From Dehalococcoidia bacterium (lineage in GTDB: Bacteria > Chloroflexota > Dehalococcoidia > UBA2979): 64,000 nt of DNA. Location of the stretch: contig CAXXDN010000002.1 of assembly GCA_963667465.2 (NCBI GenBank), forward strand, positions 192,001 to 256,000, given 5' to 3'. Below, one piece after another: positions 1 through 64,000 of this stretch; position 1 is the first letter of the stretch, and each line of letters opens with the position of its first letter. Position numbers and translations under genes: made by a program. Below the pieces are notes generated by a model. It saw nothing but the letters and a program-made list of their open reading frames with translations. It made no database searches and had not been told where the DNA came from.

Positions 1-709
1 GGAAGTCCACGATCACGACCAGCCGCGAGGTGGCCGCGCCAATCAGCTCGCGAAACGAGATCGTGCGCTCCCGCTCGAGGCGCTCTGTCAGCAGCGAGAC
101 GCGATCGCGCAGCTGCACGGCCTCGCGCTCCAGCTCGGTTGGCGGCTCCTCCTCCGGGAGCCGCTCCAGCACCTCGCGGAACAGCGCGTAGAGCTGGTCC
201 GTGGTGACGCCGTCGAGGCCGCTCGGGAGCGGCAGCTCGGGCGGGGCGGCCTCCCGGCGGTAGCCGGTGCGGTGCCCGGTTTCGAGGTCGCGCAGGTGCT
301 CGGCGGCCTGGCGGTAGCGCCGGTACTCCTCCAGCGCCTCGAGCAGCGCCTGCGGGTCGCTCTCGTCGGCCTCGTCCTCGTCCTCGGGATCGCGTGGGAG
401 CAGCGCGCGGGACTTGAGCAGCAGCAGCCGCGCGCCCATCGCGATGAATGAGGCGAGCGCGCCGAGGTCGATGCGCTCGCCCTCGCGGACGTGCGCCAGG
501 TACTGCTCCGTGACGGCGACGAGCGAGACCTCGGTGATGTCCAGCTCGCGCCGCTCGATCAGGTGCAGCAGCAGCTCGAGCGGTCCCTGGAACTTCGGCA
601 GATCGAGGGCGAAGAGATCCCCCTGCTGAGCCTCGGCGTCGGAGGGAGCGGCGGCGGCTTCCGGCGCCTCCTCCGGGGCTGACTGCTCGGCGGGGTCGGG
701 TGTGGTCAT
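1..709 (-). CDS. scpA: Segregation and condensation protein A (kleisin), 3' end runs off the window
   Basis: Not in the ORF track. Manual translation from ATG 709 gives MTTPDP...FQGPLELLLHLIERRELDITEVSLVAVTEQYL...FIAMGARLLLLKSRALLP, the ScpA N-terminal signature. Confidence 0.93.
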   Translation of the reverse strand, partial: MTTPDPAEQSAPEEAPEAAAAPSDAEAQQGDLFALDLPKFQGPLELLLHLIERRELDITEVSLVAVTEQYLAHVREGERIDLGALASFIAMGARLLLLKSRALLPRDPEDEDEADESDPQALLEALEEYRRYRQAAEHLRDLETGHRTGYRREAAPPELPLPSGLDGVTTDQLYALFREVLERLPEEEPPTELEREAVQLRDRVSLLTERLERERTISFRELIGAATSRLVVIVDF

Positions 710-723
710 CGAGCGCGCCGCCC

Positions 724-1764
724 TCAGGCCGCGACCTGCGGGCGCTCGGCGAGCGGGCGGCCGATCGCGCGCCCCAGCGCCGAGGCCTCCTGCATCAGCT
801 CGTCGAAGTGCTCAGGGGTGAGCGACTGTGCACCGTCGGAGAGCGCGCGGTCCGGGTCCGGGTGAACCTCGATCATCAAGCCGTCCGCGCCGACGGCCAG
901 GCCGGCGGTCGCCATCGGCCGCACGAGGTACCAGTGCCCCGTCCCGTGCGAGGGGTCGACGATCACGGGCAGGTGGCTGAGCCGTTTCACGAGCGCGACG
1001 GCGTTGAGGTCCAGCGTGTTGCGCGTCGCGGTCTCGAACGTGCGCACGCCGCGCTCGCAGAGGATCACGTCGCGGTTGCCCTGCGTGAGGATGTACTCGG
1101 CGGAGAGCAGCCACTCCTCGATCGTGGCGGAGAGCCCGCGCTTGAGCATGACGGGCTTGCCCGTCTTGCCGGCCTCGGAGAGCAGCACGTAGTTCTGCAT
1201 GTTGCGCGCGCCGATCTGGAGCACGTCCGAGTGTTCCGTGACGACGTCCACGTCGCGCTCGGACAGCAGCTCCGTGATCACCGGCAGCTGGTAGTCGCGG
1301 CCCGCGCGCTGCAGCATCTCGAGCGCCTCGAGGCCGAGCCCGCGGAAGGAGTAGGGCGAGGTGCGCGGCTTGAAGGCGCCGCCGCGCAGGATGTGCGCCC
1401 CGGCCTGCTTGACCTGCGCCGCGGTCTCCCGCAACTGCTCCTCCGACTCGATCGCGCACGGCCCGCCGATCACCACGGGGCGCCCGCTCCCGATGCTGAC
1501 GCCGTACGGGAGATCGACGACGGTGTCCGTCTCGCGAACCTCGCGGCTGGCGAGCTTGTAGGGGCGCGAGACGCGCAGCACCTGGTCGACGCCCACCATC
1601 GTTGCCAGCTCGTCGCGCAGGTCCGGGAAGACCTGTCCGAGGACGGCGATCACCTTGCGCTGCTCGCCGTGGATGACCTCGCTCTGCAGCCCGAAGGACT
1701 CGATGCGCTGGATCACGGCGGCGCCGTGCTCCTCGCTGCTGTCGATGCGCATGACGACGATCAC
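724..1764 (-). CDS. aroF: DAHP synthase, type I-beta, with N-terminal regulatory domain
   Basis: Motifs [46 protein letters not shown]. Confidence 0.96.
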
Positions 1765-2150
1765 TGGCCGCCGTCCCCCCCACCGTCCAACCCGGAGATG
1801 TCGGGGCGCAACGCCGCGGCTTCATGCAGGTAGACGTGCTGGATCTCCTCGGGCGGGCGGTCCGTGTTGACGTGCATCAGCAACCGCAGGCAGCGCGGCA
1901 GCGCTCCCGGCACCGCCATCTCGTGGCCGCACAGCAGCGGGACGTCCATCCAGCCCGCCTCGCGCGCGGCGACGGCGGGGAAGTCGGCGTTGAGGTCCGG
2001 CGTGGTGGTGAAGAACACCGAGGCGACGTGCGAGCGCTCCACGTCGTTGGCGTTGACGACCGCCTGCAGCAACTCCGTGGCCGCATCGATGATCGCCTCG
2101 CGTGTGTTCGCGCGGACGGACGTGGCGCCCCGGATGCCGCGAACCATCAT
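1761..2150 (-). CDS. aroH: Chorismate mutase, AroH class
   Basis: Motifs MVRGIRGAT, FTTTPDLNADFPA, EMAVPGALPRCLR, LRPD. Confidence 0.95.
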   Translation of the reverse strand: MMVRGIRGATSVRANTREAIIDAATELLQAVVNANDVERSHVASVFFTTTPDLNADFPAVAAREAGWMDVPLLCGHEMAVPGALPRCLRLLMHVNTDRPPEEIQHVYLHEAAALRPDISGLDGGGDGGQ

Positions 2151-2962
2151 GACGCCGCCGCCTTCGCCGCTGCGCGACCGCTCAGCCGCTCCATCAGGCT
2201 GCGCACCGCTTCATGCCGCCGCTCCCGAGGCGCCTCGCTGATTGTCCGCACCACGGCGCTTCCCACGATCGCCGCGTCGGCGACGCGGCCGACCTCCTCG
2301 ACATGCTCGCGCGCCGAGATGCCGAAGCCAACCGCAAGCGGGAGTGCAGCGTGCTCGCGCACCCGTGCGATGAACGACGGGAGCTCCTCGGAGACCTGGG
2401 TACGCGCGCCGGTCACGCCGGTGACGCTCACGCAATAGACGAACCCGCTCCCGTGCTCGCCCACCGCCGCGATGCGCTCCGCGGTCGAGGTCGGCGCCAG
2501 CAGGTAGATGAGATGCACGCCCTGCGCCTTCGCCGGCTCCGCCAGCTCCGCTGCCTCCTCGACCGGCAGGTCGACGACGACGAGCCCGTCGACGCCTGCC
2601 TCGGCGGCCGCTCGCGTGAACGACTGCGTTCCCGCGGCCAGCATCGGGTTGAAGTATCCCATCAGCAGCAGCGGGGCGGAGACGCCGTCCTCGCGCAGCG
2701 CCCGGGCGCTGGCGAGCACGTCGTCCTGCGTCACGCCGGCGTCGAGCGCCTGCTGGTACGCGGCCTGGTTGGTGACGCCGTCGGCGAGCGGGTCGCTGAA
2801 GGGCACGCCCAGTTCGACGGCGTCGGCGCCGCCCTCGAGCAGCGCGCGCACGATGCCGGGCGTGGCGTCCGGCTCCGGCCAGCAGCCGGGGACGAAGGCG
2901 ATCAGCGCCGGGCGGCCCTCAGCCCGCGTCCGTTCGAACAGCTGCGCGATGCGGTCACTCAT
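2147..2962 (-). CDS. trpA: Tryptophan synthase alpha chain
   Basis: Motifs ELGVPFSDPLADG, LMGYFNP, GVTGAR, VGFGIS. Start trimmed to MSDRIAQ (ATG 2962). Confidence 0.96.
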   Translation of the reverse strand: MSDRIAQLFERTRAEGRPALIAFVPGCWPEPDATPGIVRALLEGGADAVELGVPFSDPLADGVTNQAAYQQALDAGVTQDDVLASARALREDGVSAPLLLMGYFNPMLAAGTQSFTRAAAEAGVDGLVVVDLPVEEAAELAEPAKAQGVHLIYLLAPTSTAERIAAVGEHGSGFVYCVSVTGVTGARTQVSEELPSFIARVREHAALPLAVGFGISAREHVEEVGRVADAAIVGSAVVRTISEAPRERRHEAVRSLMERLSGRAAAKAAAS

Positions 2963-2970
2963 CGGGTGGT

Positions 2971-3687
2971 TCACTCCAGGAACAGCAGTGTAGCGATGAA
3001 TGCGACGCTGTTGACGCCGGCATGCGCCGCGATCGTGGTCCAGATTGAGCCGGACTCCTCGTAGGCCCAGGCCCACAGCGCGCCGATGAAGGCGAACGGC
3101 ACGAGCACGCCGAGATTCAGGTGGAAGACGCTGAAGAGCGCGCCGCTCAGGGACATCGCCGGAAACCGGCGCCAGTACCCGCGCAGCCCGCGGTGCAGCA
3201 GCCCGCGGAACAGCAGCTCCTCGCTGAAGGGCGCGCCGACGATCGTTGCGACGCCCAGCGCCACGACGAGCACGATGCGGTCGCGATCGAAGTCGATCGT
3301 GTTGGTTCCCTTGAGCGCGTCGACGGAAAGCCCGAACGCCTCGAGCAGCGCGATCGCCGCGACGTAGCAGATCAGGATCACGTACGCGCCGGCCCAGGCG
3401 ATCGGCATCGGGCCCCAGACGCGAGGCCGCACGAAGCCGAGGTCCGCCGCCGTGATGCCGCGCCGCGCTGCGAGCAGCAGGACCGTGGCGGCGAGGATCA
3501 GGTTGAAACCGATGATCGCAGCCGCGCCGGCGCGGTTGATGCCCTCGCCTCGCTCTGCCGTGGTGGCGATGAGCAGGCCCAGCACGGCGAATGAGAGGAC
3601 GACGACGCAGAAGGCGGAGACCATGTCGCGCACGCGCCAGAGTGGCGGGAGGGTTCCGGTTGCCGTCGCCGCAGGCTCAGCGATCAC
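2971..3687 (-). CDS. CPBP family (CAAX/Abi) intramembrane metalloprotease
   Basis: Multiple TM segments with EELLFRG, FSVFH and AHAGVN motifs. Confidence 0.88.
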   Translation of the reverse strand: MIAEPAATATGTLPPLWRVRDMVSAFCVVVLSFAVLGLLIATTAERGEGINRAGAAAIIGFNLILAATVLLLAARRGITAADLGFVRPRVWGPMPIAWAGAYVILICYVAAIALLEAFGLSVDALKGTNTIDFDRDRIVLVVALGVATIVGAPFSEELLFRGLLHRGLRGYWRRFPAMSLSGALFSVFHLNLGVLVPFAFIGALWAWAYEESGSIWTTIAAHAGVNSVAFIATLLFLE

Positions 3688-3735
3688 AGCGCGAGCGTAA
3701 CAGGCGTCCTGCGCTGCCGCACTGCGGTGCGCGCC

Positions 3736-4950
3736 CTACAGCGTGACGCCGAGCGCGTCGGCGACCGTGCCCATGTCCTTGTCGCCGCGCCCGCTGAGGT
3801 TGACGAGCACCAGCGCGTCCTCGCCCAGCTCCGGCAGCAGCTTCGCGAGGTGGGCGAGCGCGTGCGCGGGCTCCAGCGCGGGGATGATGCCCTCGGTCTC
3901 GCTCAACAGGCGGAAGGCGGCGAGCGCCTCCTCGTCGGTGACGGAGACGTACTCGGCGCGCTCGCTGACCTTCAGCCAGGAGTGCTCCGGCCCCACGCCG
4001 GGGTAGTCGAGGCCGGCCGAGATCGAGTGTGCCTCCGTGACTTGCCCGTGTGCGTCCTGCAGCAGGTAGGAGCGCGAGCCGTGCAGGACGCCCGGCTCGC
4101 CCGCCGCCAGCGGGGCCGCGTGCCGCCCGTCCAGCCCCTCGCCCGCGGCCTCGACGCCGACCAGCCGCACGGGGTCGTCGACGAAGGCGTGGAACAGCCC
4201 GATCGCGTTGGAGCCGCCGCCGACGCAGGCGAGGGCGACCGTGGGCAGCCGCCCCTCTGCTTCGAGGATCTGCGTGCGCGCCTCGTGGCCGATCACGGCC
4301 TGGAAGTCACGGACCAGCAGCGGGTAGGGGTGCGGCCCGACGGCCGAGCCGAGCAGGTAATGCGTGGTGCGCACGTTGGTGACCCAGTCGCGGATCGCCT
4401 CGTTGATCGCGTCCTTGAGCGTGCGCGAACCGGACTCGACGGTGCGTACCTCGGCGCCGAGCAACTTCATGCGGAAGACGTTGAGCGCCTGCCGCCGCAC
4501 GTCCTCCGCGCCCATGTAGACGACGCATTCGAGGCCGAGCAGGGCGCACGCGGTGGCGGTCGCGACGCCGTGCTGCCCGGCGCCGGTCTCGGCGACGATG
4601 CGTGGCTTGCCCATGCGCTGCGCGAGCAGGCCCTGCGCCAGCGCGGCGTTGATCTTGTGCGCGCCGGTGTGCGTCAGGTCCTCGCGCTTGAGGTAGACGA
4701 TCGGCGCGCCCTCCCCGGCGATCCGCTGCGCGAGGCGGTCGGCGCGCGTGATCGGCGTGGGCCGGCCGACGAAGTCACGAAGCAGCCCGTCAAGCTCCTC
4801 GCCGAAGGCCGGATCCTCGCGTGCGGCCGCGTAGGCCTCCTCCAGCTCGGCGAGCGCCGGCATCAGGGTCTCGGGTACGTAGCGGCCGCCGAAGCCGCCG
4901 AAGTAGCCGCGCTCGTCGGGCAGGGCGGAGCGATCCGTGGTGGTGGTCAT
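3736..4950 (-). CDS. trpB: Tryptophan synthase beta chain
   Basis: Motifs [52 protein letters not shown]. Start trimmed to MTTTTDRS. Confidence 0.97.
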
Positions 4951-5112
4951 GCGGGCGCCCGACTCTGCGGGTTGGCGATGGCCGGCGGCTCGTTTGCAGC
5001 CCGAAGCGTCTCCACGTCGCACCCTCTTCGGCTCGCGCGCGGTGCTGTCGATGATACCGCCGACTCGCTCCAGGGGCTGCGGCGAGGACCGTGCGGCCGG
5101 GTGGTCAGGGGG

Positions 5113-7290
5113 CTACTCGAAGCCGGGGTGGGCTGCCAGCATTGCCGCGTCCGGCTCTGGCCGCCGCTCCAGCGGCAGGCTGACGATCAGCTCCGTGAAC
5201 TCGCCCGGCTCCGACTCGACGCTGATGTGCCCGCCGTGCCGGCGCACGATGTCGGCGGAGATCGCCAGCCCGAGGCCGGTGCCCTGATCCGTCGGCTTGG
5301 TCGTGAAGAAGGGATTGAAGATCTTCTCGATGACATCCTCCGGGATGCCGGTGCCGTTATCGCGGATGCGGACCTGGACCTCGTCGTCCGTCCGCCGCGT
5401 GATCAGGGTGAGCGTCGGCCAGTACGATTCCCCGTCCGCCTCGCTGGCGAGGCGCCGTTCGTTCGTCGCGTGACAGGCGTTGCTCACGAGGTTGAGGAAC
5501 ACGCGGCCAAGATCCTGGGGGATGACCTCGAGTTCGCCCGCCCCGGAAGCGAACTCCCGCTGGATGTCGAGCTGGAAGTCGGAGTTCGTCGCGCGGGCGC
5601 TGTGGTAGGCCAGCAGCGCGTGCTGGTCCAACAGCTCGTTGATGTCTATGGACTGCCACTCCTGCGAGCCGCGACCCATGCTGAGCATGTCCTGCACGAT
5701 CCGGTTTGCGCGCTCGCCGTGTGAGCTGATGCGCTCAACGTTGCTCGTCAGATCGCCGGTGATGTCCTCGACGAGGTCGCGCTGCTCTTCCGTGAGTTCC
5801 ACGCCCTTTTCTTCGAGGATCTCCTTGAGTTCCTCCACCAGCTCGCCCGAGGCCTCGGAGAAGTTCTTCACGAAGTTCAGCGGGTTGCGGATCTCGTGGG
5901 CGACGCCCGCGGTGAGCTCGCCGAGAGCGGCCAGCTTCTCCCGCATGACGATCTGGTCCTGAGCCTGCTGCAGCTGGGCCAGCACGTCCTCGAGTTCGTC
6001 GTTCTTGCCCTGGAGCTCCTCCGCGAGCTCCTCGACGAGGTTGAGGCGTTGCACTTCCAGCGCGTGACGCCGGAACACGTCGAGGGCGGCGGCCATCTCC
6101 GCGACCTCGTCGCGTCCGCCGATGTCGGCGCGGACCTCCAGGTCGCCCTGGGCCATGTCACGCATCCACTGGGAGAGCATCCCGATGCGCCGCAGCAGCA
6201 CCCGCCCGATGAAGAGCCAGGTGATCAGCAGCGCACCCGTGATGCTGAGCGCGAGAATGGCGAGCAGCAGGACGCGGCCGGTAAAGATCGCCTGGGTGGA
6301 TGCCTCGGTAGCCTCCTCGGTGCTCGCCTGGGCGGCGCCGACCAGGCCGTTCACCTCCGCCACCAGCTCCACGGCGAGATCGCGGTTCAGGCTGAGCAGC
6401 TCCGCCTGCCGGTCCGCGATCCGCAGCTCCTCGGCAAACACGCCGAACACGCTGTCCTCACCCGATCCGAGCGCGAACAGGCGGTCGAAGATGGGCACCG
6501 CTTCGACGTGGAACGAGGAACCGACGAGCGCCGCCAGGTTCCTGTCGATGCGGCTGGCGGTGGACTCGAAGCGCTCCCGCAGCGGCTCGATCAGGGATGC
6601 GTCGGGCAGGGTGAAGGCATTGGCCAGCAGCTCGGTTGCGATGTTGACGTCCGCCTGCAACTCGGCAAGCCGCCGGTAGCGCACGAACTGCTCCTCCGAG
6701 AGGTGCTGCTCACGGGGCGCCGGTGGCGCCGTGAGGTTGCTGTACCCGGTGAGCGCGTAGAAGAGCTGATCGTCGATGGCTGGGGCGAGGGCGTCGTCCA
6801 GTTGCGCACGCACCTCCGTCAGCTCGATCTGCAACGCTTCGCGGTGCGCGATCAGGTCGAATACGCCGGATGTCTGGCTCTCGATGGCCTGGATGTTGGC
6901 GATGATCGTGTCGGCTCGCTCGCGGATGCGCAGCACCCGGTCGCCCTCGGCGTTCCCTTGCTCGAGCGTGGCCATCTGCTGCTCGAACGAGGCGTACGCC
7001 TCATCGATGCTGAGAACGACCTGCGCGAACTCCTCGGGGGTGGCGGCGACGGTGAGGTTTGGCGCGGCGGCTACCAGGTTGCCGCTGTACTGGGCGACGC
7101 CGAACGCGGCCGCCAGTTCCGGCACGCTGCCTTCGTTGACCTGGCTCTGGACGTCGCCGACCCGGTTGAAGGAGAACCAGCCGACCAGACTGGCGGCCAG
7201 GGTGAGCAGGACCGCGCCGCCCATTGCCAGATACAGCTGGGTGGAGATCCGGAAGCGGCTGGCAAGCAGGCGCTTCAGTTTTTCGACCAT
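5113..7290 (-). CDS. Membrane sensor histidine kinase: TorS-like helical extracytoplasmic domain, HAMP, HisKA, HATPase
   Basis: Two TM segments, a HAMP domain, H-box AHEIRNPLN, N-box NLVSNA, DNGTGI, FFTTK..GTGLGL. The N-terminus LLTLAASLVGW...AAAPNLT resembles TorS as recalled. Confidence 0.9.
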   Translation of the reverse strand: MVEKLKRLLASRFRISTQLYLAMGGAVLLTLAASLVGWFSFNRVGDVQSQVNEGSVPELAAAFGVAQYSGNLVAAAPNLTVAATPEEFAQVVLSIDEAYASFEQQMATLEQGNAEGDRVLRIRERADTIIANIQAIESQTSGVFDLIAHREALQIELTEVRAQLDDALAPAIDDQLFYALTGYSNLTAPPAPREQHLSEEQFVRYRRLAELQADVNIATELLANAFTLPDASLIEPLRERFESTASRIDRNLAALVGSSFHVEAVPIFDRLFALGSGEDSVFGVFAEELRIADRQAELLSLNRDLAVELVAEVNGLVGAAQASTEEATEASTQAIFTGRVLLLAILALSITGALLITWLFIGRVLLRRIGMLSQWMRDMAQGDLEVRADIGGRDEVAEMAAALDVFRRHALEVQRLNLVEELAEELQGKNDELEDVLAQLQQAQDQIVMREKLAALGELTAGVAHEIRNPLNFVKNFSEASGELVEELKEILEEKGVELTEEQRDLVEDITGDLTSNVERISSHGERANRIVQDMLSMGRGSQEWQSIDINELLDQHALLAYHSARATNSDFQLDIQREFASGAGELEVIPQDLGRVFLNLVSNACHATNERRLASEADGESYWPTLTLITRRTDDEVQVRIRDNGTGIPEDVIEKIFNPFFTTKPTDQGTGLGLAISADIVRRHGGHISVESEPGEFTELIVSLPLERRPEPDAAMLAAHPGFE

Positions 7291-8525
7291 GTCTCCACGT
7301 CCTGCAGGTTCTCAATGGGATGGTAGCGGCCGTCGGCGCCGATCACCGTGATGAAGACGGCGTCGGAGCCCTGGTTGTCGTCCACGCCGAAGCTGAGACC
7401 GAAGCCCTCGAGGTCGATGGCGTTGGCCCCGATCAGGGCGTCGACGAAGCAGGCCCGGTCCACCTCGCGACCGCAGCTCTCAAGCCCGGCGATCGCGAGC
7501 CGGCCCGCGAGGTAGCCCTCGAGGGAGACGAAGCCGGGTACGGCTTCCGGCGAGTAGAGCCGGAGGGCGCGCTTGTAGGCGGCGATCACGGGGAGCGAGT
7601 CGTCGTCCGGGAACGGGACCACCTGGGTCACGACGACCCCGGCGCCGTCGGAGCCCAATTCCCGGGCCAGCGCGTTGCTGCCGACGAACGAGACGTTCAG
7701 GAAGACCGGGTTGAACCCGGTCGCCCGCCCCCACTTGATGAGGGCGGCCATCGGCTCGTAGGCGCCAATCATGATCACGGCGTCCGGGCTGCCCTCGCGA
7801 AGGTCGAGGAGCGCTGTCTTCACGGCCGTCGTGTTGCGGGGGTAGAGGCCGACGGCTACCGGCTGGAGTCCGCGGCGCTCCAGCGCGGCCAGCGATCCCC
7901 GGTAACCGGCGCGGCCGTAGGAGTCGTCCTGGTACATGATGCCGATGCGGTCGATCCCGAGATCGCCGATCAGGCGGGCGACCATCTCCTCGGTCTCCTG
8001 GTTGTAGGAGGCGCGCAGGTTGATGATGTTGTCCCACGCCGGGTCGCGCAGGAACGCTGCGCCGGTGAACGGTGCGATGTAGGGGACGCCCGCGTCCGCC
8101 GCGATCGGCGTCGCGGAGCGCGAGGTAGGCGTGCCCACCGCCCCGATCAGGGCAAACACGTTCTCTTCCTCGATCAGGTGTCGGGTATTGGCGATCGCGG
8201 CTTCCGGCTCGTAGGAGTCGTCGAGCGAGGTGAGTTCCAGCACCCGGCCGTGGACACCCCCGGAGATGTTGGCCTCGAAGAACGCGGCCTCGATCCCGAT
8301 CCGCATGTTCTTGCCGAGCTCCTGGGCGGGTCCGCTGAACGCCGCGGACTGGCCGAACAGGATTCGGTCCTCGTGCACGCCGGGTGTCCCGGTCCGGGCG
8401 ATCGGGGTGGGTTCGGGAGTGCCGGCGGGGGGGCCGCCATTGGGCGCGCCGTCGCCGCTCGTGCATCCCGCCATGAGGATCGCCCCGAGCGCCAGACAGA
8501 CTCCCACCAGCCCGCCGACTCGCAT
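7275..8525 (-). CDS. LivJ/branched-chain-type substrate-binding lipoprotein
   Basis: Lipobox MAGC, then GQSAAFSGPA, GGVHGR, DDSYEP, GAVGTPT. Start trimmed to MRVGG. Confidence 0.87.
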   Translation of the reverse strand: MRVGGLVGVCLALGAILMAGCTSGDGAPNGGPPAGTPEPTPIARTGTPGVHEDRILFGQSAAFSGPAQELGKNMRIGIEAAFFEANISGGVHGRVLELTSLDDSYEPEAAIANTRHLIEEENVFALIGAVGTPTSRSATPIAADAGVPYIAPFTGAAFLRDPAWDNIINLRASYNQETEEMVARLIGDLGIDRIGIMYQDDSYGRAGYRGSLAALERRGLQPVAVGLYPRNTTAVKTALLDLREGSPDAVIMIGAYEPMAALIKWGRATGFNPVFLNVSFVGSNALARELGSDGAGVVVTQVVPFPDDDSLPVIAAYKRALRLYSPEAVPGFVSLEGYLAGRLAIAGLESCGREVDRACFVDALIGANAIDLEGFGLSFGVDDNQGSDAVFITVIGADGRYHPIENLQDVETWSKN

Positions 8526-8539
8526 GGGGCCCTCGCGCC

Positions 8540-8959
8540 TCATCTGACCTTGCGGGTGACCATCTTCAGGCGGTTCTTGCCCGCGGAGCGTTCGTATTGC
8601 ACATCGTCCATCAGCGTGCGCACGAAGTGGACGCCGAGGCCCCCAACGCGCCGCCCCTCGACCCCGGAGGTGAGATCGGGGTCCGGGGCGTCGTTCAGGG
8701 GATCGAACGGCCGTCCGCCGTCGATGATCTCGATGGTCACCGAGTCCCCTTCGGATACGAGGGCGATCTCGATGTTGCTCGTAGCGTCGTCGTGTCCGTA
8801 GTCCATGATGTTCAGGCCCAGCTCTTCGAGCACGAGGTTCACCCGGAAGAGCAAGTCCGGCGGCCACTGATCCTCCTCCGCCAGGTTCTCGATGGCGGCG
8901 ACAATCCGATCCAGCTCCTGGCGGTCCGTCTTGACGGTCAGTGACAGTGTCGCGCTCAC
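8540..8959 (-). CDS. Anti-sigma factor / Ser-Thr kinase (RsbW-like, HATPase_c_2)
   Basis: Motifs LVLEELGLNIMDYG, DGGRPFDP, GGLGVHFV. Confidence 0.9.
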   Translation of the reverse strand: MSATLSLTVKTDRQELDRIVAAIENLAEEDQWPPDLLFRVNLVLEELGLNIMDYGHDDATSNIEIALVSEGDSVTIEIIDGGRPFDPLNDAPDPDLTSGVEGRRVGGLGVHFVRTLMDDVQYERSAGKNRLKMVTRKVR

Positions 8960-8963
8960 CTCG

Positions 8964-10115
8964 TTATCCCTGTCGCAGGGTCAGGCAGGTGACGTCGTCG
9001 TGCTGGGGGGCGTCGCCCGTGAACTCGCGGACGACCCGCATGACCTCCATGCCGGTGGTCTCGGCATCGCTGGACAGGTGGCCGGGCCCGAAGTGCTCGC
9101 GCACGCCTTCGATGCCGAGCAACTCGTCGTCGATGTTGGTGGCCTCCGTCACCCCGTCGGTGTAGAGGATCACGGTGTCCCCGGGTGCGAGCGTGTAGCT
9201 CTCCTGGCGGTACTCGATACCCGGCACCACGCCCACGGCGATCCCGCCGGTCAGGGGCAGCAGGGTGGAGCTGCCGTCGGCGTGAACCACGAGTGGAGGA
9301 TCATGGCCTCCGCTGGCGTAGGCGAACACCCCGGTGGAGGGGCTGAACGTGGCGTACAGCATGGTGACGAACATGCCGGCCGTGTCGTCTTCCTGGATCA
9401 GGTTGTTGACCTCCGCGAGGACCGCGCCGGGTTCCTGGAAGCTGATCGCCGCGCCCTTGAGCAGGGTGCGGCTGGACATCATGAAGAGGGCGGCGGGCAC
9501 GCCCTTCCCGGAGACATCGGCGATCGCAAGGCCGATCTGATCGTCCTGCAGGCGAATCACGTCGTAGAAGTCGCCTCCCACGTTGCGCGCCGGTTCCATG
9601 GTCCCGAAGACCCTGTAGTTCGATCCGCTGGGGAAGGCCGTGGGGAGGATCGACTGCTGCATCTTGCTGGCGACGTCGAGTTCGTTCTGCAGCGTCACCA
9701 GCCTGTCGCGGCTCTTGAGCGCCTCGCGCCACTCCTCGACGTGCTGGAGGGTGCGGTCGACGGTGATCCGCAGGTCGTCGAAGTCAAGCGGCTTCGTGAC
9801 GAAGTCGAACGCGCCGCGGTTCATGGCGGTGCGAATGTTCTGCATGTCGCCGTAGGCGGAGATGATCACGGCCCGGATGTCCGGGTTTACGGAGGGGATC
9901 TGCTCCAGCAGGGTCAGACCGTCCATCTCGGGCATATTGATGTCCGAGAGGACCATGTCGATGTCATCCTGCTCGTCCAGCTTCTGCAGCGCCTCGATGC
10001 CGTTGCGGGCAAAGACGAACTCATAGACACCCTGCCGGATGGCGCGGCGCATGCGCTGGAGCATCAGAGGTTCGAGATCGGGCTCGTCGTCAACGACCAG
10101 GATTTTGTGGGTCAT
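8964..10115 (-). CDS. Response regulator receiver fused to PP2C/SpoIIE phosphatase (RsbU/RsbY-like)
   Basis: REC motifs VVDDE, SDINMP, KP. PP2C motifs VGGDFYD, ADVSGKG, YTDGVTEA, DDVT. Confidence 0.93.
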   Translation of the reverse strand: MTHKILVVDDEPDLEPLMLQRMRRAIRQGVYEFVFARNGIEALQKLDEQDDIDMVLSDINMPEMDGLTLLEQIPSVNPDIRAVIISAYGDMQNIRTAMNRGAFDFVTKPLDFDDLRITVDRTLQHVEEWREALKSRDRLVTLQNELDVASKMQQSILPTAFPSGSNYRVFGTMEPARNVGGDFYDVIRLQDDQIGLAIADVSGKGVPAALFMMSSRTLLKGAAISFQEPGAVLAEVNNLIQEDDTAGMFVTMLYATFSPSTGVFAYASGGHDPPLVVHADGSSTLLPLTGGIAVGVVPGIEYRQESYTLAPGDTVILYTDGVTEATNIDDELLGIEGVREHFGPGHLSSDAETTGMEVMRVVREFTGDAPQHDDVTCLTLRQG

Positions 10116-10169
10116 CGCATTATTCGGGGGGAGTTGCGCGTGTGTCTGTTCCGGTCCGGCTCGCGTGTG

Positions 10170-10508
10170 CTACCCGCTGACGGCAGCCAGAGCCTCGTCT
10201 CGCGTGCCGTGAATCGGGATGATGGTGTCGAAGCCGCTGATCGCGAACACCTCGCGGATCGGAGCGTCAAGGGAGCAGAGCGCCATCGCGCCGCCGTTAC
10301 CCTGGAGGCTTCTGGCGGTCAGGAGGATCACCCTCAGCCCGGCGCTACTGATGTAGGAGATCTGCTCAAAGTCCAGGACCAGGGCGCGGTCGCCGTCCTC
10401 GATCGCCCCCTCCAGGGCTTCCTGGAACTCGCCCGCGTTGGAGCCGTCGAGGCGCCCTGTCGGCCTGGCGACGACCGTCGCGCCGTCGCGCTCCGCGTTG
10501 ATTTCCAT
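10170..10508 (-). CDS. STAS-domain anti-sigma factor antagonist (RsbV-like)
   Basis: MEINAER...GRLDGSNA...ISYISSAGLRVIL, with the phospho-Ser motif. Start trimmed to ATG 10508. Confidence 0.92.
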   Translation of the reverse strand: MEINAERDGATVVARPTGRLDGSNAGEFQEALEGAIEDGDRALVLDFEQISYISSAGLRVILLTARSLQGNGGAMALCSLDAPIREVFAISGFDTIIPIHGTRDEALAAVSG

Positions 10509-10963
10509 AAGTCCGTCTCCTGACCCCTCGCTCGCGAAGTAGTGGCAGGGCCGCAGTATAGCCCGGTTGGAGTATACGTGGGGCAGGCGCCCGGTTGGAG
10601 GGCGAACCTCCGCTGAATCGCAGGCTGCCGCGGTGCACGCGAGGATCTCCGAGTCGCCGTCGGGAGGGTCCGAACGGCCACGACGCGCGAGGCGACGCCC
10701 GCTGCGGTTGGGGCCCGGCGCCGGCCCGATGCGTGGCGAGGGCCGGAGGCCGCACGGGTGCGCGCCAGGTGATGTAGCTGCCACGGGGACGGTGGGCGCC
10801 CGATCATGCGGGCCTTCGTGCGGGCGTGTCGTAAAGGGGTGTAGTTGATACTCCGTCTTACCTGCCTCCGAAGAACGGTTTTTTGTTTGAAGTTGTGGAC
10901 TCACGTTAGGCCAGCCTGTTAACATTGAAAGCCGGAAGTATGCTTGCAGGTCAGGAGGATCTG

Positions 10964-11299
10964 GTGGTACAGGCAACCCACGTCACGCATGAGTGCGACG
11001 AGCACGAGCATCACGGCGAGCCGGGCCACGTGCACGACCAGCACGAGTGCGACGAGCACGAGCACCACGCGCACGAGCACGAGCACCACGGCGAGGCTCA
11101 CGGCGACGGGCACGACGAGCACGAGTGCGACGAGCACGAGCACCACGCTCACGAGCACGACGCGCACGAGTGCGACGAGCACGAGCACCACGGCGAGCCG
11201 GGTCACGTGCACGACATGCACGAGTGCGACGAGCATGAGCACCACGCCCACGCGCACGACCCGCATGAGTGCGACGAGCACGAGCACCACTCCCACTAG
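10964..11299 (+). CDS. His/Glu/Cys-rich repeat mini-protein, putative metal-binding or storage protein (111 aa)
   Basis: AGGAGG at 10953-10958, then in-frame GTG at 10964. Six HECDEHEHH units, 40 His and 6 Cys. Same strand as, and directly upstream of, a CDF exporter. Confidence 0.7.
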   Translation: MVQATHVTHECDEHEHHGEPGHVHDQHECDEHEHHAHEHEHHGEAHGDGHDEHECDEHEHHAHEHDAHECDEHEHHGEPGHVHDMHECDEHEHHAHAHDPHECDEHEHHSH

Positions 11300-11487
11300 C
11301 GAGTAGCGGGCGACCGGTTCCGGCAGCGGTGGTCCCCAGGACCGGCGCGGCGGGCCGGACTGGAAGAGCGAGCCTGAAGGCCCATCCCACAGGGATGGCG
11401 CTTTCGGGTATCGTTCGATTGTCGGGGTGTGCGTCCAGGGCGCGTCACCCCGGGCGTCGCGAACGTGGTAGGGAATTGATCCGGTAG

Positions 11488-12717
11488 ATGTCAACAACGC
11501 CAGGATCGACATCTGACTCCCACGACCACGACGACCATGCCGGGCATGACCACGACGACCACGCCGGGCATGACCACGACGACCACGCCGGGCATGACCA
11601 CGACGACCATGCCGGGCATGACCACGACGACCACGCCGGGCATGACCACGACGACCATGCCGGGCATGACCACGACGACCACGCCGGGCATGACCACGAC
11701 GACCACGCCGGGCATGACCACGACGACCACGCCGGGCATGACCACGGCCGCCACGATCACGCCCACGACTTGCGAGGGCTCAGCCGTCGCAGGCTGACGA
11801 TCAGCCTCTTCCTGATCGCCGGCTACATGCTGGCCGAAGTCATCGGTGGTCTGGTGTCCGGCAGCCTCGCGCTGCTGGCCGACGCCGGCCACATGGCTAC
11901 CGACGCGGCCGCCATCGGTCTCGCGCTGCTCGCGATGTGGTTCGCGGAGCGGGAGGCGTCCGCCGAGCGCACCTACGGCTTCTACCGCACCGAGGTGCTC
12001 GCCGCGATGCTCAACGCCTTCGCGCTATGGATCATCGTCGCCTGGATCTTCTTCGAGGCGTACCACCGCTTCACGGTGGAGGCGGTGCACGTAGACGGAT
12101 GGCCCGTGCTGATCGTCGGCACCGGCGGTCTGATCGTGAACGTGATCGCCGCCTACATGCTGCACGCCTCCGCAGAGCACAGCCTGAATGCCGAGGGCGC
12201 CTTCCAGCATGTGCTGGCGGACCTGCTCGGCTCCGTCGGCGTCATCATCGCGGCCATCCTCGTGATCGCGTTCGACTGGGTGATCGCCGACCCGATCATC
12301 AGCATCATCATCGGCCTGCTGATTCTCGCCTCCTCCTGGGGTCTCGTGACGCGCGTCTTCCACGTGCTGCTTGAGGGCACCCCGGAGCACGTCGACGTCT
12401 ACAGCCTCTGCCACGACATCGAGGAACTGGAAGGCGTGCAGCTCATCCACGATGTCCACTGCTGGACGATCACGTCCAACGACGAGGCCTTCACTGCACA
12501 CGTGCTGGTCGACCCCTCGTACGAGGGCGACATCGACGAGCTGATTTCACGGGCCCAGGATCTGGCGCACGACAAGTACAGCATCGGCCACGTGACGATC
12601 CAGGCGGAGCAGTCTCTGGAGAGTTGCACCGAGAACCACCACGTTGGTCACCTGGCGTTCACCGCGCGCCCGGAACGGTCCGGCGGATTCTCGGTCAGGG
12701 GCCTGCTGCGCCTCTAG
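11488..12717 (+). CDS. czcD: Cation diffusion facilitator (CzcD/ZitB-type Zn/Co/Cd exporter) with long His-rich N-terminus
   Basis: Motifs SGSLALLADAGHMATD, HVLADLLGS, ADPIIS, HDVHCW, HVTIQ. Confidence 0.92.
   Translation: MSTTPGSTSDSHDHDDHAGHDHDDHAGHDHDDHAGHDHDDHAGHDHDDHAGHDHDDHAGHDHDDHAGHDHDDHAGHDHDDHAGHDHGRHDHAHDLRGLSRRRLTISLFLIAGYMLAEVIGGLVSGSLALLADAGHMATDAAAIGLALLAMWFAEREASAERTYGFYRTEVLAAMLNAFALWIIVAWIFFEAYHRFTVEAVHVDGWPVLIVGTGGLIVNVIAAYMLHASAEHSLNAEGAFQHVLADLLGSVGVIIAAILVIAFDWVIADPIISIIIGLLILASSWGLVTRVFHVLLEGTPEHVDVYSLCHDIEELEGVQLIHDVHCWTITSNDEAFTAHVLVDPSYEGDIDELISRAQDLAHDKYSIGHVTIQAEQSLESCTENHHVGHLAFTARPERSGGFSVRGLLRL
11521..11745 (+). repeat. 24-bp in-frame tandem repeat (GGGCATGACCACGACGACCAYGCC) encoding GHDHDDHA, about 9 copies
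   Basis: Directly visible: eight full units at 11542-11733 plus partial flanking units. Confidence 0.97.
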
Positions 12718-12784
12718 CTGGTTCGTCGCTTCGCCGCAGCCGCTTCACCGGTCGCGTCACGCGACGGCCGAGGGTCGGTGCGCG

Positions 12785-13528
12785 TCAGGCGGCGTCCTGC
12801 CGTCGCACGGCCTCGATGAAGTCGCGCACGCGCGCGGGATCCTTGCGCCCCGCGGTCTCCGTGCCGGTCGAGACGTCGACGGCCCACGGTCGCACGCGCT
12901 CGATCGCCTCGCCGACGTTCTCCGGGGTAAGGCCCCCGGCGAGCAGCATCGGCAGCTCGGCGGAGACGATGCGCGCGACCTCCCAGTCGAAGGTGCGGCC
13001 CGAGCCACCGCGGTAGGGCCCGTGCGGCGAGTCGAGCATGAGCGCGATCGCGAACCCCGGCTCGACGAACCTCATCGGATCCGAGGGCGAGTCGAGCGGT
13101 GAGACGTGTACCACCTGGATCACCTGCCGGGCGACCAGCAGGCAGTCCTCCCAGCTCTCATCGCCGGAGAGCTGGACGAGGTCCACGCCGGACTCAAGCG
13201 CCAGCTCGTTGACCTCCTCGATCGGCTGGTCAGCGAAGAGGCCGACGGTGAGCGGCCGTTTCGCCTCGAGGTAGGCCTCGATCACTTCCGCGCCGTGGCG
13301 GAACCACTCGCGCTCGTCCTCGCGCGCGTGGCCCCGGGCGGGGGGCGGCAGCGCGATCTCGTGCGCGGCAAGCGGCTCGCCGAGGGCATGCACCATCGCC
13401 TGCGCCTCGCCGAGGCCGACCTGGCGCGACGATTCGGCGAAGACGATCCCGACGAAGTCGGCGCCGGCCTCAGCGACATTGAGCACGTCGGCGGGTGTGC
13501 GGTTGCCACAGATCTTGACCAGCGTCAT
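12785..13528 (-). CDS. trpF: Phosphoribosylanthranilate isomerase
   Basis: Motifs VKICGN, GGSGRTFDW, LAGGLTPENV, VDVSTG. Confidence 0.94.
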   Translation of the reverse strand: MTLVKICGNRTPADVLNVAEAGADFVGIVFAESSRQVGLGEAQAMVHALGEPLAAHEIALPPPARGHAREDEREWFRHGAEVIEAYLEAKRPLTVGLFADQPIEEVNELALESGVDLVQLSGDESWEDCLLVARQVIQVVHVSPLDSPSDPMRFVEPGFAIALMLDSPHGPYRGGSGRTFDWEVARIVSAELPMLLAGGLTPENVGEAIERVRPWAVDVSTGTETAGRKDPARVRDFIEAVRRQDAA

Positions 13529-14412
13529 CAGCCGCCCACCCGGCTGCGCGCGGGCGCAAGCAGCAGCTCGCGCGCCTTGGCGGCGACATCGCCCGTGCGC
13601 ACCAGCGCCTCGCCGACGAGCAGGGCGTGCGCTCCGGCCTCGGCCATCCGTTCGGCGTCCCCGGCGCTCTGGATCGCCGACTCGGCGACCAGCGTGACGC
13701 CCTCCGGCGCCAGCGGCGCGAGCCGCTCGAAGGTCGCGAGGTCCTCGTCGAAGGTTCGCAGATCGCGGTTGTTGACGCCGATCACGCGCGCCCCCGCGTC
13801 GACGGCTGCGCCGAGTTCGGCGGCGTCGTGGACCTCGACCAGCGCCTCCATGCCCTGCGCGCGGGTGAGTGCGAGCAAGCTGGCGAGCGCGCGGGGCGGC
13901 AGCAGCATCACGATCAGCAGGAGCGCGTCAGCGCCGCGCGCGCGTGCCTCGACGACCTGGTACGGGTCGAAGAGAAAGTCCTTGCGCAGCAGCGCCGGCC
14001 GGTCCATGTCGCCGCCGAACGCCTCCGAGGCGGCCGCGAGGTCCTCGATGCCGCCCTGGAAGAACGTCGGCTCGGTCAGCACGGAGACGGCGGAGGCGCC
14101 GGCGGCCGCATACTCGCGCGCCTGCGTGGCGGCGTCGAGAGCGCCGTCGATCACGCCGCGCGAGGGCGAGGCGCGCTTGATCTCGCCGATCAGCCGCAGC
14201 CGCGCGCCCTCGGGCGAGGCGGCGCGCCCCTCCGTCAATCGTGCCGCGAAGTCGATCGCGGGCGGCCGCGCGGCGGCGAGCCGTTCCAGGGCGTCGCGAG
14301 GTGTCGCCTCCTGGTCCTCGGCGAGCCGCAGCCGCCGGTCGGCGACGATGCGGTCCAGCACGGTACCCGTCTCGCGCGGACCGCTGGAGGCTGCCGAGGC
14401 GTGCGCGGTCAT
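13528..14412 (-). CDS. trpC: Indole-3-glycerol phosphate synthase
   Basis: Motifs IGEIKRASPSRG, SVLTEP, LRKDF, GVNNRDL, AESAI. Confidence 0.96.
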   Translation of the reverse strand: MTAHASAASSGPRETGTVLDRIVADRRLRLAEDQEATPRDALERLAAARPPAIDFAARLTEGRAASPEGARLRLIGEIKRASPSRGVIDGALDAATQAREYAAAGASAVSVLTEPTFFQGGIEDLAAASEAFGGDMDRPALLRKDFLFDPYQVVEARARGADALLLIVMLLPPRALASLLALTRAQGMEALVEVHDAAELGAAVDAGARVIGVNNRDLRTFDEDLATFERLAPLAPEGVTLVAESAIQSAGDAERMAEAGAHALLVGEALVRTGDVAAKARELLLAPARSRVGG

Positions 14413-14416
14413 CGTG

Positions 14417-15442
14417 TCAGCTACGCCGGGTGGCCTCGACGAAGGCGCCGAGACGGGCGGCCGCCTCACCCTCGTCGATTGCCGTCAGCGCCTGCTCGGC
14501 GCCTTGCTGGATCGAGGCGGCGAGGCCGCAGACGTACAGTCCGGCGCCGGTGTTGACGGCGATGAAGTCGCGCAGCGCGGCTGAGCCGGAACCATCGCCG
14601 CGCAGCACCGCGCGCAGCGCCTCGGCGTTCTCCTCGGCGCTGCCGCCGCGCACCTCGTCGAGGGTGCGTTCCGTCACGCCGAGGTCGCGCGGGGTGACGC
14701 GGCGCTGTGTGAGCTCCAGACCGCGCACCTCGAACAGCGTCGTCGGCGCGGAGACGGAGATCTCGTCCAGACCCTCGTCGCTCGAAACCACGAGGGCGTG
14801 GCGGACGCCGAGGCGCGCCAGCGCCCCGGCAAGCAGCTCGGCGGTGGCGAGCCGGGGCGTGCCGAGCACGTGGCAGTTGGCCGAGGCGGGGTTGGTGAGG
14901 GGGCCGAGGATGTTGAAGACCGTGCGCACGCCGATCTCGCGCCGCAGCGGCGCCGCGAAGCGCATCGCGGGGTGGAACGACTGCGCGAAGAGGAAGCCGA
15001 CGCCCGTGCGCTCGATGCAGCTCGCCACCTGCTCCGGCGCGAGCGCGATCTCCGCCCCAAGCGCCTCGAGCAGATCCGCCGAGCCGGACTGCGAGGTCAT
15101 GCCGCGGTTCCCGTGCTTGGCGACCTTTGCGCCGACCGACGCGGCGACGATTGCGGCCGCCGTCGAGACGTTGAAGGTGTTGAGCCCGGAGCCGCCGGTC
15201 CCGCACGTGTCGAGCAGCGGACGTGCGCTCACGTGCGCCTTCAGCGAGTGCTCTCGCATCACGCGCGCCATCCCGACGACCTCGTCGACGGTCTCGCCCT
15301 TGTGGCGCAGTGCGAGGACGAAGGCGCCGAACTGGGCGGGCGTCGCCTCCGCCTCCATGATCTCGTTCATCACGGCGGCGGCCTCGCCCTCGCTGAGGTC
15401 GCGTCCCTCCTCGACAAGCGCCCCGATCGCGTCTGCGATCAT
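14417..15442 (-). CDS. trpD: Anthranilate phosphoribosyltransferase
   Basis: Motifs DTCGTGGSG, NVST, KHGNR, GSADLLEALG, GPLTNP. Confidence 0.96.
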   Translation of the reverse strand: MIADAIGALVEEGRDLSEGEAAAVMNEIMEAEATPAQFGAFVLALRHKGETVDEVVGMARVMREHSLKAHVSARPLLDTCGTGGSGLNTFNVSTAAAIVAASVGAKVAKHGNRGMTSQSGSADLLEALGAEIALAPEQVASCIERTGVGFLFAQSFHPAMRFAAPLRREIGVRTVFNILGPLTNPASANCHVLGTPRLATAELLAGALARLGVRHALVVSSDEGLDEISVSAPTTLFEVRGLELTQRRVTPRDLGVTERTLDEVRGGSAEENAEALRAVLRGDGSGSAALRDFIAVNTGAGLYVCGLAASIQQGAEQALTAIDEGEAAARLGAFVEATRRS

Positions 15443-15819
15443 GAGCTGTTCCCCTGTCGCGACCCGAGCATGTACGCGTCTACGGGCACGAGTCGCTGGC
15501 TTGCCGGGTCGACGCTGAGGAGCAGCGTCTCCAGCGGGACGGCGCCGAGCAGCGGCGATACTCCATCCTCGCCGAAGACCACCGGCGAAGACTCCGCGAC
15601 GTCCCCGATCCGGATCATCGCTGCGCCAGCGTCGCGTTCGATGCGGCTGCCGTCGGCGAGAGTGAACCGTACGCGCCGCGTGGGTTCGATGCCGAGGCGG
15701 CGGAGGATCGCCGTCGGCGCCACCGTGAACGTCGAGCCGGTGTCGACCATCGCTTCGATGGTTTCGAACGGACCATCCCGGCTGGCGGCCACCTCGGCTG
15801 TGACGTTGAACGTGCCCAT
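15439..15819 (-). CDS. Retropepsin-like (clan AA) aspartyl protease
   Basis: AMVDTGSTFT catalytic motif, LADG flap and LLG motif; 126 aa. Confidence 0.88.
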   Translation of the reverse strand: MGTFNVTAEVAASRDGPFETIEAMVDTGSTFTVAPTAILRRLGIEPTRRVRFTLADGSRIERDAGAAMIRIGDVAESSPVVFGEDGVSPLLGAVPLETLLLSVDPASQRLVPVDAYMLGSRQGNSS

Positions 15820-15837
15820 CTCAGGCCGCCTCTCGCC

Positions 15838-16431
15838 TTACGCCGGGGCCGCCGCCGCGCGGGGCGACTCCATGGCGAGGAAGTTGCGCAGCAGCTCGTG
15901 GCCGGTGGTTGTCATGATCGACTCGGGGTGGAACTGGACGCCCTCGATCGGCAGCGTGCGGTGGCGGACGCCCATGATCACCCCGCTCTCCGCGCGCGCC
16001 GTGACCTCCAGCTCGTCGGGCAGCGTGTCCGGCTCGATCGCCAGTGAATGATAGCGAATCGCCTCGAACGGCTGCGGCAGCGACTCAAAGACACCCTTGC
16101 CGTCGTGCGTGACCGTCGAGATCTTGCCGTGCATGATCTCGCCCGCCGGACCGACCCGCGCGCCGAACGCCTCGCCGATGCTCTGGTGTCCGAGGCAGAC
16201 GCCGAGCAGCGGCACCTGCCCGGCCGCCGCCCGGATCAGGTCGATCGAGATGCCGGCCTCCGCCGGCGTGCACGGCCCCGGCGAGACAACGATCCGCTCC
16301 GGCCCCATCGCCAGGCAGTCCTCGACGCTCGTCTCATCGTTGCGCACGACCGCGACCGTCGCGCCCAGCTCTGAGAGGTACTGGTAGAGGTTGTAGGTAA
16401 ACGAGTCGTAGTTATCGATCAGCAAGAGCAT
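15838..16431 (-). CDS. trpG: Anthranilate synthase component II (glutamine amidotransferase)
   Basis: Motifs IDNYDSFTYNL, SPGPC, GVCLGHQ, RYHSL, QFHPES. Confidence 0.95.
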   Translation of the reverse strand: MLLLIDNYDSFTYNLYQYLSELGATVAVVRNDETSVEDCLAMGPERIVVSPGPCTPAEAGISIDLIRAAAGQVPLLGVCLGHQSIGEAFGARVGPAGEIMHGKISTVTHDGKGVFESLPQPFEAIRYHSLAIEPDTLPDELEVTARAESGVIMGVRHRTLPIEGVQFHPESIMTTTGHELLRNFLAMESPRAAAAPA

Positions 16432-16632
16432 GGGAACGCTCCAAACAGGCTGCGGGAGTAAGCCGCGGATCGGCTGCGGACGTTATCGATCAGCAAGAGC
16501 ATGGGAACGCTCCAAACAGGCTGCGGGAGTAAGCACCGGATCGGCTGCGGACGTTATCGATCAGCAAGAGCATGGGAACGCTCCAAACAGGCTGCGGGAG
16601 TAAGCACCGGATCGGCTGCGGACGTTATCGAT
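16411..16632. repeat. 71-bp tandem repeat, 3 copies plus a 9-bp partial, covering the trpG start and 50 bp upstream
   Basis: Unit GTTATCGATCAGCAAGAGCATGGGAACGCTCCAAACAGGCTGCGGGAGTAAGC(CG/AC)CGGATCGGCTGCGGAC starts at 16411, 16482 and 16553. Confidence 0.97.
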
Positions 16633-16645
16633 TGGGAGCACCAGC

Positions 16646-17551
16646 TCAGGCCTCCTCGGCTTCGTCGGGATCCGCCTGCGAGGCGGCAAGCATCTTCTCG
16701 AGTTGTTGCGTGTGTGAGCGGTCGTGGGCCGCGATGCGGGCGATCCGGTCGCCGACGCGCACCGCGCCGCGATCGGCGTGGTCGCCGTAGGCGTCCAACT
16801 CGTCCTGCCCGAGCCCCTCGAGCCAGGCGAGCGTCTCCGCTCGCAGCGCGTCGAGGCGTTCGAGTTCCGTGCGGTCGCTGGCCGGACGCGCGCGGCCGGC
16901 GCGCTCCGCCTCGCCCTGCGCCGGGTTGAACGGCCGCCAGGTATGGCCGGGCGTCTCGAGCAACTCGCGCGCCTCGGAGGCGTAGTAGGCCTCGACTGTC
17001 GCGCAGTGCGTCAGCAAGTCCACCGGCGCCCAGTCGCCATCGAGGCTGACATCGCGCCAGGGCTCATCGAACGCAAGGTAGGCGGCGCGCAGCGCGTCGC
17101 GCGCCGTGATCAGCTCGGCCGTCAGATCCTCGGTGCTGGCGCTCTTCGGCAGCGCGCTCGCGTCCATCGGCAGGCCGCCCAGCCACTCGCGCACGCCCTC
17201 GGCGAGATCGATGCCGGCAGCCCCGCCGGGGGGCGCCCAGGCAGCATCGAGGAAGTCGGCGGGCGCATACTGCGGGTCGCCGCTCCAGGAGCTGCAGAGG
17301 AAGACGTTGGCGATTGCCATCGGCAGCGCGATCGAGTCGCTGAACTCCCTCCGGTCGGGCGACAGGCGGAGGCGGTCGCCGAGCAGCCGCGCCAGCGCCT
17401 GCTCGGCGGTCTCGTCGTCGGCGACGGGTTCCGAGGGCAGCGTCCAGCGGCTGCCCGCGCCGCTGCGCTCCTCGCGGGCGTGGCGCACGAGCAGCACGCG
17501 GCCGTCGCTGCGGCGCAGCGCGGCGGAGGCGACAAGCGGTTTGGGGTCCAT
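16646..17551 (-). CDS. Degenerate NUDIX domain fused to a DinB-family domain
   Basis: N-terminal GRVLLVRH..WTLPSE..ETAEQALAR; C-terminal WAPVDLLTH..E..HDRSH. Confidence 0.78.
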   Translation of the reverse strand: MDPKPLVASAALRRSDGRVLLVRHAREERSGAGSRWTLPSEPVADDETAEQALARLLGDRLRLSPDRREFSDSIALPMAIANVFLCSSWSGDPQYAPADFLDAAWAPPGGAAGIDLAEGVREWLGGLPMDASALPKSASTEDLTAELITARDALRAAYLAFDEPWRDVSLDGDWAPVDLLTHCATVEAYYASEARELLETPGHTWRPFNPAQGEAERAGRARPASDRTELERLDALRAETLAWLEGLGQDELDAYGDHADRGAVRVGDRIARIAAHDRSHTQQLEKMLAASQADPDEAEEA

Positions 17552-19041
17552 CAGTAGCCCAGGCTTCCCGAGGGCGTGCTGCCGCCCGCCCGCTCCTCGG
17601 CGTCGTCGATCGCAGCCATCAACGCGCGCGCCTTGTGCTGTGTCTCCTCGAACTCTCGCTGCGGATCGGAGTCGTAGACGATGCCGCCGCCGGCCTGCAC
17701 GTAGGCGACGCCGTCGCGCAGCAGCACGGTGCGAATCGTGATGCAGGTCTCGACGTTGCCTGAGAGGTCGAAGAAGCCGACCGCCCCCGCGTAGGGGCCG
17801 CGCTGGTCCGGCTCCAGCTCGGCGATGATCTCCATCGCGCGGATCTTGGGCGCGCCGGAGACCGTGCCCGCCGGGAAGGCCGAGCGCAGCGCGTCGTAGC
17901 CGCTCAGGCCCTCGCGCAGCTCGCCCTGCACGTGGCTCACGAGGTGCATGACGTGCGAGTAGAACTCGAGGTCGAAGCTCTGCGTCACCTCGACCGAGCC
18001 CGACTTCGAGACGCGCCCCACGTCGTTGCGCCCGAGGTCGAGCAGCATCACGTGCTCGGCGATCTCCTTCGGGTCGTTGCGCAGCTCCTCAGCCAGCCGC
18101 TCGTCCTCGGCGGGCGAACCGCTGCGCGGCCGGGTCCCGGCGATCGGGTGCACGTCGACGACGCCGTCCTCGACCTTCACCAGCAGCTCCGGCGAGGCGC
18201 CGATGATGGCGATGTCGTCGAACTGCAGGAGGTACATGTAGGGCGAGGGGTTGACCACGCGCAGCGAGCGGTACAGCTCGACCGGGTGCACGCCCGTCTC
18301 GCGCGAGAAGCGCTGCGCGATCACCGCCTGGATGATGTCGCCCTCGACGATGTACTGCTTCGTGCGTTCCACGGCCCGCAGGTAGTCCGCGTGCGCCCAG
18401 TTGGACCCGATCGGCTGCCTGGTCGGCCCGTCGAGCGGGGTGTAGGGCAGCACGGCGAGCGGGGCCTCGAGGCGCTCGGTGAGTCGCTCGATCTTCGCCT
18501 CCGCCGCGTCGTAGGCGGCGTCGACGTCACCATCGAGGCGGGCGAGCGAGATCACCTTGATCGTGTGCAGCACGTGGTCGAAGACCAGCAGCGTGTCGGT
18601 GAACATCAGCCATGACTCGGGCACGCCCAGCGCGTCCGTTTCCGGGCGCGGGATGCGCTCGAAGTGCCCGACGGTCTCGTAGCCGAGGTAGCCGACGGCG
18701 CCGCCGTGGAAGCGTGGCAGCCCCGGCGCCGGGACCGGCCGCAGCCCGGCGATCTCTTCCTCGATCACGCTGAGGGGGTCGCCGTCCTCGTGGTTGAGGG
18801 CGCTCACGCGGTACGGCTCGGTGCCGATGTAGGAGTAGCGCCCCATGCGCTCGCCGCCCTCGACGGATTCGAGCAGGAAGGAGTACTTGCCGCGGGCGAC
18901 CTTGAGGTAGGCGGAAACGGGCGTCTCCAGGTCGGCGCGCACCTCGCGGTAGATCGCCGCGATGTTGCCCTCCCCGGCGGCCGCGAGGCGGCGCAGTTCC
19001 TCGCGGCTGGGTGTGGTGCGGGTTGCGGTCGGTGTCGTCAT
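17551..19041 (-). CDS. trpE: Anthranilate synthase component I
   Basis: Motifs LLESVEGG..GRYS, NPSPYMY, ASPE, PIAGTR, EHVMLLDLGRND, GTVSGAPK. Start trimmed to MTTPTAT. Confidence 0.97.
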   Translation of the reverse strand: MTTPTATRTTPSREELRRLAAAGEGNIAAIYREVRADLETPVSAYLKVARGKYSFLLESVEGGERMGRYSYIGTEPYRVSALNHEDGDPLSVIEEEIAGLRPVPAPGLPRFHGGAVGYLGYETVGHFERIPRPETDALGVPESWLMFTDTLLVFDHVLHTIKVISLARLDGDVDAAYDAAEAKIERLTERLEAPLAVLPYTPLDGPTRQPIGSNWAHADYLRAVERTKQYIVEGDIIQAVIAQRFSRETGVHPVELYRSLRVVNPSPYMYLLQFDDIAIIGASPELLVKVEDGVVDVHPIAGTRPRSGSPAEDERLAEELRNDPKEIAEHVMLLDLGRNDVGRVSKSGSVEVTQSFDLEFYSHVMHLVSHVQGELREGLSGYDALRSAFPAGTVSGAPKIRAMEIIAELEPDQRGPYAGAVGFFDLSGNVETCITIRTVLLRDGVAYVQAGGGIVYDSDPQREFEETQHKARALMAAIDDAEERAGGSTPSGSLGY

Positions 19042-19172
19042 CGTCGTGGTCCTGTTCGTGCGTTGCAGCGTTCCGTGCGTGCGGCGTACGGCCACCACCA
19101 GGCTCCGCCCCGGACGCCACAGAGGCGCGGCGCGGGCTGGTGCTGGTACGGCGCAGGGCTGCTGCGATGCAC
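19038..19172 (-). CDS. trpL: Putative Trp leader peptide, 44 aa (MHRSSPAPYQHQPAPRLCGVRGGAWWWPYAARTERCNARTGPRR)
   Basis: SD GAGGAGG, then GTG at 19172. TGG TGG TGG at 19100-19092. Its TGA overlaps the trpE ATG (ATGA, 19041-19038). Below the ORF-track size cutoff. Confidence 0.72.
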   Translation of the reverse strand: MHRSSPAPYQHQPAPRLCGVRGGAWWWPYAARTERCNARTGPRR

Positions 19173-19215
19173 GATCGGTCCTCCTCGTTCCTCCGGGCAA
19201 CGTCCTCATGGGACG

Positions 19216-19247
19216 AAAAAGGACCACCGCCCTGGGGCGATGGTCCT
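19216..19247 (-). terminator. Intrinsic terminator of the T-box leader
   Basis: Minus strand AGGACCATCGCCC-CA-GGGCGGTGGTCCT followed by a U-run. It overlaps the antiterminator 3' arm CGCCCC. Confidence 0.85.
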
Positions 19248-19540
19248 CGCGGCGCCACCCAAGTTCCGCGCGCCGGCAGGCCTCGAGGCCCGCGGCTCGC
19301 GCTCATTCAAGGCACGGCCACCCGGCTGCCCCGGACGCGGGGCGTGGCGGCGATACCCTGGGCCTGGATAACGGCGCCCACACCGTCGGCGCCTACTTGC
19401 CCCACCATCGGGTCGATTGGGGACGTTCGGGCCGAGACTCCCGGGTCCATTCCGCCGCTGCTGTCGGGCGCCGGGCTTCCACCTTGCCCCGGCTCTCTGG
19501 GCCCCGCGTGGCGGCGTACTACTCCCGTTCCGCGTCGCTC
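19216..19540 (-). promoter_or_regulatory. Trp-specific T-box riboswitch
   Basis: Stem I with AGTA, AG-bulge CAGAGAGCCGG, distal loop GGTGGAAG and specifier loop GAA-TGG-A (TGG at 19449-19447). Stem II GAAC/AGTA S-turn, CCGTTA, and T-box AACTTGGGTGGCGCCGCG (19265-19248). Confidence 0.92.
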
Positions 19541-19563
19541 TCTGTACGCTGCGACCGTGATCG

Positions 19564-19593
19564 AGGCTACGGCTGGCCGCGGCGGAGTGTCAA
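19564..19593 (-). promoter_or_regulatory. Sigma70-type promoter for the T-box/trp transcript
   Basis: TTGACA-18 nt-TAGCCT, about 25 nt upstream of T-box stem I. Confidence 0.7.
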
Positions 19594-19603
19594 CGAGCCT
19601 CGG

Positions 19604-20197
19604 CTACGCCTCCACCGCGCGCCGCCCGGGGCGCGCGCGCTCGCGGGCGACCCAGTCGCGGACGCGGGCGACCGTGCCAGCGAGGTCGCCCTCGACGTTG
19701 ACGATGACGGCGTCGAAGGCGTCCTGTTGCTCCAGTTCGGCGCGGGCGCTGGCGAGGCGGCGTGCGAGTTCGGTGGGGTCCGTGCCGCGCTCGCGCAGGC
19801 GCTGCTCGATCTGCCCCAGGCTCTCGGGGGCGATGAAGAGCAGCCGCGCCTCCGCGATCGCCTCGCGGATCGCGATCGCGCCCTGTACGTCCACCTGCAG
19901 CAGCACGTCGCGCCCGCTGGCGAGGGCGGCCCGCAGCTGTGCGCGCGGCGTGCCGTAGAGGCGGCCGTGTACCTCGGCATGCTCGACCAGCTCGCCGGAG
20001 CGGATGGCGGCCTCGAACGCCTCGGCGGCGGCGAAGACGTAGTGGACCCCGTCGATCTCGCCGAGGCGCGGCGGGCGCGTCGTCATCGTGACGGGGCGGG
20101 CGAACTCGTCGCCTAGGAGCAGCGCGCTCATCAGCGCGTCCTTGCCGACGCCCGACGGCCCCGAGATCACGGCGAGGAGCGGTGGTGGAGTCGACAA
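19604..20197 (-). CDS. gmk: Guanylate kinase
   Basis: Motifs ISGPSGVGK, TTRPPRLGEIDGVHY, YGTP, DVQGA. The real gene is the C-terminal part of the 579-aa track ORF, with a probable TTG start at 20197. Confidence 0.92.
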   Translation of the reverse strand: MSTPPPLLAVISGPSGVGKDALMSALLLGDEFARPVTMTTRPPRLGEIDGVHYVFAAAEAFEAAIRSGELVEHAEVHGRLYGTPRAQLRAALASGRDVLLQVDVQGAIAIREAIAEARLLFIAPESLGQIEQRLRERGTDPTELARRLASARAELEQQDAFDAVIVNVEGDLAGTVARVRDWVARERARPGRRAVEA

Positions 20198-20208
20198 CGC
20201 CGCGCGCC

Positions 20209-21498
20209 CTACGCCGAACCGAGCCGCTCGAGGTCCGACCAGAACGCGGGGTAGGAGACGGCGACCGCGTCCGCGCCGTCGATCTCCGATTCGCCCTCGG
20301 CGATCAGCGCGCCGGCCGCGCCGAGCATCGCGAGGCGGTGGTCGCCCGCCGCCTCGACGCGCCCGCCGCGCAGCCTCGCGCCACCCCCGACAGCGAGACC
20401 GTCGGCGCGCTCCTGGACCTCGGCGCCGAGGGCGCGCAGCGCCGCCGCCGTGGTGGCGACGCGGTCGGATTCCTTGACGCGCAGCTCGGCGGCGCCGGCG
20501 ATCACCGTCTCGCCCTCGGCGACCGCGCCAGCCAGCGCGAGCAGCGGTAGCTCGTCGATCGCGCGCGGGATGACGGCGCCCTCGATGCGCACGCCGCGCA
20601 GCGCGGCGGAGCGCACGCGCAGGTCGGCGACAGGCTCGCCGCCGACGGAGCGCGACTCGAGCTCCTCGATGTCCGCGCCCATCTCGCGCAGCACGTCGAG
20701 GACGCCGGCGCGCGTGGGGTTGAGGCCTACGCCCGTGAGCAGCACGTCGGCGTCGGGGTGCAGCGTGGCGGCGACGATCCAGACCGCGGCCGTGGAGATG
20801 TCGCCGGGGACGCGCACGTCGATCGCCTGCAGATCGCCGGCGGGCGGCGTGAGCCTGACTGTTGCGTCCTCGACGGCGACGTCCGCCCCCATCGCGGCCA
20901 GCATGCGCTCGCTGTGGTCGCGCGAGCGCGAGGGTTCGGCGACGGTCGTCGCGCCCTCGGCGGCCAGCCCGGCGAGCAGGATTGCGGACTTGACCTGCGC
21001 AGAGGCGACCGGCGTCTCGATGCGCTGGCCACCGGCGATCGCGCCGCCCTCGATGATCAGCGGTGGGAGCGTCCCGCCCGCGCGGGCGGTGATGCGCGCG
21101 CCGAGCGTGCTCAGCGGCTGCACGATGCGGCCCATCGGGCGGCTGCGCAGGGAGCCGTCGCCAGTCAGCACCGAGAGAAACGGGAACCCCGCGAGCAGGC
21201 CGCTCAGCAGCCGGATCGTCGTGCCCGAGTTCCCGCAGTCGAGCACGTCGGACGCCTCGTGGAGCCCCGCCCGGCCCCGGCCACGGACCACGAGCGCGTC
21301 CTCGGCAACCTGCTCGATCTCCGCGCCCAACGCGCGCATGCACTCGAGGGTCGAACGCGTATCGGCTGCATCGAGGAACCCGTCGATGCGCGCCTCGCCC
21401 CCGGCGGCGGCGTTGAGCATCAGCGCGCGATGGGTGATGGACTTGTCGCCGGGGATGTCGACCTTGCCGCGCAGCCGCGCGGGCGCTGTGACTCGCAT
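20209..21498 (-). CDS. aroA: EPSP synthase (class II)
   Basis: Motifs PGDKSITHRA, DCGNSGTT, SAQVKSA, RDHSE, LRVKESDR, DHRLAM. Confidence 0.97.
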   Translation of the reverse strand: MRVTAPARLRGKVDIPGDKSITHRALMLNAAAGGEARIDGFLDAADTRSTLECMRALGAEIEQVAEDALVVRGRGRAGLHEASDVLDCGNSGTTIRLLSGLLAGFPFLSVLTGDGSLRSRPMGRIVQPLSTLGARITARAGGTLPPLIIEGGAIAGGQRIETPVASAQVKSAILLAGLAAEGATTVAEPSRSRDHSERMLAAMGADVAVEDATVRLTPPAGDLQAIDVRVPGDISTAAVWIVAATLHPDADVLLTGVGLNPTRAGVLDVLREMGADIEELESRSVGGEPVADLRVRSAALRGVRIEGAVIPRAIDELPLLALAGAVAEGETVIAGAAELRVKESDRVATTAAALRALGAEVQERADGLAVGGGARLRGGRVEAAGDHRLAMLGAAGALIAEGESEIDGADAVAVSYPAFWSDLERLGSA

Positions 21499-21508
21499 CG
21501 CCTGCGGG

Positions 21509-22537
21509 CTAGCGACGACCCATGAAGCGCCGGCGTCGGCGGGTCTGCGTGTCCTCGTCGCTCTCGTCGGTCATCTGGCGCAGGCGCTCGGCGAGCGCAC
21601 CGCCGAGGAACATGTCGGTCATCCCGGGAATAGGGATACCGGGGCCCTTCTGGTCGATCTCGACACGCCCGATCTGGCCGTCGTGGAAGGCGATGTGGTC
21701 GATGTTCAGCTGCGCCAGGTGGCGCAGGAACTCCTCGTCCCGATCCGGGTCGGTGATCATGTCCTCGAGGTCGTAGAGGGCGCCGCGCAGGCGCTGCAGC
21801 CAGTGGACCACCTGCTCGCGGTTGGTGACGGCGATGTCGTGCGCCATCAACTCGTCGGTGCCGGCGAGGCGGGTGGTGTCCTTGAAGCCACTGGAGGCCA
21901 GGAGCGACATCTCCGGCCACGCCTCGGAGTCTCGCACCAGGCGGAAGAGCGCGCTCGCGGCGAACATCGGCAGGTGCGAGATCGCGGCGGCGTAGGCGTC
22001 GTGCTCCGCTGCGTCCATGAACATCGGCTTCGCGCCCAGCGCCGTCGCGAGGCCGGAGATCGTCTCGACGGCGTCGCTGGAGGCCGAGCGTGAGGGCACG
22101 ACGACCCAGCGCGCGTTCTGGAACAGCGTCGCCTCGGCGGCGGCGGGCCCGAAGTCCGTCTTGCCCGCCATCGGGTGCCCGCCGACGAAGTTGACCGAGT
22201 TCGGCAGCAGCTCCTCGGCCCAGCGCAGCACCTGTGCCTTCGTCGAGCAGGTGTCGGTGACGATCGTTCCCGTGGTGAGGGCGGACGCGATCTCCTCCAT
22301 CACCTCTCGCGTTGCGAGCACCGGCGTGCTGATCACCACCAGCGCGGCGCCCTGCACGGCGTCGCGGAGGCTGCTCGCGCGACGGTCGATCGCGTCACGG
22401 CGCTCCGCCGCGCGCTCTCGCTCGCGGCTCGTGTCGAAGCCGACGATCTCGATGTCCTCCGTGCCTTCGGCTGCCTTCAGCCCGAGGCCGATCGAGGCCC
22501 CGATCAGGCCGGTACCGATGATGGCCAGCTGTGTCAT
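21509..22537 (-). CDS. tyrA: Prephenate dehydrogenase
   Basis: Motifs IIGTGLIGAS, TDTCSTK, GGHPMAG, HD..AAISHLP, GFKDTTRLA. Start trimmed to MTQLAII. Confidence 0.93.
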   Translation of the reverse strand: MTQLAIIGTGLIGASIGLGLKAAEGTEDIEIVGFDTSRERERAAERRDAIDRRASSLRDAVQGAALVVISTPVLATREVMEEIASALTTGTIVTDTCSTKAQVLRWAEELLPNSVNFVGGHPMAGKTDFGPAAAEATLFQNARWVVVPSRSASSDAVETISGLATALGAKPMFMDAAEHDAYAAAISHLPMFAASALFRLVRDSEAWPEMSLLASSGFKDTTRLAGTDELMAHDIAVTNREQVVHWLQRLRGALYDLEDMITDPDRDEEFLRHLAQLNIDHIAFHDGQIGRVEIDQKGPGIPIPGMTDMFLGGALAERLRQMTDESDEDTQTRRRRRFMGRR

Positions 22538-22637
22538 ATGCACCGTGCCCGTTCGTGCATCGGCAGCGCGGAGCGCCGCCGTTTCGGCCCGTCTCGATGG
22601 TAGCACGGGAGCCCCGGCCGGCCTCGGCGCCACCCCG

Positions 22638-23150
22638 TCAGACTACCCGGTCGGCCTCCATCAGCCGGGCCAGCTCGCGGTCGTCGCCGGGCGAGGCGTC
22701 GTGGTGGCGGCGGACCAGCTCGCAGACGCGCGGCGGGCAGCCGATCGCGACGAGCCTCCTGGCCCCTCGCGCCGGGTGATCGCGCAGGGCGGCGAGGGCG
22801 CGCGCCAGCCGTCCGCCCTCGGGGTCGGCGAGGCGCTCGTGCAGCCCCGGCGCGAACTGCAGCAGCAGCACGTGGAGGATGCGCTCGTGCGCGTGCAGCG
22901 CGCCCTTGCCCGTGTTGTGCAGCAGCGCGGCGACCAGCAGCTCGTGGGAGGGAGAGGCGTTGACGCGCAGCCAGGCCAGCACGTCGAGGGCGTGCCGCCG
23001 CTCGCGGCCCGGGAGTGTCTCGAACAGGCGCAGCTCGGCGGGGCGGAGCAGCTCGCGCACGGCGCGCTCCTCGGCGGGGGTGAGCGAGCTGCGGAGGCCT
23101 CGGAAGAAGCGCCGCGCGTGCCGTGCGAGGTCCGTAGCGGCGGCCAGCAC
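22638..23150 (-). CDS. HD-domain-like protein (HD motif reads HN)
   Basis: Motifs RRHALDV, ALLHNTGKG, HPARGA, RRHH, EAD. Confidence 0.65.
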   Translation of the reverse strand: MLAAATDLARHARRFFRGLRSSLTPAEERAVRELLRPAELRLFETLPGRERRHALDVLAWLRVNASPSHELLVAALLHNTGKGALHAHERILHVLLLQFAPGLHERLADPEGGRLARALAALRDHPARGARRLVAIGCPPRVCELVRRHHDASPGDDRELARLMEADRVV

Positions 23151-23156
23151 GCGCGA

Positions 23157-23894
23157 TCAGACCAGCCGCACCCGGGTGTCGCCGGCGAACAGTTGCAGCA
23201 GGAAGTCGCGCGGCGGCCCCATCGCCTCGAACAGCCACGCCGGGCCCCCCAGGAAGGGGAGGATGATCAGCACCATAAGGATGCCGGGACACCATGGCTC
23301 CAGCTTCGAGAACTGCGTTGCGATCGGGCGCGGCAGCAGCCCGGTCACCACGCGGAAGCCATCGAGCGGCGCGAGCGGCACGAGGTTGAAGATCGCGAGG
23401 ATCACGTTCAGCAGCACGATCGTCCCGAGGAACAGCCCGACCAGGTTCTCCGGTGACTCGGTCCAGACCTGCGCGGCAAACTCGGCCAGCGAGGGCGCAA
23501 CGAAGGGATGGAAGAATGGCACCCAGCCGAGCTTGATCGGCAGGCCGGCAATCGCGGCGACGATCAGGTTCGTCACCGGCCCGGCGACGGCGATCGTCGC
23601 CATGTTCAGCTTCACATTGCCCGAGGTGTTGAACGGGTTCACCGGCACCGGGCGGGCCCAGCCGAAGCCGGCGAGGAAGATCAACGCCGCGCCCAGCGGG
23701 TCCAGATGTCGCTTCGGGTTGAGCGAGAGCCGCCCGAACGAGCGCGGCGTGCGGTCCCCGAGCGAGTCCGCGACGTAGGCGTGAGCGACCTCGTGCAGCA
23801 CCAGGCCAACCAGCAGCGAGGCGCCGAATGCAGCGATCAGGATGACGAAGGCGAGCGGCGCATCATCAAGCACCGCCAGGTAGCGAAGTATCAC
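23157..23894 (-). CDS. Site-2 protease family (M50) membrane metalloprotease
   Basis: Motifs HEVAH, GRLSLNP..HLDPLG, GWARPVPVN, AGP, FNLVPLAPLDG. Start trimmed. Confidence 0.92.
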   Translation of the reverse strand: MILRYLAVLDDAPLAFVILIAAFGASLLVGLVLHEVAHAYVADSLGDRTPRSFGRLSLNPKRHLDPLGAALIFLAGFGWARPVPVNPFNTSGNVKLNMATIAVAGPVTNLIVAAIAGLPIKLGWVPFFHPFVAPSLAEFAAQVWTESPENLVGLFLGTIVLLNVILAIFNLVPLAPLDGFRVVTGLLPRPIATQFSKLEPWCPGILMVLIILPFLGGPAWLFEAMGPPRDFLLQLFAGDTRVRLV

Positions 23895-24071
23895 GGGCAC
23901 AGCGTAGCAGGGGTCACCGCAGAGCGCCCTCGGCGTGGCGTCGAGGCACGCCTGCCGGCGCGCGCGTTGACACGGCGTGACGGCGGTCCATATCGTGATT
24001 CGGGCCCACAGGCGACTGTGGCTCACTCCGGCGGGGGCCGAATTCCCGGGAAGCCCGAGGGCGCTTTGACC

Positions 24072-25199
24072 ATGCCCCGCCGTGTCCTGCCGCTGCTGGC
24101 GCTGCTCGCGCCGCTTGCCCTGGCCGTCGCCGTTGCGTGCGACTCCGGGGACGGCGAGCCGGCCGTGCCCCCTGCCGAGGCGCGGCTCGTCTTCGCCGAG
24201 TTCGGCCCTGGCGAGGACCGCATCTACGTGGCGCCGGCCGGCGACCTTGGTGCGCGCGAATTGCTCGCGAGCGTCCCGCACGCGCAGGGCTGGGGGCTGA
24301 CGCCGGCCACGGAGCTGGCCGGCTCGCTGATTGCCTTCGTTGCGCTCCCGCCCGAGGCCGAGCCTCGCCGCGACTCGCCCGCGGAGCTGTGGCTGCTGGA
24401 CGCCGCCAGCGGCGAACTGACGCGCCTCGCCGGCGACGCCGATCTGCTCGTGCCACCCGTCTTCGACCGCGAGGGGCGCTACCTCGTCTATCGCAGCAGC
24501 GACGGCAGCGACCGGATGCAGGCGCTGGTGCGCGTCGACCTCGCAACGCGCGAGCGACGGACCGTGCGCAAGCTGACGACGCGATTCGGGATCCTGCCCG
24601 TGGCCGTCCCGGCGGACGGAGGCGCGGTCTACGCGGAGTTCTCCAATGGCGGCACGGACCTCTACCGCGTCGGCGGCGACAGCGAGGGCGACGCCACGCT
24701 CCTGCTTCACGCCTCCGATCACATCGCGAGCGGCTGGCGGCTCTCGCCGGACGGGCGCACGCTCTCCTACCTGGCCCCGCGGATCGAGGCCGAGCGCGTC
24801 GTGCAGCGCCTCCACGTCACGCCGCTCGACGGCGCGGGCGAGCCGCGGATCGAGGCGGCAGCCGGCTTCGTTGGCGATCAGTTCTCACCCGTCTGGACGC
24901 CCACGGGCGACGGGATCACGTTCGGGCAGGAGCCCGGCTTCCTGGCGGGGGTAGCCCCGCTCACGCTTCGCCTCGAGGGCGAAGCCGAGCCGGAGGCGTT
25001 GACCGCGCCGGAGCAGGGCTTCGACACGCCGCTCGGCTGGAGCGGTGACGGTCGCTATCTGGCGACGCGCAGCTTCGACGGGCGCGACGCCTACGAGCCG
25101 GGCCGCGAGTCGCTGGTGGTGATCGCGAGCGCGGGCGGCCGGACGACCGTGCTGGCGGATTTCGAGCTGATCTTCATCGGCTGGCTGATCGATGCCTGA
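24072..25199 (+). CDS. TolB-like/PD40 beta-propeller lipoprotein
   Basis: Lipobox AVAC and repeated SPDG/WSGDG-type blades. Start trimmed to MPRRVL. Confidence 0.7.
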   Translation: MPRRVLPLLALLAPLALAVAVACDSGDGEPAVPPAEARLVFAEFGPGEDRIYVAPAGDLGARELLASVPHAQGWGLTPATELAGSLIAFVALPPEAEPRRDSPAELWLLDAASGELTRLAGDADLLVPPVFDREGRYLVYRSSDGSDRMQALVRVDLATRERRTVRKLTTRFGILPVAVPADGGAVYAEFSNGGTDLYRVGGDSEGDATLLLHASDHIASGWRLSPDGRTLSYLAPRIEAERVVQRLHVTPLDGAGEPRIEAAAGFVGDQFSPVWTPTGDGITFGQEPGFLAGVAPLTLRLEGEAEPEALTAPEQGFDTPLGWSGDGRYLATRSFDGRDAYEPGRESLVVIASAGGRTTVLADFELIFIGWLIDA

Positions 25200-26550
25200 G
25201 GTTGTGTTGCGCCGGATCGCGCGCGCAGCGCTGATCGTCTTCGCCGTCGCGCTGGCGCTCGGTCTCTGGTCCTCGCCTCGAAGCGCGCAGCCGGCGCTGG
25301 CCTGCGCCTTCCTGCGCACGCCGCAGACGTACGAGGCGGATCGCGCGCGGCAGGCCTACATGGACGTGATCGACGCCGCAGCGGTCGATTCGTTGTTCCC
25401 GGGCGATCCCTTCTTTGGCCTGCCCACGATCAAGGTGGGGACGCGCAGCAATCGCTCCGACAGCACGATCCGGCAGGTGCCGGTGGAGGTGTTGCGAGCG
25501 ATCGCCTGGGTCGAGTCCGGCATCACGATGGCCTCGCGATCGGTCGCCTACGAGTCCTCCGGGGACGCGCTGATCTCGTTCGATTGCGGTCATGGCGTGA
25601 TGCAGGTGACGACGGGCATGACCCTGCCGCTGGGCCCCGATCGCCGGCCGAGCGCGACGCAGGTGAGCGTGGCGACGCACTACGCGTACAACATCGCGAG
25701 GGGCGCGGCGATCCTCGCAGACAAGTGGAATCGCGCCCCGCAATCCCGTCCGATCGCCGGCACGAACACCAACTCGTCGCCGCAGCTGATCGAGAACTGG
25801 TACTACGCCGTCTGGTCCTACAACGGGTTCAGCGGGCCGGGCGCCATCAAGTCGAACCACCCCGCCGACCCCGTGTTCGGTGGTTGGCCGCGCGCGCGCT
25901 ATCGCTGCGACGGGACGCAGTCGCGTAACCGCTACCCCTACCAGGAACTGATCTGGGGCTGCATGGCGCGCCCGCCCACGCCGAATGGCGTCCCGCTCTG
26001 GAGTGCCGTCGATGCGACGCTCCCGAACCTTTCGCAGGTCAGCTACTTCGAGGCGCTCTCGATCGCGAACTTCCGTTTCCCCTACGCGGGCATGGACATG
26101 CCCACGCCGCAGCCGGCGCACCCGACGGATCCGCCCTCCGTGCGCGGGGCGTTCCGCTCCGAGGTGCTCGCTACGCCGCGCCTTTCGGTGAACGCTCCAC
26201 CGATCGAGATCCGCACGGAAGGCACGTTCGAGGAGACCCGCGCGACCGTGTGGATCAGGAACCCGGGCACAGGCATCCTCTCCTGGTCGGCAACGCCGTC
26301 CGACGGCTGGATCGTGGTCGATCCGCCGGCCGGAGTGGCCCTCGGAACGGACGTCGACTGCTCGGGCCGTGGCTGCAACCGGGAAGCCGAGGTCACGATC
26401 ACGGTGAATCCCACGCTGCTGCCGGAGGCGACGGCTCGGGGAACGCTGAACATCAGCACGCCCAACGGGCAGGGCAGAGACGTCGAAATCCGCATCGACG
26501 TCTCTGCGGATTTCGAGGTAGGCGCGCCCGGCACCAGCCGCGCCTACTGA
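25192..26550 (+). CDS. Secreted lytic transglycosylase-like (SLT) protein with C-terminal BACON/Ig-like domain
   Basis: Signal peptide, RAIAWVES, GHGVMQV, YNIARGA, WSYNG. C-terminal NPGTGILSWSA..W. Confidence 0.75.
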   Translation: MPEVVLRRIARAALIVFAVALALGLWSSPRSAQPALACAFLRTPQTYEADRARQAYMDVIDAAAVDSLFPGDPFFGLPTIKVGTRSNRSDSTIRQVPVEVLRAIAWVESGITMASRSVAYESSGDALISFDCGHGVMQVTTGMTLPLGPDRRPSATQVSVATHYAYNIARGAAILADKWNRAPQSRPIAGTNTNSSPQLIENWYYAVWSYNGFSGPGAIKSNHPADPVFGGWPRARYRCDGTQSRNRYPYQELIWGCMARPPTPNGVPLWSAVDATLPNLSQVSYFEALSIANFRFPYAGMDMPTPQPAHPTDPPSVRGAFRSEVLATPRLSVNAPPIEIRTEGTFEETRATVWIRNPGTGILSWSATPSDGWIVVDPPAGVALGTDVDCSGRGCNREAEVTITVNPTLLPEATARGTLNISTPNGQGRDVEIRIDVSADFEVGAPGTSRAY

Positions 26551-26572
26551 GCTTCCCCCCTACACTCGATCC

Positions 26573-27082
26573 ATGGAGACGAGGGCGATGTTCGAGTTGA
26601 TCCGTCCCTGGCTGGACGCGATCCGGCGCAATCACGCGCTGGAGCACGCCACGGTCGCGGTGCTGCTCGCGCGCCGCGGACCCACGCGCCTCGCCGGGCG
26701 CGCCAGCGCGAACGGCTTCGTGATCCTCGGCGACCTCGAGACCGACGAGGTCGCCGAGGCCGCGCACGAGGCGTTGCGACGCCTCCAGGCCGGCGAGGCG
26801 TCGCTCGCGCTCTCGCCGCTGTGCGGCACGACCATCGCCGTGGGCGCGGGCCTCTGCGCGCTGGCGGCCACGCTGGTGCTCGCCACCGGACGGCCCTGGA
26901 CCCGGTTTCCCAACGCGTTCACGGCGGCCGCGCTGGCCGCCGTCGGGGGGCAGCCGGCCGGCCGCTGGGTGCAGCGGCACGTCACCACGCTGGCCGACCA
27001 CGGGGACGTCGAGATCCTCGGCGTGCGCACGTTCTTCGGGCGCGTGCATCAGGTCCAGACGCGCGGGCCGGCGGGCGCGTAG
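26573..27082 (+). CDS. DUF6391-like membrane protein
   Basis: IRRNHALEHAT...LALSPLCGT motif, recalled from this family. Confidence 0.7.
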   Translation: METRAMFELIRPWLDAIRRNHALEHATVAVLLARRGPTRLAGRASANGFVILGDLETDEVAEAAHEALRRLQAGEASLALSPLCGTTIAVGAGLCALAATLVLATGRPWTRFPNAFTAAALAAVGGQPAGRWVQRHVTTLADHGDVEILGVRTFFGRVHQVQTRGPAGA

Positions 27083-27089
27083 GGCGCGG

Positions 27090-27776
27090 CTAGCTGCCCT
27101 CGGCGGCGGCCCGCTGCCGCTCCCAGTCCAGCACGAAGGGGTTGTGCTCCTTCTCGAAGGCCACCGAGGTCTCCTGCATGTGGCCCGGCAGCACGACCGT
27201 CTCGTCCGGCAGCACCAGCAGCTTCTCGGTGATGCTGCGCAGCTCTTCGTCGTAGCTGCCGCCGGGCATGTCGGTGCGGCCGATCGAGCCGCGGAAGAGC
27301 GTATCGCCGCTGAACAGGAACTTCGCGTCCTCGTTGAAGTAGCTGACGCTGCCGGTGGTGTGGCCGGGCGTCGTGATGACGCGGAGGCGCACCCCGTCCA
27401 CCTCCACGATGTCGGACTCCTCGACATAACCGTCAGGGTCGGGCGGGCCCTGTGCCAGGTCCAGCCCCATCCGCTGCGCCGAGGTCTTCCAGCCGTTCTG
27501 CAGCAGGTCCAGGTCGCCCTGGTGGAGCAGGAACTTCGCGCCGGTCGCCTCGTGCACGCCGTGGACGCCGAGGATGTGGTCGAGGTGCGCGTGGGAGTTG
27601 GCGATCGCCTTGATCGTCACGCCCATGTCGCGCGCGAGGGCGAGGATCTCCTCCGGCTGGTCGCCGGGGTCGATGCAGATTGCCTCGCCCGTCCGGCGGT
27701 TGCCGACGACCCAGCAGTTCTCCTGGAAGACTCCGACGACGATTCCGCGGACCATGAGCTCGTTTGCGACTTCCAT
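27090..27776 (-). CDS. MBL-fold metallo-hydrolase (glyoxalase II-like)
   Basis: Motifs SHAHLDHI, TPGHT, FSGDTLF..SIGRTD, PGH. Confidence 0.9.
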   Translation of the reverse strand: MEVANELMVRGIVVGVFQENCWVVGNRRTGEAICIDPGDQPEEILALARDMGVTIKAIANSHAHLDHILGVHGVHEATGAKFLLHQGDLDLLQNGWKTSAQRMGLDLAQGPPDPDGYVEESDIVEVDGVRLRVITTPGHTTGSVSYFNEDAKFLFSGDTLFRGSIGRTDMPGGSYDEELRSITEKLLVLPDETVVLPGHMQETSVAFEKEHNPFVLDWERQRAAAEGS

Positions 27777-27859
27777 CGTCGGTCCGTCCCCGTGCTGCGC
27801 GTCCGGCCCGGCCGGTGGCCGACTCCCGGGCGCAGCGTAGCGGGCCTCGCGCCCGCGGG

Positions 27860-28582
27860 CTACGCGAGGAGTTGCGCCGCGATGAACTCCAGGCCGATGT
27901 CTCGCACGTGCTCGGGCGTCTCGGCGTGGCCCCCGGGGTTTGCGTAGAGGCGCTTGTCCGCCGAGCCGAGCAGGTCGAAGAGCGCCAGCGTGCCCTCGCG
28001 ATCGAACAGCTCGTCGTCCCACTGCATCAGGAACAGCGTCGGGCAGGTGAGGCGGGGAGCGTCCCGCACGAGCCGGGCGAAGAGGCTGTCCTCCGTCCGG
28101 GCCGAGCTGCGCACGCCGCAGAGGCCGAGCACGGCAGCGCGGATGCGGCCGTCCGCGACAATGAAGGGCAGGCCGAACATCGTGCCCATCGAGACGCCGC
28201 CATAGCCGATGCGGTCCTCGTCGAACTCACCGAGGCCGAGCAGCGCGTCGAGCGTCGCCTGCCAGTCGCCCACCAGTTCCTCGGCGACCGTGGCGTCGTA
28301 GCGCTGCTCGCGGCCGCGGGCGGCGCGGTCGCCGTGGTAGGGGCCGTCGATGGCTGCGGCGGCGATGCCGTGGCGGCGGACGCAGGCGTGTGCGCGCTCC
28401 AGGCGGCTCTCGTCTCGCTTGTGGCCGGCGCCGCCGTGTCCCAGCAGCACCAGCGGCGCGGCGTCGCCGGCCTGCTCGGGCGTCCAGAGCACGCCCGGCA
28501 CGCGCCCCGCGGGCCGCACGATGTCGAAGCGGCGCTCGCGCACGCCCTCGGTGGTCCCGGCCTCGTTGATGCGTTCCAGCAT
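27860..28582 (-). CDS. Alpha/beta hydrolase (dienelactone hydrolase-like)
   Basis: Motifs LLGHGG, GVSMG nucleophile elbow, DDE, NPGGH. Confidence 0.85.
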   Translation of the reverse strand: MLERINEAGTTEGVRERRFDIVRPAGRVPGVLWTPEQAGDAAPLVLLGHGGAGHKRDESRLERAHACVRRHGIAAAAIDGPYHGDRAARGREQRYDATVAEELVGDWQATLDALLGLGEFDEDRIGYGGVSMGTMFGLPFIVADGRIRAAVLGLCGVRSSARTEDSLFARLVRDAPRLTCPTLFLMQWDDELFDREGTLALFDLLGSADKRLYANPGGHAETPEHVRDIGLEFIAAQLLA

Positions 28583-28689
28583 GCGGGGGTGGTAGCGCAG
28601 ACGGCACGGGGGCGCAACCGGCGGCGGGCTTTACTTACGGGTTTGGTTGGCGATAATGGTGGCCGGGGGTAGTCGGACAGGATACTCCG

Positions 28690-30192
28690 ATGCCATCGCT
28701 GCACCGCTTGGGTCGCAAGGCGCGACCCCGGGGTCAGACCCCCAGGCTCCCATTGCCCTCTGCCCTGGCCGCGCTCGCTGCGGCCTTTGCCGCGATCGCG
28801 CTCACGCTTGCCGCTAGCGGCCCGGCCACGGCCGCTGCCGCCCCCTGTTATGCCGCCGCCGAGGCCGGCGCGGCGCCCCTCGGCACCCTGAGCACGCCGC
28901 TCGAGATCGAGATCATGTGCGACGCCACGGCGCGGGTAGAGGTGCGCGCACCTGGCGGCGGGGGTTCGGCGCACTTCGTCGAGGCGCGTTTGCCGCTGCG
29001 GATCAAGGACGAACGCGCGTATCTCTGCCGCGGTCAGGATCCAACGGTCGATGTCGCATCGGAAGCTCTCGGCTGGTTCCAGTCGGTCCCGATCCGCGGC
29101 GTCAGGACGCTTCCGCAGTGCGACGTGCTGCTCAAGCCCGGCTCTATGCGTCTGCACTGGAGCGGACCGCGCGTCCCGGTGCCTGACGCCTTCGCGGGAG
29201 GCGCGCTGGGTTGGTCCGAGTGGGAGCGCGACCCCGGAGGCCTCGTCCCGGGCCTCGCGGTGTGGGAGGTCATGGAGGACGAGCCGTGGCTCACGGTCGG
29301 CTGGGGAGACGGTGTGCCGCCGGCGCTGCGGGGTCTGTCGTACCTCTCGCCCGGTCGCGAGTACCTCGTGATCTCCAATGCGGAGCGACCATGGACGTTC
29401 CCGCGGCCTTCCGGGGGTGGGTCGCCGTTCGAGCACGCCCAGGTCGTCGCCTTCTACGGCTACCCGGGCGTACCGGTAATGGGCGTGCTCGGCGAGGGCT
29501 CGCCCGCGGAGGTCGCCAGCGAGGTCGCAGCCTGGGCCGAGCGCTACGATCAGCTGAACGGCCCGCGCGATGTGATTCCGGCGTTCCACCTGATCACCGC
29601 TGTCGCCCAGGCCCACCCCACGGCGGACGGCACCTACCTCGCCCGGATGTTCGACGACACGATCGCGACGTACGTCGAGGCGGCCCGCGACTACGGGATG
29701 CTGCTCTTCCTGGACGTGCAGATCGGCTGGAGCGACCCGCTCACCGAGGTCAAGCTGCTCGAACACTTCCTGCGCGAGCCCTTCGTGCACCTGGCGCTCG
29801 ACCCCGAATTCGCGACCTTGAGCCGAGGCGTGCGTCCCGGCCTCGCCATCGGATCGATGGAAGCCGCGGAACTCAACGAGGTCCAGCACTACCTCGCCGG
29901 GCTCGTCGAGGAGGAGGGGCTGCCGCCGAAGATCCTCGTCGTGCATCAGTTCGTCGACTGGATGCTGCTCGACCGCGAGACAGTCGAGGATGTCAGTGGC
30001 GTCGAGATCACGATCGACATGGACGGCTTCGGCGGCGCGAGCCTGAAACTGCTGTACTACGAGCGATACTCGCTCACGGCACCCTCGGAGCGGTCGGCGA
30101 TCAAGCTGTTCTTCCAGCAGGACGACCCGATCATGTCGCCGGAGCAGATCCAGGCCCTCACGCACATGCCGGACATGATCATCTACCACTGA
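28690..30192 (+). CDS. Secreted hypothetical protein with C-terminal TIM-barrel/glycoside-hydrolase-like domain
   Basis: Signal-like N-terminus. C-terminal VAFYGYPG..MGVLGE, LDVQIG, LALDPEF, VVHQF, DMDGFG. Confidence 0.6.
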   Translation: MPSLHRLGRKARPRGQTPRLPLPSALAALAAAFAAIALTLAASGPATAAAAPCYAAAEAGAAPLGTLSTPLEIEIMCDATARVEVRAPGGGGSAHFVEARLPLRIKDERAYLCRGQDPTVDVASEALGWFQSVPIRGVRTLPQCDVLLKPGSMRLHWSGPRVPVPDAFAGGALGWSEWERDPGGLVPGLAVWEVMEDEPWLTVGWGDGVPPALRGLSYLSPGREYLVISNAERPWTFPRPSGGGSPFEHAQVVAFYGYPGVPVMGVLGEGSPAEVASEVAAWAERYDQLNGPRDVIPAFHLITAVAQAHPTADGTYLARMFDDTIATYVEAARDYGMLLFLDVQIGWSDPLTEVKLLEHFLREPFVHLALDPEFATLSRGVRPGLAIGSMEAAELNEVQHYLAGLVEEEGLPPKILVVHQFVDWMLLDRETVEDVSGVEITIDMDGFGGASLKLLYYERYSLTAPSERSAIKLFFQQDDPIMSPEQIQALTHMPDMIIYH

Positions 30193-30318
30193 TCGGGCGC
30201 CGGGATGCGGGCCGGACCTACTGGCCGGACCTACTGGGGATCAATATGCAAAAGTGCCCCGACAGCGGGTCGCCCGCGGACTGGCGGGGAAGCGACTGCG
30301 CTACGACGAGCTGAGCGC

Positions 30319-30480
30319 CTAGAGCCAGAGGCGCAGCGCGCCGAGGATTACGCCGGTACAGGCGATCATGAGGCCGCCGAGTTGCCAGCGCAGCCGCTCA
30401 AGGTCGGCCTTCGTTGCGACGTGCTGGATCTCGCCTTCAAGGCGGGCGATGCGCTCCCCCGCCTCCACTGACGCCGTCAT
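30319..30480 (-). CDS. Small coiled-coil plus TM protein (DUF1640/CCDC90-like, ATKADL motif), 53 aa
   Basis: MTASVEAGERIARLEGEIQHVATKADLERLRWQLGGLMIACTGVILGALRLWL. Confidence 0.65.
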   Translation of the reverse strand: MTASVEAGERIARLEGEIQHVATKADLERLRWQLGGLMIACTGVILGALRLWL

Positions 30481-30581
30481 GACGCTGCCTTTGGCAGCGG
30501 CTTGAGGATCGACTTCGCCAGCTTCCTGGGCGTGGTGGGAATGCGCACATCGCCGCGCGCCGGTCCTGGTCGTCGCTCCAT
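30477..30581 (-). CDS. Small basic hypothetical peptide, 34 aa
   Basis: SD GGAGGG, ATG 30581, MERRPGPARGDVRIPTTPRKLAKSILKPLPKAAS. ATGA overlap with the next ORF. Confidence 0.45.
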   Translation of the reverse strand: MERRPGPARGDVRIPTTPRKLAKSILKPLPKAAS

Positions 30582-30691
30582 CAGTTCCCTCCAATGCGAG
30601 TGTACCCGACCTGGATACGCCCGTCCTACAGTTGCCCCGCTCACCACCGGCATCCATGACGTGGCCGCGACGGGATCGCGCGTCTCATGTT

Positions 30692-30792
30692 GCATGAGTG
30701 ACGTGGGGGGGGGGGCGTTGCTGAACACGCTCGCCCGGGGGCGTTCACGCCTGACAGCGAGCGGCGACGGACATCCCCCACGTCACTCATGC
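30692..30792. repeat. 18-bp perfect inverted repeat forming a ~100-nt hairpin, with a G11 tract
   Basis: GCATGAGTGACGTGGGGG (30692-30709) and CCCCCACGTCACTCATGC (30775-30792). Inner arms CGCTCGC and GCGAGCG. Confidence 0.85.
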
Positions 30793-30891
30793 CCACTGCA
30801 CCCTTCGATATAGTCCCCACTTACTTGCTGCGTTCAACAGCTGCGGGATATACTTGATCGCGAGTTGGCGGGTTTTGGCTCGGGTGTGGGC

Positions 30892-32382
30892 ATGCCTCGC
30901 CAGTTTTTTGTTGCCTTTTTTCTGATTGCCCTTCTCGTCGCGCCACTGGCCGCGCTGCGTCCGGCATCGGCCGGCGCGGCAGCGAGCGATGCCATGCTCG
31001 ATGCGCCCGTGCGCCCCGCGTTCGGGCAGCTGGTCCCGGGCCAGGAGGCGGTCGTCCGCGGCGACGGCGACTGCCTGCGCCTGCGCGACACCCCTGCCCT
31101 CTCCGGCAGCCAGATCAGCTGCGTCGCGGACGGGACGAAGCTGGACGTGCTGGAAGGCGCGGTCAGCGCCGACGGGTACGACTGGCAGCGCGTGCAGGTG
31201 GATGGCCTCGCCGGCTGGGTGGCAGCGGAGTTCCTCGGCCCGGTCCCGCCTGCTCCCGCCTGCGGAGCGCAGGCGGGAGTTTCGGGAATCGGGCCGGGAC
31301 TGCTGGGCCGGGTTCCGGAGTCGGGGTGGGGGCTTGTCCTCTGGGGTGGCGGCACCGCCCATGGAGTTGCGAACGCGGCTTCCCTGCAGGGCTGCAACCT
31401 GCGATCGGTCTGGGCGAACAAGCCCGGGGGCGGCTTCGTCTCCTACCTCTTCGGAGCGCCGGCCTTCGTGAACGTCGCCTGGTTCCAGCAGTTCCCTGGC
31501 GGGCGCATCCCGGCCGGCACGCCGCTGATGATCAAGTGCGACCACACCGTGGGACGCCTCGCGCGCAGCATCGAGGGCGCGCCCGCGGTCGCAGCCCCGC
31601 CGATCCCTCCACCCAGCGCCCCCGCGCCGCTACCCGTCCACGCGAGGTCCGCCCCGCAGATCGGCGCCGAAGCCGCGGTCGTGATCGACGCTGACTCTGG
31701 CGCCGTGCTCTTCGACAAGGCCGCCCGGGAGTCGTACGCCCCGGCCAGCCTGACCAAGATCGCGACGGCGATCCTCGCGATCGAGGGGAGCGACCTCGGC
31801 GGCTGGGTCGAGAACGACGTCGATAGCCGCGTCATGCACGACAGCTCGGTGATGGGGCTGCTGCCGGGCGACTGCTTCACGGTGGCGGACCTGCTCTATG
31901 GGCTGATGCTGCCGTCCGGGAACGACGCCGCGCTCGCCCTCGGGCGGCACCTGACCGGCTCGGATAGTGAGTTCGTCGCCGCGATGAACATCTTGCTGCA
32001 CCGGCTAGGCCTCGAGGACAGCAACTTCGCGAACCCGCACGGCCTCGACGAGCCTGGGCACCACGCCTCCGCCTACGACCTCGCGATGCTCGCCCGCTAC
32101 GGGATGACGCTGCCCGAGTTCCAGTCGGTCGTAGGCGAGACGTACTGGACCGCGCACGGCTCGCGGGAACTCTCGATGCGCAACGGGAACTACATGCTCG
32201 ATTACGCGGATGTCGATGGCGTCAAGACCGGCTTCACGGATGACGCTGGCCTGACGCTGGTGGCGTCGGCCACGCGCGACGACAGGCGGCTCTTCGTCGT
32301 CCTGCTGAACGCGCCGAACCGCTTCGACGAGGCTCGCTGGCTGCTCGACTGGGCCTTCGAGGAGCACCGCTGGCCGGGGTAG
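30892..32382 (+). CDS. D-alanyl-D-alanine carboxypeptidase (peptidase S11) with N-terminal SH3b-like domain
   Basis: SxxK (ASLTK), SGN, NPHGLD and KTG motifs. SH3b-like CLRLRDTP...GWVAAEFL. Confidence 0.9.
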   Translation: MPRQFFVAFFLIALLVAPLAALRPASAGAAASDAMLDAPVRPAFGQLVPGQEAVVRGDGDCLRLRDTPALSGSQISCVADGTKLDVLEGAVSADGYDWQRVQVDGLAGWVAAEFLGPVPPAPACGAQAGVSGIGPGLLGRVPESGWGLVLWGGGTAHGVANAASLQGCNLRSVWANKPGGGFVSYLFGAPAFVNVAWFQQFPGGRIPAGTPLMIKCDHTVGRLARSIEGAPAVAAPPIPPPSAPAPLPVHARSAPQIGAEAAVVIDADSGAVLFDKAARESYAPASLTKIATAILAIEGSDLGGWVENDVDSRVMHDSSVMGLLPGDCFTVADLLYGLMLPSGNDAALALGRHLTGSDSEFVAAMNILLHRLGLEDSNFANPHGLDEPGHHASAYDLAMLARYGMTLPEFQSVVGETYWTAHGSRELSMRNGNYMLDYADVDGVKTGFTDDAGLTLVASATRDDRRLFVVLLNAPNRFDEARWLLDWAFEEHRWPG

Positions 32383-32408
32383 CGCCCGCTGCCAGCGGCC
32401 CTCGACGG

Positions 32409-33119
32409 CTACGCGGTCTCCTCGGAAGGCCGCGCGTGCTGCTCGCCCCAGCGGTCCCAGTGCGTCACGTCGTCCACGGGGATGCGCTGCGGCTGGGAGA
32501 ACGGGACCGTCGGGTAGCCCATCGGGACCAGCGCCATCGGCTCGTAGCCCTCGGGCAGGTTGAGCAGCTCGTGCAGCTCCGGCATGTCGACGGCCCAGCC
32601 GGTGATCACCGAGCCGATCCCGTAGGCGCGCGCGGCCAGCATCATGTTTTGCACCCCGCCGAAGATCGAGGCGCCCGCGCGGCGCGGGTTGCGCCCCGCA
32701 CGGCGCGATCCGGGGCCGCCGAACAGGCAGGGGAAGACGATGACCGGCGCATCCTGCAGGTTGTGCGCCAGGTGCCTCACCGCACGGTAGTTCTGGGCGG
32801 TCAGCCCGTAGTCAATCTCCTCGTTGATCGTGTAGGTGCCGGACTGGATGCGGCCGGTGTCCGTCAGCGTCGACTCGTCGACGCGTCCGTAGGTGTTGTC
32901 GTACTCCTGCTTGAACCAGAAGGCGATCTTGCGCTTCGCCTCCGGATCCTGGACCACCACCCAGCCCCAGTTCTGACGGTTGGCGCCGGTCGGCCCGCGG
33001 ATCGCGGCGTCGAGGATCGACCAGAGCACGTCCTCGGGGATCGGGTCGGGCTTGAAGCGGCGGATTGCTCGCGTCGAGTGGATCGCCTCGAGGAGGCCGA
33101 TCGTGGGTTCGTCTGCCAT
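32409..33119 (-). CDS. Nitroreductase family protein
   Basis: Motifs RAIRRFKPDP, PTGANRQNW, QNMMLAARAYGIG, MGYP. Confidence 0.9.
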   Translation of the reverse strand: MADEPTIGLLEAIHSTRAIRRFKPDPIPEDVLWSILDAAIRGPTGANRQNWGWVVVQDPEAKRKIAFWFKQEYDNTYGRVDESTLTDTGRIQSGTYTINEEIDYGLTAQNYRAVRHLAHNLQDAPVIVFPCLFGGPGSRRAGRNPRRAGASIFGGVQNMMLAARAYGIGSVITGWAVDMPELHELLNLPEGYEPMALVPMGYPTVPFSQPQRIPVDDVTHWDRWGEQHARPSEETA

Positions 33120-33191
33120 CGCAAGCTCCCTGCGTGCTGCCGCCTCGGTTGCTGCTCCCGTCCCGGGTGTGGAGGGTCGCCTCGGGGGCGG

Positions 33192-34310
33192 CTACTCGTC
33201 TTCGTAGTCGGGCGGGTCGAAGCCCATCGCGTCGAGGCTGTCGCGCGCCTCTTCGACGAGGTCGAGCAAAGTTTGGCGCGCGGGCTTCATCTCCGTCACG
33301 AAGCCGACGCCCTGGCCAGCCGGGATGCGCAGCCAGTCGTAGACCTGGTGATCCTCGACGGCTTGCTCGAGCTTGCCGAGCAACATGCCCTGGAGCGGCA
33401 TCGCGAGCGGCGGCGGGGCGTCCGGCGCGTCGAAGACATCGGTGAACGCGCCGCGGATCACGCGCATGCGCTTGCCGTCGACGGCCTCGGACACCCAGGC
33501 GTCCTGGTTGCCGGAGTCGAGCAGCTTCTGCTTCTTCGCCATCGGGGTTTCTGACTCGTGCGTGGTCTGCCAGATCGTCCCGCACCAGACGCCGGCCGCC
33601 CCGAGGGCGAGCGCGGCGACGATGTGCGCGCCGGTCGTGACGCCGCCCGCGGCGAGGATCGGCGTGTCGTAGTCTTTCGCGATCTCGGTCACCTCGCGCA
33701 CGAGCGAGAAGGTGCCCATGCGGCCGGTGTGGCCCCCGGAGTCCTGCCCCTGGGCGATGATCAGGTCGAGCCCCTGCTCGAGCTCGCGCCGCGCCTGGCG
33801 GGCGAGACCGATCAGCCCCCAGACCTTGATCCCGGCGTCGTGCAACTCGTCGAGGATGAAGGCAGGGCTGCCCATCCCGGAGGCGAAGATCGGAACCTGC
33901 TCCGCCTTGATGACGTCGAACTTGGCGCGCGCCTTGCGCAGCAGGTCCACGCGCTCCTGGCGCCACGGCCCGGGCGTCTTCGGCTCCGGGATGCCGTGCT
34001 CCTCCATCACCCGGTCGACGAAATCGATGTGCCCCTGCGGGATCTGCGCCTCGAGATCCTCCGGGGTGCCCTCGATGTACGAGGCGGAGAGCAGCAGGTC
34101 GACGCCGAAGGGGCGGTCGCCGACGCGCTCCTTGATCCAGCGCACGTCGGACTGGATCTGCTCCGGAGTGAGCGAGTTGGCGCCGTAGATGCCGATGCCA
34201 CCGGCGTTGGTGACGGCAGCGACCACGTCTTTCGTGTGCGCGAACCCGATGATTGGGTACTCACAGCCGTACTCGTCGCAGAGGCGGGTGTGAAGCGGAT
34301 CGGATGGCAT
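33192..34310 (-). CDS. Nitronate monooxygenase / 2-nitropropane dioxygenase family flavoprotein
   Basis: Motifs VAAVTNAGGIG, AQGQDSGGHTG, LAAGGV, LGAAGVWCGT. Confidence 0.88.
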   Translation of the reverse strand: MPSDPLHTRLCDEYGCEYPIIGFAHTKDVVAAVTNAGGIGIYGANSLTPEQIQSDVRWIKERVGDRPFGVDLLLSASYIEGTPEDLEAQIPQGHIDFVDRVMEEHGIPEPKTPGPWRQERVDLLRKARAKFDVIKAEQVPIFASGMGSPAFILDELHDAGIKVWGLIGLARQARRELEQGLDLIIAQGQDSGGHTGRMGTFSLVREVTEIAKDYDTPILAAGGVTTGAHIVAALALGAAGVWCGTIWQTTHESETPMAKKQKLLDSGNQDAWVSEAVDGKRMRVIRGAFTDVFDAPDAPPPLAMPLQGMLLGKLEQAVEDHQVYDWLRIPAGQGVGFVTEMKPARQTLLDLVEEARDSLDAMGFDPPDYEDE

Positions 34311-34340
34311 CGACTACTCCTTGCAGCGGGCTGAGGGGAG

Positions 34341-35672
34341 CTACCGCCCGATTGACCCCGGGCGCAGGTTCTCGGTGCCGACGGCCGCGCCGCGGCGGAG
34401 CTCGCGAGGCGGCTCCACTGGTGGAGTCGGCACCTCGAACGTCTCTGGCACCAGCGCAGGATCGAGGTGCTGCGAACTGACGGGGGCGTCCGTCTGGAAC
34501 GGATCGTTGAGGCCGAGCTCCTTCGCGATCTCGCGGAGGCGTGGCAGCACCTCCTGGCCGGTCAGCTCGATGCAGCGCATCGCGTCCTCGTGGCTGACGC
34601 GCCCGTCGCTGCCCCAGAGGGCGAAGATGCCCGGCCGCGTCGCTTCCATGACGACGCGCAGCTCCTCGACGACCTGGTCCGGCGTCCCGGCGACGATCGT
34701 GCGGGTTGAGCGCTGGTCGTCGAAGGGGCGGGCGCGGGGGTCCTCGCCGCGGTGGTTGATGACCTGCACGTACTGCTCGCGCCGCGTCGGCGAGAAGTAG
34801 CCCGAGGGCGACTGGTACTCCGGCTGGCCGACGCCGGCGAACTCGCCCTGCATCCACATGAACTGCTTCGCGTTCTCGACGGCCTTCTCCTCCGTGTCGG
34901 CGACGTGCACGCGCAGCAGGTAGCCGCGGTGCTCGGGTCCGGCCTCGTACCCGGCCTCGGCCGCGGTCTCGTCGTAGAGCTTCCAGATCTGCTGCGTGAC
35001 ATCGACGGCGGTGTTGAGCGCGATGTAGGGGTAACGCTGCTGTGCGCACCAGACGATCGTCTCCGGGCTCGCGGTGCCAGGCACCCAGATGCGCGGGTGC
35101 GGCTGCTGCAGCGGGCGCGCCCAGGGGTTCACGGCGCGGAAGTGGTAGTGGTCGCCCTCCCAGCGCCAGGGGCCGGGCTCCGTCCAGGCCTTCACGATCA
35201 GGTCGTGCGCCTCGTAGAAGCGATCGCGGTTGAACGCCGGGTTGACGTTGTTGGCGAGTTGCTCGGAGCCGCCGCCCCGGACGATGCCGGCGACGAGGCG
35301 GCCCTTCGAGATCATGTCGACCATGGCGAGGCTCTCGGCTGCCGCGAGCGGGTTGTCGAGGGTCGGCAGCGGCGTACCGAGCAGTACGATCTTCACGCGC
35401 TCGGTCGCGGCGGCGAGGATGCTGGCCCAGACGGTAATCTGCGACTGCATGCAGAACGGCGCGTTGTGGTGCTCGTTGAGCATGATGCCGTCGTAGCCGA
35501 CCTCCTCGGCCTTCAGGTACTCCCGGAGGCGGTCGTTGTAGAGGCGGCTGCCCTCGACGGGGTTGTAGTACTTGTTGGAGAACGTCACCCGCGTCGTGCC
35601 GAGGTTGCCTTCCTCGTCCCGCGGTTCCGGATAGGCGGAGTCCGGTTGCTCGGTGAAGTACATGAGGTGCAT
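34341..35672 (-). CDS. LLM class flavin-dependent oxidoreductase
   Basis: Motifs GIMLNEHH, DMISKGRL, PLQQPHPRIW, AGTPDQV. Start trimmed to MHLMYF. Confidence 0.92.
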   Translation of the reverse strand: MHLMYFTEQPDSAYPEPRDEEGNLGTTRVTFSNKYYNPVEGSRLYNDRLREYLKAEEVGYDGIMLNEHHNAPFCMQSQITVWASILAAATERVKIVLLGTPLPTLDNPLAAAESLAMVDMISKGRLVAGIVRGGGSEQLANNVNPAFNRDRFYEAHDLIVKAWTEPGPWRWEGDHYHFRAVNPWARPLQQPHPRIWVPGTASPETIVWCAQQRYPYIALNTAVDVTQQIWKLYDETAAEAGYEAGPEHRGYLLRVHVADTEEKAVENAKQFMWMQGEFAGVGQPEYQSPSGYFSPTRREQYVQVINHRGEDPRARPFDDQRSTRTIVAGTPDQVVEELRVVMEATRPGIFALWGSDGRVSHEDAMRCIELTGQEVLPRLREIAKELGLNDPFQTDAPVSSQHLDPALVPETFEVPTPPVEPPRELRRGAAVGTENLRPGSIGR

Positions 35673-35776
35673 GGCGTTGCTCCTGGCTCCCGGGGGTGGT
35701 CCCCGCGTCTGGGGCATTCTAGCGTGTCGCCCAACGGGGGCGGCTCGGCGGCTGGCCGCGGATTGGGGAGGTTGCG

Positions 35777-36979
35777 ATGACGAAGGCGTTAGAGGGACTG
35801 CGCGTGCTCGATCTCGCGCGGCTCGGTCCGGGGATGTACGGCTCGATGCTGCTCGCCGACTTCGGCGCGGACGTGCTGATGGTCGAGATCCCGCCCGGCG
35901 CCGTACCGCGCTTCGACGCCCAGGGTGGCGGCGACCCGGAGGCAGCCGCCCAGGCCGAGCGCCAGATCGCGACCAACGCCTTCCGCCGCAACAAGCGCTC
36001 GATCGCCATCAACCTGCGCGAGCCCGAGGGCCTCGAGCTGTTCTACCGCCTCGTCGATGACGCCGACGTCGTGCTCGACGGCTTCCGGCCCGGGGTGACG
36101 GAGCGTCTCGGGATCGATTACGCGACACTGTCGGCGCGCAACTCGCGGATCATCACCGGCACCCTGTCCGGCTACGGCCGGACCGGACCCTACGCCCAGA
36201 TGGCCGGACACGACATCAACTACATCTCGATCGGCGGGGCGCTCGGCATGATCGGCGGCGCCGATGGCCGGCCGGTGCTGCCGCTCAACCTGGTCGCCGA
36301 CTTCGGCGGGGGCGGGCTGCTGCTGGCCTTCGCCGTGCTGATCGCCGTGCAGGCGCGCGAGCGCAGCGGACGCGGCCAGGACATCGACCTCGCGATGTCG
36401 GACGGCGTGACCTCGCTGCTCAGCATGCAGATCTCGAGGATGTTCAACGTCGGCAAGCCCCCGCCACCGCGCGGGGAGCACCCGCTCGGCGGCGGGCGCT
36501 GCTTCTACAACGTCTACCAGTGCGCCGACGGCAAGTGGGTGAGCGTCGGCGCGATCGAGGCCTACTTCTTCGAGGCGCTTTGTCGCGGGCTCGGCCACGA
36601 GGAGTTCATCCCCCACCAGCACGACGACGATCGTCAGCAGGAAATGATGGACGCCTTTGCCACGACCTTCCGGACGCGCTCGCGCGACGAGTGGTTTGCG
36701 ATCCTCGGCGACGCGGACGCCTGCCTCACGCCCGTGCTCGACCTCGACGAGATGGCGGTGGACCCACACGTGCGGGAGCGCGGGCTCGTCGAGGCCATCG
36801 ACGATCCGCTCGCCGGCGCCGTCGAGCAGGTGGGCGTCGCGCCGAGGCTGCTCGGCACGCCGGGCGAGGTGCGGCTGCCCTCGGCGCGGCTCGGCGAGCA
36901 CACGGAGGAGGTGCTCGGCTCGCTCGGCCTCGAGGCGGCGCGGATCGCGGAGCTGCGCGGGCGCGGGGTGGTGGCCTGA
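35777..36979 (+). CDS. Family III CoA-transferase (CaiB/BaiF, AMACR-like)
   Basis: Motifs LEGLRVLDL, DFGADV, RNKRSI, FRPGV, AGHDINY, ADFGGG. Confidence 0.92.
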   Translation: MTKALEGLRVLDLARLGPGMYGSMLLADFGADVLMVEIPPGAVPRFDAQGGGDPEAAAQAERQIATNAFRRNKRSIAINLREPEGLELFYRLVDDADVVLDGFRPGVTERLGIDYATLSARNSRIITGTLSGYGRTGPYAQMAGHDINYISIGGALGMIGGADGRPVLPLNLVADFGGGGLLLAFAVLIAVQARERSGRGQDIDLAMSDGVTSLLSMQISRMFNVGKPPPPRGEHPLGGGRCFYNVYQCADGKWVSVGAIEAYFFEALCRGLGHEEFIPHQHDDDRQQEMMDAFATTFRTRSRDEWFAILGDADACLTPVLDLDEMAVDPHVRERGLVEAIDDPLAGAVEQVGVAPRLLGTPGEVRLPSARLGEHTEEVLGSLGLEAARIAELRGRGVVA

Positions 36980-37009
36980 GCGGTCGCCTCGGTCGGTCGC
37001 TGCCGGTGG

Positions 37010-38287
37010 TCAGGCGAGGCCGAGCTCGGCCAGCAGCTCCTCGGTGTGCTCGCCGAGCCGCGGCGGGCGGCGGCTGATCGCCCACGGCGACGCACCGAAG
37101 CGCCAGGGCGCGCCGGGGTAGGTGAAGGAGCGGCCCAGCTCCGGGTGCTCGACCTCGGTGGGGAAGCCGCGCGCGACGAAGTGCGGGTCAGCGATCACGT
37201 CCTCGGGCGCGTAGATGATCCCGACCTGGAAGCCGCGCTCCTGGGCGCCGGCGAAGAAGTCGTAGGCGGGCAGCCGCGCGGCGAGCAGGGTCATCGCCGC
37301 CCGCCCCGCCGCCAGCAGCGCTGCCTCAGCCCCGTCCTCGCCGATCCGCCCGACGTCGAGCATGCGACCGAGTCCCGCCGCGACCTCGAGCAGCGGCGCC
37401 TCCGCGAGCTCGTCGAGCAGGTCGAGCTCGCCCAGCCACGCGATCAGGGTCTCGAACTGCTCCGGGTAGCGAGGGGGAGTGCCGGCGTTCACCCAGCGTC
37501 CGTCGGCCGCCTGGAGCTGCGTCGGACCGGTCGGCGCGGGGGCGGCGTGGCGGCCGGTCTGGCGTTGCACGGTGTTGTTGGCGACGAGCCACTGGTAGCT
37601 GGCCGCCTCGGTCGTAACGTTCGAGGCGGCATGCATGCTCACGTCGATGAACTGCCCCTCGCCGCCCTCGCCGCCCTCGCCGCGGTGGAGCAGCGCGGTG
37701 AGGATCGAAATCAGCGCCCAGTGGCAGCCGGTCTGGAAGCCCTGGCCGCCGCCGCCGCGCACCGGCGGCAGCGAGTGGTCGTCGTAGCCGCATGACCACA
37801 CCGGACCGCCGCCCGCGAGGATCGTGAGGTCCGTGAACGGCTCGAGGCTGCGCGGATCGTCGCGCCCGAACGAGGTGATCGCCGCGTGAATCAGCCGCGG
37901 GTTGCCCTCGCGCAGGTCCGCGTAGTCCAGCCCCAGCGCCGCGAGGCGGCCGGGCGGCTGGTCCTCCACCAGCACGTCGGCGTTCGCCACCAGGCGGCGG
38001 AACGCCTCGCGGCCCTCGTCGCCCTCGAGGTCGAGCGCGAGCGAGCGCTTGCTGGTGTTGTAGTGCCAGAAGTAGAGGCTGCGCTCCGGGTGCGGCTCGT
38101 CGCCGAGGAAGGGCTCGTAGCCGCGCGTGCGGGAGCCCTCGGGCGGCTCGACCTTGACGACGGCCGCGCCCATGTCGCCGAGCAGCTTGCCCGCCAGCTC
38201 GCCCGCCTCATCGCAGAGTTCGACTACGCGCAGGCCGGCCATTGGGCCGGATTGGAGACCGGAGGCGCTGGCCGGCGGCTGCGTCAT
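37010..38287 (-). CDS. Family III CoA-transferase, probable non-catalytic subunit
   Basis: GLRVVEL, KVEPPEG and NTSKRS are present, but there is no Asp at the usual catalytic position (GQGFQTGC). Confidence 0.88.
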   Translation of the reverse strand: MTQPPASASGLQSGPMAGLRVVELCDEAGELAGKLLGDMGAAVVKVEPPEGSRTRGYEPFLGDEPHPERSLYFWHYNTSKRSLALDLEGDEGREAFRRLVANADVLVEDQPPGRLAALGLDYADLREGNPRLIHAAITSFGRDDPRSLEPFTDLTILAGGGPVWSCGYDDHSLPPVRGGGGQGFQTGCHWALISILTALLHRGEGGEGGEGQFIDVSMHAASNVTTEAASYQWLVANNTVQRQTGRHAAPAPTGPTQLQAADGRWVNAGTPPRYPEQFETLIAWLGELDLLDELAEAPLLEVAAGLGRMLDVGRIGEDGAEAALLAAGRAAMTLLAARLPAYDFFAGAQERGFQVGIIYAPEDVIADPHFVARGFPTEVEHPELGRSFTYPGAPWRFGASPWAISRRPPRLGEHTEELLAELGLA

Positions 38288-39522
38288 ATCACGCCGTCCT
38301 CGTGCAGCTGCTCGACCTCGCTGCTGTCGAGGCCGAGCAACTCGCCGAAGACGTACTCGTTGTGCTCGCCGAGGCAGGGCGCGCCGCGCTTGAGCTGCCA
38401 ATCCGTCTCGCTCAGATGCGCGGGCAGGCCGTCGACGCGGACGCGGCCCAGCTCCGTGTGCGTGACCTCGGGCCAGAGGCCCCAGGCGGCCGTGCTCGGG
38501 TCGTGGTCGATGCGATCCTCGGGGCGCGCGACGGCGGCCGCGGGCACGCCGGCCGCCCGCAGCCGCGCGGCCGTCTCGAAGGCGTCCCGCTCGCCGGTCC
38601 ACGCTGCGAGCAGCTCGTCGAGCGGGGCCTCATGCTCGCGGCGCGCCTCGAGGCTGGCGAAGCGCGGGTCGTCGGTCCACGGATCGGCGACGACGGTTGC
38701 GAGGGCGCGCCAGTCCTGCTCGTTGCGGCAGGCGATGGCGATCCAGTTGTCCTCGCCGGCAGCGGGGTAGATCGCGTGCGGCGACATCGGCGGCCACTCG
38801 CTGTGGTTCGAGTCGGGCCGGCCGTCGCGGCGCGTCGGGCGTCCGTTGGCGCTGTAGTCGAGGATTGCCGGTCCGGTCAGCGTCGCGCCTGCCTCGGTGC
38901 AGGCCATATCCACCCACTGGCCCTCGCCGGTGACGTTGCGATGGTGCAGCGCGGCGAGCAGGCCGATCGCCATGTAGTAGGCGCCCGTGTGGTCCATGTA
39001 GGAGTAGCCCCAGCCGGCGGGCGGCTGGTCACGCAGCTTCGAGGTCCACGTCAGTCCGGAGATCGCCTGCACGAGCGGCCCCCAGGTCTTGAAGTCGCGG
39101 TAGGGGCCACTGCTGCCGAAACCGCTGTTCGAGACGTAGACGATGTCCGGCTTCAGCTCGCGTAGCTGCTCGTAGCCGAAGCCCAGCCGCTTCATCACGC
39201 CGGCCGAGAAATTCTCCGTCACCGCGTCGGAGCTGCGCACGAGGTCGCGCAGCAGCTCCTTGCCGCGCTCCGTGCGGAGGTTGAGCGTGATGCCCAGCTT
39301 CTCCGTGTTGTGGTTGTTGAAGGAGCCACCCAGGTTGATGCCGCGCCGCTCGTCGGGGTAGGGCGGCTGCCCGCGCAGGATGTCCCAGCGCCCCTCGTTC
39401 ACGGGATCCTCGATGCGGATCACCTCGGCGCCGAAGGCCGCGAGGGCGCGCGTCGCGCCCGCGCCGGCGAGCTGGCCGGTGAAGTCGCAGATCCGGTAGT
39501 TGGCGAGCGCCCGCTCCATCAC
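38284..39522 (-). CDS. Family III CoA-transferase
   Basis: Motifs FGAEVIRIE, ENFSAG, YSYMDHTGA (catalytic Asp). Confidence 0.92.
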   Translation of the reverse strand: MMERALANYRICDFTGQLAGAGATRALAAFGAEVIRIEDPVNEGRWDILRGQPPYPDERRGINLGGSFNNHNTEKLGITLNLRTERGKELLRDLVRSSDAVTENFSAGVMKRLGFGYEQLRELKPDIVYVSNSGFGSSGPYRDFKTWGPLVQAISGLTWTSKLRDQPPAGWGYSYMDHTGAYYMAIGLLAALHHRNVTGEGQWVDMACTEAGATLTGPAILDYSANGRPTRRDGRPDSNHSEWPPMSPHAIYPAAGEDNWIAIACRNEQDWRALATVVADPWTDDPRFASLEARREHEAPLDELLAAWTGERDAFETAARLRAAGVPAAAVARPEDRIDHDPSTAAWGLWPEVTHTELGRVRVDGLPAHLSETDWQLKRGAPCLGEHNEYVFGELLGLDSSEVEQLHEDGVI

Positions 39523-39661
39523 ATGCCCTTCGCGGCTCCTGCGGTGCGGGCGTCATGGTAACGGCGGCGTCCTCTCCGGGGGACCAGGAAGGCCACGGCG
39601 TTCCGCATCGTGAGGCGCCGCGAAGCGCCCTCGCTGGTTGCCGTTCGGGCGGGTGGCGGGG

Positions 39662-41767
39662 CTAGCTGAACGGGGCGCGAGCCAGCAACTCGGCGTGCAC
39701 GCCGGGCCGCGGGCACTGCGGATCGCGCTCCCACGCGGCGTCGCGCAGCTCCCAGCCCTGGCGGCGGTCGGCGAGCTGGGAGTCGAGCACGTTCTGCAGC
39801 TGTTCGCGCAGGTCGTCCTGGCGGATCGGCGTGAGGATCTCGATCCGCTCGTCCAGGTTGCGCTCCATCAGGTCGGCGCTGCCGATGAAGTACTCGGGGG
39901 CGCCGTCGTTCTCGAAGTAGTAGATGCGCGCGTGCTCGAGGAAGCGGCCGACGACGCTGACGACGCGCACCCGCTCGCTCAGCCCCTCGATGCCGGGGCG
40001 CAGGCGGCAGATGCCGCGCACGATCAGGTCGACCTGCACGCCGGCCTGCGCCGCCTCGTAGAGCAGGCGGGTGAAGCGGGCGTCCTCGAGGGCGTTCATC
40101 TTGAAGATCACGCGCGCCGGCCGGCCGTTGCGCGCATGCTCGAGCTCGCGCCGCACCCGCTGCTCGAAGTCGCGCCGCAGCGTGGTGGGCGCGACGACGA
40201 GGTGGTCCGTCACCGGCCGCGCCGACGACCCCGTGAGGTGGTTGAAGACCGTCACGAGGTCCGAGCAGATGCCGTGGTCGGACGTGAACAGGCCGAGGTC
40301 GCTGTAAATCCGCGCCGTGGCGGAGTTGTAGTTCCCTGTCCCGATGTGCGCATAGAGCCGCAGCTCCGATTCCTCCTCGCGGACGACGAGGCAGGTCTTG
40401 CTGTGCACCTTCAGCGCCGGTGAGCCGTAGGCGATGTGCACCCCCGCCTGCTCGAGGCGGTGCGTCCACTCGATGTTGTTCGCCTCGTCGAAGCGCGCCG
40501 AGAGCTCGACGACGACGGCGACCTGCTTGCCCTTGCCCGCTGCGTCGATGAGCGACTCCAGCACGGGCGAGTCCGGCGAGGTGCGGTACAGCGTCTGCTT
40601 GATCGCGAGCACCCGCGGGTCCTGCGCAGCGGCCTCGACGAAGCGCGCGACCGTCGCGTCGAAGGATTCATACGGGTGGGAGACCATCACGTCCCGCTCG
40701 CGCAGCAGCGCGAACAGTGCGTGGTGGTCCTCGATGTTGGCGAACGAGGAGGGGACGGCCGGGGTGAACGGAGGCATCGCGAGATCGGGCCGCGGCAGCG
40801 TGCCGATCTGCATCAGGTCGTCCTTGCCGATCAGGTCGTCGATCTCGATCACGTCGGACTCGTCGAGATCGAGCTCGTCGAGCAGCAGCCGGCGGTGTGC
40901 GGCCGGCAGCGCGGCGGGAGCCTCGAGGGCGACGGCGGACGCGAGCCGCCGCTGCTCGAGCTGGCTCTCGATCAGCTCTCGCAAGTCCGCCGCGGCCTCG
41001 CCCGGCTCGCCGATGTCGGCGCTGCGGAGCACGCGCACCATGTTCCAGCCGCGCACCTCGACGCCGTTGAAGAGCAGGTGCAGGAAGGCCCCGATCACCT
41101 CCTCGATCGGCACGAGGCGCCCGTCGCCGATCTCGATGAAGCGCGGGCGGTTGGGCGGCACCTTGACGCGGGCGAAACGCCCGCTGCTGCTGCCGGGGTC
41201 CGCCAGTTCGATCACCAGCGAGAGGCTGCCGCCCGAGATGAACGGGAACGGGTGCGCCGGATCGACGACCAGCGGTGTCAGCACCGGCAGGATCATGCGC
41301 TCGAAGTGCTCGCCCAGTTCTGCCTGCTCGGCCTCGTTGAGCGAGTCGAAGCTGACGATGCGAACCTCGGCGGCCGCGAGGGCGGGGCGTAGCTCGCGCA
41401 TCCACAGCTCGTCGGTCGCGTGGCGCATTGCCGCGCAGCGCTCTTTCGCCTGCGTCAGCTGCTCGGCGACGGTGAGGCCGTCCACGGTGCGGCGGGCGGG
41501 GTTCGTGCGCAGCAGGCGCTGCAGCCAGCCGATCCGCTTCTCGTAGAACTCGTCGAGGTTGCTGTTGGTGATGGCGACGAACTTGACGCGCTCGAGCAGC
41601 GGGTTGCGCGGATCCTGCGCCTCTGCCAGCACGCGGTCGTTGAAGTCCAGCCAGCTCAACTCGCGGTTGAGGTAGAGCCGCGCGTCGTCGAGGTCCAGCG
41701 CGGCCGCGCTGCGCGTGTCAGCGCGCGCTCCGGCGGCAGCCCGTGCGGCCTGGGGAGTACTTGTCAT
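39662..41767 (-). CDS. ppk1: Polyphosphate kinase 1
   Basis: Motifs NRELSWLDFNDRVL, AHPFPFI, HPYESF, KQTLYRT, LKVHSK, GRFLEH, SADLM.RN. Confidence 0.97.
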   Translation of the reverse strand: MTSTPQAARAAAGARADTRSAAALDLDDARLYLNRELSWLDFNDRVLAEAQDPRNPLLERVKFVAITNSNLDEFYEKRIGWLQRLLRTNPARRTVDGLTVAEQLTQAKERCAAMRHATDELWMRELRPALAAAEVRIVSFDSLNEAEQAELGEHFERMILPVLTPLVVDPAHPFPFISGGSLSLVIELADPGSSSGRFARVKVPPNRPRFIEIGDGRLVPIEEVIGAFLHLLFNGVEVRGWNMVRVLRSADIGEPGEAAADLRELIESQLEQRRLASAVALEAPAALPAAHRRLLLDELDLDESDVIEIDDLIGKDDLMQIGTLPRPDLAMPPFTPAVPSSFANIEDHHALFALLRERDVMVSHPYESFDATVARFVEAAAQDPRVLAIKQTLYRTSPDSPVLESLIDAAGKGKQVAVVVELSARFDEANNIEWTHRLEQAGVHIAYGSPALKVHSKTCLVVREEESELRLYAHIGTGNYNSATARIYSDLGLFTSDHGICSDLVTVFNHLTGSSARPVTDHLVVAPTTLRRDFEQRVRRELEHARNGRPARVIFKMNALEDARFTRLLYEAAQAGVQVDLIVRGICRLRPGIEGLSERVRVVSVVGRFLEHARIYYFENDGAPEYFIGSADLMERNLDERIEILTPIRQDDLREQLQNVLDSQLADRRQGWELRDAAWERDPQCPRPGVHAELLARAPFS

Positions 41768-41847
41768 GGCTCACACAGGATACATATTTTCGTGAACGTT
41801 CGAGGGGCTCCGGCGTGCTATGCGCCGAGCGCGACCAGCAAGCGGGC

Positions 41848-42996
41848 CTAGCCGCGGCCGAGCAAGGCGGCGTCGGTGAAGAGGGCGCCGGCGCCGTGGT
41901 TGGTCACCATCGCCACCTCGGCGTCCTCGATCTGGTTGTAGTGGGCGGTGCCGCGCAGCTGGCGGACGGCGGAGACCACGCGCTGCAGGAGCTGCGCCGT
42001 CCCCGCGTGGCAGAAGGACATCGTCCCGCCGTCGGTGACGATCGGGAACTCGCCACCCGGCCGGATCCGGCCGTCCATCACAAAGGGGCCGCCCTCGCCC
42101 AGCTCGCAGAACCCGTAGGCCTCGAACTGGCGGATCAGCTCGAACGAGAATGGGTCGTAGAACTCGCACACGTCCACGTCCGAGGGTTGCAGCCCGGCCA
42201 TCGCAAAGGCCTTCTTCGCGGCCCAGGCGCCGACATCGCCGACGCGGTCCCAGATCGGCGCCATGTGGTAGGCGGGTCCGCGCCGGTCGAGTCCCCCGCC
42301 GAGCACGCGCACCAGCGGAACATCGAGATCACGCGCTCGCTCGACGGTGGTGAGCACGAGGCCGGCGCCGCCCTCGGCGGTCATTGCGCAGTCCAGCAGG
42401 TGGAACGGGTCGGCGACCATGCGCGAGTTGAGCACGTCCTCGGGCGTGATCACCTGGCCGCTGTAGACGGCGTCCGGGTTGCGGCCGCCGTTCGTGCGGA
42501 TCGTCGAGGCGACCTCGGCGAGGTGCTCGGGCTTCGTGTCGTAGAGGTACATGTGCCGCTGGGCGATCAGCGCGAACTCGGCAGCCGTGTAGAGCCCGAA
42601 GCACTCCACGAACTCGTTGCTCGGCCGGGTCCATGGCGCGGTCGAGGGACGAACCGAGTAGGCGCCCGCCTGGCCGTTCGCGATCACCACCGTCTGGCAG
42701 AAGCCCGTGGCGATCGCCGCGGCCGCCTCGAGGACCGACGAGACGCCGACGAGCGCTCCGCCCGTCCAGCTCGGGCGCCCGCCCAGCATGTGGACGAAGT
42801 GCGTCTGGGCTGCCGGCTCCATGCTGGCCAGCACGTTGACGCCGTCGACCTCGGACCCGTCGATCCCCGCGTCGGCCAGCGCGCCACGCATCGCGTCGAC
42901 CGTGACCGAGAGCGAGGTCTCGCCCTCGAGGTGACGCGCGACCTTCGTGTTGTAGGCCCCGACGATCGCGACCTGATGGAGCGGCGAAGCGGTCAT
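41848..42996 (-). CDS. Thiolase-family protein (SCP2/Ltp2-type)
   Basis: Motifs RMVADPFHLLDC, EGGAGLVLT, EFYDPF, TDGG. No N-terminal catalytic Cys. Confidence 0.88.
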   Translation of the reverse strand: MTASPLHQVAIVGAYNTKVARHLEGETSLSVTVDAMRGALADAGIDGSEVDGVNVLASMEPAAQTHFVHMLGGRPSWTGGALVGVSSVLEAAAAIATGFCQTVVIANGQAGAYSVRPSTAPWTRPSNEFVECFGLYTAAEFALIAQRHMYLYDTKPEHLAEVASTIRTNGGRNPDAVYSGQVITPEDVLNSRMVADPFHLLDCAMTAEGGAGLVLTTVERARDLDVPLVRVLGGGLDRRGPAYHMAPIWDRVGDVGAWAAKKAFAMAGLQPSDVDVCEFYDPFSFELIRQFEAYGFCELGEGGPFVMDGRIRPGGEFPIVTDGGTMSFCHAGTAQLLQRVVSAVRQLRGTAHYNQIEDAEVAMVTNHGAGALFTDAALLGRG

Positions 42997-43121
42997 GTGC
43001 CTCCAAACGGCGCCTCAGGCGCGGCTGCGGCTTGTCCGTGGGCGATTCTAGCGGACGCGGAGTCGGCGGGGCTGCGCACCGCATCGCGCTGTATCCTGAG
43101 ATCGAGGCCCGGCGCCCACGC

Positions 43122-43197
43122 GCCCTCGTAGCTCAGTGGACAGAGCAGCGGACTTCTAATCCGCGGGTCGCAGGTTCGAATCCTGCCGAGGGCGCCA
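43122..43197 (+). tRNA. tRNA-Arg (anticodon TCT)
   Basis: Acceptor stem GCCCTCG/CGAGGGC-G-CCA, D-arm GCTC/GAGC, anticodon arm GCGGA-CTTCTAA-TCCGC, T-loop TTCGAAT. Confidence 0.97.
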
Positions 43198-43255
43198 TGC
43201 CTCGCAGGCGGCGCCGTCCGCGTTGCGTGCCCTTGGGGCCGCCGGCGCGGTTCCG

Positions 43256-44029
43256 CTACAGGATCTGCGAGAGGAAGAGCTTCGTCCGGTCCTCGGTCGG
43301 GTTCTCGAAGAAGTGCTGCGGCGTGCCCTGCTCGACCAGCGCGCCCTCGTCGAAGAACACGAGCCGGTCGGCGACCTCGCGAGCGAAGCCCATCTCGTGC
43401 GTGACGACGATCATCGTCATGCCGGAGAGGGCCAGTTCCTTCATCACGTTGAGCACTTCGTTGATCATCTCCGGGTCGAGTGCCGAGGTCGGCTCGTCGA
43501 AGAGCATGATCTTCGGCTGCATCGCCAGCGCGCGCGCAATCGCGACGCGCTGCTGCTGACCGCCGGAGAGTTGCGCGGGGTACTTGTCCGCCTGCTCCGG
43601 GATGCCGACGCGGTCCAGCAGCTGCATTGCCAGGTCCTGGGCCTCCAGTTTCGGCATGTGCCGCACCTTCTGCGGGCCGAGCGTGATGTTGCTGATCACG
43701 GAGAGGTGCGGGAAGAGGTTGAACTGCTGGAACACCATCCCGACCTCGGAGCGGATCGCGTTGAGGTTGCGCACGTCGTCGTTCATCTCGATGCCGTCGA
43801 TCACGATCCGCCCGGAGTCGTGCTCCTCGAGGCGGTTGAGGCAGCGGATGAAGGTGGACTTGCCGGACCCGGAGGGTCCGAGGATGACGACGATCTCGTG
43901 CTCTTTGACGGTGAGCGTCACGTCGTCGAGCGCCTGGAAATCGCCGAACCACTTGTCGACGTTCTCGGCGACGATGATGTCCTCCGCATCGGCGAGGCGC
44001 TCGCCGTTGGAACCGGTGTCGGTAGTCAT
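43256..44029 (-). CDS. aapP: Polar amino acid ABC transporter ATP-binding protein
   Basis: Motifs [37 protein letters not shown]. Confidence 0.9.
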
Positions 44030-44050
44030 GTCTGACTCCTTCTCATCAGC

Positions 44051-45292
44051 CTAGCGTTCCCCGACGCCCAAGGTGCGCTCGAGGCGCTGCGAGATGCGGG
44101 ACATCATGAACGCCACCGCCCAGAAGACCAGGGCGACGAACACGTAGACCTCGATGCGGAACGGGGTGAACTCGAACTGTGCGATGGCGGAGTCCGCGTT
44201 CCCCTTCAGTTCACGTAGCGGCAGGATCACCGTGACGAGCGTGGTGTCCTTCCAGATTGCGATTGCCTGGCCGACGATCGGCGGGATCGAGATGCGCAGC
44301 GCCTGCGGCAGGATGATCAGCCGCAGCGATTGGAGCCGGCTGAGGCCCACGGCGTGCGCAGCCTCGTACTGCCCTCGGGGCAGCGCCTGCAGCGCGCCAC
44401 GGATCGACTCGGCCATGTAGGCGCCGGTAAAGACCGCCATGACCACCATGGCCCGGACGATCAGCGCGCCGGGCATCACATCGTCGAGGATGAACAGCGC
44501 CACGAACAGCCAGCCGAGCAGCGGGGCCCCGCGCACGACCTCGATGTAGGTGGTGCAGGTCCAGGAGATGGCCTTCATGCTGGAGGCGCGCCCGAGCGCC
44601 AGCGGGATCGCGATGACCAGGCCCCCCGCGATACCAACCGGCGCGAGGACGAGGTTCAGCACGAAGCCGTCCAGCCGCCGCAGTTCACCACCACCGAACG
44701 CGAGCAGGATCACGAGCGCGAGCGGCAGCGCCGCGGCCAGCAAGCCTCCCACGATGCGGATCTGCAGCGTGCGTTGCGGGCTCGCCTCGCGCGGCAGTCG
44801 AACCGTGACCGCGTAGCTGAGGTACATCATGCCGACCGCAGCGAGGAACCAGAGCGACGACCAGAGCGCCGCGCCGCCGTGCGCCATCAGGAAGAGCACG
44901 AAGGCGCCGGCCATCCCGACGAACAGGTGGTCCTTGCGCCCGAAGCTGGACCAGGTGCCGTAGGTGAGCCCGATCAGCGTGAAGACGAACGCCATGCCAA
45001 CCCAGAGCCGCCACTCATCCTCACGCGGGAATTGACCGGCGAAGAGCAGCCAGCGGTTGTCAGTGATCACCCGCCAGTCGGCGTCGATGAAGACGAACCA
45101 GATCGCGCCGGCGAGCAGCGCGCCGACGAGCCCCAGGGCGACGATGGTGAGGAGCACGCCGTTGCGCGAGGGGAAGAGGTTGCGCCGGATCCACTCGCGC
45201 GTCTTGACGGACCACGGGCGCCCCGCGCGTACGCGGTGCGGCGGCAGCACGATGCGGCCTGGCGGGGGTTGGATGGGCATGCCGGTTGCCAT
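44051..45292 (-). CDS. aapM: Amino acid ABC transporter permease (AapM-like)
   Basis: Motifs WIRRNLF, IEVVRGAPL, AESIRGALQALPRGQYEAA. Confidence 0.85.
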   Translation of the reverse strand: MATGMPIQPPPGRIVLPPHRVRAGRPWSVKTREWIRRNLFPSRNGVLLTIVALGLVGALLAGAIWFVFIDADWRVITDNRWLLFAGQFPREDEWRLWVGMAFVFTLIGLTYGTWSSFGRKDHLFVGMAGAFVLFLMAHGGAALWSSLWFLAAVGMMYLSYAVTVRLPREASPQRTLQIRIVGGLLAAALPLALVILLAFGGGELRRLDGFVLNLVLAPVGIAGGLVIAIPLALGRASSMKAISWTCTTYIEVVRGAPLLGWLFVALFILDDVMPGALIVRAMVVMAVFTGAYMAESIRGALQALPRGQYEAAHAVGLSRLQSLRLIILPQALRISIPPIVGQAIAIWKDTTLVTVILPLRELKGNADSAIAQFEFTPFRIEVYVFVALVFWAVAFMMSRISQRLERTLGVGER

Positions 45293-45301
45293 CGCCGCCC
45301 C

Positions 45302-46501
45302 CTAGACCTCGTGCACCGTGACGCGCGCGTTGAAGAAGTTCATTACGGCAGAGAGCACGAACGAGATCACCATGTAGGTGACGATGATCACGAAGAACAT
45401 CTCCAGCGCGTGGCCGGCCTTGTTCTGCACGATGTTCGCCACGCGGAACAAGTCGTCGTACAGCACGGCGTAGGCGAGCGAGGAGTTCTTGTTGACGTTC
45501 AGGTACTGGTTGGTGACGGACGGGATGATCTGGCGCAGGGCCTGCGGGAGGATGATCAGCGTCAGGCGCTGGTAGCCACTGAGCCCGACGGCGTTTGCTG
45601 CCTCGGTCTGGCCTCGGGGCAGGGCCTGGATGCCGGAGCGCACGATCTCGGCGATGAACGCGCCCGTGTAGAGCGTCAGTCCCGTCACCAGCGCGGCGAA
45701 CTCCGGGTTGATGACTATCCCTTCCTCGTAGTGTGTCCCGCTGATGATCGGCGCGTCGATGCTGACGGGTGCGCCGAGCACCAGGTAGGAGACGACCGCG
45801 CCGGCGGCGAAGACGACAAAGGCCCGGCGGTTCGGGTTGTGCGGTTGGCCAGTCTCGCGCTCCAGTTCCTGCCGCTGCGCCCGTACCCGCATCGCGGCCG
45901 CGGCCGAGATCAGCAGCGCCAACACCCAGATGCCGGCGATCCAGTCGGGGGCGCCCCAGAGGCCGCTGTTCGGGACCGGCGAGGGAAGCGCCAGGCCTCG
46001 CTGCGAAAGGAAGGCGACATCGCCGATCATGATCACGTTCTGGATCTGCGGCAGACCGACGAGGAACACCGAGTAGACCAGCACGACCTGCACGAGCAGG
46101 GGCGTGTTGCGGAAGATCTCGACGAACAGCATCGCGAGCCGCGCGATCAGCCAGTTGTTGGACAGGCGGGCGACCCCGACCACGACGCCGACGATCGTCG
46201 ACAGCGCGATCGCCACCATGATGGCGCGGATCGAGGACCAGACGCCCACGAGGTACATCGTGATCCGCGAGTTGGTGACGCCGTCGACATCGATGACCCA
46301 CTGGTTGGCGACATTGAAGGCGGCCGGATCGTTGAGGAAGGCAAACCCGAACTCGCGCAGATCGAGTGAGACATACACGTACGCGAGGATCAGCGCAGTG
46401 ATCGCGACGTAGACGCCCTGCGTCGCAAAGTCACGGAAGCTACGCCGGTGGATGAGCGGTACGGGTGCGGCGTCGGGCGGGAGCGCTGTCGCCATGGTCA
46501 C
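45302..46501 (-). CDS. aapQ: Amino acid ABC transporter permease (AapQ-like)
   Basis: Motifs ARLSNNWL, EIFRNTPLLVQ, AEIVRSGIQA, NQYLN..KNSSLA. Confidence 0.87.
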   Translation of the reverse strand: MTMATALPPDAAPVPLIHRRSFRDFATQGVYVAITALILAYVYVSLDLREFGFAFLNDPAAFNVANQWVIDVDGVTNSRITMYLVGVWSSIRAIMVAIALSTIVGVVVGVARLSNNWLIARLAMLFVEIFRNTPLLVQVVLVYSVFLVGLPQIQNVIMIGDVAFLSQRGLALPSPVPNSGLWGAPDWIAGIWVLALLISAAAAMRVRAQRQELERETGQPHNPNRRAFVVFAAGAVVSYLVLGAPVSIDAPIISGTHYEEGIVINPEFAALVTGLTLYTGAFIAEIVRSGIQALPRGQTEAANAVGLSGYQRLTLIILPQALRQIIPSVTNQYLNVNKNSSLAYAVLYDDLFRVANIVQNKAGHALEMFFVIIVTYMVISFVLSAVMNFFNARVTVHEV

Positions 46502-46540
46502 CGGCTCACGCCGCCCCGGTGGGACGGTGCAACTTATACA

Positions 46541-46579
46541 TGAGAGGGGCCGCCCCGTTAGGTGGGGCGACCCCTCTCA
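46541..46579. terminator. Intercistronic stem-loop after aapJ (mRNA stabiliser or attenuator)
   Basis: TGAGAGGGGCCGCCCC...GGGGCGACCCCTCTCA. Confidence 0.6.
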
Positions 46580-46610
46580 GCCTACTCCCTCTGTCTAGCC
46601 CGCTGACGAC

Positions 46611-47693
46611 CTAGCGGTACGGCAGCGCGTAGAGGACTCCGCCTTCGCCCGGCGGGCAGTCGACGGACTTGTCGATTGCCAGCGCGTTGAGCGTGCAAGC
46701 GCGCGGGATGTTATCGCCGATCGTCCGAGCGTAGATCTCGCCGTAGTTACCGACGGCGGCGATTGCTCGCTGGATGAACTGAGCGTCGACCGAGTCGAAG
46801 CCCAGCGCCGAAACCGAGCCGCCCTCGAAGGGCACGCCCAGCAGGCGCGCGATCTCGGTGTTCGGCGGGCTCGCGACCATGCCGGCCACGTTCGCCTGCG
46901 TGATGCCGAGTTCCTCGGCTGCGATCAGGCCGTGAACGACCCAGTTGACCACGTCCTTCCACTCGCTGTCGTAGTCGCGGACGCCAGGCGCCAGCGGCTC
47001 CTTCGAGATGATCTGCGGAAGGATCTTGTAGTCGGCGGCGTCGTCCCGCACCGCGATGCGCGACGCAAGGTCCGAAGCGTCCGCAGTCAGCACGTCACAG
47101 CGGCCGGTGAAGAAGGCGTCAGCCACGTCCTGGCTGAGGCCGCCCAGCGGGCTGTACTCCAGGCCGATGTCCGTGAAGTGGTCCGCCACGTTCTGCTCGG
47201 TCGTCGTGCCGGTCTGCACGCAGATCGCAGCCTCGCCCATGTCGGACGTCGTGTCGATGCCCGAGTCGGTGCGGACTGCGAAGCCCTGGCCCGTGTAGAA
47301 CGTCGTCTGCGCGAAGTCGACAGCCAGCTCGCGGTCACGCGAGGCGGTGATCGTCGTCGTGCGGATCAGTACGTCAATTTCCTGGTCGGCGAGCAGCTCG
47401 AAGCGCGTCGACGCGTCCGAGGCGTCCACGTACTCAACGGCGTTCGCGTCGCCGAGCGTCGCGGCTGCGATCGCCTTGCAGAACTCGATGTCGAAGCCGG
47501 TGACCGAGCCGTCGGCCTCCTTGAAGCCGAACAGTGGCTGGGTCTGCTTCACGCCGCAGAGCAACTCCCCGCGGTCCTGGACTGTTGCGACCGTGTTGCC
47601 GGCCTCTGCTCCGCTGTCGCCCTCGTCGTCCTCACAGGCGACGGCGAGCCCCAGCGCAAACAGCGCCAGGATCAGTAGTGTCAGTCTCTTCAT
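46611..47693 (-). CDS. aapJ: General L-amino acid ABC transporter substrate-binding lipoprotein
   Basis: Lipobox AVAC, RGELLCGV, GFDIEFCKAIAAA, ISKEPL, VGNYGEIY. Confidence 0.9.
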   Translation of the reverse strand: MKRLTLLILALFALGLAVACEDDEGDSGAEAGNTVATVQDRGELLCGVKQTQPLFGFKEADGSVTGFDIEFCKAIAAATLGDANAVEYVDASDASTRFELLADQEIDVLIRTTTITASRDRELAVDFAQTTFYTGQGFAVRTDSGIDTTSDMGEAAICVQTGTTTEQNVADHFTDIGLEYSPLGGLSQDVADAFFTGRCDVLTADASDLASRIAVRDDAADYKILPQIISKEPLAPGVRDYDSEWKDVVNWVVHGLIAAEELGITQANVAGMVASPPNTEIARLLGVPFEGGSVSALGFDSVDAQFIQRAIAAVGNYGEIYARTIGDNIPRACTLNALAIDKSVDCPPGEGGVLYALPYR

Positions 47694-47747
47694 GGAACCT
47701 CCTCGTTTCGGGAGTCATTCTGACTTCCTGCCCAATTATGGGAGAAG

Positions 47748-47777
47748 ATGATAGAAACCGCGACGGCTGGCGGTCAA
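47748..47777 (-). promoter_or_regulatory. Candidate sigma70 promoter of the aap operon
   Basis: TTGACC-18 nt-TATCAT on the minus strand. Confidence 0.55.
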
Positions 47778-47838
47778 ACAGCCCAAACGGGCTCCTGGGC
47801 GGTTGAGACGCGCGGGTCGGGCCGCGTACGCACGAACC

Positions 47839-49098
47839 TCAGGCGACCACGCCGCTCTGACGCAGCCTCTCGATCTCCTCCGCTCCGACCCCGTGCTCCT
47901 GCAGGATCTCCTCCGTGTGCCGCCCAAAGGCCGGTGATCCGGAGGCGATCGAGGTCGGTGAGCGCGAGAGATCGACAATCGGCGCGGCATGGCGCTGGGC
48001 GCCGAGTTGCTCGTGCTCGACGTCCATGAAGTGCGTCGCGCCCTGCGGATCGTCAGCGAGATCCTCGGGGAAGAGCACCGGCGCGGCGGGCACGCCCGCC
48101 TCGGCGAAACGCTGTAGCCAGCGCTCGCGAGTGTCGCCGAGGAGCACCGCCACGACCTTGCTCCGGACCTCCGCCATGCGGATGCGCTGCTCCACCGGGT
48201 CGCCGCCCTCTTCGTCCTCGGGGCTCTCGTCGATGCCGAGGACGCCCTGAGCGGCGGCGCGCGTAGCGGGAGTAAGCGCTCCGATCGCCAACGCGCCGTC
48301 CCGCACGCGGTAGCCGCCGTGGAACGGTCCCCCCAGCGTGTCGTGGTAGCGCATGCGCGCCGCCAGCAGCTCGCGGTACGGGGCGCCCCGGGCTCGCAGC
48401 TCGGCGACCTCGGCCATCAGCGGGTCGCGCACGGCCGCGTCTGTGACCGGTTCGCGCATGTTGAACATGCCGGTCTGGGAGAGTACCGAGCGCAGCAGCG
48501 AGGCGGAGACGATCTGCCCCTCGCCCGTACGCTCGCGGTGCAGCAGCGCGGCGCAGACGCCCATCGCCAGCGCGGTGCCGGTCGAGAGGTCCGCCATCGT
48601 CACGCCGGTGCGCATCGGCGCGCCCTCGTCGTCGGTCTTTTCGCTCATCACCATGGCGCCGCCGTGGGCCTCGGCGACGATGTTGCTGCCGGGCAGGTCG
48701 GCCAGCGGTCCGGCGGCGCCGAAGCCGCTCACCTCCGCGTAGATCAGGTCCGGCCGCAGCGCGGACAGCGTCTCGTAGCCGAAGCCCAGCCGCTCCGGCA
48801 CGCCCGGGCGGTAGTTGTGCAGCACCACGTCGAAGCCGGGCACGATGCGGTGCAGCAGCGCGCGCCCCTCGACGGCTGCGAGGTCGATGACGAGGCTGCG
48901 CTTGCCGCGGTTCAGGTACTGGAAGACCTTGCTCTGCCCCGGGGCGACCGCGCCGGTGGTCCGGAACGGGTCGCCGTTTGGCCCCTCCACCTTTACGACG
49001 TCCGCGCCGAGGTCGGAGAGGTGCATGCCGGCGTACGGACCGGCGTAGATGATCGAGAGGTCGAGCACGCGAGTCTCGCTGAGCGGCCCGTCCGCCAT
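47839..49098 (-). CDS. Family III CoA-transferase
   Basis: Motifs RVLDLS..AGP, DLGADVVKVE, NRGKRS, NYRPG, MADLSTG. Confidence 0.92.
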   Translation of the reverse strand: MADGPLSETRVLDLSIIYAGPYAGMHLSDLGADVVKVEGPNGDPFRTTGAVAPGQSKVFQYLNRGKRSLVIDLAAVEGRALLHRIVPGFDVVLHNYRPGVPERLGFGYETLSALRPDLIYAEVSGFGAAGPLADLPGSNIVAEAHGGAMVMSEKTDDEGAPMRTGVTMADLSTGTALAMGVCAALLHRERTGEGQIVSASLLRSVLSQTGMFNMREPVTDAAVRDPLMAEVAELRARGAPYRELLAARMRYHDTLGGPFHGGYRVRDGALAIGALTPATRAAAQGVLGIDESPEDEEGGDPVEQRIRMAEVRSKVVAVLLGDTRERWLQRFAEAGVPAAPVLFPEDLADDPQGATHFMDVEHEQLGAQRHAAPIVDLSRSPTSIASGSPAFGRHTEEILQEHGVGAEEIERLRQSGVVA

Positions 49099-50462
49099 CA
49101 GGCGCCCTCCTCCCGCGGATCGGGCGCGGGCGGAGCCTCCCAGCCGGCGGGGTAGTACTGCCGCAGCGCGGCGGCCCGCAACTCCCCACGGTGGTCCGGG
49201 TGCGCGATGGCGATCAGCTCCTCGGCGCGCTGGCGCTGACTCTTGCCCGCCAGCCGTGCGACTCCGTGCTCCGTCACGACGTAGTCGGCGAAGGAGCGCG
49301 GGATCGTCACGTAGGAGCCGTCCGTCACCTGGGCGGTGATGCGGCTGACTTCACCGCCGCGCGCCGTCGAGGGCAGCACGGTGATCGCCTTGCCCTCGGG
49401 CGCGATGAACGCGCCGATGTGGAACTCGGGCTGCCCTCCGGTGCCGTGGTAGACGGTGGTGCCGAGTGATTCGGCGCAGATCTGGCCGGTCAGGTCCACG
49501 CTGAGCGCGTTGTTGATCGAGGTCATGCGCCGCTGCCGGGCGACGACCTGGATCTGGTTGACCTCGCTCACCGCGCGCGTCTCGAGCGGCCCGTTCTCCA
49601 GCCAGCGCGCCTCCTCGTCGTTCCAGGGGCCGACGCTCGTGGTCACGTGCAGGCCGGGCTCCAGCGACTTGCGGCTGGAGTTGACCGTGCCCTCGATCAT
49701 CAGCTCGAGGACCGCGTGCGGCGTGACCTCCGAGTGCCAGCCGATGTCGCGCTTGCCGTCGAACACGCCGAGGTCGCCGAGGAAGATGGAGGTCCGCCCG
49801 GCGCCGAGCTGCAGCGTGTCGCCGTCTTCGATAATGCCGTTGACGAACCCGGCGATCGTAGGCCCCTCGGGCGGGTAGTCGCGCGCGGGCGGCGGTGGGC
49901 GTTCGGCAGTCTCGGTGAGTACGAAGGCGCTGACCTCGGTTACGTGCAGCCGCTCGGTCGTGCGCACGTTGGGCAGCCAGGGGCAGACCTCGAGGATCGA
50001 GGTCTGCGCGCGGCGGACAAAGTCGCCCTTGTGCCAGGGCACCCCGCCGAAGTGGATGTAGCCCTCGGCGTCGGGCGGGGCGCAGTTGGACATAAAGACG
50101 CCGATCGGCTCGGGCGAGCCGCGGTCGTCGTAGTGGCTGAACTGCGTCGAGAAGAGCTGCGGATAGTAGTCGGCGCGAAGCGACTCGAGTGCAGCGCGCC
50201 CGCCCGGTCCGGCGTAGACCTCGAGGTTGATGTTGAAGCCGAGCGCGGCGAATTCGTCTTTGAACCACTGTTGCTCGGGGGAGGGTGCGCAGGCCCGGAT
50301 CCGGACCTCGCGGTCCAGCTCCGAGATGCGGGCGATCAGCGCCGGCATCACGGCGTAGGCGTCGCCGCCGATGGGCGTATAGAGCGTGTCGCCGCGCTGC
50401 ACCAGCTGCGCGGCCTCGCCGGGTGACAGCAGCCTCGCCTCGTACTCGTCGCGCCAGCTCAA
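49098..50462 (-). CDS. Acetyl-CoA hydrolase / 4-hydroxybutyrate CoA-transferase family
   Basis: Motifs DGDTLQLG, HSE, SINNALSVDLTGQ, GTGGQ, VVTEHGVA.L.GKS, IAHPDHR. Confidence 0.9.
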   Translation of the reverse strand: MSWRDEYEARLLSPGEAAQLVQRGDTLYTPIGGDAYAVMPALIARISELDREVRIRACAPSPEQQWFKDEFAALGFNINLEVYAGPGGRAALESLRADYYPQLFSTQFSHYDDRGSPEPIGVFMSNCAPPDAEGYIHFGGVPWHKGDFVRRAQTSILEVCPWLPNVRTTERLHVTEVSAFVLTETAERPPPPARDYPPEGPTIAGFVNGIIEDGDTLQLGAGRTSIFLGDLGVFDGKRDIGWHSEVTPHAVLELMIEGTVNSSRKSLEPGLHVTTSVGPWNDEEARWLENGPLETRAVSEVNQIQVVARQRRMTSINNALSVDLTGQICAESLGTTVYHGTGGQPEFHIGAFIAPEGKAITVLPSTARGGEVSRITAQVTDGSYVTIPRSFADYVVTEHGVARLAGKSQRQRAEELIAIAHPDHRGELRAAALRQYYPAGWEAPPAPDPREEGA

Positions 50463-50594
50463 ACCGGCCCCCGATCAGCCCAGCCGTAACCGCGCCGCGG
50501 CGCGCGCGGCTTCCGCGCATGGTAGCGCGGCGGCGAGAGCGGACGCGAAACGGCCCCCTCGCGGGGGCCGCTGCGTAGTTCGCCGTGGAGCCGG

Positions 50595-51383
50595 CTACCC
50601 GAGGAAGCTCGTAACGGCGTCCATGAAGGCGTCGACCTGCTCGATCTGCGGCAGGTTGCCGGCCTCCGGGATGGTCACGAGCTGCGAGCCCGGGATCATT
50701 GCGTTGAATGCCTGGCCGTACTCGGGCGGGATCTGCCCGTCCGACTCGCCCCAGACGACCAGCGTCGGCGACTGGATGCGGTGGATGCGCTTCTCCAGGC
50801 CGCGGTCCGGGAACTGCCACAGGAAGCGGCTGCCCGAGGTCTGCGCACGCGTGCGCTGGATCGAGATCTCCGGGTCGCGCGTGGGCGGGTTGTACTCCTG
50901 CGCGACCTCGGACATGTGGTCGTGCCACATCAGGGTCGGCAGGGTGCGCCGCGGGGTGGCGAAGTAGTCCGGGCAGGGAACCTCATCGATCCACAACCCG
51001 TAGGCGTCGATCAGCACCAGCTTCTCGACGCGGTGCGGGCTGAGCGCGGCCAGCTCGGCGGCGAACATGCCGCCCAGCTCGTGGCCGATCAGCGTGACGC
51101 TGTCGAGGCCGAGCGCGTCGAGCAGGTCGTTGTGGTAGATGACGGTGTCGACGGGCTCGTCGATGAGCTCAAGGCCGGTGGACTCCCGGAAGCCCGGGAA
51201 GATCGGGGCGATCACGCGGTAGTGCTCGGCGAGCCGCTCCATGAACGGGAACCAGCCGTACTCGGCCATCATGTTGTGCAGATAGAGCAGGGGCGGGCCT
51301 TCGCCGCCCTCGCGCACTTCGATCTCGAAGGCGCCGTCCCGGACCGAGACGGTCCGCTCAGTGTGGGTCGTGGCTGTCGTCAA
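50595..51383 (-). CDS. Alpha/beta-hydrolase-fold protein lacking the catalytic Ser and His
   Basis: Fold motifs GEGPPLLYLH, PGF..S, PTLVVWGESD. The elbow reads GHELGG and the His site reads AGNLP. Confidence 0.85.
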   Translation of the reverse strand: MTTATTHTERTVSVRDGAFEIEVREGGEGPPLLYLHNMMAEYGWFPFMERLAEHYRVIAPIFPGFRESTGLELIDEPVDTVIYHNDLLDALGLDSVTLIGHELGGMFAAELAALSPHRVEKLVLIDAYGLWIDEVPCPDYFATPRRTLPTLMWHDHMSEVAQEYNPPTRDPEISIQRTRAQTSGSRFLWQFPDRGLEKRIHRIQSPTLVVWGESDGQIPPEYGQAFNAMIPGSQLVTIPEAGNLPQIEQVDAFMDAVTSFLG

Positions 51384-51449
51384 CCTGTACCTCCGTGCTG
51401 AACCGCCCGCCGGTCCCTCCGGCGGGCGGTTGTGTGCGATTCGTCTTGG

Positions 51450-52724
51450 CTATCCGCCGACCGGGGCCGGCGAGACGCGCTGGGCGAGCGGCCGGGGCGA
51501 CCAGCGGTCTTCCCAGTCCTCGTCGTCCCAGACGTCGTGGATCTGCGGGAGCACCTCTTCGCCGAACATCTTGATGTTCTTCATCGTGGTCTCGCGGCGC
51601 ATGTTCCCGATCTGGAGCAGCGGCAGCAGGTGGCCGATGCGCAGGCTCTTCGAGATCTCGCGCAGCTTCTCGGCGACCTCGTCCGGGCTACCGGCGACGA
51701 TGTTGCCTTCCTCGACCAGCTGGTCCCAGGACGGGCCGGCGCCCTGGGGCGCCTTGCGACCGGCCTGCGGGGCAGACTCCTGAGCGAGCGCGAGGCTGCG
51801 CTCGAAGCCAGCGCGGATCGAGGCCTCGGTGCGGTAGCCGGGCGCCTCGGGGAAGTAGCGGCCGGTGGAGCCGAGCAGCTTCTGGTAGAAGAACTCGACG
51901 CCCTCCTGGTACTCCGCCTTGGCCTGCTCGTAGGAGTCGGAAACCAGCGTCAGCTGCATGTAGGCGGCGCGGTACGGGGTCTCGTCGGCGCCGTGCTCGC
52001 GGACGCGGCTCCAGTAGCCGTTGAGGGTCTGCTGGGCGCGCTTGTAACCGCCGTAGCTGAGGGCCGCGTAGACGTGGTCCTTCTCGATGGTCCAGTCCCA
52101 GGTCTCGATCGAGCCACCGCCGGGCACCCAGATCGGGGGCCGCGGCTCCTGCGCCGGGCGCGGCCAGATGGAGACGTAGCGCAGCTTCGTGTACTTGCCG
52201 TTGTAGTGGAACGGCTCGCGCGTCTCCATCGCCTTCTTGATCAGGTCCTCGGCCTCGTAGTAGCGCTCGCGGAAGGTCGATGGCGACATGCCGTAGACCC
52301 AGTTCGTGTCCTGCGAGGTGCCCACGGGGAAGCCGCAGACCACGCGCCCGCCCGAGATCACGTCGATCATCGACATTTCCTCGGCGACACGGGTGGGCGG
52401 GTTATAGAGCGCGATCGAGGTGCCCAGCACGATCAGGTTGGCCTTGCTCGTGCGGCGAGCGAGGGAGGCCAGCATGATGCTCGGCGACGGCATCGTCCCG
52501 TACATGTTGGCGTGGTGCTCGTTGACGCAGACGCCGTCCAGGCCGACCTGCTCGGCGTACTCGAGCTCGTCGAGGTACTCGTTGTAGAGCTCGTTCCCGA
52601 TCTCCGGGTTGTAGACCGAGTTCGGGAGGTCCACCCAGATACCCGCGGACTTCCAGTCGGGGCCGTGCGGCGGCTCTTCCGGCATCGCCGAGTACGGCAT
52701 CAGGTGGAACATACTGACCTTCAT
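51450..52724 (-). CDS. LLM class flavin-dependent oxidoreductase
   Basis: Motifs GVCVNEHH, RVAEEMSMIDVISGGR, PRPAQEPRPPIW. Start trimmed to MKVSMFH, which has SD AGGAGG. Confidence 0.92.
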   Translation of the reverse strand: MKVSMFHLMPYSAMPEEPPHGPDWKSAGIWVDLPNSVYNPEIGNELYNEYLDELEYAEQVGLDGVCVNEHHANMYGTMPSPSIMLASLARRTSKANLIVLGTSIALYNPPTRVAEEMSMIDVISGGRVVCGFPVGTSQDTNWVYGMSPSTFRERYYEAEDLIKKAMETREPFHYNGKYTKLRYVSIWPRPAQEPRPPIWVPGGGSIETWDWTIEKDHVYAALSYGGYKRAQQTLNGYWSRVREHGADETPYRAAYMQLTLVSDSYEQAKAEYQEGVEFFYQKLLGSTGRYFPEAPGYRTEASIRAGFERSLALAQESAPQAGRKAPQGAGPSWDQLVEEGNIVAGSPDEVAEKLREISKSLRIGHLLPLLQIGNMRRETTMKNIKMFGEEVLPQIHDVWDDEDWEDRWSPRPLAQRVSPAPVGG

Positions 52725-53030
52725 CAAGACCTCCTTTGGCCTGCTGTGTGGCCTGTTTGATCGGCGGCGTGCTACCGCCCGGCCATCGTCAGGCCGTGGC
52801 GCTGCCTGCGGATTGAGGCACGCCCAACGGTTGATAGCAGAGCGCGCCACTGCGGGCAAACGCGGCTGCCTCCCGATGAGGTCGTCCGAGGCCCTCGATC
52901 CGGCCTCAACGCCCGCCGAAACTCTCCCCTCGGGGGTGCGCCTCGCGGTGCGCCTCGGGGTGCGCCTGCGCTTGCGTTTCGGCGTAGCCTCTTCAGCGAA
53001 CCGGCGGCTGCTCCCGGCAAGGAGGATGCG

Positions 53031-53921
53031 ATGGAACTCGGCGCTTGCTTCCCCACCAACGAGATCGGCTCGGATCCCGCTGCGATCCGCGACTGGGCAC
53101 AGGCCGCCGAGGAGCTCGGCTACAACCTGATCGAGGTCTACGACCACGTGCTCAGCGCCGACCCTTCCGATGCGCCGGACAGGCAGGGCCGGGCAGAGCG
53201 GCGCGGCTACTACACCAGCACCACCGACTGGCACGAGCCGATGGTGCTGATGGGCTACCTGGCGGCGGTCACCACCCGCCCGCGTTTCCTCACCGGCATC
53301 CTCGTGCTGCCGCAGCGCCAGACCGCGCTCGTCGCCAAGCAGGCTGCCGAGGTCGACATCCTCTCCGGCGGCCGCCTGCTGCTCGGCATCGGCACCGGCT
53401 GGTCCGATGTCGAGTACCGCGGGCTCGGCCTCAGTGACGAGTTCCGTGCGCGCGGGCGTCGCTCGGAGGAGCAGATCGAGCTCATGCGGCGGCTCTGGAC
53501 GGAGCCGCTGCTGAGCTTCGAGGGCGAGTTCGACTCGGTCCCGGAGTCCGCGATCGCCCCGCGCCCGGCGCGCTCGATCCCGGTCTGGATCGGGGGCCAC
53601 GCGCCCGCCGTGCTCGACCGCGTCGGGCGCATCGCGGACGGCTGGGTCGTCGGCTGGGCGCGCGCGGACTACCTCCCGGGCGCCATCGAGCAGGTCCACG
53701 AGGCCGCCCGCGCCGCCGGCCGCGACCCGGCGGAGATCGGCATCGAAACCCGCGCCCGCGTCGCGCGCTGGAGTCCGGAGGAGCAGGTGCAACACGCGCG
53801 GCGCTGCGAGGAGGCGGGCGCGACGCACTTCTCGCTGCACACCCTCGAGGGCGGCCTCACGACCGTGCAGCAGCACATCGACGCACTGCGCGACTTCCGC
53901 GAGGCGTTCGGCGAGGAGTAG
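53031..53921 (+). CDS. LLM class probable F420-dependent oxidoreductase
   Basis: Motifs YDHVL, HEP, GILVLPQRQTALVAKQAAEVD.LSGGR, GTGW. Confidence 0.88.
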   Translation: MELGACFPTNEIGSDPAAIRDWAQAAEELGYNLIEVYDHVLSADPSDAPDRQGRAERRGYYTSTTDWHEPMVLMGYLAAVTTRPRFLTGILVLPQRQTALVAKQAAEVDILSGGRLLLGIGTGWSDVEYRGLGLSDEFRARGRRSEEQIELMRRLWTEPLLSFEGEFDSVPESAIAPRPARSIPVWIGGHAPAVLDRVGRIADGWVVGWARADYLPGAIEQVHEAARAAGRDPAEIGIETRARVARWSPEEQVQHARRCEEAGATHFSLHTLEGGLTTVQQHIDALRDFREAFGEE

Positions 53922-53956
53922 CTCCGCGCCGCCTCAGCGGCGGCTGAACCGGCGAG

Positions 53957-54766
53957 TCAGCGCCCGGTGAACTTCGGCTCGCGGCGCTCCTTGAAGGCGG
54001 TGATGCCCTCCTGGTGGTCGGCGCTCACGTTCGAGATGCCCTCGAGGGCGAGCGAGAGGTCGAGGTTCGTGTTGGCAATCGCGCGGAGGGGCTGGTTGAT
54101 CGAGGCCTTCGTACCCTGGATCGCCACCGTCGGCCCGTTTGCCAGCCGCGCGACGAAGCCGTCAACCAGCTCGTCCAGTTCGTCGGCGGGGACGGCGCGG
54201 TTGATCAGGCCCAGCTCCGCCGCGCGTGTCGTCTCGATCAGCTCGCCTGTGTAGAGGAACTCGCGCGCCCGCGCGTAGCCAATCAGCGAGGGCCAGAGCG
54301 TACTCCCCCCATCCCCGGCGACGAGGCCGACGCTGACGTGCGGGTCGCCGATCACGGCCCCCTCCACCGCGAACGTGATGTCGCAGGCAAGCGCGATCGT
54401 CGCGCCGAGGCCGACCGCGGGGCCGTTGATGCGTGCGATCACCGGCTGCCGCGCCTCGAGGATGGAGAGGACGATGTGCTTGCCCTCGAGGCTGGTGCGG
54501 TTCCAGACCGAGGGATCGTCGATCATGTCCTGGAGCCAGGCCATGTCGCCGCCGGCGGAGAACGCTCGGCCCGCTCCGGTCAGCACCACGACGTCCGTGC
54601 CGTCATCCATGGCGATCTCCGGGAAGAGGCGCGCCAGCTCCTCGTGCATCTGCGCGTTGAAGGCGTTGAGCGCCTCCGGGCGGTTCATGGTCAGCCGCAG
54701 CACGCGTTCCTGCCGCTCGATCTCGATCGTCTCGTAGCCCTTGTACTCCACGCTGCGGTACTCCAC
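53957..54766 (-). CDS. Enoyl-CoA hydratase/isomerase (crotonase) family
   Basis: Motifs GRAFSAGGD, NGPAVGLG, DPHVSVGLVAGDGG. Confidence 0.92.
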   Translation of the reverse strand: MEYRSVEYKGYETIEIERQERVLRLTMNRPEALNAFNAQMHEELARLFPEIAMDDGTDVVVLTGAGRAFSAGGDMAWLQDMIDDPSVWNRTSLEGKHIVLSILEARQPVIARINGPAVGLGATIALACDITFAVEGAVIGDPHVSVGLVAGDGGSTLWPSLIGYARAREFLYTGELIETTRAAELGLINRAVPADELDELVDGFVARLANGPTVAIQGTKASINQPLRAIANTNLDLSLALEGISNVSADHQEGITAFKERREPKFTGR

Positions 54767-54828
54767 GCTGCGCCTCCGTCCCTCGTATCGCCCGTCCCGG
54801 GTATCGCCGCCGTCGCTGCGCGTGCGCG

Positions 54829-55622
54829 CTACTCGCCCGTGAAGACGCCGTCGCGCTTCTCCGCCCAGGCGCTGGTCGCCTCGCGGTGGTCGGCCATCTT
54901 CGCGGAGTAGTGCTCGTACGCGAGTCCGAGGTCGAAGACCGATGAGATCCTGTCACGCATCAGCGTGTTGACCGTCAGCTCGTCGCCTTGACGGCGTAGG
55001 GCGGCATCGCTGCCAGCCGCTGCGCCAGCTCCAGCGAGCGCGCCTCCAGCTCCTCTTCCGGCACGAGGTGGTTGACAAGGCCGAGCCGTTCGAGATCCTC
55101 GCCCTCGATGAGGTCGCCGAGCATCAGCAGCTCCTTGGCCTTGTTGATGCCGACGAGGAGCGGCCAGATCAGCGCGCCACCGTCCCCGGCGACGAGGCCG
55201 ATGTTGACGTGCCGGTCGCCGATCCGTGCCCGCGGCGAGGCGACGACGACATCGCACATCAGCGCGAGGGTGGCGCCGAGGCCGATTGCCGGACCGTTGA
55301 CCGCGGCCACGATCGGCTTCTCGAGGTCGAGGTGCGCGCGCAGGATCTCGCCGGTCCGCACCTGGGCGAACCTGGCGCGCGTGTTACTGCCGCCCTGCTC
55401 GTTCATGCGCTGCACGTCGCCGCCGGCGCAGAAGGCGCGGCCCGCGCCGGTGAGCAGGACGGCGCGCGACTCGTCGTCGTCGTCCAGCTCGTAGAAGGCG
55501 CGGATCAGCTCGCGCCGCAGCGGCGGGTGGACCGCGTTGAGGCGCTCCGGCCGGTTCAGCGTCATCACCAGCACGTGGCCCTCGCGGCGGAATTCGATGT
55601 GCTCGTAGCTCGACAGGTCCAT
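54829..55622 (-). pseudogene. Crotonase-family gene with a 1-nt deletion near the 3' end (or a sequencing error)
   Basis: Frame 1 ends AVKATS*. The conserved tail LTVN...ADHREATSAWAEKRDGVFTGE is in another frame. ACG-AG-CTG near 54980 would read ACG AAG CTG with one more A. Confidence 0.75.
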
Positions 55623-55891
55623 GTCGCCCCTCCCGTGGATCGCGTACCGGGGATGATACGCGCCGCCCTCGATAGACTCGCGGGGGAGGGCGTGCGAGCT
55701 ACCGCTTCATGGGCTTGCACCCGCGCTTCCTCGCGGCCGGGTTCGAGGAGATCGGCAGGGTCGGAACGCGCCGGCATGCGATGCGGCGCTGGTTGCGCCC
55801 GGGCGGCGAGCGTGGACATTCGGCGGGGGGTTGACGTACCTTCGGCCCCGCCTGAACAAGGATGCACGAGCAGAACAAATTGGGGGTGACC

Positions 55892-56662
55892 GTGTCGGTC
55901 CTGAACTTCAACGTCGAGAACCACATCGCACACATCGAGATGAACCGCCCCGAGGTCATGAACGCGCTCAACTTCGAGCTGAACCAGGCGCTCGCAGACG
56001 CCTGGCAGGAGGTCCAGGAGAACGACGACATCTGGGTCGCGATCCTCAGCGCGCACCCGGACAGCCGCGCCTTCTCCGCGGGGATGGACCTTAAGGAGCG
56101 GGCGGAGATGAACGCCCAGGGCATCGACTGGCGCAAGATGCGCGTCACCGGCAACAACAGCCCGGAGGAGGTCTGGAAGCCAGTCATCGCGGCGATCCAC
56201 GGCTACTGCCTGGCCGGCGGCTGGATGATGGCGCAACGCTCCGACTTCCGGATCTGCGCGGACGACGCCATCCTCGGTATCCGCGAGGTGAAGCGCGGGC
56301 TGATGCCGCACTGGGTTGCGGACCTGCCGCGCATCATCGGCCTCGGCAACGCCCTCGAGGTGGTGCTGATGGGCGAGTACATCACGCCCGAGCGCGCCAA
56401 GGAGATGGGCTTCATCAACTCGATCGTCCCGAAGGACGAGGTGCTGGACGAGGCCTTCCGCTGGGCCAACATCCTGACCGAGAACGCGCCGCTCTCCGTG
56501 CGCTGCCTCAAGGAGATCCTCTACCGCACCCACGTGCTGCCGCACGACGAGGCGATGGTCATGGCGAAGCACCTGCTGCACCGCGTCGAGACCAGCGAGG
56601 ACATCTCCGAGGGTCCGCGCGCCTTCGCCGAGAAGCGCCAGCCGGAGTGGAAGGGCCGCTAA
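55892..56662 (+). CDS. Enoyl-CoA hydratase/isomerase family
   Basis: Motifs AFSAGMDLKE, KPVIAAIHGYCLAGG, REVKRG, EGPRAFAEKR. Alternative start at 55862. Confidence 0.92.
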   Translation: MSVLNFNVENHIAHIEMNRPEVMNALNFELNQALADAWQEVQENDDIWVAILSAHPDSRAFSAGMDLKERAEMNAQGIDWRKMRVTGNNSPEEVWKPVIAAIHGYCLAGGWMMAQRSDFRICADDAILGIREVKRGLMPHWVADLPRIIGLGNALEVVLMGEYITPERAKEMGFINSIVPKDEVLDEAFRWANILTENAPLSVRCLKEILYRTHVLPHDEAMVMAKHLLHRVETSEDISEGPRAFAEKRQPEWKGR

Positions 56663-56691
56663 CGCCGTTCCCTCCGCCGCACACACGCACG

Positions 56692-56718
56692 GAAGAGCCG
56701 CCCGCGAGGGCGGCTCTC
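56692..56718. terminator. GC hairpin between convergent genes
   Basis: GAGCCGCCC-GCGA-GGGCGGCTC. Confidence 0.55.
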
Positions 56719-56775
56719 CTGTGTCCGGGAAGGGCGTTTGTGTCCGGGAGGGGCGTTGCCCGCGTGGGCCCGGCG

Positions 56776-57882
56776 CTACTCGTCCCCGTACGCGCCGAGC
56801 CGCTCGAGGGCGTCGCGCGCCTGGTCGGCGATGTCGAAGACGACCTGGCGGGCGGGCTTCACTTCTTCGATGAAGGTCAGGCCCTGGCCGGCGGTGACGT
56901 GCAACCAGTCGTTGAGCTGGTGGTCCTCGATCGCCGTCTCGATCTTGCCGACGAGCATGCCCTGCAGCGGCATTGGCAGGATCTCGGGGGCGTCGTCACG
57001 CTCCCACATCTCCTGGAACCGGGAGCGCATCGCGCGCACGCGCTTGCCGTCGTAGGCGGTCGAGATCCAGGCGTCCTGGCCGCGACCCTCAATCAGCCGC
57101 TGCTTCTTCTTCATCGGCGTGTCGGACTCGTGCGTGGCCTGCCAGATCGTGCCCGTCCAGACGCCGTCCGCACCGAGGGCGAGCGCGGCGGCCATGTGCC
57201 GGCCGTGGGTGACGCCGCCCGCGGCGAGCACCGGCTTGTCGTAGGCCTTCGCCAGCTCGACCACCTCGGGGACGAGCGAGAAGGTGCCCATCCGCCCGGT
57301 GTGCCCGGCGGAGTCCTGGCCCTGCGCGACGATCAGGTCGAGACCCTGCTCCAGCTCGCGCGCCGCCTGGCGGGCAAGGCCGATCAGCCCCCACACCTTG
57401 ATGCCCGCGTTGTGCAGCAGCTCGAGCGCGAAGGCCGGGCTGCCCATGCCGGAGGCGAAGATGGGGATCTGCTCCTCGATCAGCACGTCGAACTTGTCGC
57501 GCGCCTTGCGCAGCAGGTCGACGCGTTTGACGCCCCAGGGACCGGGCGTCTTCGGCTGCGGGATGCCATGCTCGGCCATCACTCCGTCGACGAAGTCCCA
57601 GTGCTCCTGCGGGATCTGCGGCATCAACTCCTCGGGCGTGCCTTCGACGTACGAGGCGGAGAGCAGGAAGTCGATGCCGAACGGCTTGTCGCCGACGCGC
57701 TCGCGGATCCAGCGGATGTCGTTGCGGATCTCCTCGGGCGTCAGTGCGTTCGCGCCGTACATGCCGATGCCGCCGGCGTTGGTTACCGCGGCCACCACGT
57801 CGCGGGTGTGGGCGAAGCCGACGAGGGGAATCTCGCAGCCGTACTCCTCGCAGAGGCGGGTCTGCATCGGGTCGCGCGTCAT
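56776..57882 (-). CDS. Nitronate monooxygenase family flavoprotein (paralog of 33192-34310)
   Basis: Same motifs and colinear with the first copy (TRLCEEYGCE, AQGQDSAGHTG). Confidence 0.88.
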   Translation of the reverse strand: MTRDPMQTRLCEEYGCEIPLVGFAHTRDVVAAVTNAGGIGMYGANALTPEEIRNDIRWIRERVGDKPFGIDFLLSASYVEGTPEELMPQIPQEHWDFVDGVMAEHGIPQPKTPGPWGVKRVDLLRKARDKFDVLIEEQIPIFASGMGSPAFALELLHNAGIKVWGLIGLARQAARELEQGLDLIVAQGQDSAGHTGRMGTFSLVPEVVELAKAYDKPVLAAGGVTHGRHMAAALALGADGVWTGTIWQATHESDTPMKKKQRLIEGRGQDAWISTAYDGKRVRAMRSRFQEMWERDDAPEILPMPLQGMLVGKIETAIEDHQLNDWLHVTAGQGLTFIEEVKPARQVVFDIADQARDALERLGAYGDE

Positions 57883-57942
57883 GGGTGGTGCTCCTTCGGG
57901 TGCGGGTGCGTCTCGAGGGTCTGCATCGTTGCGGCGGGGCGC

Positions 57943-59193
57943 CTAAATCGCGCCCGCGTGGCGGAGGATCGGGAGCTGTTCCGGCTCGAGGCCGAGCAGA
58001 TCGCAGTAGACCTCGCGGTTGTGCTCGCCGAGGAGCGGCGCGGGGCCCGGCCGCCGCGACTCGATCGTCGAGGTGCGGAACGGGAAGGCGGTGTCGGTCA
58101 TCGCCCCGGTCTCGGGGTGCTCGACCTCGCGGAGGAAGCCGCGCACGCGCAGCTGCTCGCTGGCGAGCACCTCTTCCATGGTGGCGTGGCCGGTGATGGT
58201 GAGGCCGTGCGCCTGCCCGGTCTCCTGGATCTGCTCGCGGGTGCGCTCCAGGCACCACTCGGCGATCGTGTCGCGCACCTCGTCGGCGTGGTCGGGCTTG
58301 TGGATGCCGAGCTGGGGGAGGTTCCAGATCTCCTCGGTGAACCACGGTTCCGAGGCGAACCAGGGGTCGCCGCCCATCATCTCGACGAGGGCGCCCCAGT
58401 TGCGCTGGCCCCAGACCGCGCCGATCACGATCCAGCCGTCCTTGCAGCGGTAGACGCCGGGGAACCACTCCGTATCCAGCTCGCGCGTGACGAGCGTGCC
58501 GTCCGAGGCGTAGCGGTGCACCTCCGGCCGCTGCGTGCTCATCAGCGCCCACTGCTTCGAGATATCGACGAGCTGCCCGCGGCCCGTGCTCATTCGCGCC
58601 AGCAGTGCGGCGAGGGTGGCCGTGCCCGCGTTCAGACCCGCGTCACATTCGGCGATGAAGGAGCCGGGCTTGACGGGACCGGCGTCCGGGAACTCGCGCA
58701 GCGCGATCTGGCCCGCGAGCTGATGGTAGGTGGCCCCGCTGGCGTGCACGACGTTGAGCGGGTAGGCGTGCTCGTCGCGCCGCGGGCCGGTCGAGCCGTA
58801 AGGGGTGATCGCGGTCACGACCAGCCGCTCGTGCTGCGCGGACAGCGTCTCGTAGTCGAGGCCGAGCTCGTCGATGAGCGCGGGCGGGCGGTCGTGCATG
58901 AAGACGTCGGCGCGCGCGATCAGGTCGCGCAGGATCGCGAGGCCGTCCGCGGTCTCCGGGTCGAGCGTGACGCTGCGCTTGTTGGTATTGAGCAGCAGGT
59001 AAAGGCCGCTGCGCTCGGAGTCCGGTTCGTCGTTGGGGAAGGGGCCGCGCCGGCGCGCCTCGTCGCCCTCGCCGGGCGCCTCGATCTTGATCACGTCGGC
59101 GCCGGCCTCGGCGAGCCACTTGCCGCAGAACGGACCGCAGACGAGCGAGCACCACTCCACCACAAGCACGTCGTCGAGCGGTCGGGCGGTCAC
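57943..59193 (-). CDS. Family III CoA-transferase
   Basis: Motifs PLDDVLVVE, GADVIKIE, NTNKRSV, TPYG.TGP. Start trimmed to GTG 59193. Confidence 0.88.
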   Translation of the reverse strand: MTARPLDDVLVVEWCSLVCGPFCGKWLAEAGADVIKIEAPGEGDEARRRGPFPNDEPDSERSGLYLLLNTNKRSVTLDPETADGLAILRDLIARADVFMHDRPPALIDELGLDYETLSAQHERLVVTAITPYGSTGPRRDEHAYPLNVVHASGATYHQLAGQIALREFPDAGPVKPGSFIAECDAGLNAGTATLAALLARMSTGRGQLVDISKQWALMSTQRPEVHRYASDGTLVTRELDTEWFPGVYRCKDGWIVIGAVWGQRNWGALVEMMGGDPWFASEPWFTEEIWNLPQLGIHKPDHADEVRDTIAEWCLERTREQIQETGQAHGLTITGHATMEEVLASEQLRVRGFLREVEHPETGAMTDTAFPFRTSTIESRRPGPAPLLGEHNREVYCDLLGLEPEQLPILRHAGAI

Positions 59194-59381
59194 GTCGCGA
59201 TTCCTCCCCCGAGGGCGTCCGGGCCCCGGCCGTCCGGGTCCGGATGGCAGGCCGCGCAAGCCTACACGCTGCGCCGCGCTGCGGCAGCGCCTGCCCGCGG
59301 GCGCTGCTAGTATCCGCCCGGCGACGCCGCAGCAGCCAGCGAAACGCCGGCCGTGCAAGTGCTGAGTGGAGGGCCCCGGTC

Positions 59382-60299
59382 ATGCGCATCGGCTTCATCG
59401 GGCTCGGCAACATGGGCGGTCCGATGGCCATGAACCTGATCAGGGCCGGCCATGATCTGACCGTGAACGACCTGCGCCGCGAGCTGGCCGATCCGCACCT
59501 CGCGGCCGGCGCGAACTGGGCCGACAGCGTGCAGGCCGTCGCCGAGGCGAGCGAGCTCGTCTTCACCTCGCTACCCGGACCGCCCGAGGTCGAGGCGGTC
59601 GCGCTCGGCCCCGGCGGCATCCTCGAGAGCGCCGTCGAAGGCAGCGTCTACATCGACCTCTCCTCCAACCGGCCGACGCTGATCCGCGAGATCCACGCCC
59701 GCTTCGCCGAGCGCGGCATCGAGGTGCTCGATGCGCCGGTAAGCGGCGGCATCACCGGCGCGGCGGCGGGCACGCTTGCGGTGATGGTCGGCGGCGACGC
59801 CGACCGCTACGAGGAACTCAAGCCGGTGCTCGACGCCATTGGCGACAAGGTGAGCTACATCGGCGGCATCGGCAGCGGCATGGTCGCGAAGCTGGTGCAC
59901 AACATGACCTCGATCTCCTCGCGGATGGCGATCGCCGAGGGCATGACGCTGGCCGCCAGGGCGGGCGTCGACCCGCACGTGATGCAGCGCGTGCTGCAGG
60001 ACGGGGCGTTCGGGCAGGGGCACTTCCTCAACCACCGCCTCGTCGACACGGTGTTCGCGCAGCACTGGGACCCGCCCAGCTTCGCCCTGCGCCTCTCGCG
60101 CAAGGACCTCGGCCTCGCCACCGAGCTCGGGCGTGAACTGGGCGTGCCGATGGCGCACGCCGCGCTCTCCGAGCAGGAGATGCTCGCCGCCCTCGGGCGT
60201 GGCTGGGGCGACTTCGACTCCAACATCTTCTTCCGGCTCCAGGAGGAGCGGGCGGGCGTCGAACTCGGCGGCGGCGATGACTCCGAGGGCGAGGAGTAA
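59382..60299 (+). CDS. NAD(P)-dependent 3-hydroxyisobutyrate dehydrogenase / tartronate semialdehyde reductase family
   Basis: Motifs [27 protein letters not shown]. Confidence 0.92.
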
Positions 60300-60305
60300 G
60301 GCCTG

Positions 60306-61496
60306 ATGGCGGACGAGTCCGCGCCCGGCCCCCTCGCGGGCAAGCGCGTCCTGGACCTCACGACGGGCGTCGCCGGTCCGGCGGCCACGCAGATGCTCGG
60401 CTTCCTCGGGGCCGAGGTGATCCGCGTGACCAGCGCGATGATCCCGCGCATCCGCGCTACCGACGACGACCCGGCGATCAACGTGCTCTACCTCAACAAG
60501 GAGTGCGTGCGGCTCAACCTGCGCGACCCGCGCGGGCTCGACCTCGCGCGCCGGCTCGCCACGCAGTGCGACATCGTCGTCGAGAACCAGCGGCCGGGCT
60601 CCGTCGCGCGGCTTGGCCTCGGCTACGAGGCGCTGCGCGAGCTGCGGCCCGACATCATCGCGATCTCGCTCAGCGCCTCCGGCAAGGGTGGCCCCGCCGA
60701 GCACGAGGTCGGCTACGCACCGAACTTCGTCTCGCGCAGCGGCGTCGGGCTCACCTCGGGCTACGCCGGGGGGCCGCCCGGCGAGTACGTCAACTGGCCG
60801 GACCTGATCAGCGCGCACTGGCTCGTCTTCGCCGTGCTCTACGCCCTGATCCACCGCGAGCGCACCGGCGAGGGCCAGTACCTCGACCTCTCCGCCAACG
60901 AGTCGCTGACCTCGCTGGTTGGTGACCTCGTGCTGGATGCGGCGCTGAACGGGCGCAGCGCCGAGCCGCGGGGCAATAGCGATCCGACGATGGCCCCGCA
61001 CGCCGTCTACCGCTGCGCCGGCGAGTATGAGTGGGTCAGTATCGCCGTCGGGACCGACGGCGAATGGCAGGCGCTCTGTGAGGAGCTCGGCCGACCCGAG
61101 CTGGCCGAGGATCCGCGCTTCGCCGGCGTGCTCGAGCGGCTCGAGCACGAGCAGGAGCTCGACGCGCTGATCGGCGAGTGGACGAGCGCACAGCCCCCGG
61201 GCGACCTCGCGGCGCGGCTGCAGGCGGCGGGCGTGGCTGCCGCGCCGGTGCTCAACGGCAAGCAGTTGCTGGAGGACGAGCACCTGCGTGCGCAAGGCCG
61301 CTGGGTCGAGGTGGAGCACGCCATCCTCGGGAAGAAGTGGGTGATGACCTCGCCCTGGAGTCTCTCCGGCACGCCTGCGACGGTGCGCCATGCGGCGAAG
61401 CTGCAGGGCAGCGGCGAGCCCTACGTCTACGGCGAGCTGCTCGGCCTCAGCCGCGACGAGATCAAGGAACTGGTTCACGACAACGTGATCCACTGA
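60306..61496 (+). CDS. Family III CoA-transferase
   Basis: Motifs PLAGKRVLDLT..AGP, ENQRPG, WPD. Confidence 0.9.
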   Translation: MADESAPGPLAGKRVLDLTTGVAGPAATQMLGFLGAEVIRVTSAMIPRIRATDDDPAINVLYLNKECVRLNLRDPRGLDLARRLATQCDIVVENQRPGSVARLGLGYEALRELRPDIIAISLSASGKGGPAEHEVGYAPNFVSRSGVGLTSGYAGGPPGEYVNWPDLISAHWLVFAVLYALIHRERTGEGQYLDLSANESLTSLVGDLVLDAALNGRSAEPRGNSDPTMAPHAVYRCAGEYEWVSIAVGTDGEWQALCEELGRPELAEDPRFAGVLERLEHEQELDALIGEWTSAQPPGDLAARLQAAGVAAAPVLNGKQLLEDEHLRAQGRWVEVEHAILGKKWVMTSPWSLSGTPATVRHAAKLQGSGEPYVYGELLGLSRDEIKELVHDNVIH

Positions 61497-61608
61497 GCAC
61501 GACGGGACGCGCTACCCCGTACCGCGCGAGCCCGTACCATCGGCCCGGCGCAGCGAGGGCGCGACGGCGCCACAAGGGCAGCGAGGGCCCGGAAGCGAGG
61601 AACCGAAC

Positions 61609-63090
61609 ATGCAGTACGACGTCGTCGTCGTCGGCGCGGGCAACGCCGCCCACGCAGCCGCCGTCTCCGCACACGAGAACGGCGCCGAGCGGGTGCTGAT
61701 GCTGGAGAAGGCTCCCGAGGAACTGCGCGGCGGGAACACCCACTACAGCGGCGGCCTCTTCCGCTTCGCCTTCGAGCGCGCCGAGGACCTGCTGCCGATC
61801 GTCCCCAACATCGAGGATCAGGTGCCCGGCTTCACCGAGAACATCAAGCCCTACGGCGCCGCCCAGTTCCGCGCCGACCTCGACCGCGTGACCGAGGGCT
61901 CCTCGGACCCCGAGCTGTCCGAGGCGCTGATCGGCCGCTCCTACGACACGGTCCGCTGGATGGTCGAGCAGGGCATCGTGATGGGCCCTGCGACCGACCT
62001 CTCGGCCGTGAAGTACGAGGGCGCCGTGCGCTGGCCGCAGGGCGCGGTCATCCGCGCCGTCGGCATCGGCATCGGGCTCTCGCGGATGTGGTTCGAGGTG
62101 GCCCGCGACCGCGGCATCGAGCTGCGCTACGGCACGGGCGCGCGCTCGCTGACGCTCGACGAGAGCGGCGCGATCAGCGGCGTGGTGGTGAACGACGCCG
62201 ACGGCCTGCACGAGATCGAGACAGGCGCGGTGATCCTCGGCTGCGGCGGCTTCGAGGCCAACCCGGAGTGGCGCGCGCGCTACCTCGGACGACCCTGGGA
62301 CACGGCGCGTGTACGCGGCACCCGCTACAACAACGGCGACGGCCTGCGCATGGCCCTCGAGGTCGGGGCGCTGCCCTACGGGCAGTGGTCCGGCAGCCAC
62401 GGGACGCCGATCTCGGCGGACGCGCCGCTGTACGGCGACCGCCGGCTCACGGACCAGACCAACCGCCTCTCCTATCCCTTCGGCGTCATCCTCAACACCG
62501 AGGGTGATCGCTTCATCGACGAGGGTGAGGACTTCCACCTGCTGACCTACGCGAAGACCGGCGGCGCCGTGCTGCGCCAGCCCGGCGGCATCGGTTACCA
62601 GATCTTCGACTCGAAGGTGTTCGAGGCCCTGGAGCCGCGCTACCGCACGAGCGACCCGATCGTCGGGGACACACTGGAGGAACTGATCGCGCAGCTGCCG
62701 CTGGACCAGGAGACGGCGGCGCGCACGCTCGAGGCGTTCAACACCGCCGTCGTCGGCGAGGGCACGTTCGACCCGGGTGTCCGCGACGGGCTGAAGACGG
62801 ACGGCCTGGAGCCGGAGAAGACCAACTGGGCGCAGCGGCTGGACTCGCCGCCGTATCGCGCCTACCCGATCACTGGCGGCATCACCTTCACCTTCGGCGG
62901 CCTGCGTGTGAACACGGACGCCGAGGTGCTCAGCACGGACTGGACGCCGATTCCCGGCCTCTACACCTGTGGCGAGATGGTCGGCGGCCTCTTCCACTAC
63001 AACTACCCGGCCGGATCGGGGCTGATGTCCGGCGCCGTCTTCGGTCGCGCCGCCGGGCGCTCCGCCGCCGCGCACGTGAGCGGCGGCTAG
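61609..63090 (+). CDS. tcuA: FAD-dependent tricarballylate dehydrogenase-like flavoprotein
   Basis: Motifs VVGAGNAA, RGGNT, GGFEAN.EWR.RYLG..WD, YAK.G, ITFTFGGL, NYPAGSGLMSGAVFGR. Confidence 0.85.
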   Translation: MQYDVVVVGAGNAAHAAAVSAHENGAERVLMLEKAPEELRGGNTHYSGGLFRFAFERAEDLLPIVPNIEDQVPGFTENIKPYGAAQFRADLDRVTEGSSDPELSEALIGRSYDTVRWMVEQGIVMGPATDLSAVKYEGAVRWPQGAVIRAVGIGIGLSRMWFEVARDRGIELRYGTGARSLTLDESGAISGVVVNDADGLHEIETGAVILGCGGFEANPEWRARYLGRPWDTARVRGTRYNNGDGLRMALEVGALPYGQWSGSHGTPISADAPLYGDRRLTDQTNRLSYPFGVILNTEGDRFIDEGEDFHLLTYAKTGGAVLRQPGGIGYQIFDSKVFEALEPRYRTSDPIVGDTLEELIAQLPLDQETAARTLEAFNTAVVGEGTFDPGVRDGLKTDGLEPEKTNWAQRLDSPPYRAYPITGGITFTFGGLRVNTDAEVLSTDWTPIPGLYTCGEMVGGLFHYNYPAGSGLMSGAVFGRAAGRSAAAHVSGG

Positions 63091-63133
63091 CGAAGGGGAC
63101 GAGGGGTAACCGCCAGCGGTTCCCGGAGTGGCA

Positions 63134-63162
63134 TAGACGCTCACACGGAGCGCCGATAGGAT
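63134..63162 (+). promoter_or_regulatory. Candidate promoter for the ferredoxin fusion
   Basis: TAGACG-17 nt-TAGGAT. Confidence 0.4.
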
Positions 63163-63225
63163 GCCCGACAAGGTGACGCGCCTGACGCACGCCCTCGGGC
63201 GAGCGTAGGAGGAGAGGCCGCGCGG

Positions 63226-64000
63226 GTGACCTTCGTCATCACCCAGCCCTGCGTCGACGTGCAGGATCAGTCCTGCGTCGAGGTTTGCCCGGTCGACTGC
63301 ATCCACTTCGATGCCGGCGACGACCGGATGCTGTACATCGAGCCCGAGGTTTGTATCGACTGCGGCGCCTGCGAGCCGGCCTGCCCGGTGAGCGCCATCT
63401 TCGCCGAGGCCGACGTGCCCGAGGACCAGGCGCACTTCCTCGAGATCAACGCGCTCTGGTTCGAGGACGCCGCGGCCGCGCGCGCCATGGTCGGCGGCGG
63501 AGCCGCCCCGGCCCCCGCTGCCGCTCCCGCCGCCGAAGCGGCCGAGGAACCGGCGGCCGAGGCCGACGCGGAGCCTGCGGCTGCCGAGGAGGCGCCCGCT
63601 GCCGAGGCGGAGGCCGGCGACGAGCCCGCTGAAGAGCCGGCGGAGGCCGCCCCGGCGCTGGTCGCGGCCAGCACGCAGATCGAGGCCGTCGAAGACCACG
63701 GGCATAACGAGGGGCCCGCCGTCTCGCAGTACGGCCAGCCATCACCGATCGGCGTGGTCGCGCTCGCCGGGATGCTCGTCATGCTCATCGGCGTCTGGTT
63801 GGCGCCGGGCGATCCGGTCAACAGCGGCACGCCGATCATCGGTGGAGTGCTCGACATCATCCCGCGGCTCGGGATCTTCCGGAACCTGCAGGGGCCGCCG
63901 GAGCTGGGCGTGGTCCTCGTGCTTCCGGCGCTGCTGTTCCTGTTGATCTTCGTTCTCCAGCAGGCCCGCGAGCTGCGCGGCTTCGACGCGAAGCGCGAGC
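63226..64000 (+). CDS. FdxA-type (7Fe/8Fe) ferredoxin fused through an Ala/Glu/Pro linker to a membrane domain; 3' partial
   Basis: Not in the ORF track. SD AGGAGG, GTG 63226: MTFVITQPCVDVQDQSCVEVCPVDCIH...CIDCGACEPACPVSAIF. No stop follows; an acidic linker and two hydrophobic helices run to the window end. Confidence 0.88.
   Translation, partial: MTFVITQPCVDVQDQSCVEVCPVDCIHFDAGDDRMLYIEPEVCIDCGACEPACPVSAIFAEADVPEDQAHFLEINALWFEDAAAARAMVGGGAAPAPAAAPAAEAAEEPAAEADAEPAAAEEAPAAEAEAGDEPAEEPAEAAPALVAASTQIEAVEDHGHNEGPAVSQYGQPSPIGVVALAGMLVMLIGVWLAPGDPVNSGTPIIGGVLDIIPRLGIFRNLQGPPELGVVLVLPALLFLLIFVLQQARELRGFDAKRE

Follow-up and report, generated by a model that had tools for sequence, protein, structure and literature searches.

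A Trp T-box followed by a leader ORF with clustered Trp codons upstream of trpE in an order of Dehalococcoidia

To our knowledge, a T-box and a Trp leader peptide that both sense tRNA-Trp, one after the other, have until now been known from one regulatory operon, in Bacillus subtilis. The leader ORF of that system, rtpLP, has 10 codons, three of which are Trp codons, and its stop lies just before the SD of the next gene. In this at (rtpA-ycbK) operon, reportedly described by Chen and Yanofsky in 2003 and 2004, a Trp T-box is said to come first and the rtpLP leader peptide next. Translating the leader to its end blocks the synthesis of RtpA, according to passages in two sources (PMC2311275; also PMC10327191). 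Attenuators of the trpL type are named for Corynebacterium and Streptomyces in a passage of PMC4833913, and T-box control of trpE in Dehalococcoides is reported by Wels et al. (2008; PMC2494555), whose passage on this control mentions no leader ORF. A WWW motif is described for YtgCR of Chlamydia trachomatis in a part of PMC7755916.

Here we analyzed a stretch of 64,000 nucleotides (the window) from an uncultured, sponge-associated Dehalococcoidia bacterium, whose order is itself largely sponge-associated and uncultured. Coordinates are those of the window, and the features that carry them lie on the minus strand. The trpE gene (anthranilate synthase component I, 496 aa, 17551..19041; Pfam Chorismate_bind, 1.6e-91, and Anth_synt_I_N, 7.6e-30) is followed by the remainder of the operon (12785..17551), whose members, recognized by Pfam matches, are a NUDIX/DinB gene (16646-17551), trpG (15838-16431), trpD (14417-15442), trpC (13528-14469) and trpF (12785-13528). 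We place the trpE start at the ATG at 19041-19039 because in a relative (L014, open frame of 502 aa) an in-frame TAG stands 18 nt 5′ of the common ATG. A longer TrpE from the in-frame ATG at 19209 was rejected on account of the same TAG, and because that codon lacks an SD and sits at the foot of a terminator. The trpE SD (AGGA, 19053-19050) is weak in the window, with −4.0 kcal/mol compared to −11.8 kcal/mol for the SD of the leader ORF described below.

At the 5′ end of the region, a promoter-like site (19564..19593) is formed by TTGACA (19593-19588), an 18-nt spacer and TAGCCT (19569-19564), as the original prediction had it. The site is unchanged in 6 of 6 aligned close genomes, with the onset of conservation exactly at the −35 box, though a simple consensus promoter scan of the region made no call there. 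Downstream lies a T-box leader RNA (19233..19541; Rfam RF00230) with Stem I, Stem III, an insertion and the T-box sequence. An E-value search with RF00230 matched it in two pieces, split by the insertion (41.1 bits, E 1.5e-7, at 19541-19353, and 14.5 bits at 19284-19233), but at the gathering score of 93, which is a curated threshold and not a structural feature, the window gave no match. The T-boxes of relatives score 29.7–80 bits against the same model, all of them below 93. Of the weak T-box matches in this genome, the third did not reappear in a search at E 0.1.

In the cmscan alignment the Stem I motifs AGAGAG and GGUGGAA are present, the specifier loop reads GAA-UGG-A with UGG at 19449-19447, and the T-box sequence AACUUGGGUGGCGCCGCG is found, as it is in the letters themselves. 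The UGGC bulge (19257-19254) is complementary to the GCCA-3′ of the genome's single tRNA-Trp(CCA), which ends in G73-CCA. The intrinsic terminator of the T-box (19216..19248) consists of a 13-pair stem (19248-19219) and a U run; its letters overlap the 3′ part of the T-box sequence, and it is therefore mutually exclusive with the antiterminator. Taken together, the alignment, the UGGC/G73 match and the 13-pair stem bear out the predicted full T-box with a UGG specifier and its terminator. Judged by its letters, the element appears to combine the hallmarks of the class, namely a specifier codon followed by a purine, a UGGN/NCCA match and a competing terminator. Exact GAATGGA occurs in 62 of the 63 loci that have both a T-box and a leader ORF, the remaining locus carrying the variant CGAATGGG, with UGG, and UGGC is found in 67 of 68 T-boxes of relatives. 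For annotation, it matters that these T-boxes fall below the Rfam gathering score and that gene callers would miss ORFs as short as these leaders.

Between the terminator and trpE we found the predicted leader ORF of 44 codons (19038..19172; GTG start at 19172, TGA at 19040-19038), whose frame is conserved. Its SD, GAGGAGG (19180..19186), stands 7 nt before the GTG and is kept in relatives. Leader codons 25–27 (19100-19092) are the Trp codons TGGTGGTGG (TGG TGG TGG), and the leader TGA overlaps the trpE ATG. From the Trp cluster to the trpE start runs a spacer of 50 nt (19041..19091), C-rich and G-poor, which holds the trpE SD and the 3′ arm of a helix discussed below. Genome-wide, with the two strands counted together (5.93 Mb), TGGTGGTGG has 72 occurrences (0.012 per kb). 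The Trp run lies >110 nt 3′ of the T-box terminator, and an Rfam search of the region gave no other match beyond the T-box; on these two grounds, an origin of the run as a by-product of T-box motifs was rejected. Elsewhere in the same window, trpB has a 22-codon uORF that contains no Trp codon and likewise ends in ATGA.

The distribution was analyzed over the order to which the organism belongs (one family, 21 genera), in 94 trpE loci. In 69 of the 94 loci and in 16 of the 21 genera, a Trp-rich ORF runs up to the trpE start: 63 loci have it with an adjacent T-box, and six have it without one and with trpS upstream. An adjacent T-box without a leader was found in five loci, a T-box motif far upstream in one and neither element in 19, and the 25 loci without a leader include one of the same genus (G006). 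Because relatives share descent, counts across loci overstate the support. The leader SD, the frame and the in-frame Trp cluster are kept in relatives, as the original prediction would have it. Genus g3 and two g29 genomes have trpS on one side of the leader and trpE on the other, and in G020 the UGG T-box is located before trpS, so that the leader would work on trpE independently of the terminator. Two outgroup loci (L029 and L030) have the T-box terminator directly 5′ of trpE and no leader ORF. As far as the Dehalococcoides passage goes, our locus, which is from the same class of bacteria, shares with that system a Trp T-box upstream of trpE, and differs from it by the leader ORF.

To avoid selecting for Trp, ORFs were also chosen blindly, as any off-frame ORF with an SD and an end near the trpE start. 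Such an ORF exists in 76 of the 94 loci and contains at least two Trp codons in 67 of the 76; TGG accounts for 204 of 3041 codons in frame vs. 69 of 5930 off frame, a 5.7-fold enrichment. The detailed analysis covered 68 leaders. No two of their peptides are the same (68 distinct in 68); conserved are the cluster of Trp codons, how far it lies from trpE, and a stop codon placed on or close to the start of trpE. The first Trp codon follows the leader start by a median of 18 codons, and the last lies 37–86 nt from the trpE start (median 50 nt, interquartile range 49–56). Leader lengths in the genus (114, 117, 120, 129, 132 and 144 nt) indicate that indels are in-frame, with one 1-nt exception (L012). 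When both starts are picked by best SD, the leader has the stronger SD of the two in 56 of the 68. In 63 of the 68 leaders a C directly follows the last Trp codon (UGGC), and this near-universal C may be a decoding-context device that sharpens a stall.

These data bear on the already disfavoured explanation that the leader is a chance ORF in a GC-rich spacer, with the T-box as the sole regulator. Open frames are common at 70.7% GC, and the trpB uORF exemplifies an ATGA overlap that arose without Trp codons. The in-frame TGG enrichment under blind ORF choice argues against chance, as do a cluster and a spacing kept in 16 genera despite differing peptides, and indels that stay in-frame; we regard chance as hardly credible. 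The anatomy and the conservation of the T-box and the Trp leader ORF at trpE are confirmed.

Relative to the trpE start, the leader stop lies at +1 in 36 of the 68 leaders, at +5 in 11, at +8 in 8, at −4 in 4, at +14 in 3, at −25 or −26 in 5 and at +38 in 1. The ATGA overlap seen in the window occurs in 36 of the 68. A ribosome covers ∼15 nt to each side. Using this footprint, and given the stop (−26 to +14 in 67 of 68 leaders) and Trp positions, a terminating ribosome would sit on or against the trpE site in 67 of 68, and a ribosome stalled on the Trp codons would not.

We infer that the leader is translated, that ribosomes stall in it and the direction in which this acts. Our preferred reading, to which we give slightly less than even credence, is a two-step tryptophan sensor in which the T-box is followed by an rtpLP-like translational check on trpE. 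Uncharged tRNA-Trp would pair with the UGG specifier and the UGGC bulge and stabilize the antiterminator, allowing RNA polymerase to pass the terminator. Ribosomes would then load at the strong leader SD and read the three Trp codons ∼50 nt before trpE. With charged tRNA-Trp plentiful, they would run through and terminate atop the trpE start; because steady traffic and the terminating ribosome would keep the weaker trpE site occupied, little TrpE would be made from transcripts leaking past the T-box. With charged tRNA-Trp scarce, the lead ribosome would stall at the Trp cluster, which lies too far upstream for it to cover the trpE site, traffic would end, and trpE would be initiated directly.

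As in the B. subtilis at operon, a UGG T-box and its terminator come first and a short ORF with three Trp codons next. The ORF also appears to be placed so that a finishing ribosome would cover the ribosome site of the next gene, with both steps reading tRNA-Trp charging. The controlled gene, however, is biosynthetic trpE here and a regulator there, and the leader ORF has 32–63 codons (44 in the window) compared to 10 in rtpLP. The stop mostly overlaps the start codon here, whereas rtpLP ends just before the SD; genus g32 alone (5 of the 68 leaders) has an rtpLP-like stop geometry. Our system belongs to Chloroflexota and is unrelated in sequence. The same tandem logic would here act directly on a biosynthetic trp operon, in another phylum and with a geometry other than that of B. 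subtilis, and a T-box and a leader peptide do not exclude one another as modes of control.

The ATGA stop-start overlap counts against the two-step sensor, since it is the usual geometry of positive coupling, which predicts the opposite effect of stalling. Under positive coupling only, the strong leader SD would recruit ribosomes that reinitiate at trpE, and the Trp codons would tune or lower this flow at scarce Trp-tRNA. This corresponds to the antenna hypothesis of Korolev et al. (2016; PMC4833913), in a passage of which stalling at regulatory codons is said to lower reinitiation. The ATGA overlap in 36 of 68 leaders and the weak trpE SD of the window are in its favour. TrpE synthesis would then fall exactly as the T-box raises transcription, though, and it is left unexplained why Trp codons, and only these, persist in 68 different peptides and why they stay at least 37 nt from the trpE start; we therefore consider positive coupling alone unlikely. 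The overlap is moreover easily come by: the leader TGA follows from TrpE beginning Met-Thr, and the Trp-free trpB uORF has ATGA too. The 25 of 94 loci without a leader, and the non-independence of relatives, also weigh against this sensor.

The original prediction further proposed that the start region of the leader (19174-19161) pairs with 19069-19056, next to the trpE SD, and that an inner stem encloses the Trp codons. The first pairing is present in the window (z −2.7), but it is outstanding in the 11 closest genomes only (z −1.8 to −4.4 in 10 of 11, −1.0 in L003). In the second clade of the genus (7 genomes) the helix has z −1.5 to +1.0, and in 14 loci of other genera −1.4 to +1.1; with z near 0 outside the 11 closest genomes, we rejected the idea that a helix joins the two ribosome sites universally. 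Single changes in L002 and L003 break pairs of the helix and are not compensated. The inner stem (GTGGCGT/ACGCCGC) can be read in the letters, but of the six aligned genomes only this one has the 12-nt insertion that contains its 5′ arm.

Constrained partition-function folding of 21 loci with a footprint on the Trp codons gave no consistent fall in the opening cost of the trpE site, the changes being small or of either sign (9.2 to 9.1 in the window, 10.5 to 12.9 in L055). These folds lend no support to a Trp-stalled ribosome that melts a structure covering the trpE site, and the predicted pairings did not prove general as a mechanism; the lack of a consistent opening also counts against the two-step sensor. 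With a ribosome on the first leader codons, the predicted cost was lower: 3 instead of 9.2 kcal/mol in the window, 2 instead of 6.1 in L003 and 5 instead of 10.6 in L008.

In ermC, cat, secM-secA and mifM-yidC2, ribosome stalling within an upstream ORF increases initiation at the gene that follows, and these systems depend on an SD-hiding hairpin and on a drug or an arrest peptide. An ermC-type RNA switch would here have the leader SD and start paired with the trpE SD region, with stalled and queued ribosomes holding the 5′ arm and the trpE site open. The duplex that beats shuffles in the closest genomes and the opening by a ribosome on the first leader codons are consistent with it, and a median of 18 codons between the start and the first Trp codon would give room for a queue back to the start. 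We nevertheless hold such a switch to be improbable, as the helix is unremarkable in the second clade and in other genera, its broken pairs are uncompensated, and in folding a stall at the Trp codons is without effect by itself. Unlike in the four known systems, we found no conserved hairpin, and the signal would be codon starvation.

Stalled ribosomes stabilize erm transcripts. A stalled ribosome might similarly protect the read-through transcript, as a 5′ stabilizer against exonuclease or as a Rho roadblock, so that operon mRNA would rise under starvation and trpE initiation would be untouched. The direction of such an effect would be useful, and no conserved RNA structure would be needed, which fits the duplex and folding results. 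It would leave the retention of the leader stop at the trpE start unexplained, and a stall would expose, not hide, the C-rich, G-poor spacer, so that we judge transcript protection decidedly unlikely. For the two-step sensor the same spacer is a difficulty, in that once exposed it could attract Rho and lower expression on stalling.

The locus resembles classical trpL attenuation (E. coli, Corynebacterium, Streptomyces) in having a leader ORF with tandem Trp codons upstream of trpE. In contrast to that mechanism, a terminator hairpin with a U run follows the Trp codons in 0 of 68 leaders, a run of at least four T between the Trp cluster and trpE+60 being found in none of them. As the leader ORF ends on the trpE start, there is no room for a second terminator. 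Since none of the 68 leaders has a U-tailed terminator, this is not classical attenuation, in agreement with the original prediction. With YtgCR, as described in the passage cited above, the locus would share the use of consecutive Trp codons to sense Trp and act on what is downstream; the YtgCR motif, however, is part of a protein-coding gene, and stalling there reduces a downstream repressor.

A more specific proposal, which we regard as possible but more doubtful than not, is that of a structure-free translational attenuator. A Trp cluster in an ORF that overruns the trpE ribosome site would gate trpE by ribosome traffic and termination alone, stacked on a T-box across a Dehalococcoidia order; in some genera it would lie between trpS and trpE, with one T-box driving both genes and the second check applying to the biosynthetic branch only. 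The 68 leaders are natural variants with which the relevant ORF features (spacing, stop position and UGG-C context) can be dissected. We found no published description of a T-box plus Trp leader at trpE, and the lists of predicted leaders in Korolev et al. (2016), which include Chloroflexi, might contain such ORFs.

Traces of expression were sought in a sponge metatranscriptome (X19), whose contigs cannot reveal RNA ends or strand. Only contigs of relatives were found, with 90–95% likeness over parts of trpE and with carry-over DNA as a possible source; one contig piece spans the Trp run and the start of trpE, and two more cover Stem I of the T-box.

On the minus strand, directly downstream of a guanylate-kinase-like gene (3′ end at 19604), a promoter-like sequence (TTGACA, 19593-19588; 18-nt spacer; TAGCCT, 19569-19564) is followed by a T-box leader (19541-19233), a terminator of 13 pairs and a U run (19248-19216) that shares bases with the T-box sequence, a Shine-Dalgarno (SD) sequence GAGGAGG (19186-19180) and a 44-codon leader ORF with a GTG start (19172-19038; peptide VHRSSPAPYQHQPAPRLCGVRGGAWWWPYAARTERCNARTGPRR). 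The leader stop shares its TGA with the ATG of trpE (19041-17551), forming an ATGA overlap. By Pfam, a NUDIX/DinB gene, trpG, trpD, trpC and trpF follow trpE in this order. The gene between trpE and trpG (16646-17551, minus strand) carries NUDIX and DinB_2 domains, and its start adjoins the trpE stop, placing it inside the trp operon. An N-terminally longer TrpE was ruled out by an in-frame stop in the relative L014. The genome has a GC content of 70.7%, and near-identical DNA is present in sponge metagenome runs.

The T-box was not recovered in the window by an Rfam search at the gathering threshold. In an E-value search, the Stem I-Stem III part scored 41.1 bits (E 1.5e-7) and the antiterminator part, separated from it by an insertion, 14.5 bits. 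The Rfam alignment, in which the T-box sequence AACUUGGGUGGCGCCGCG is present, displays the Stem I hallmarks (GA motif; AGAGAG and GGUGGAA distally; GAA-UGG-A in the specifier loop); together with the 13-pair stem, these substantiate the T-box with UGG specifier and terminator of the original prediction. The sole tRNA-Trp gene of the genome ends in G73-CCA, complementary to the UGGC bulge. When six close genomes were aligned, the T-box was almost invariant over its full length, and conservation began exactly at the -35 hexamer. A Trp T-box upstream of trpE is already described for Dehalococcoides by Wels et al. (2008, PMC2494555). Two further weak matches in the same genome, both scoring far under the Rfam gathering score, precede ileS (G000:C1:147534-147833; AUC specifier, an Ile T-box) and a ThrRS-like gene with Pfam tRNA-synt_2b and tRNA_SAD domains (G000:C2:580257-580367; likely a Thr T-box, with ACC read at the specifier position).

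Among 19 genomes of the genus, the T-box, strong SD, GTG-CAT start, Trp run and ATGA overlap were present in 18, with a Trp run of WWW in 14, WCW in three and WRW in one. Leader lengths were 114, 117, 120, 129, 132 and 144 nt, differing always by multiples of three. The genome G018 (locus L012) differs by 1 nt downstream of its Trp run, which puts the leader out of frame and moves its stop 38 nt into trpE; the difference may be genuine or may reflect misassembly of a C run. In the remaining genome (G006, L023), the 750 nt preceding trpE contained neither T-box nor leader.

The analysis was extended to the order (99 genomes, one family, 21 genera). A trpE was found at E 1e-100 in 95 genomes, and 94 upstream regions were covered; G093, holding only a C-terminal trpE fragment, was left out. 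By our own criteria, 63 of the 94 loci had an adjacent T-box motif and a Trp-rich leader, six a leader without adjacent T-box, one a T-box motif far upstream, and five only a T-box (among them L021, whose WW-containing ORF has a poor SD and stops 45 nt too early, plus L124 and L150 with a single Trp each). Neither element was present at 19 loci (genera g5, g7, g26, g33, four of five g35 genomes, G006 and G088). At L148/L036 and L182, the T-box terminator is separated from the leader, or from trpE, by extra G/C-rich hairpin-like insertions (∼100-200 nt), which may be a small repeat element.

Because circularity was to be avoided, ORFs were also chosen blind to Trp, the requirements being an off-frame position, 20-75 codons, an SD of 4 nt or longer and a stop between -30 and +45 as counted from the approximate trpE start. 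Such an ORF was found at 76 of the 94 loci; 67 ORFs contained at least two Trp codons, 49 at least three and six none. TGG made up 204 of 3041 in-frame codons (6.7%) vs. 69 of 5930 codons (1.2%) when these stretches were read in their two alternative frames; kinship inflates the ORF and TGG counts, but 16 genera carry the leader. The leader reading frame and its Trp cluster are kept.

For 68 leaders (L159 was omitted, as the script gave no trpE start), all peptides were distinct. The Trp cluster comprises 2-5 codons, the first at codon index 13-44 (median 18), and the last Trp and the trpE start are 37-86 nt apart (quartiles 49 and 56). Counted from the trpE start, the stop was at +1 in 36 of 68 leaders and in the others at +5 (11), +8 (8), -4 (4), +14 (3), -25 or -26 (5, genus g32) and +38 (1). 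The leader SD was stronger than that of trpE in 56 of 68, both starts being picked by best SD. The spacer after the Trp cluster is richer in C and poorer in G (0.47 and 0.27) than the leader sequence ahead of the cluster (0.37 and 0.36); this spacer, between the cluster and the trpE SD (window 19041-19091 and relatives), resembles a Rho loading or unstructured standby site. In 63 of 68 leaders, and in 15 of 16 genera, the Trp cluster is directly followed by a C (window 19092-19089), against a background of 0.35 at first codon positions; the codon after the cluster is for Arg in 45 leaders and for Pro in 12. With this C, the last Trp codon spells UGGC, identical to the T-box bulge that binds the tRNA.

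None of the 68 leaders contained a run of at least four T in the interval from the Trp cluster to trpE+60. With no T run and no room for a terminator, the leader is not a classical attenuator, as had been predicted from the lack of a second U-tailed terminator. The Trp run as part of the T-box was ruled out, since it lies >110 nt beyond the terminator.

Trp codons kept in 68 otherwise unrelated peptides suggest that stalling must be useful, which for a biosynthetic operon would mean more TrpE at low charged tRNA-Trp, or less at high. A ribosome finishing the leader would sit on the trpE ribosome site (67 of 68 by geometry), and one stalled on the Trp cluster would sit at least 37 nt from it. 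As judged from sequence, the leader geometry agrees with such a traffic-and-occlusion model. The Bacillus subtilis rtpLP leader is described as working in this way, its full translation blocking that of RtpA (PMC2311275; PMC10327191). The proposed principle, completed leader translation hindering the next gene, would be the same, and g32 leaders have an rtpLP-like layout (stop ∼11 nt before the SD). Unlike rtpLP, the leader here is on the biosynthetic operon itself, overlaps its gene, belongs to another phylum and is widely conserved. A search of full-text literature outside subscription papers found neither a description of a Trp leader ORF placed behind a T-box in front of trpE nor T-box work on Dehalococcoidia under that name. 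The gene order trpS-leader-trpE occurs in genus g3 and two g29 genomes (L112, L123, L133, L134, L125, L169). In G020 (L112, G020:C1:976300-979700) a UGG T-box precedes trpS, so that one T-box serves synthetase and pathway and the leader is found at trpE only; in this gene order the leader would give trpE its own check within one transcript.

The predicted helix between the leader start and the trpE site (19174-19161/19069-19056) stood out among the closest genomes, the window plus 10 relatives (duplex z -1.8 to -4.4 in 10 of 11), but neither in the second clade of this genus nor at loci from other genera. In ribosome-constrained folding, opening of the trpE site became less costly with a footprint on the first leader codons in the close clade and, by profile reading, at roughly 9 of the 21 loci, whereas a footprint on the Trp codons brought no such saving at the 21 loci. 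These results count against a structural switch, with a queue-based version conceivable in the close clade.

Alternatively, the leader could feed ribosomes to trpE, with stalling lowering the flow. The ATGA overlap is classical geometry for this positive coupling too, and Korolev et al. (PMC4833913) argue that leader ORFs supply the next gene's ribosomes and that stalling reduces the supply. We rank it below occlusion because it would oppose the T-box effect. The overlap alone is cheap and weak evidence, as the control of trpB (3736-4950, minus strand) indicates: located apart from trpE-F and with no T-box in front, it is preceded by a 22-codon GTG uORF (4947-5015, minus strand) that lacks Trp codons and whose stop overlaps the trpB start as ATGA. 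This uORF might be a real coupling ORF.
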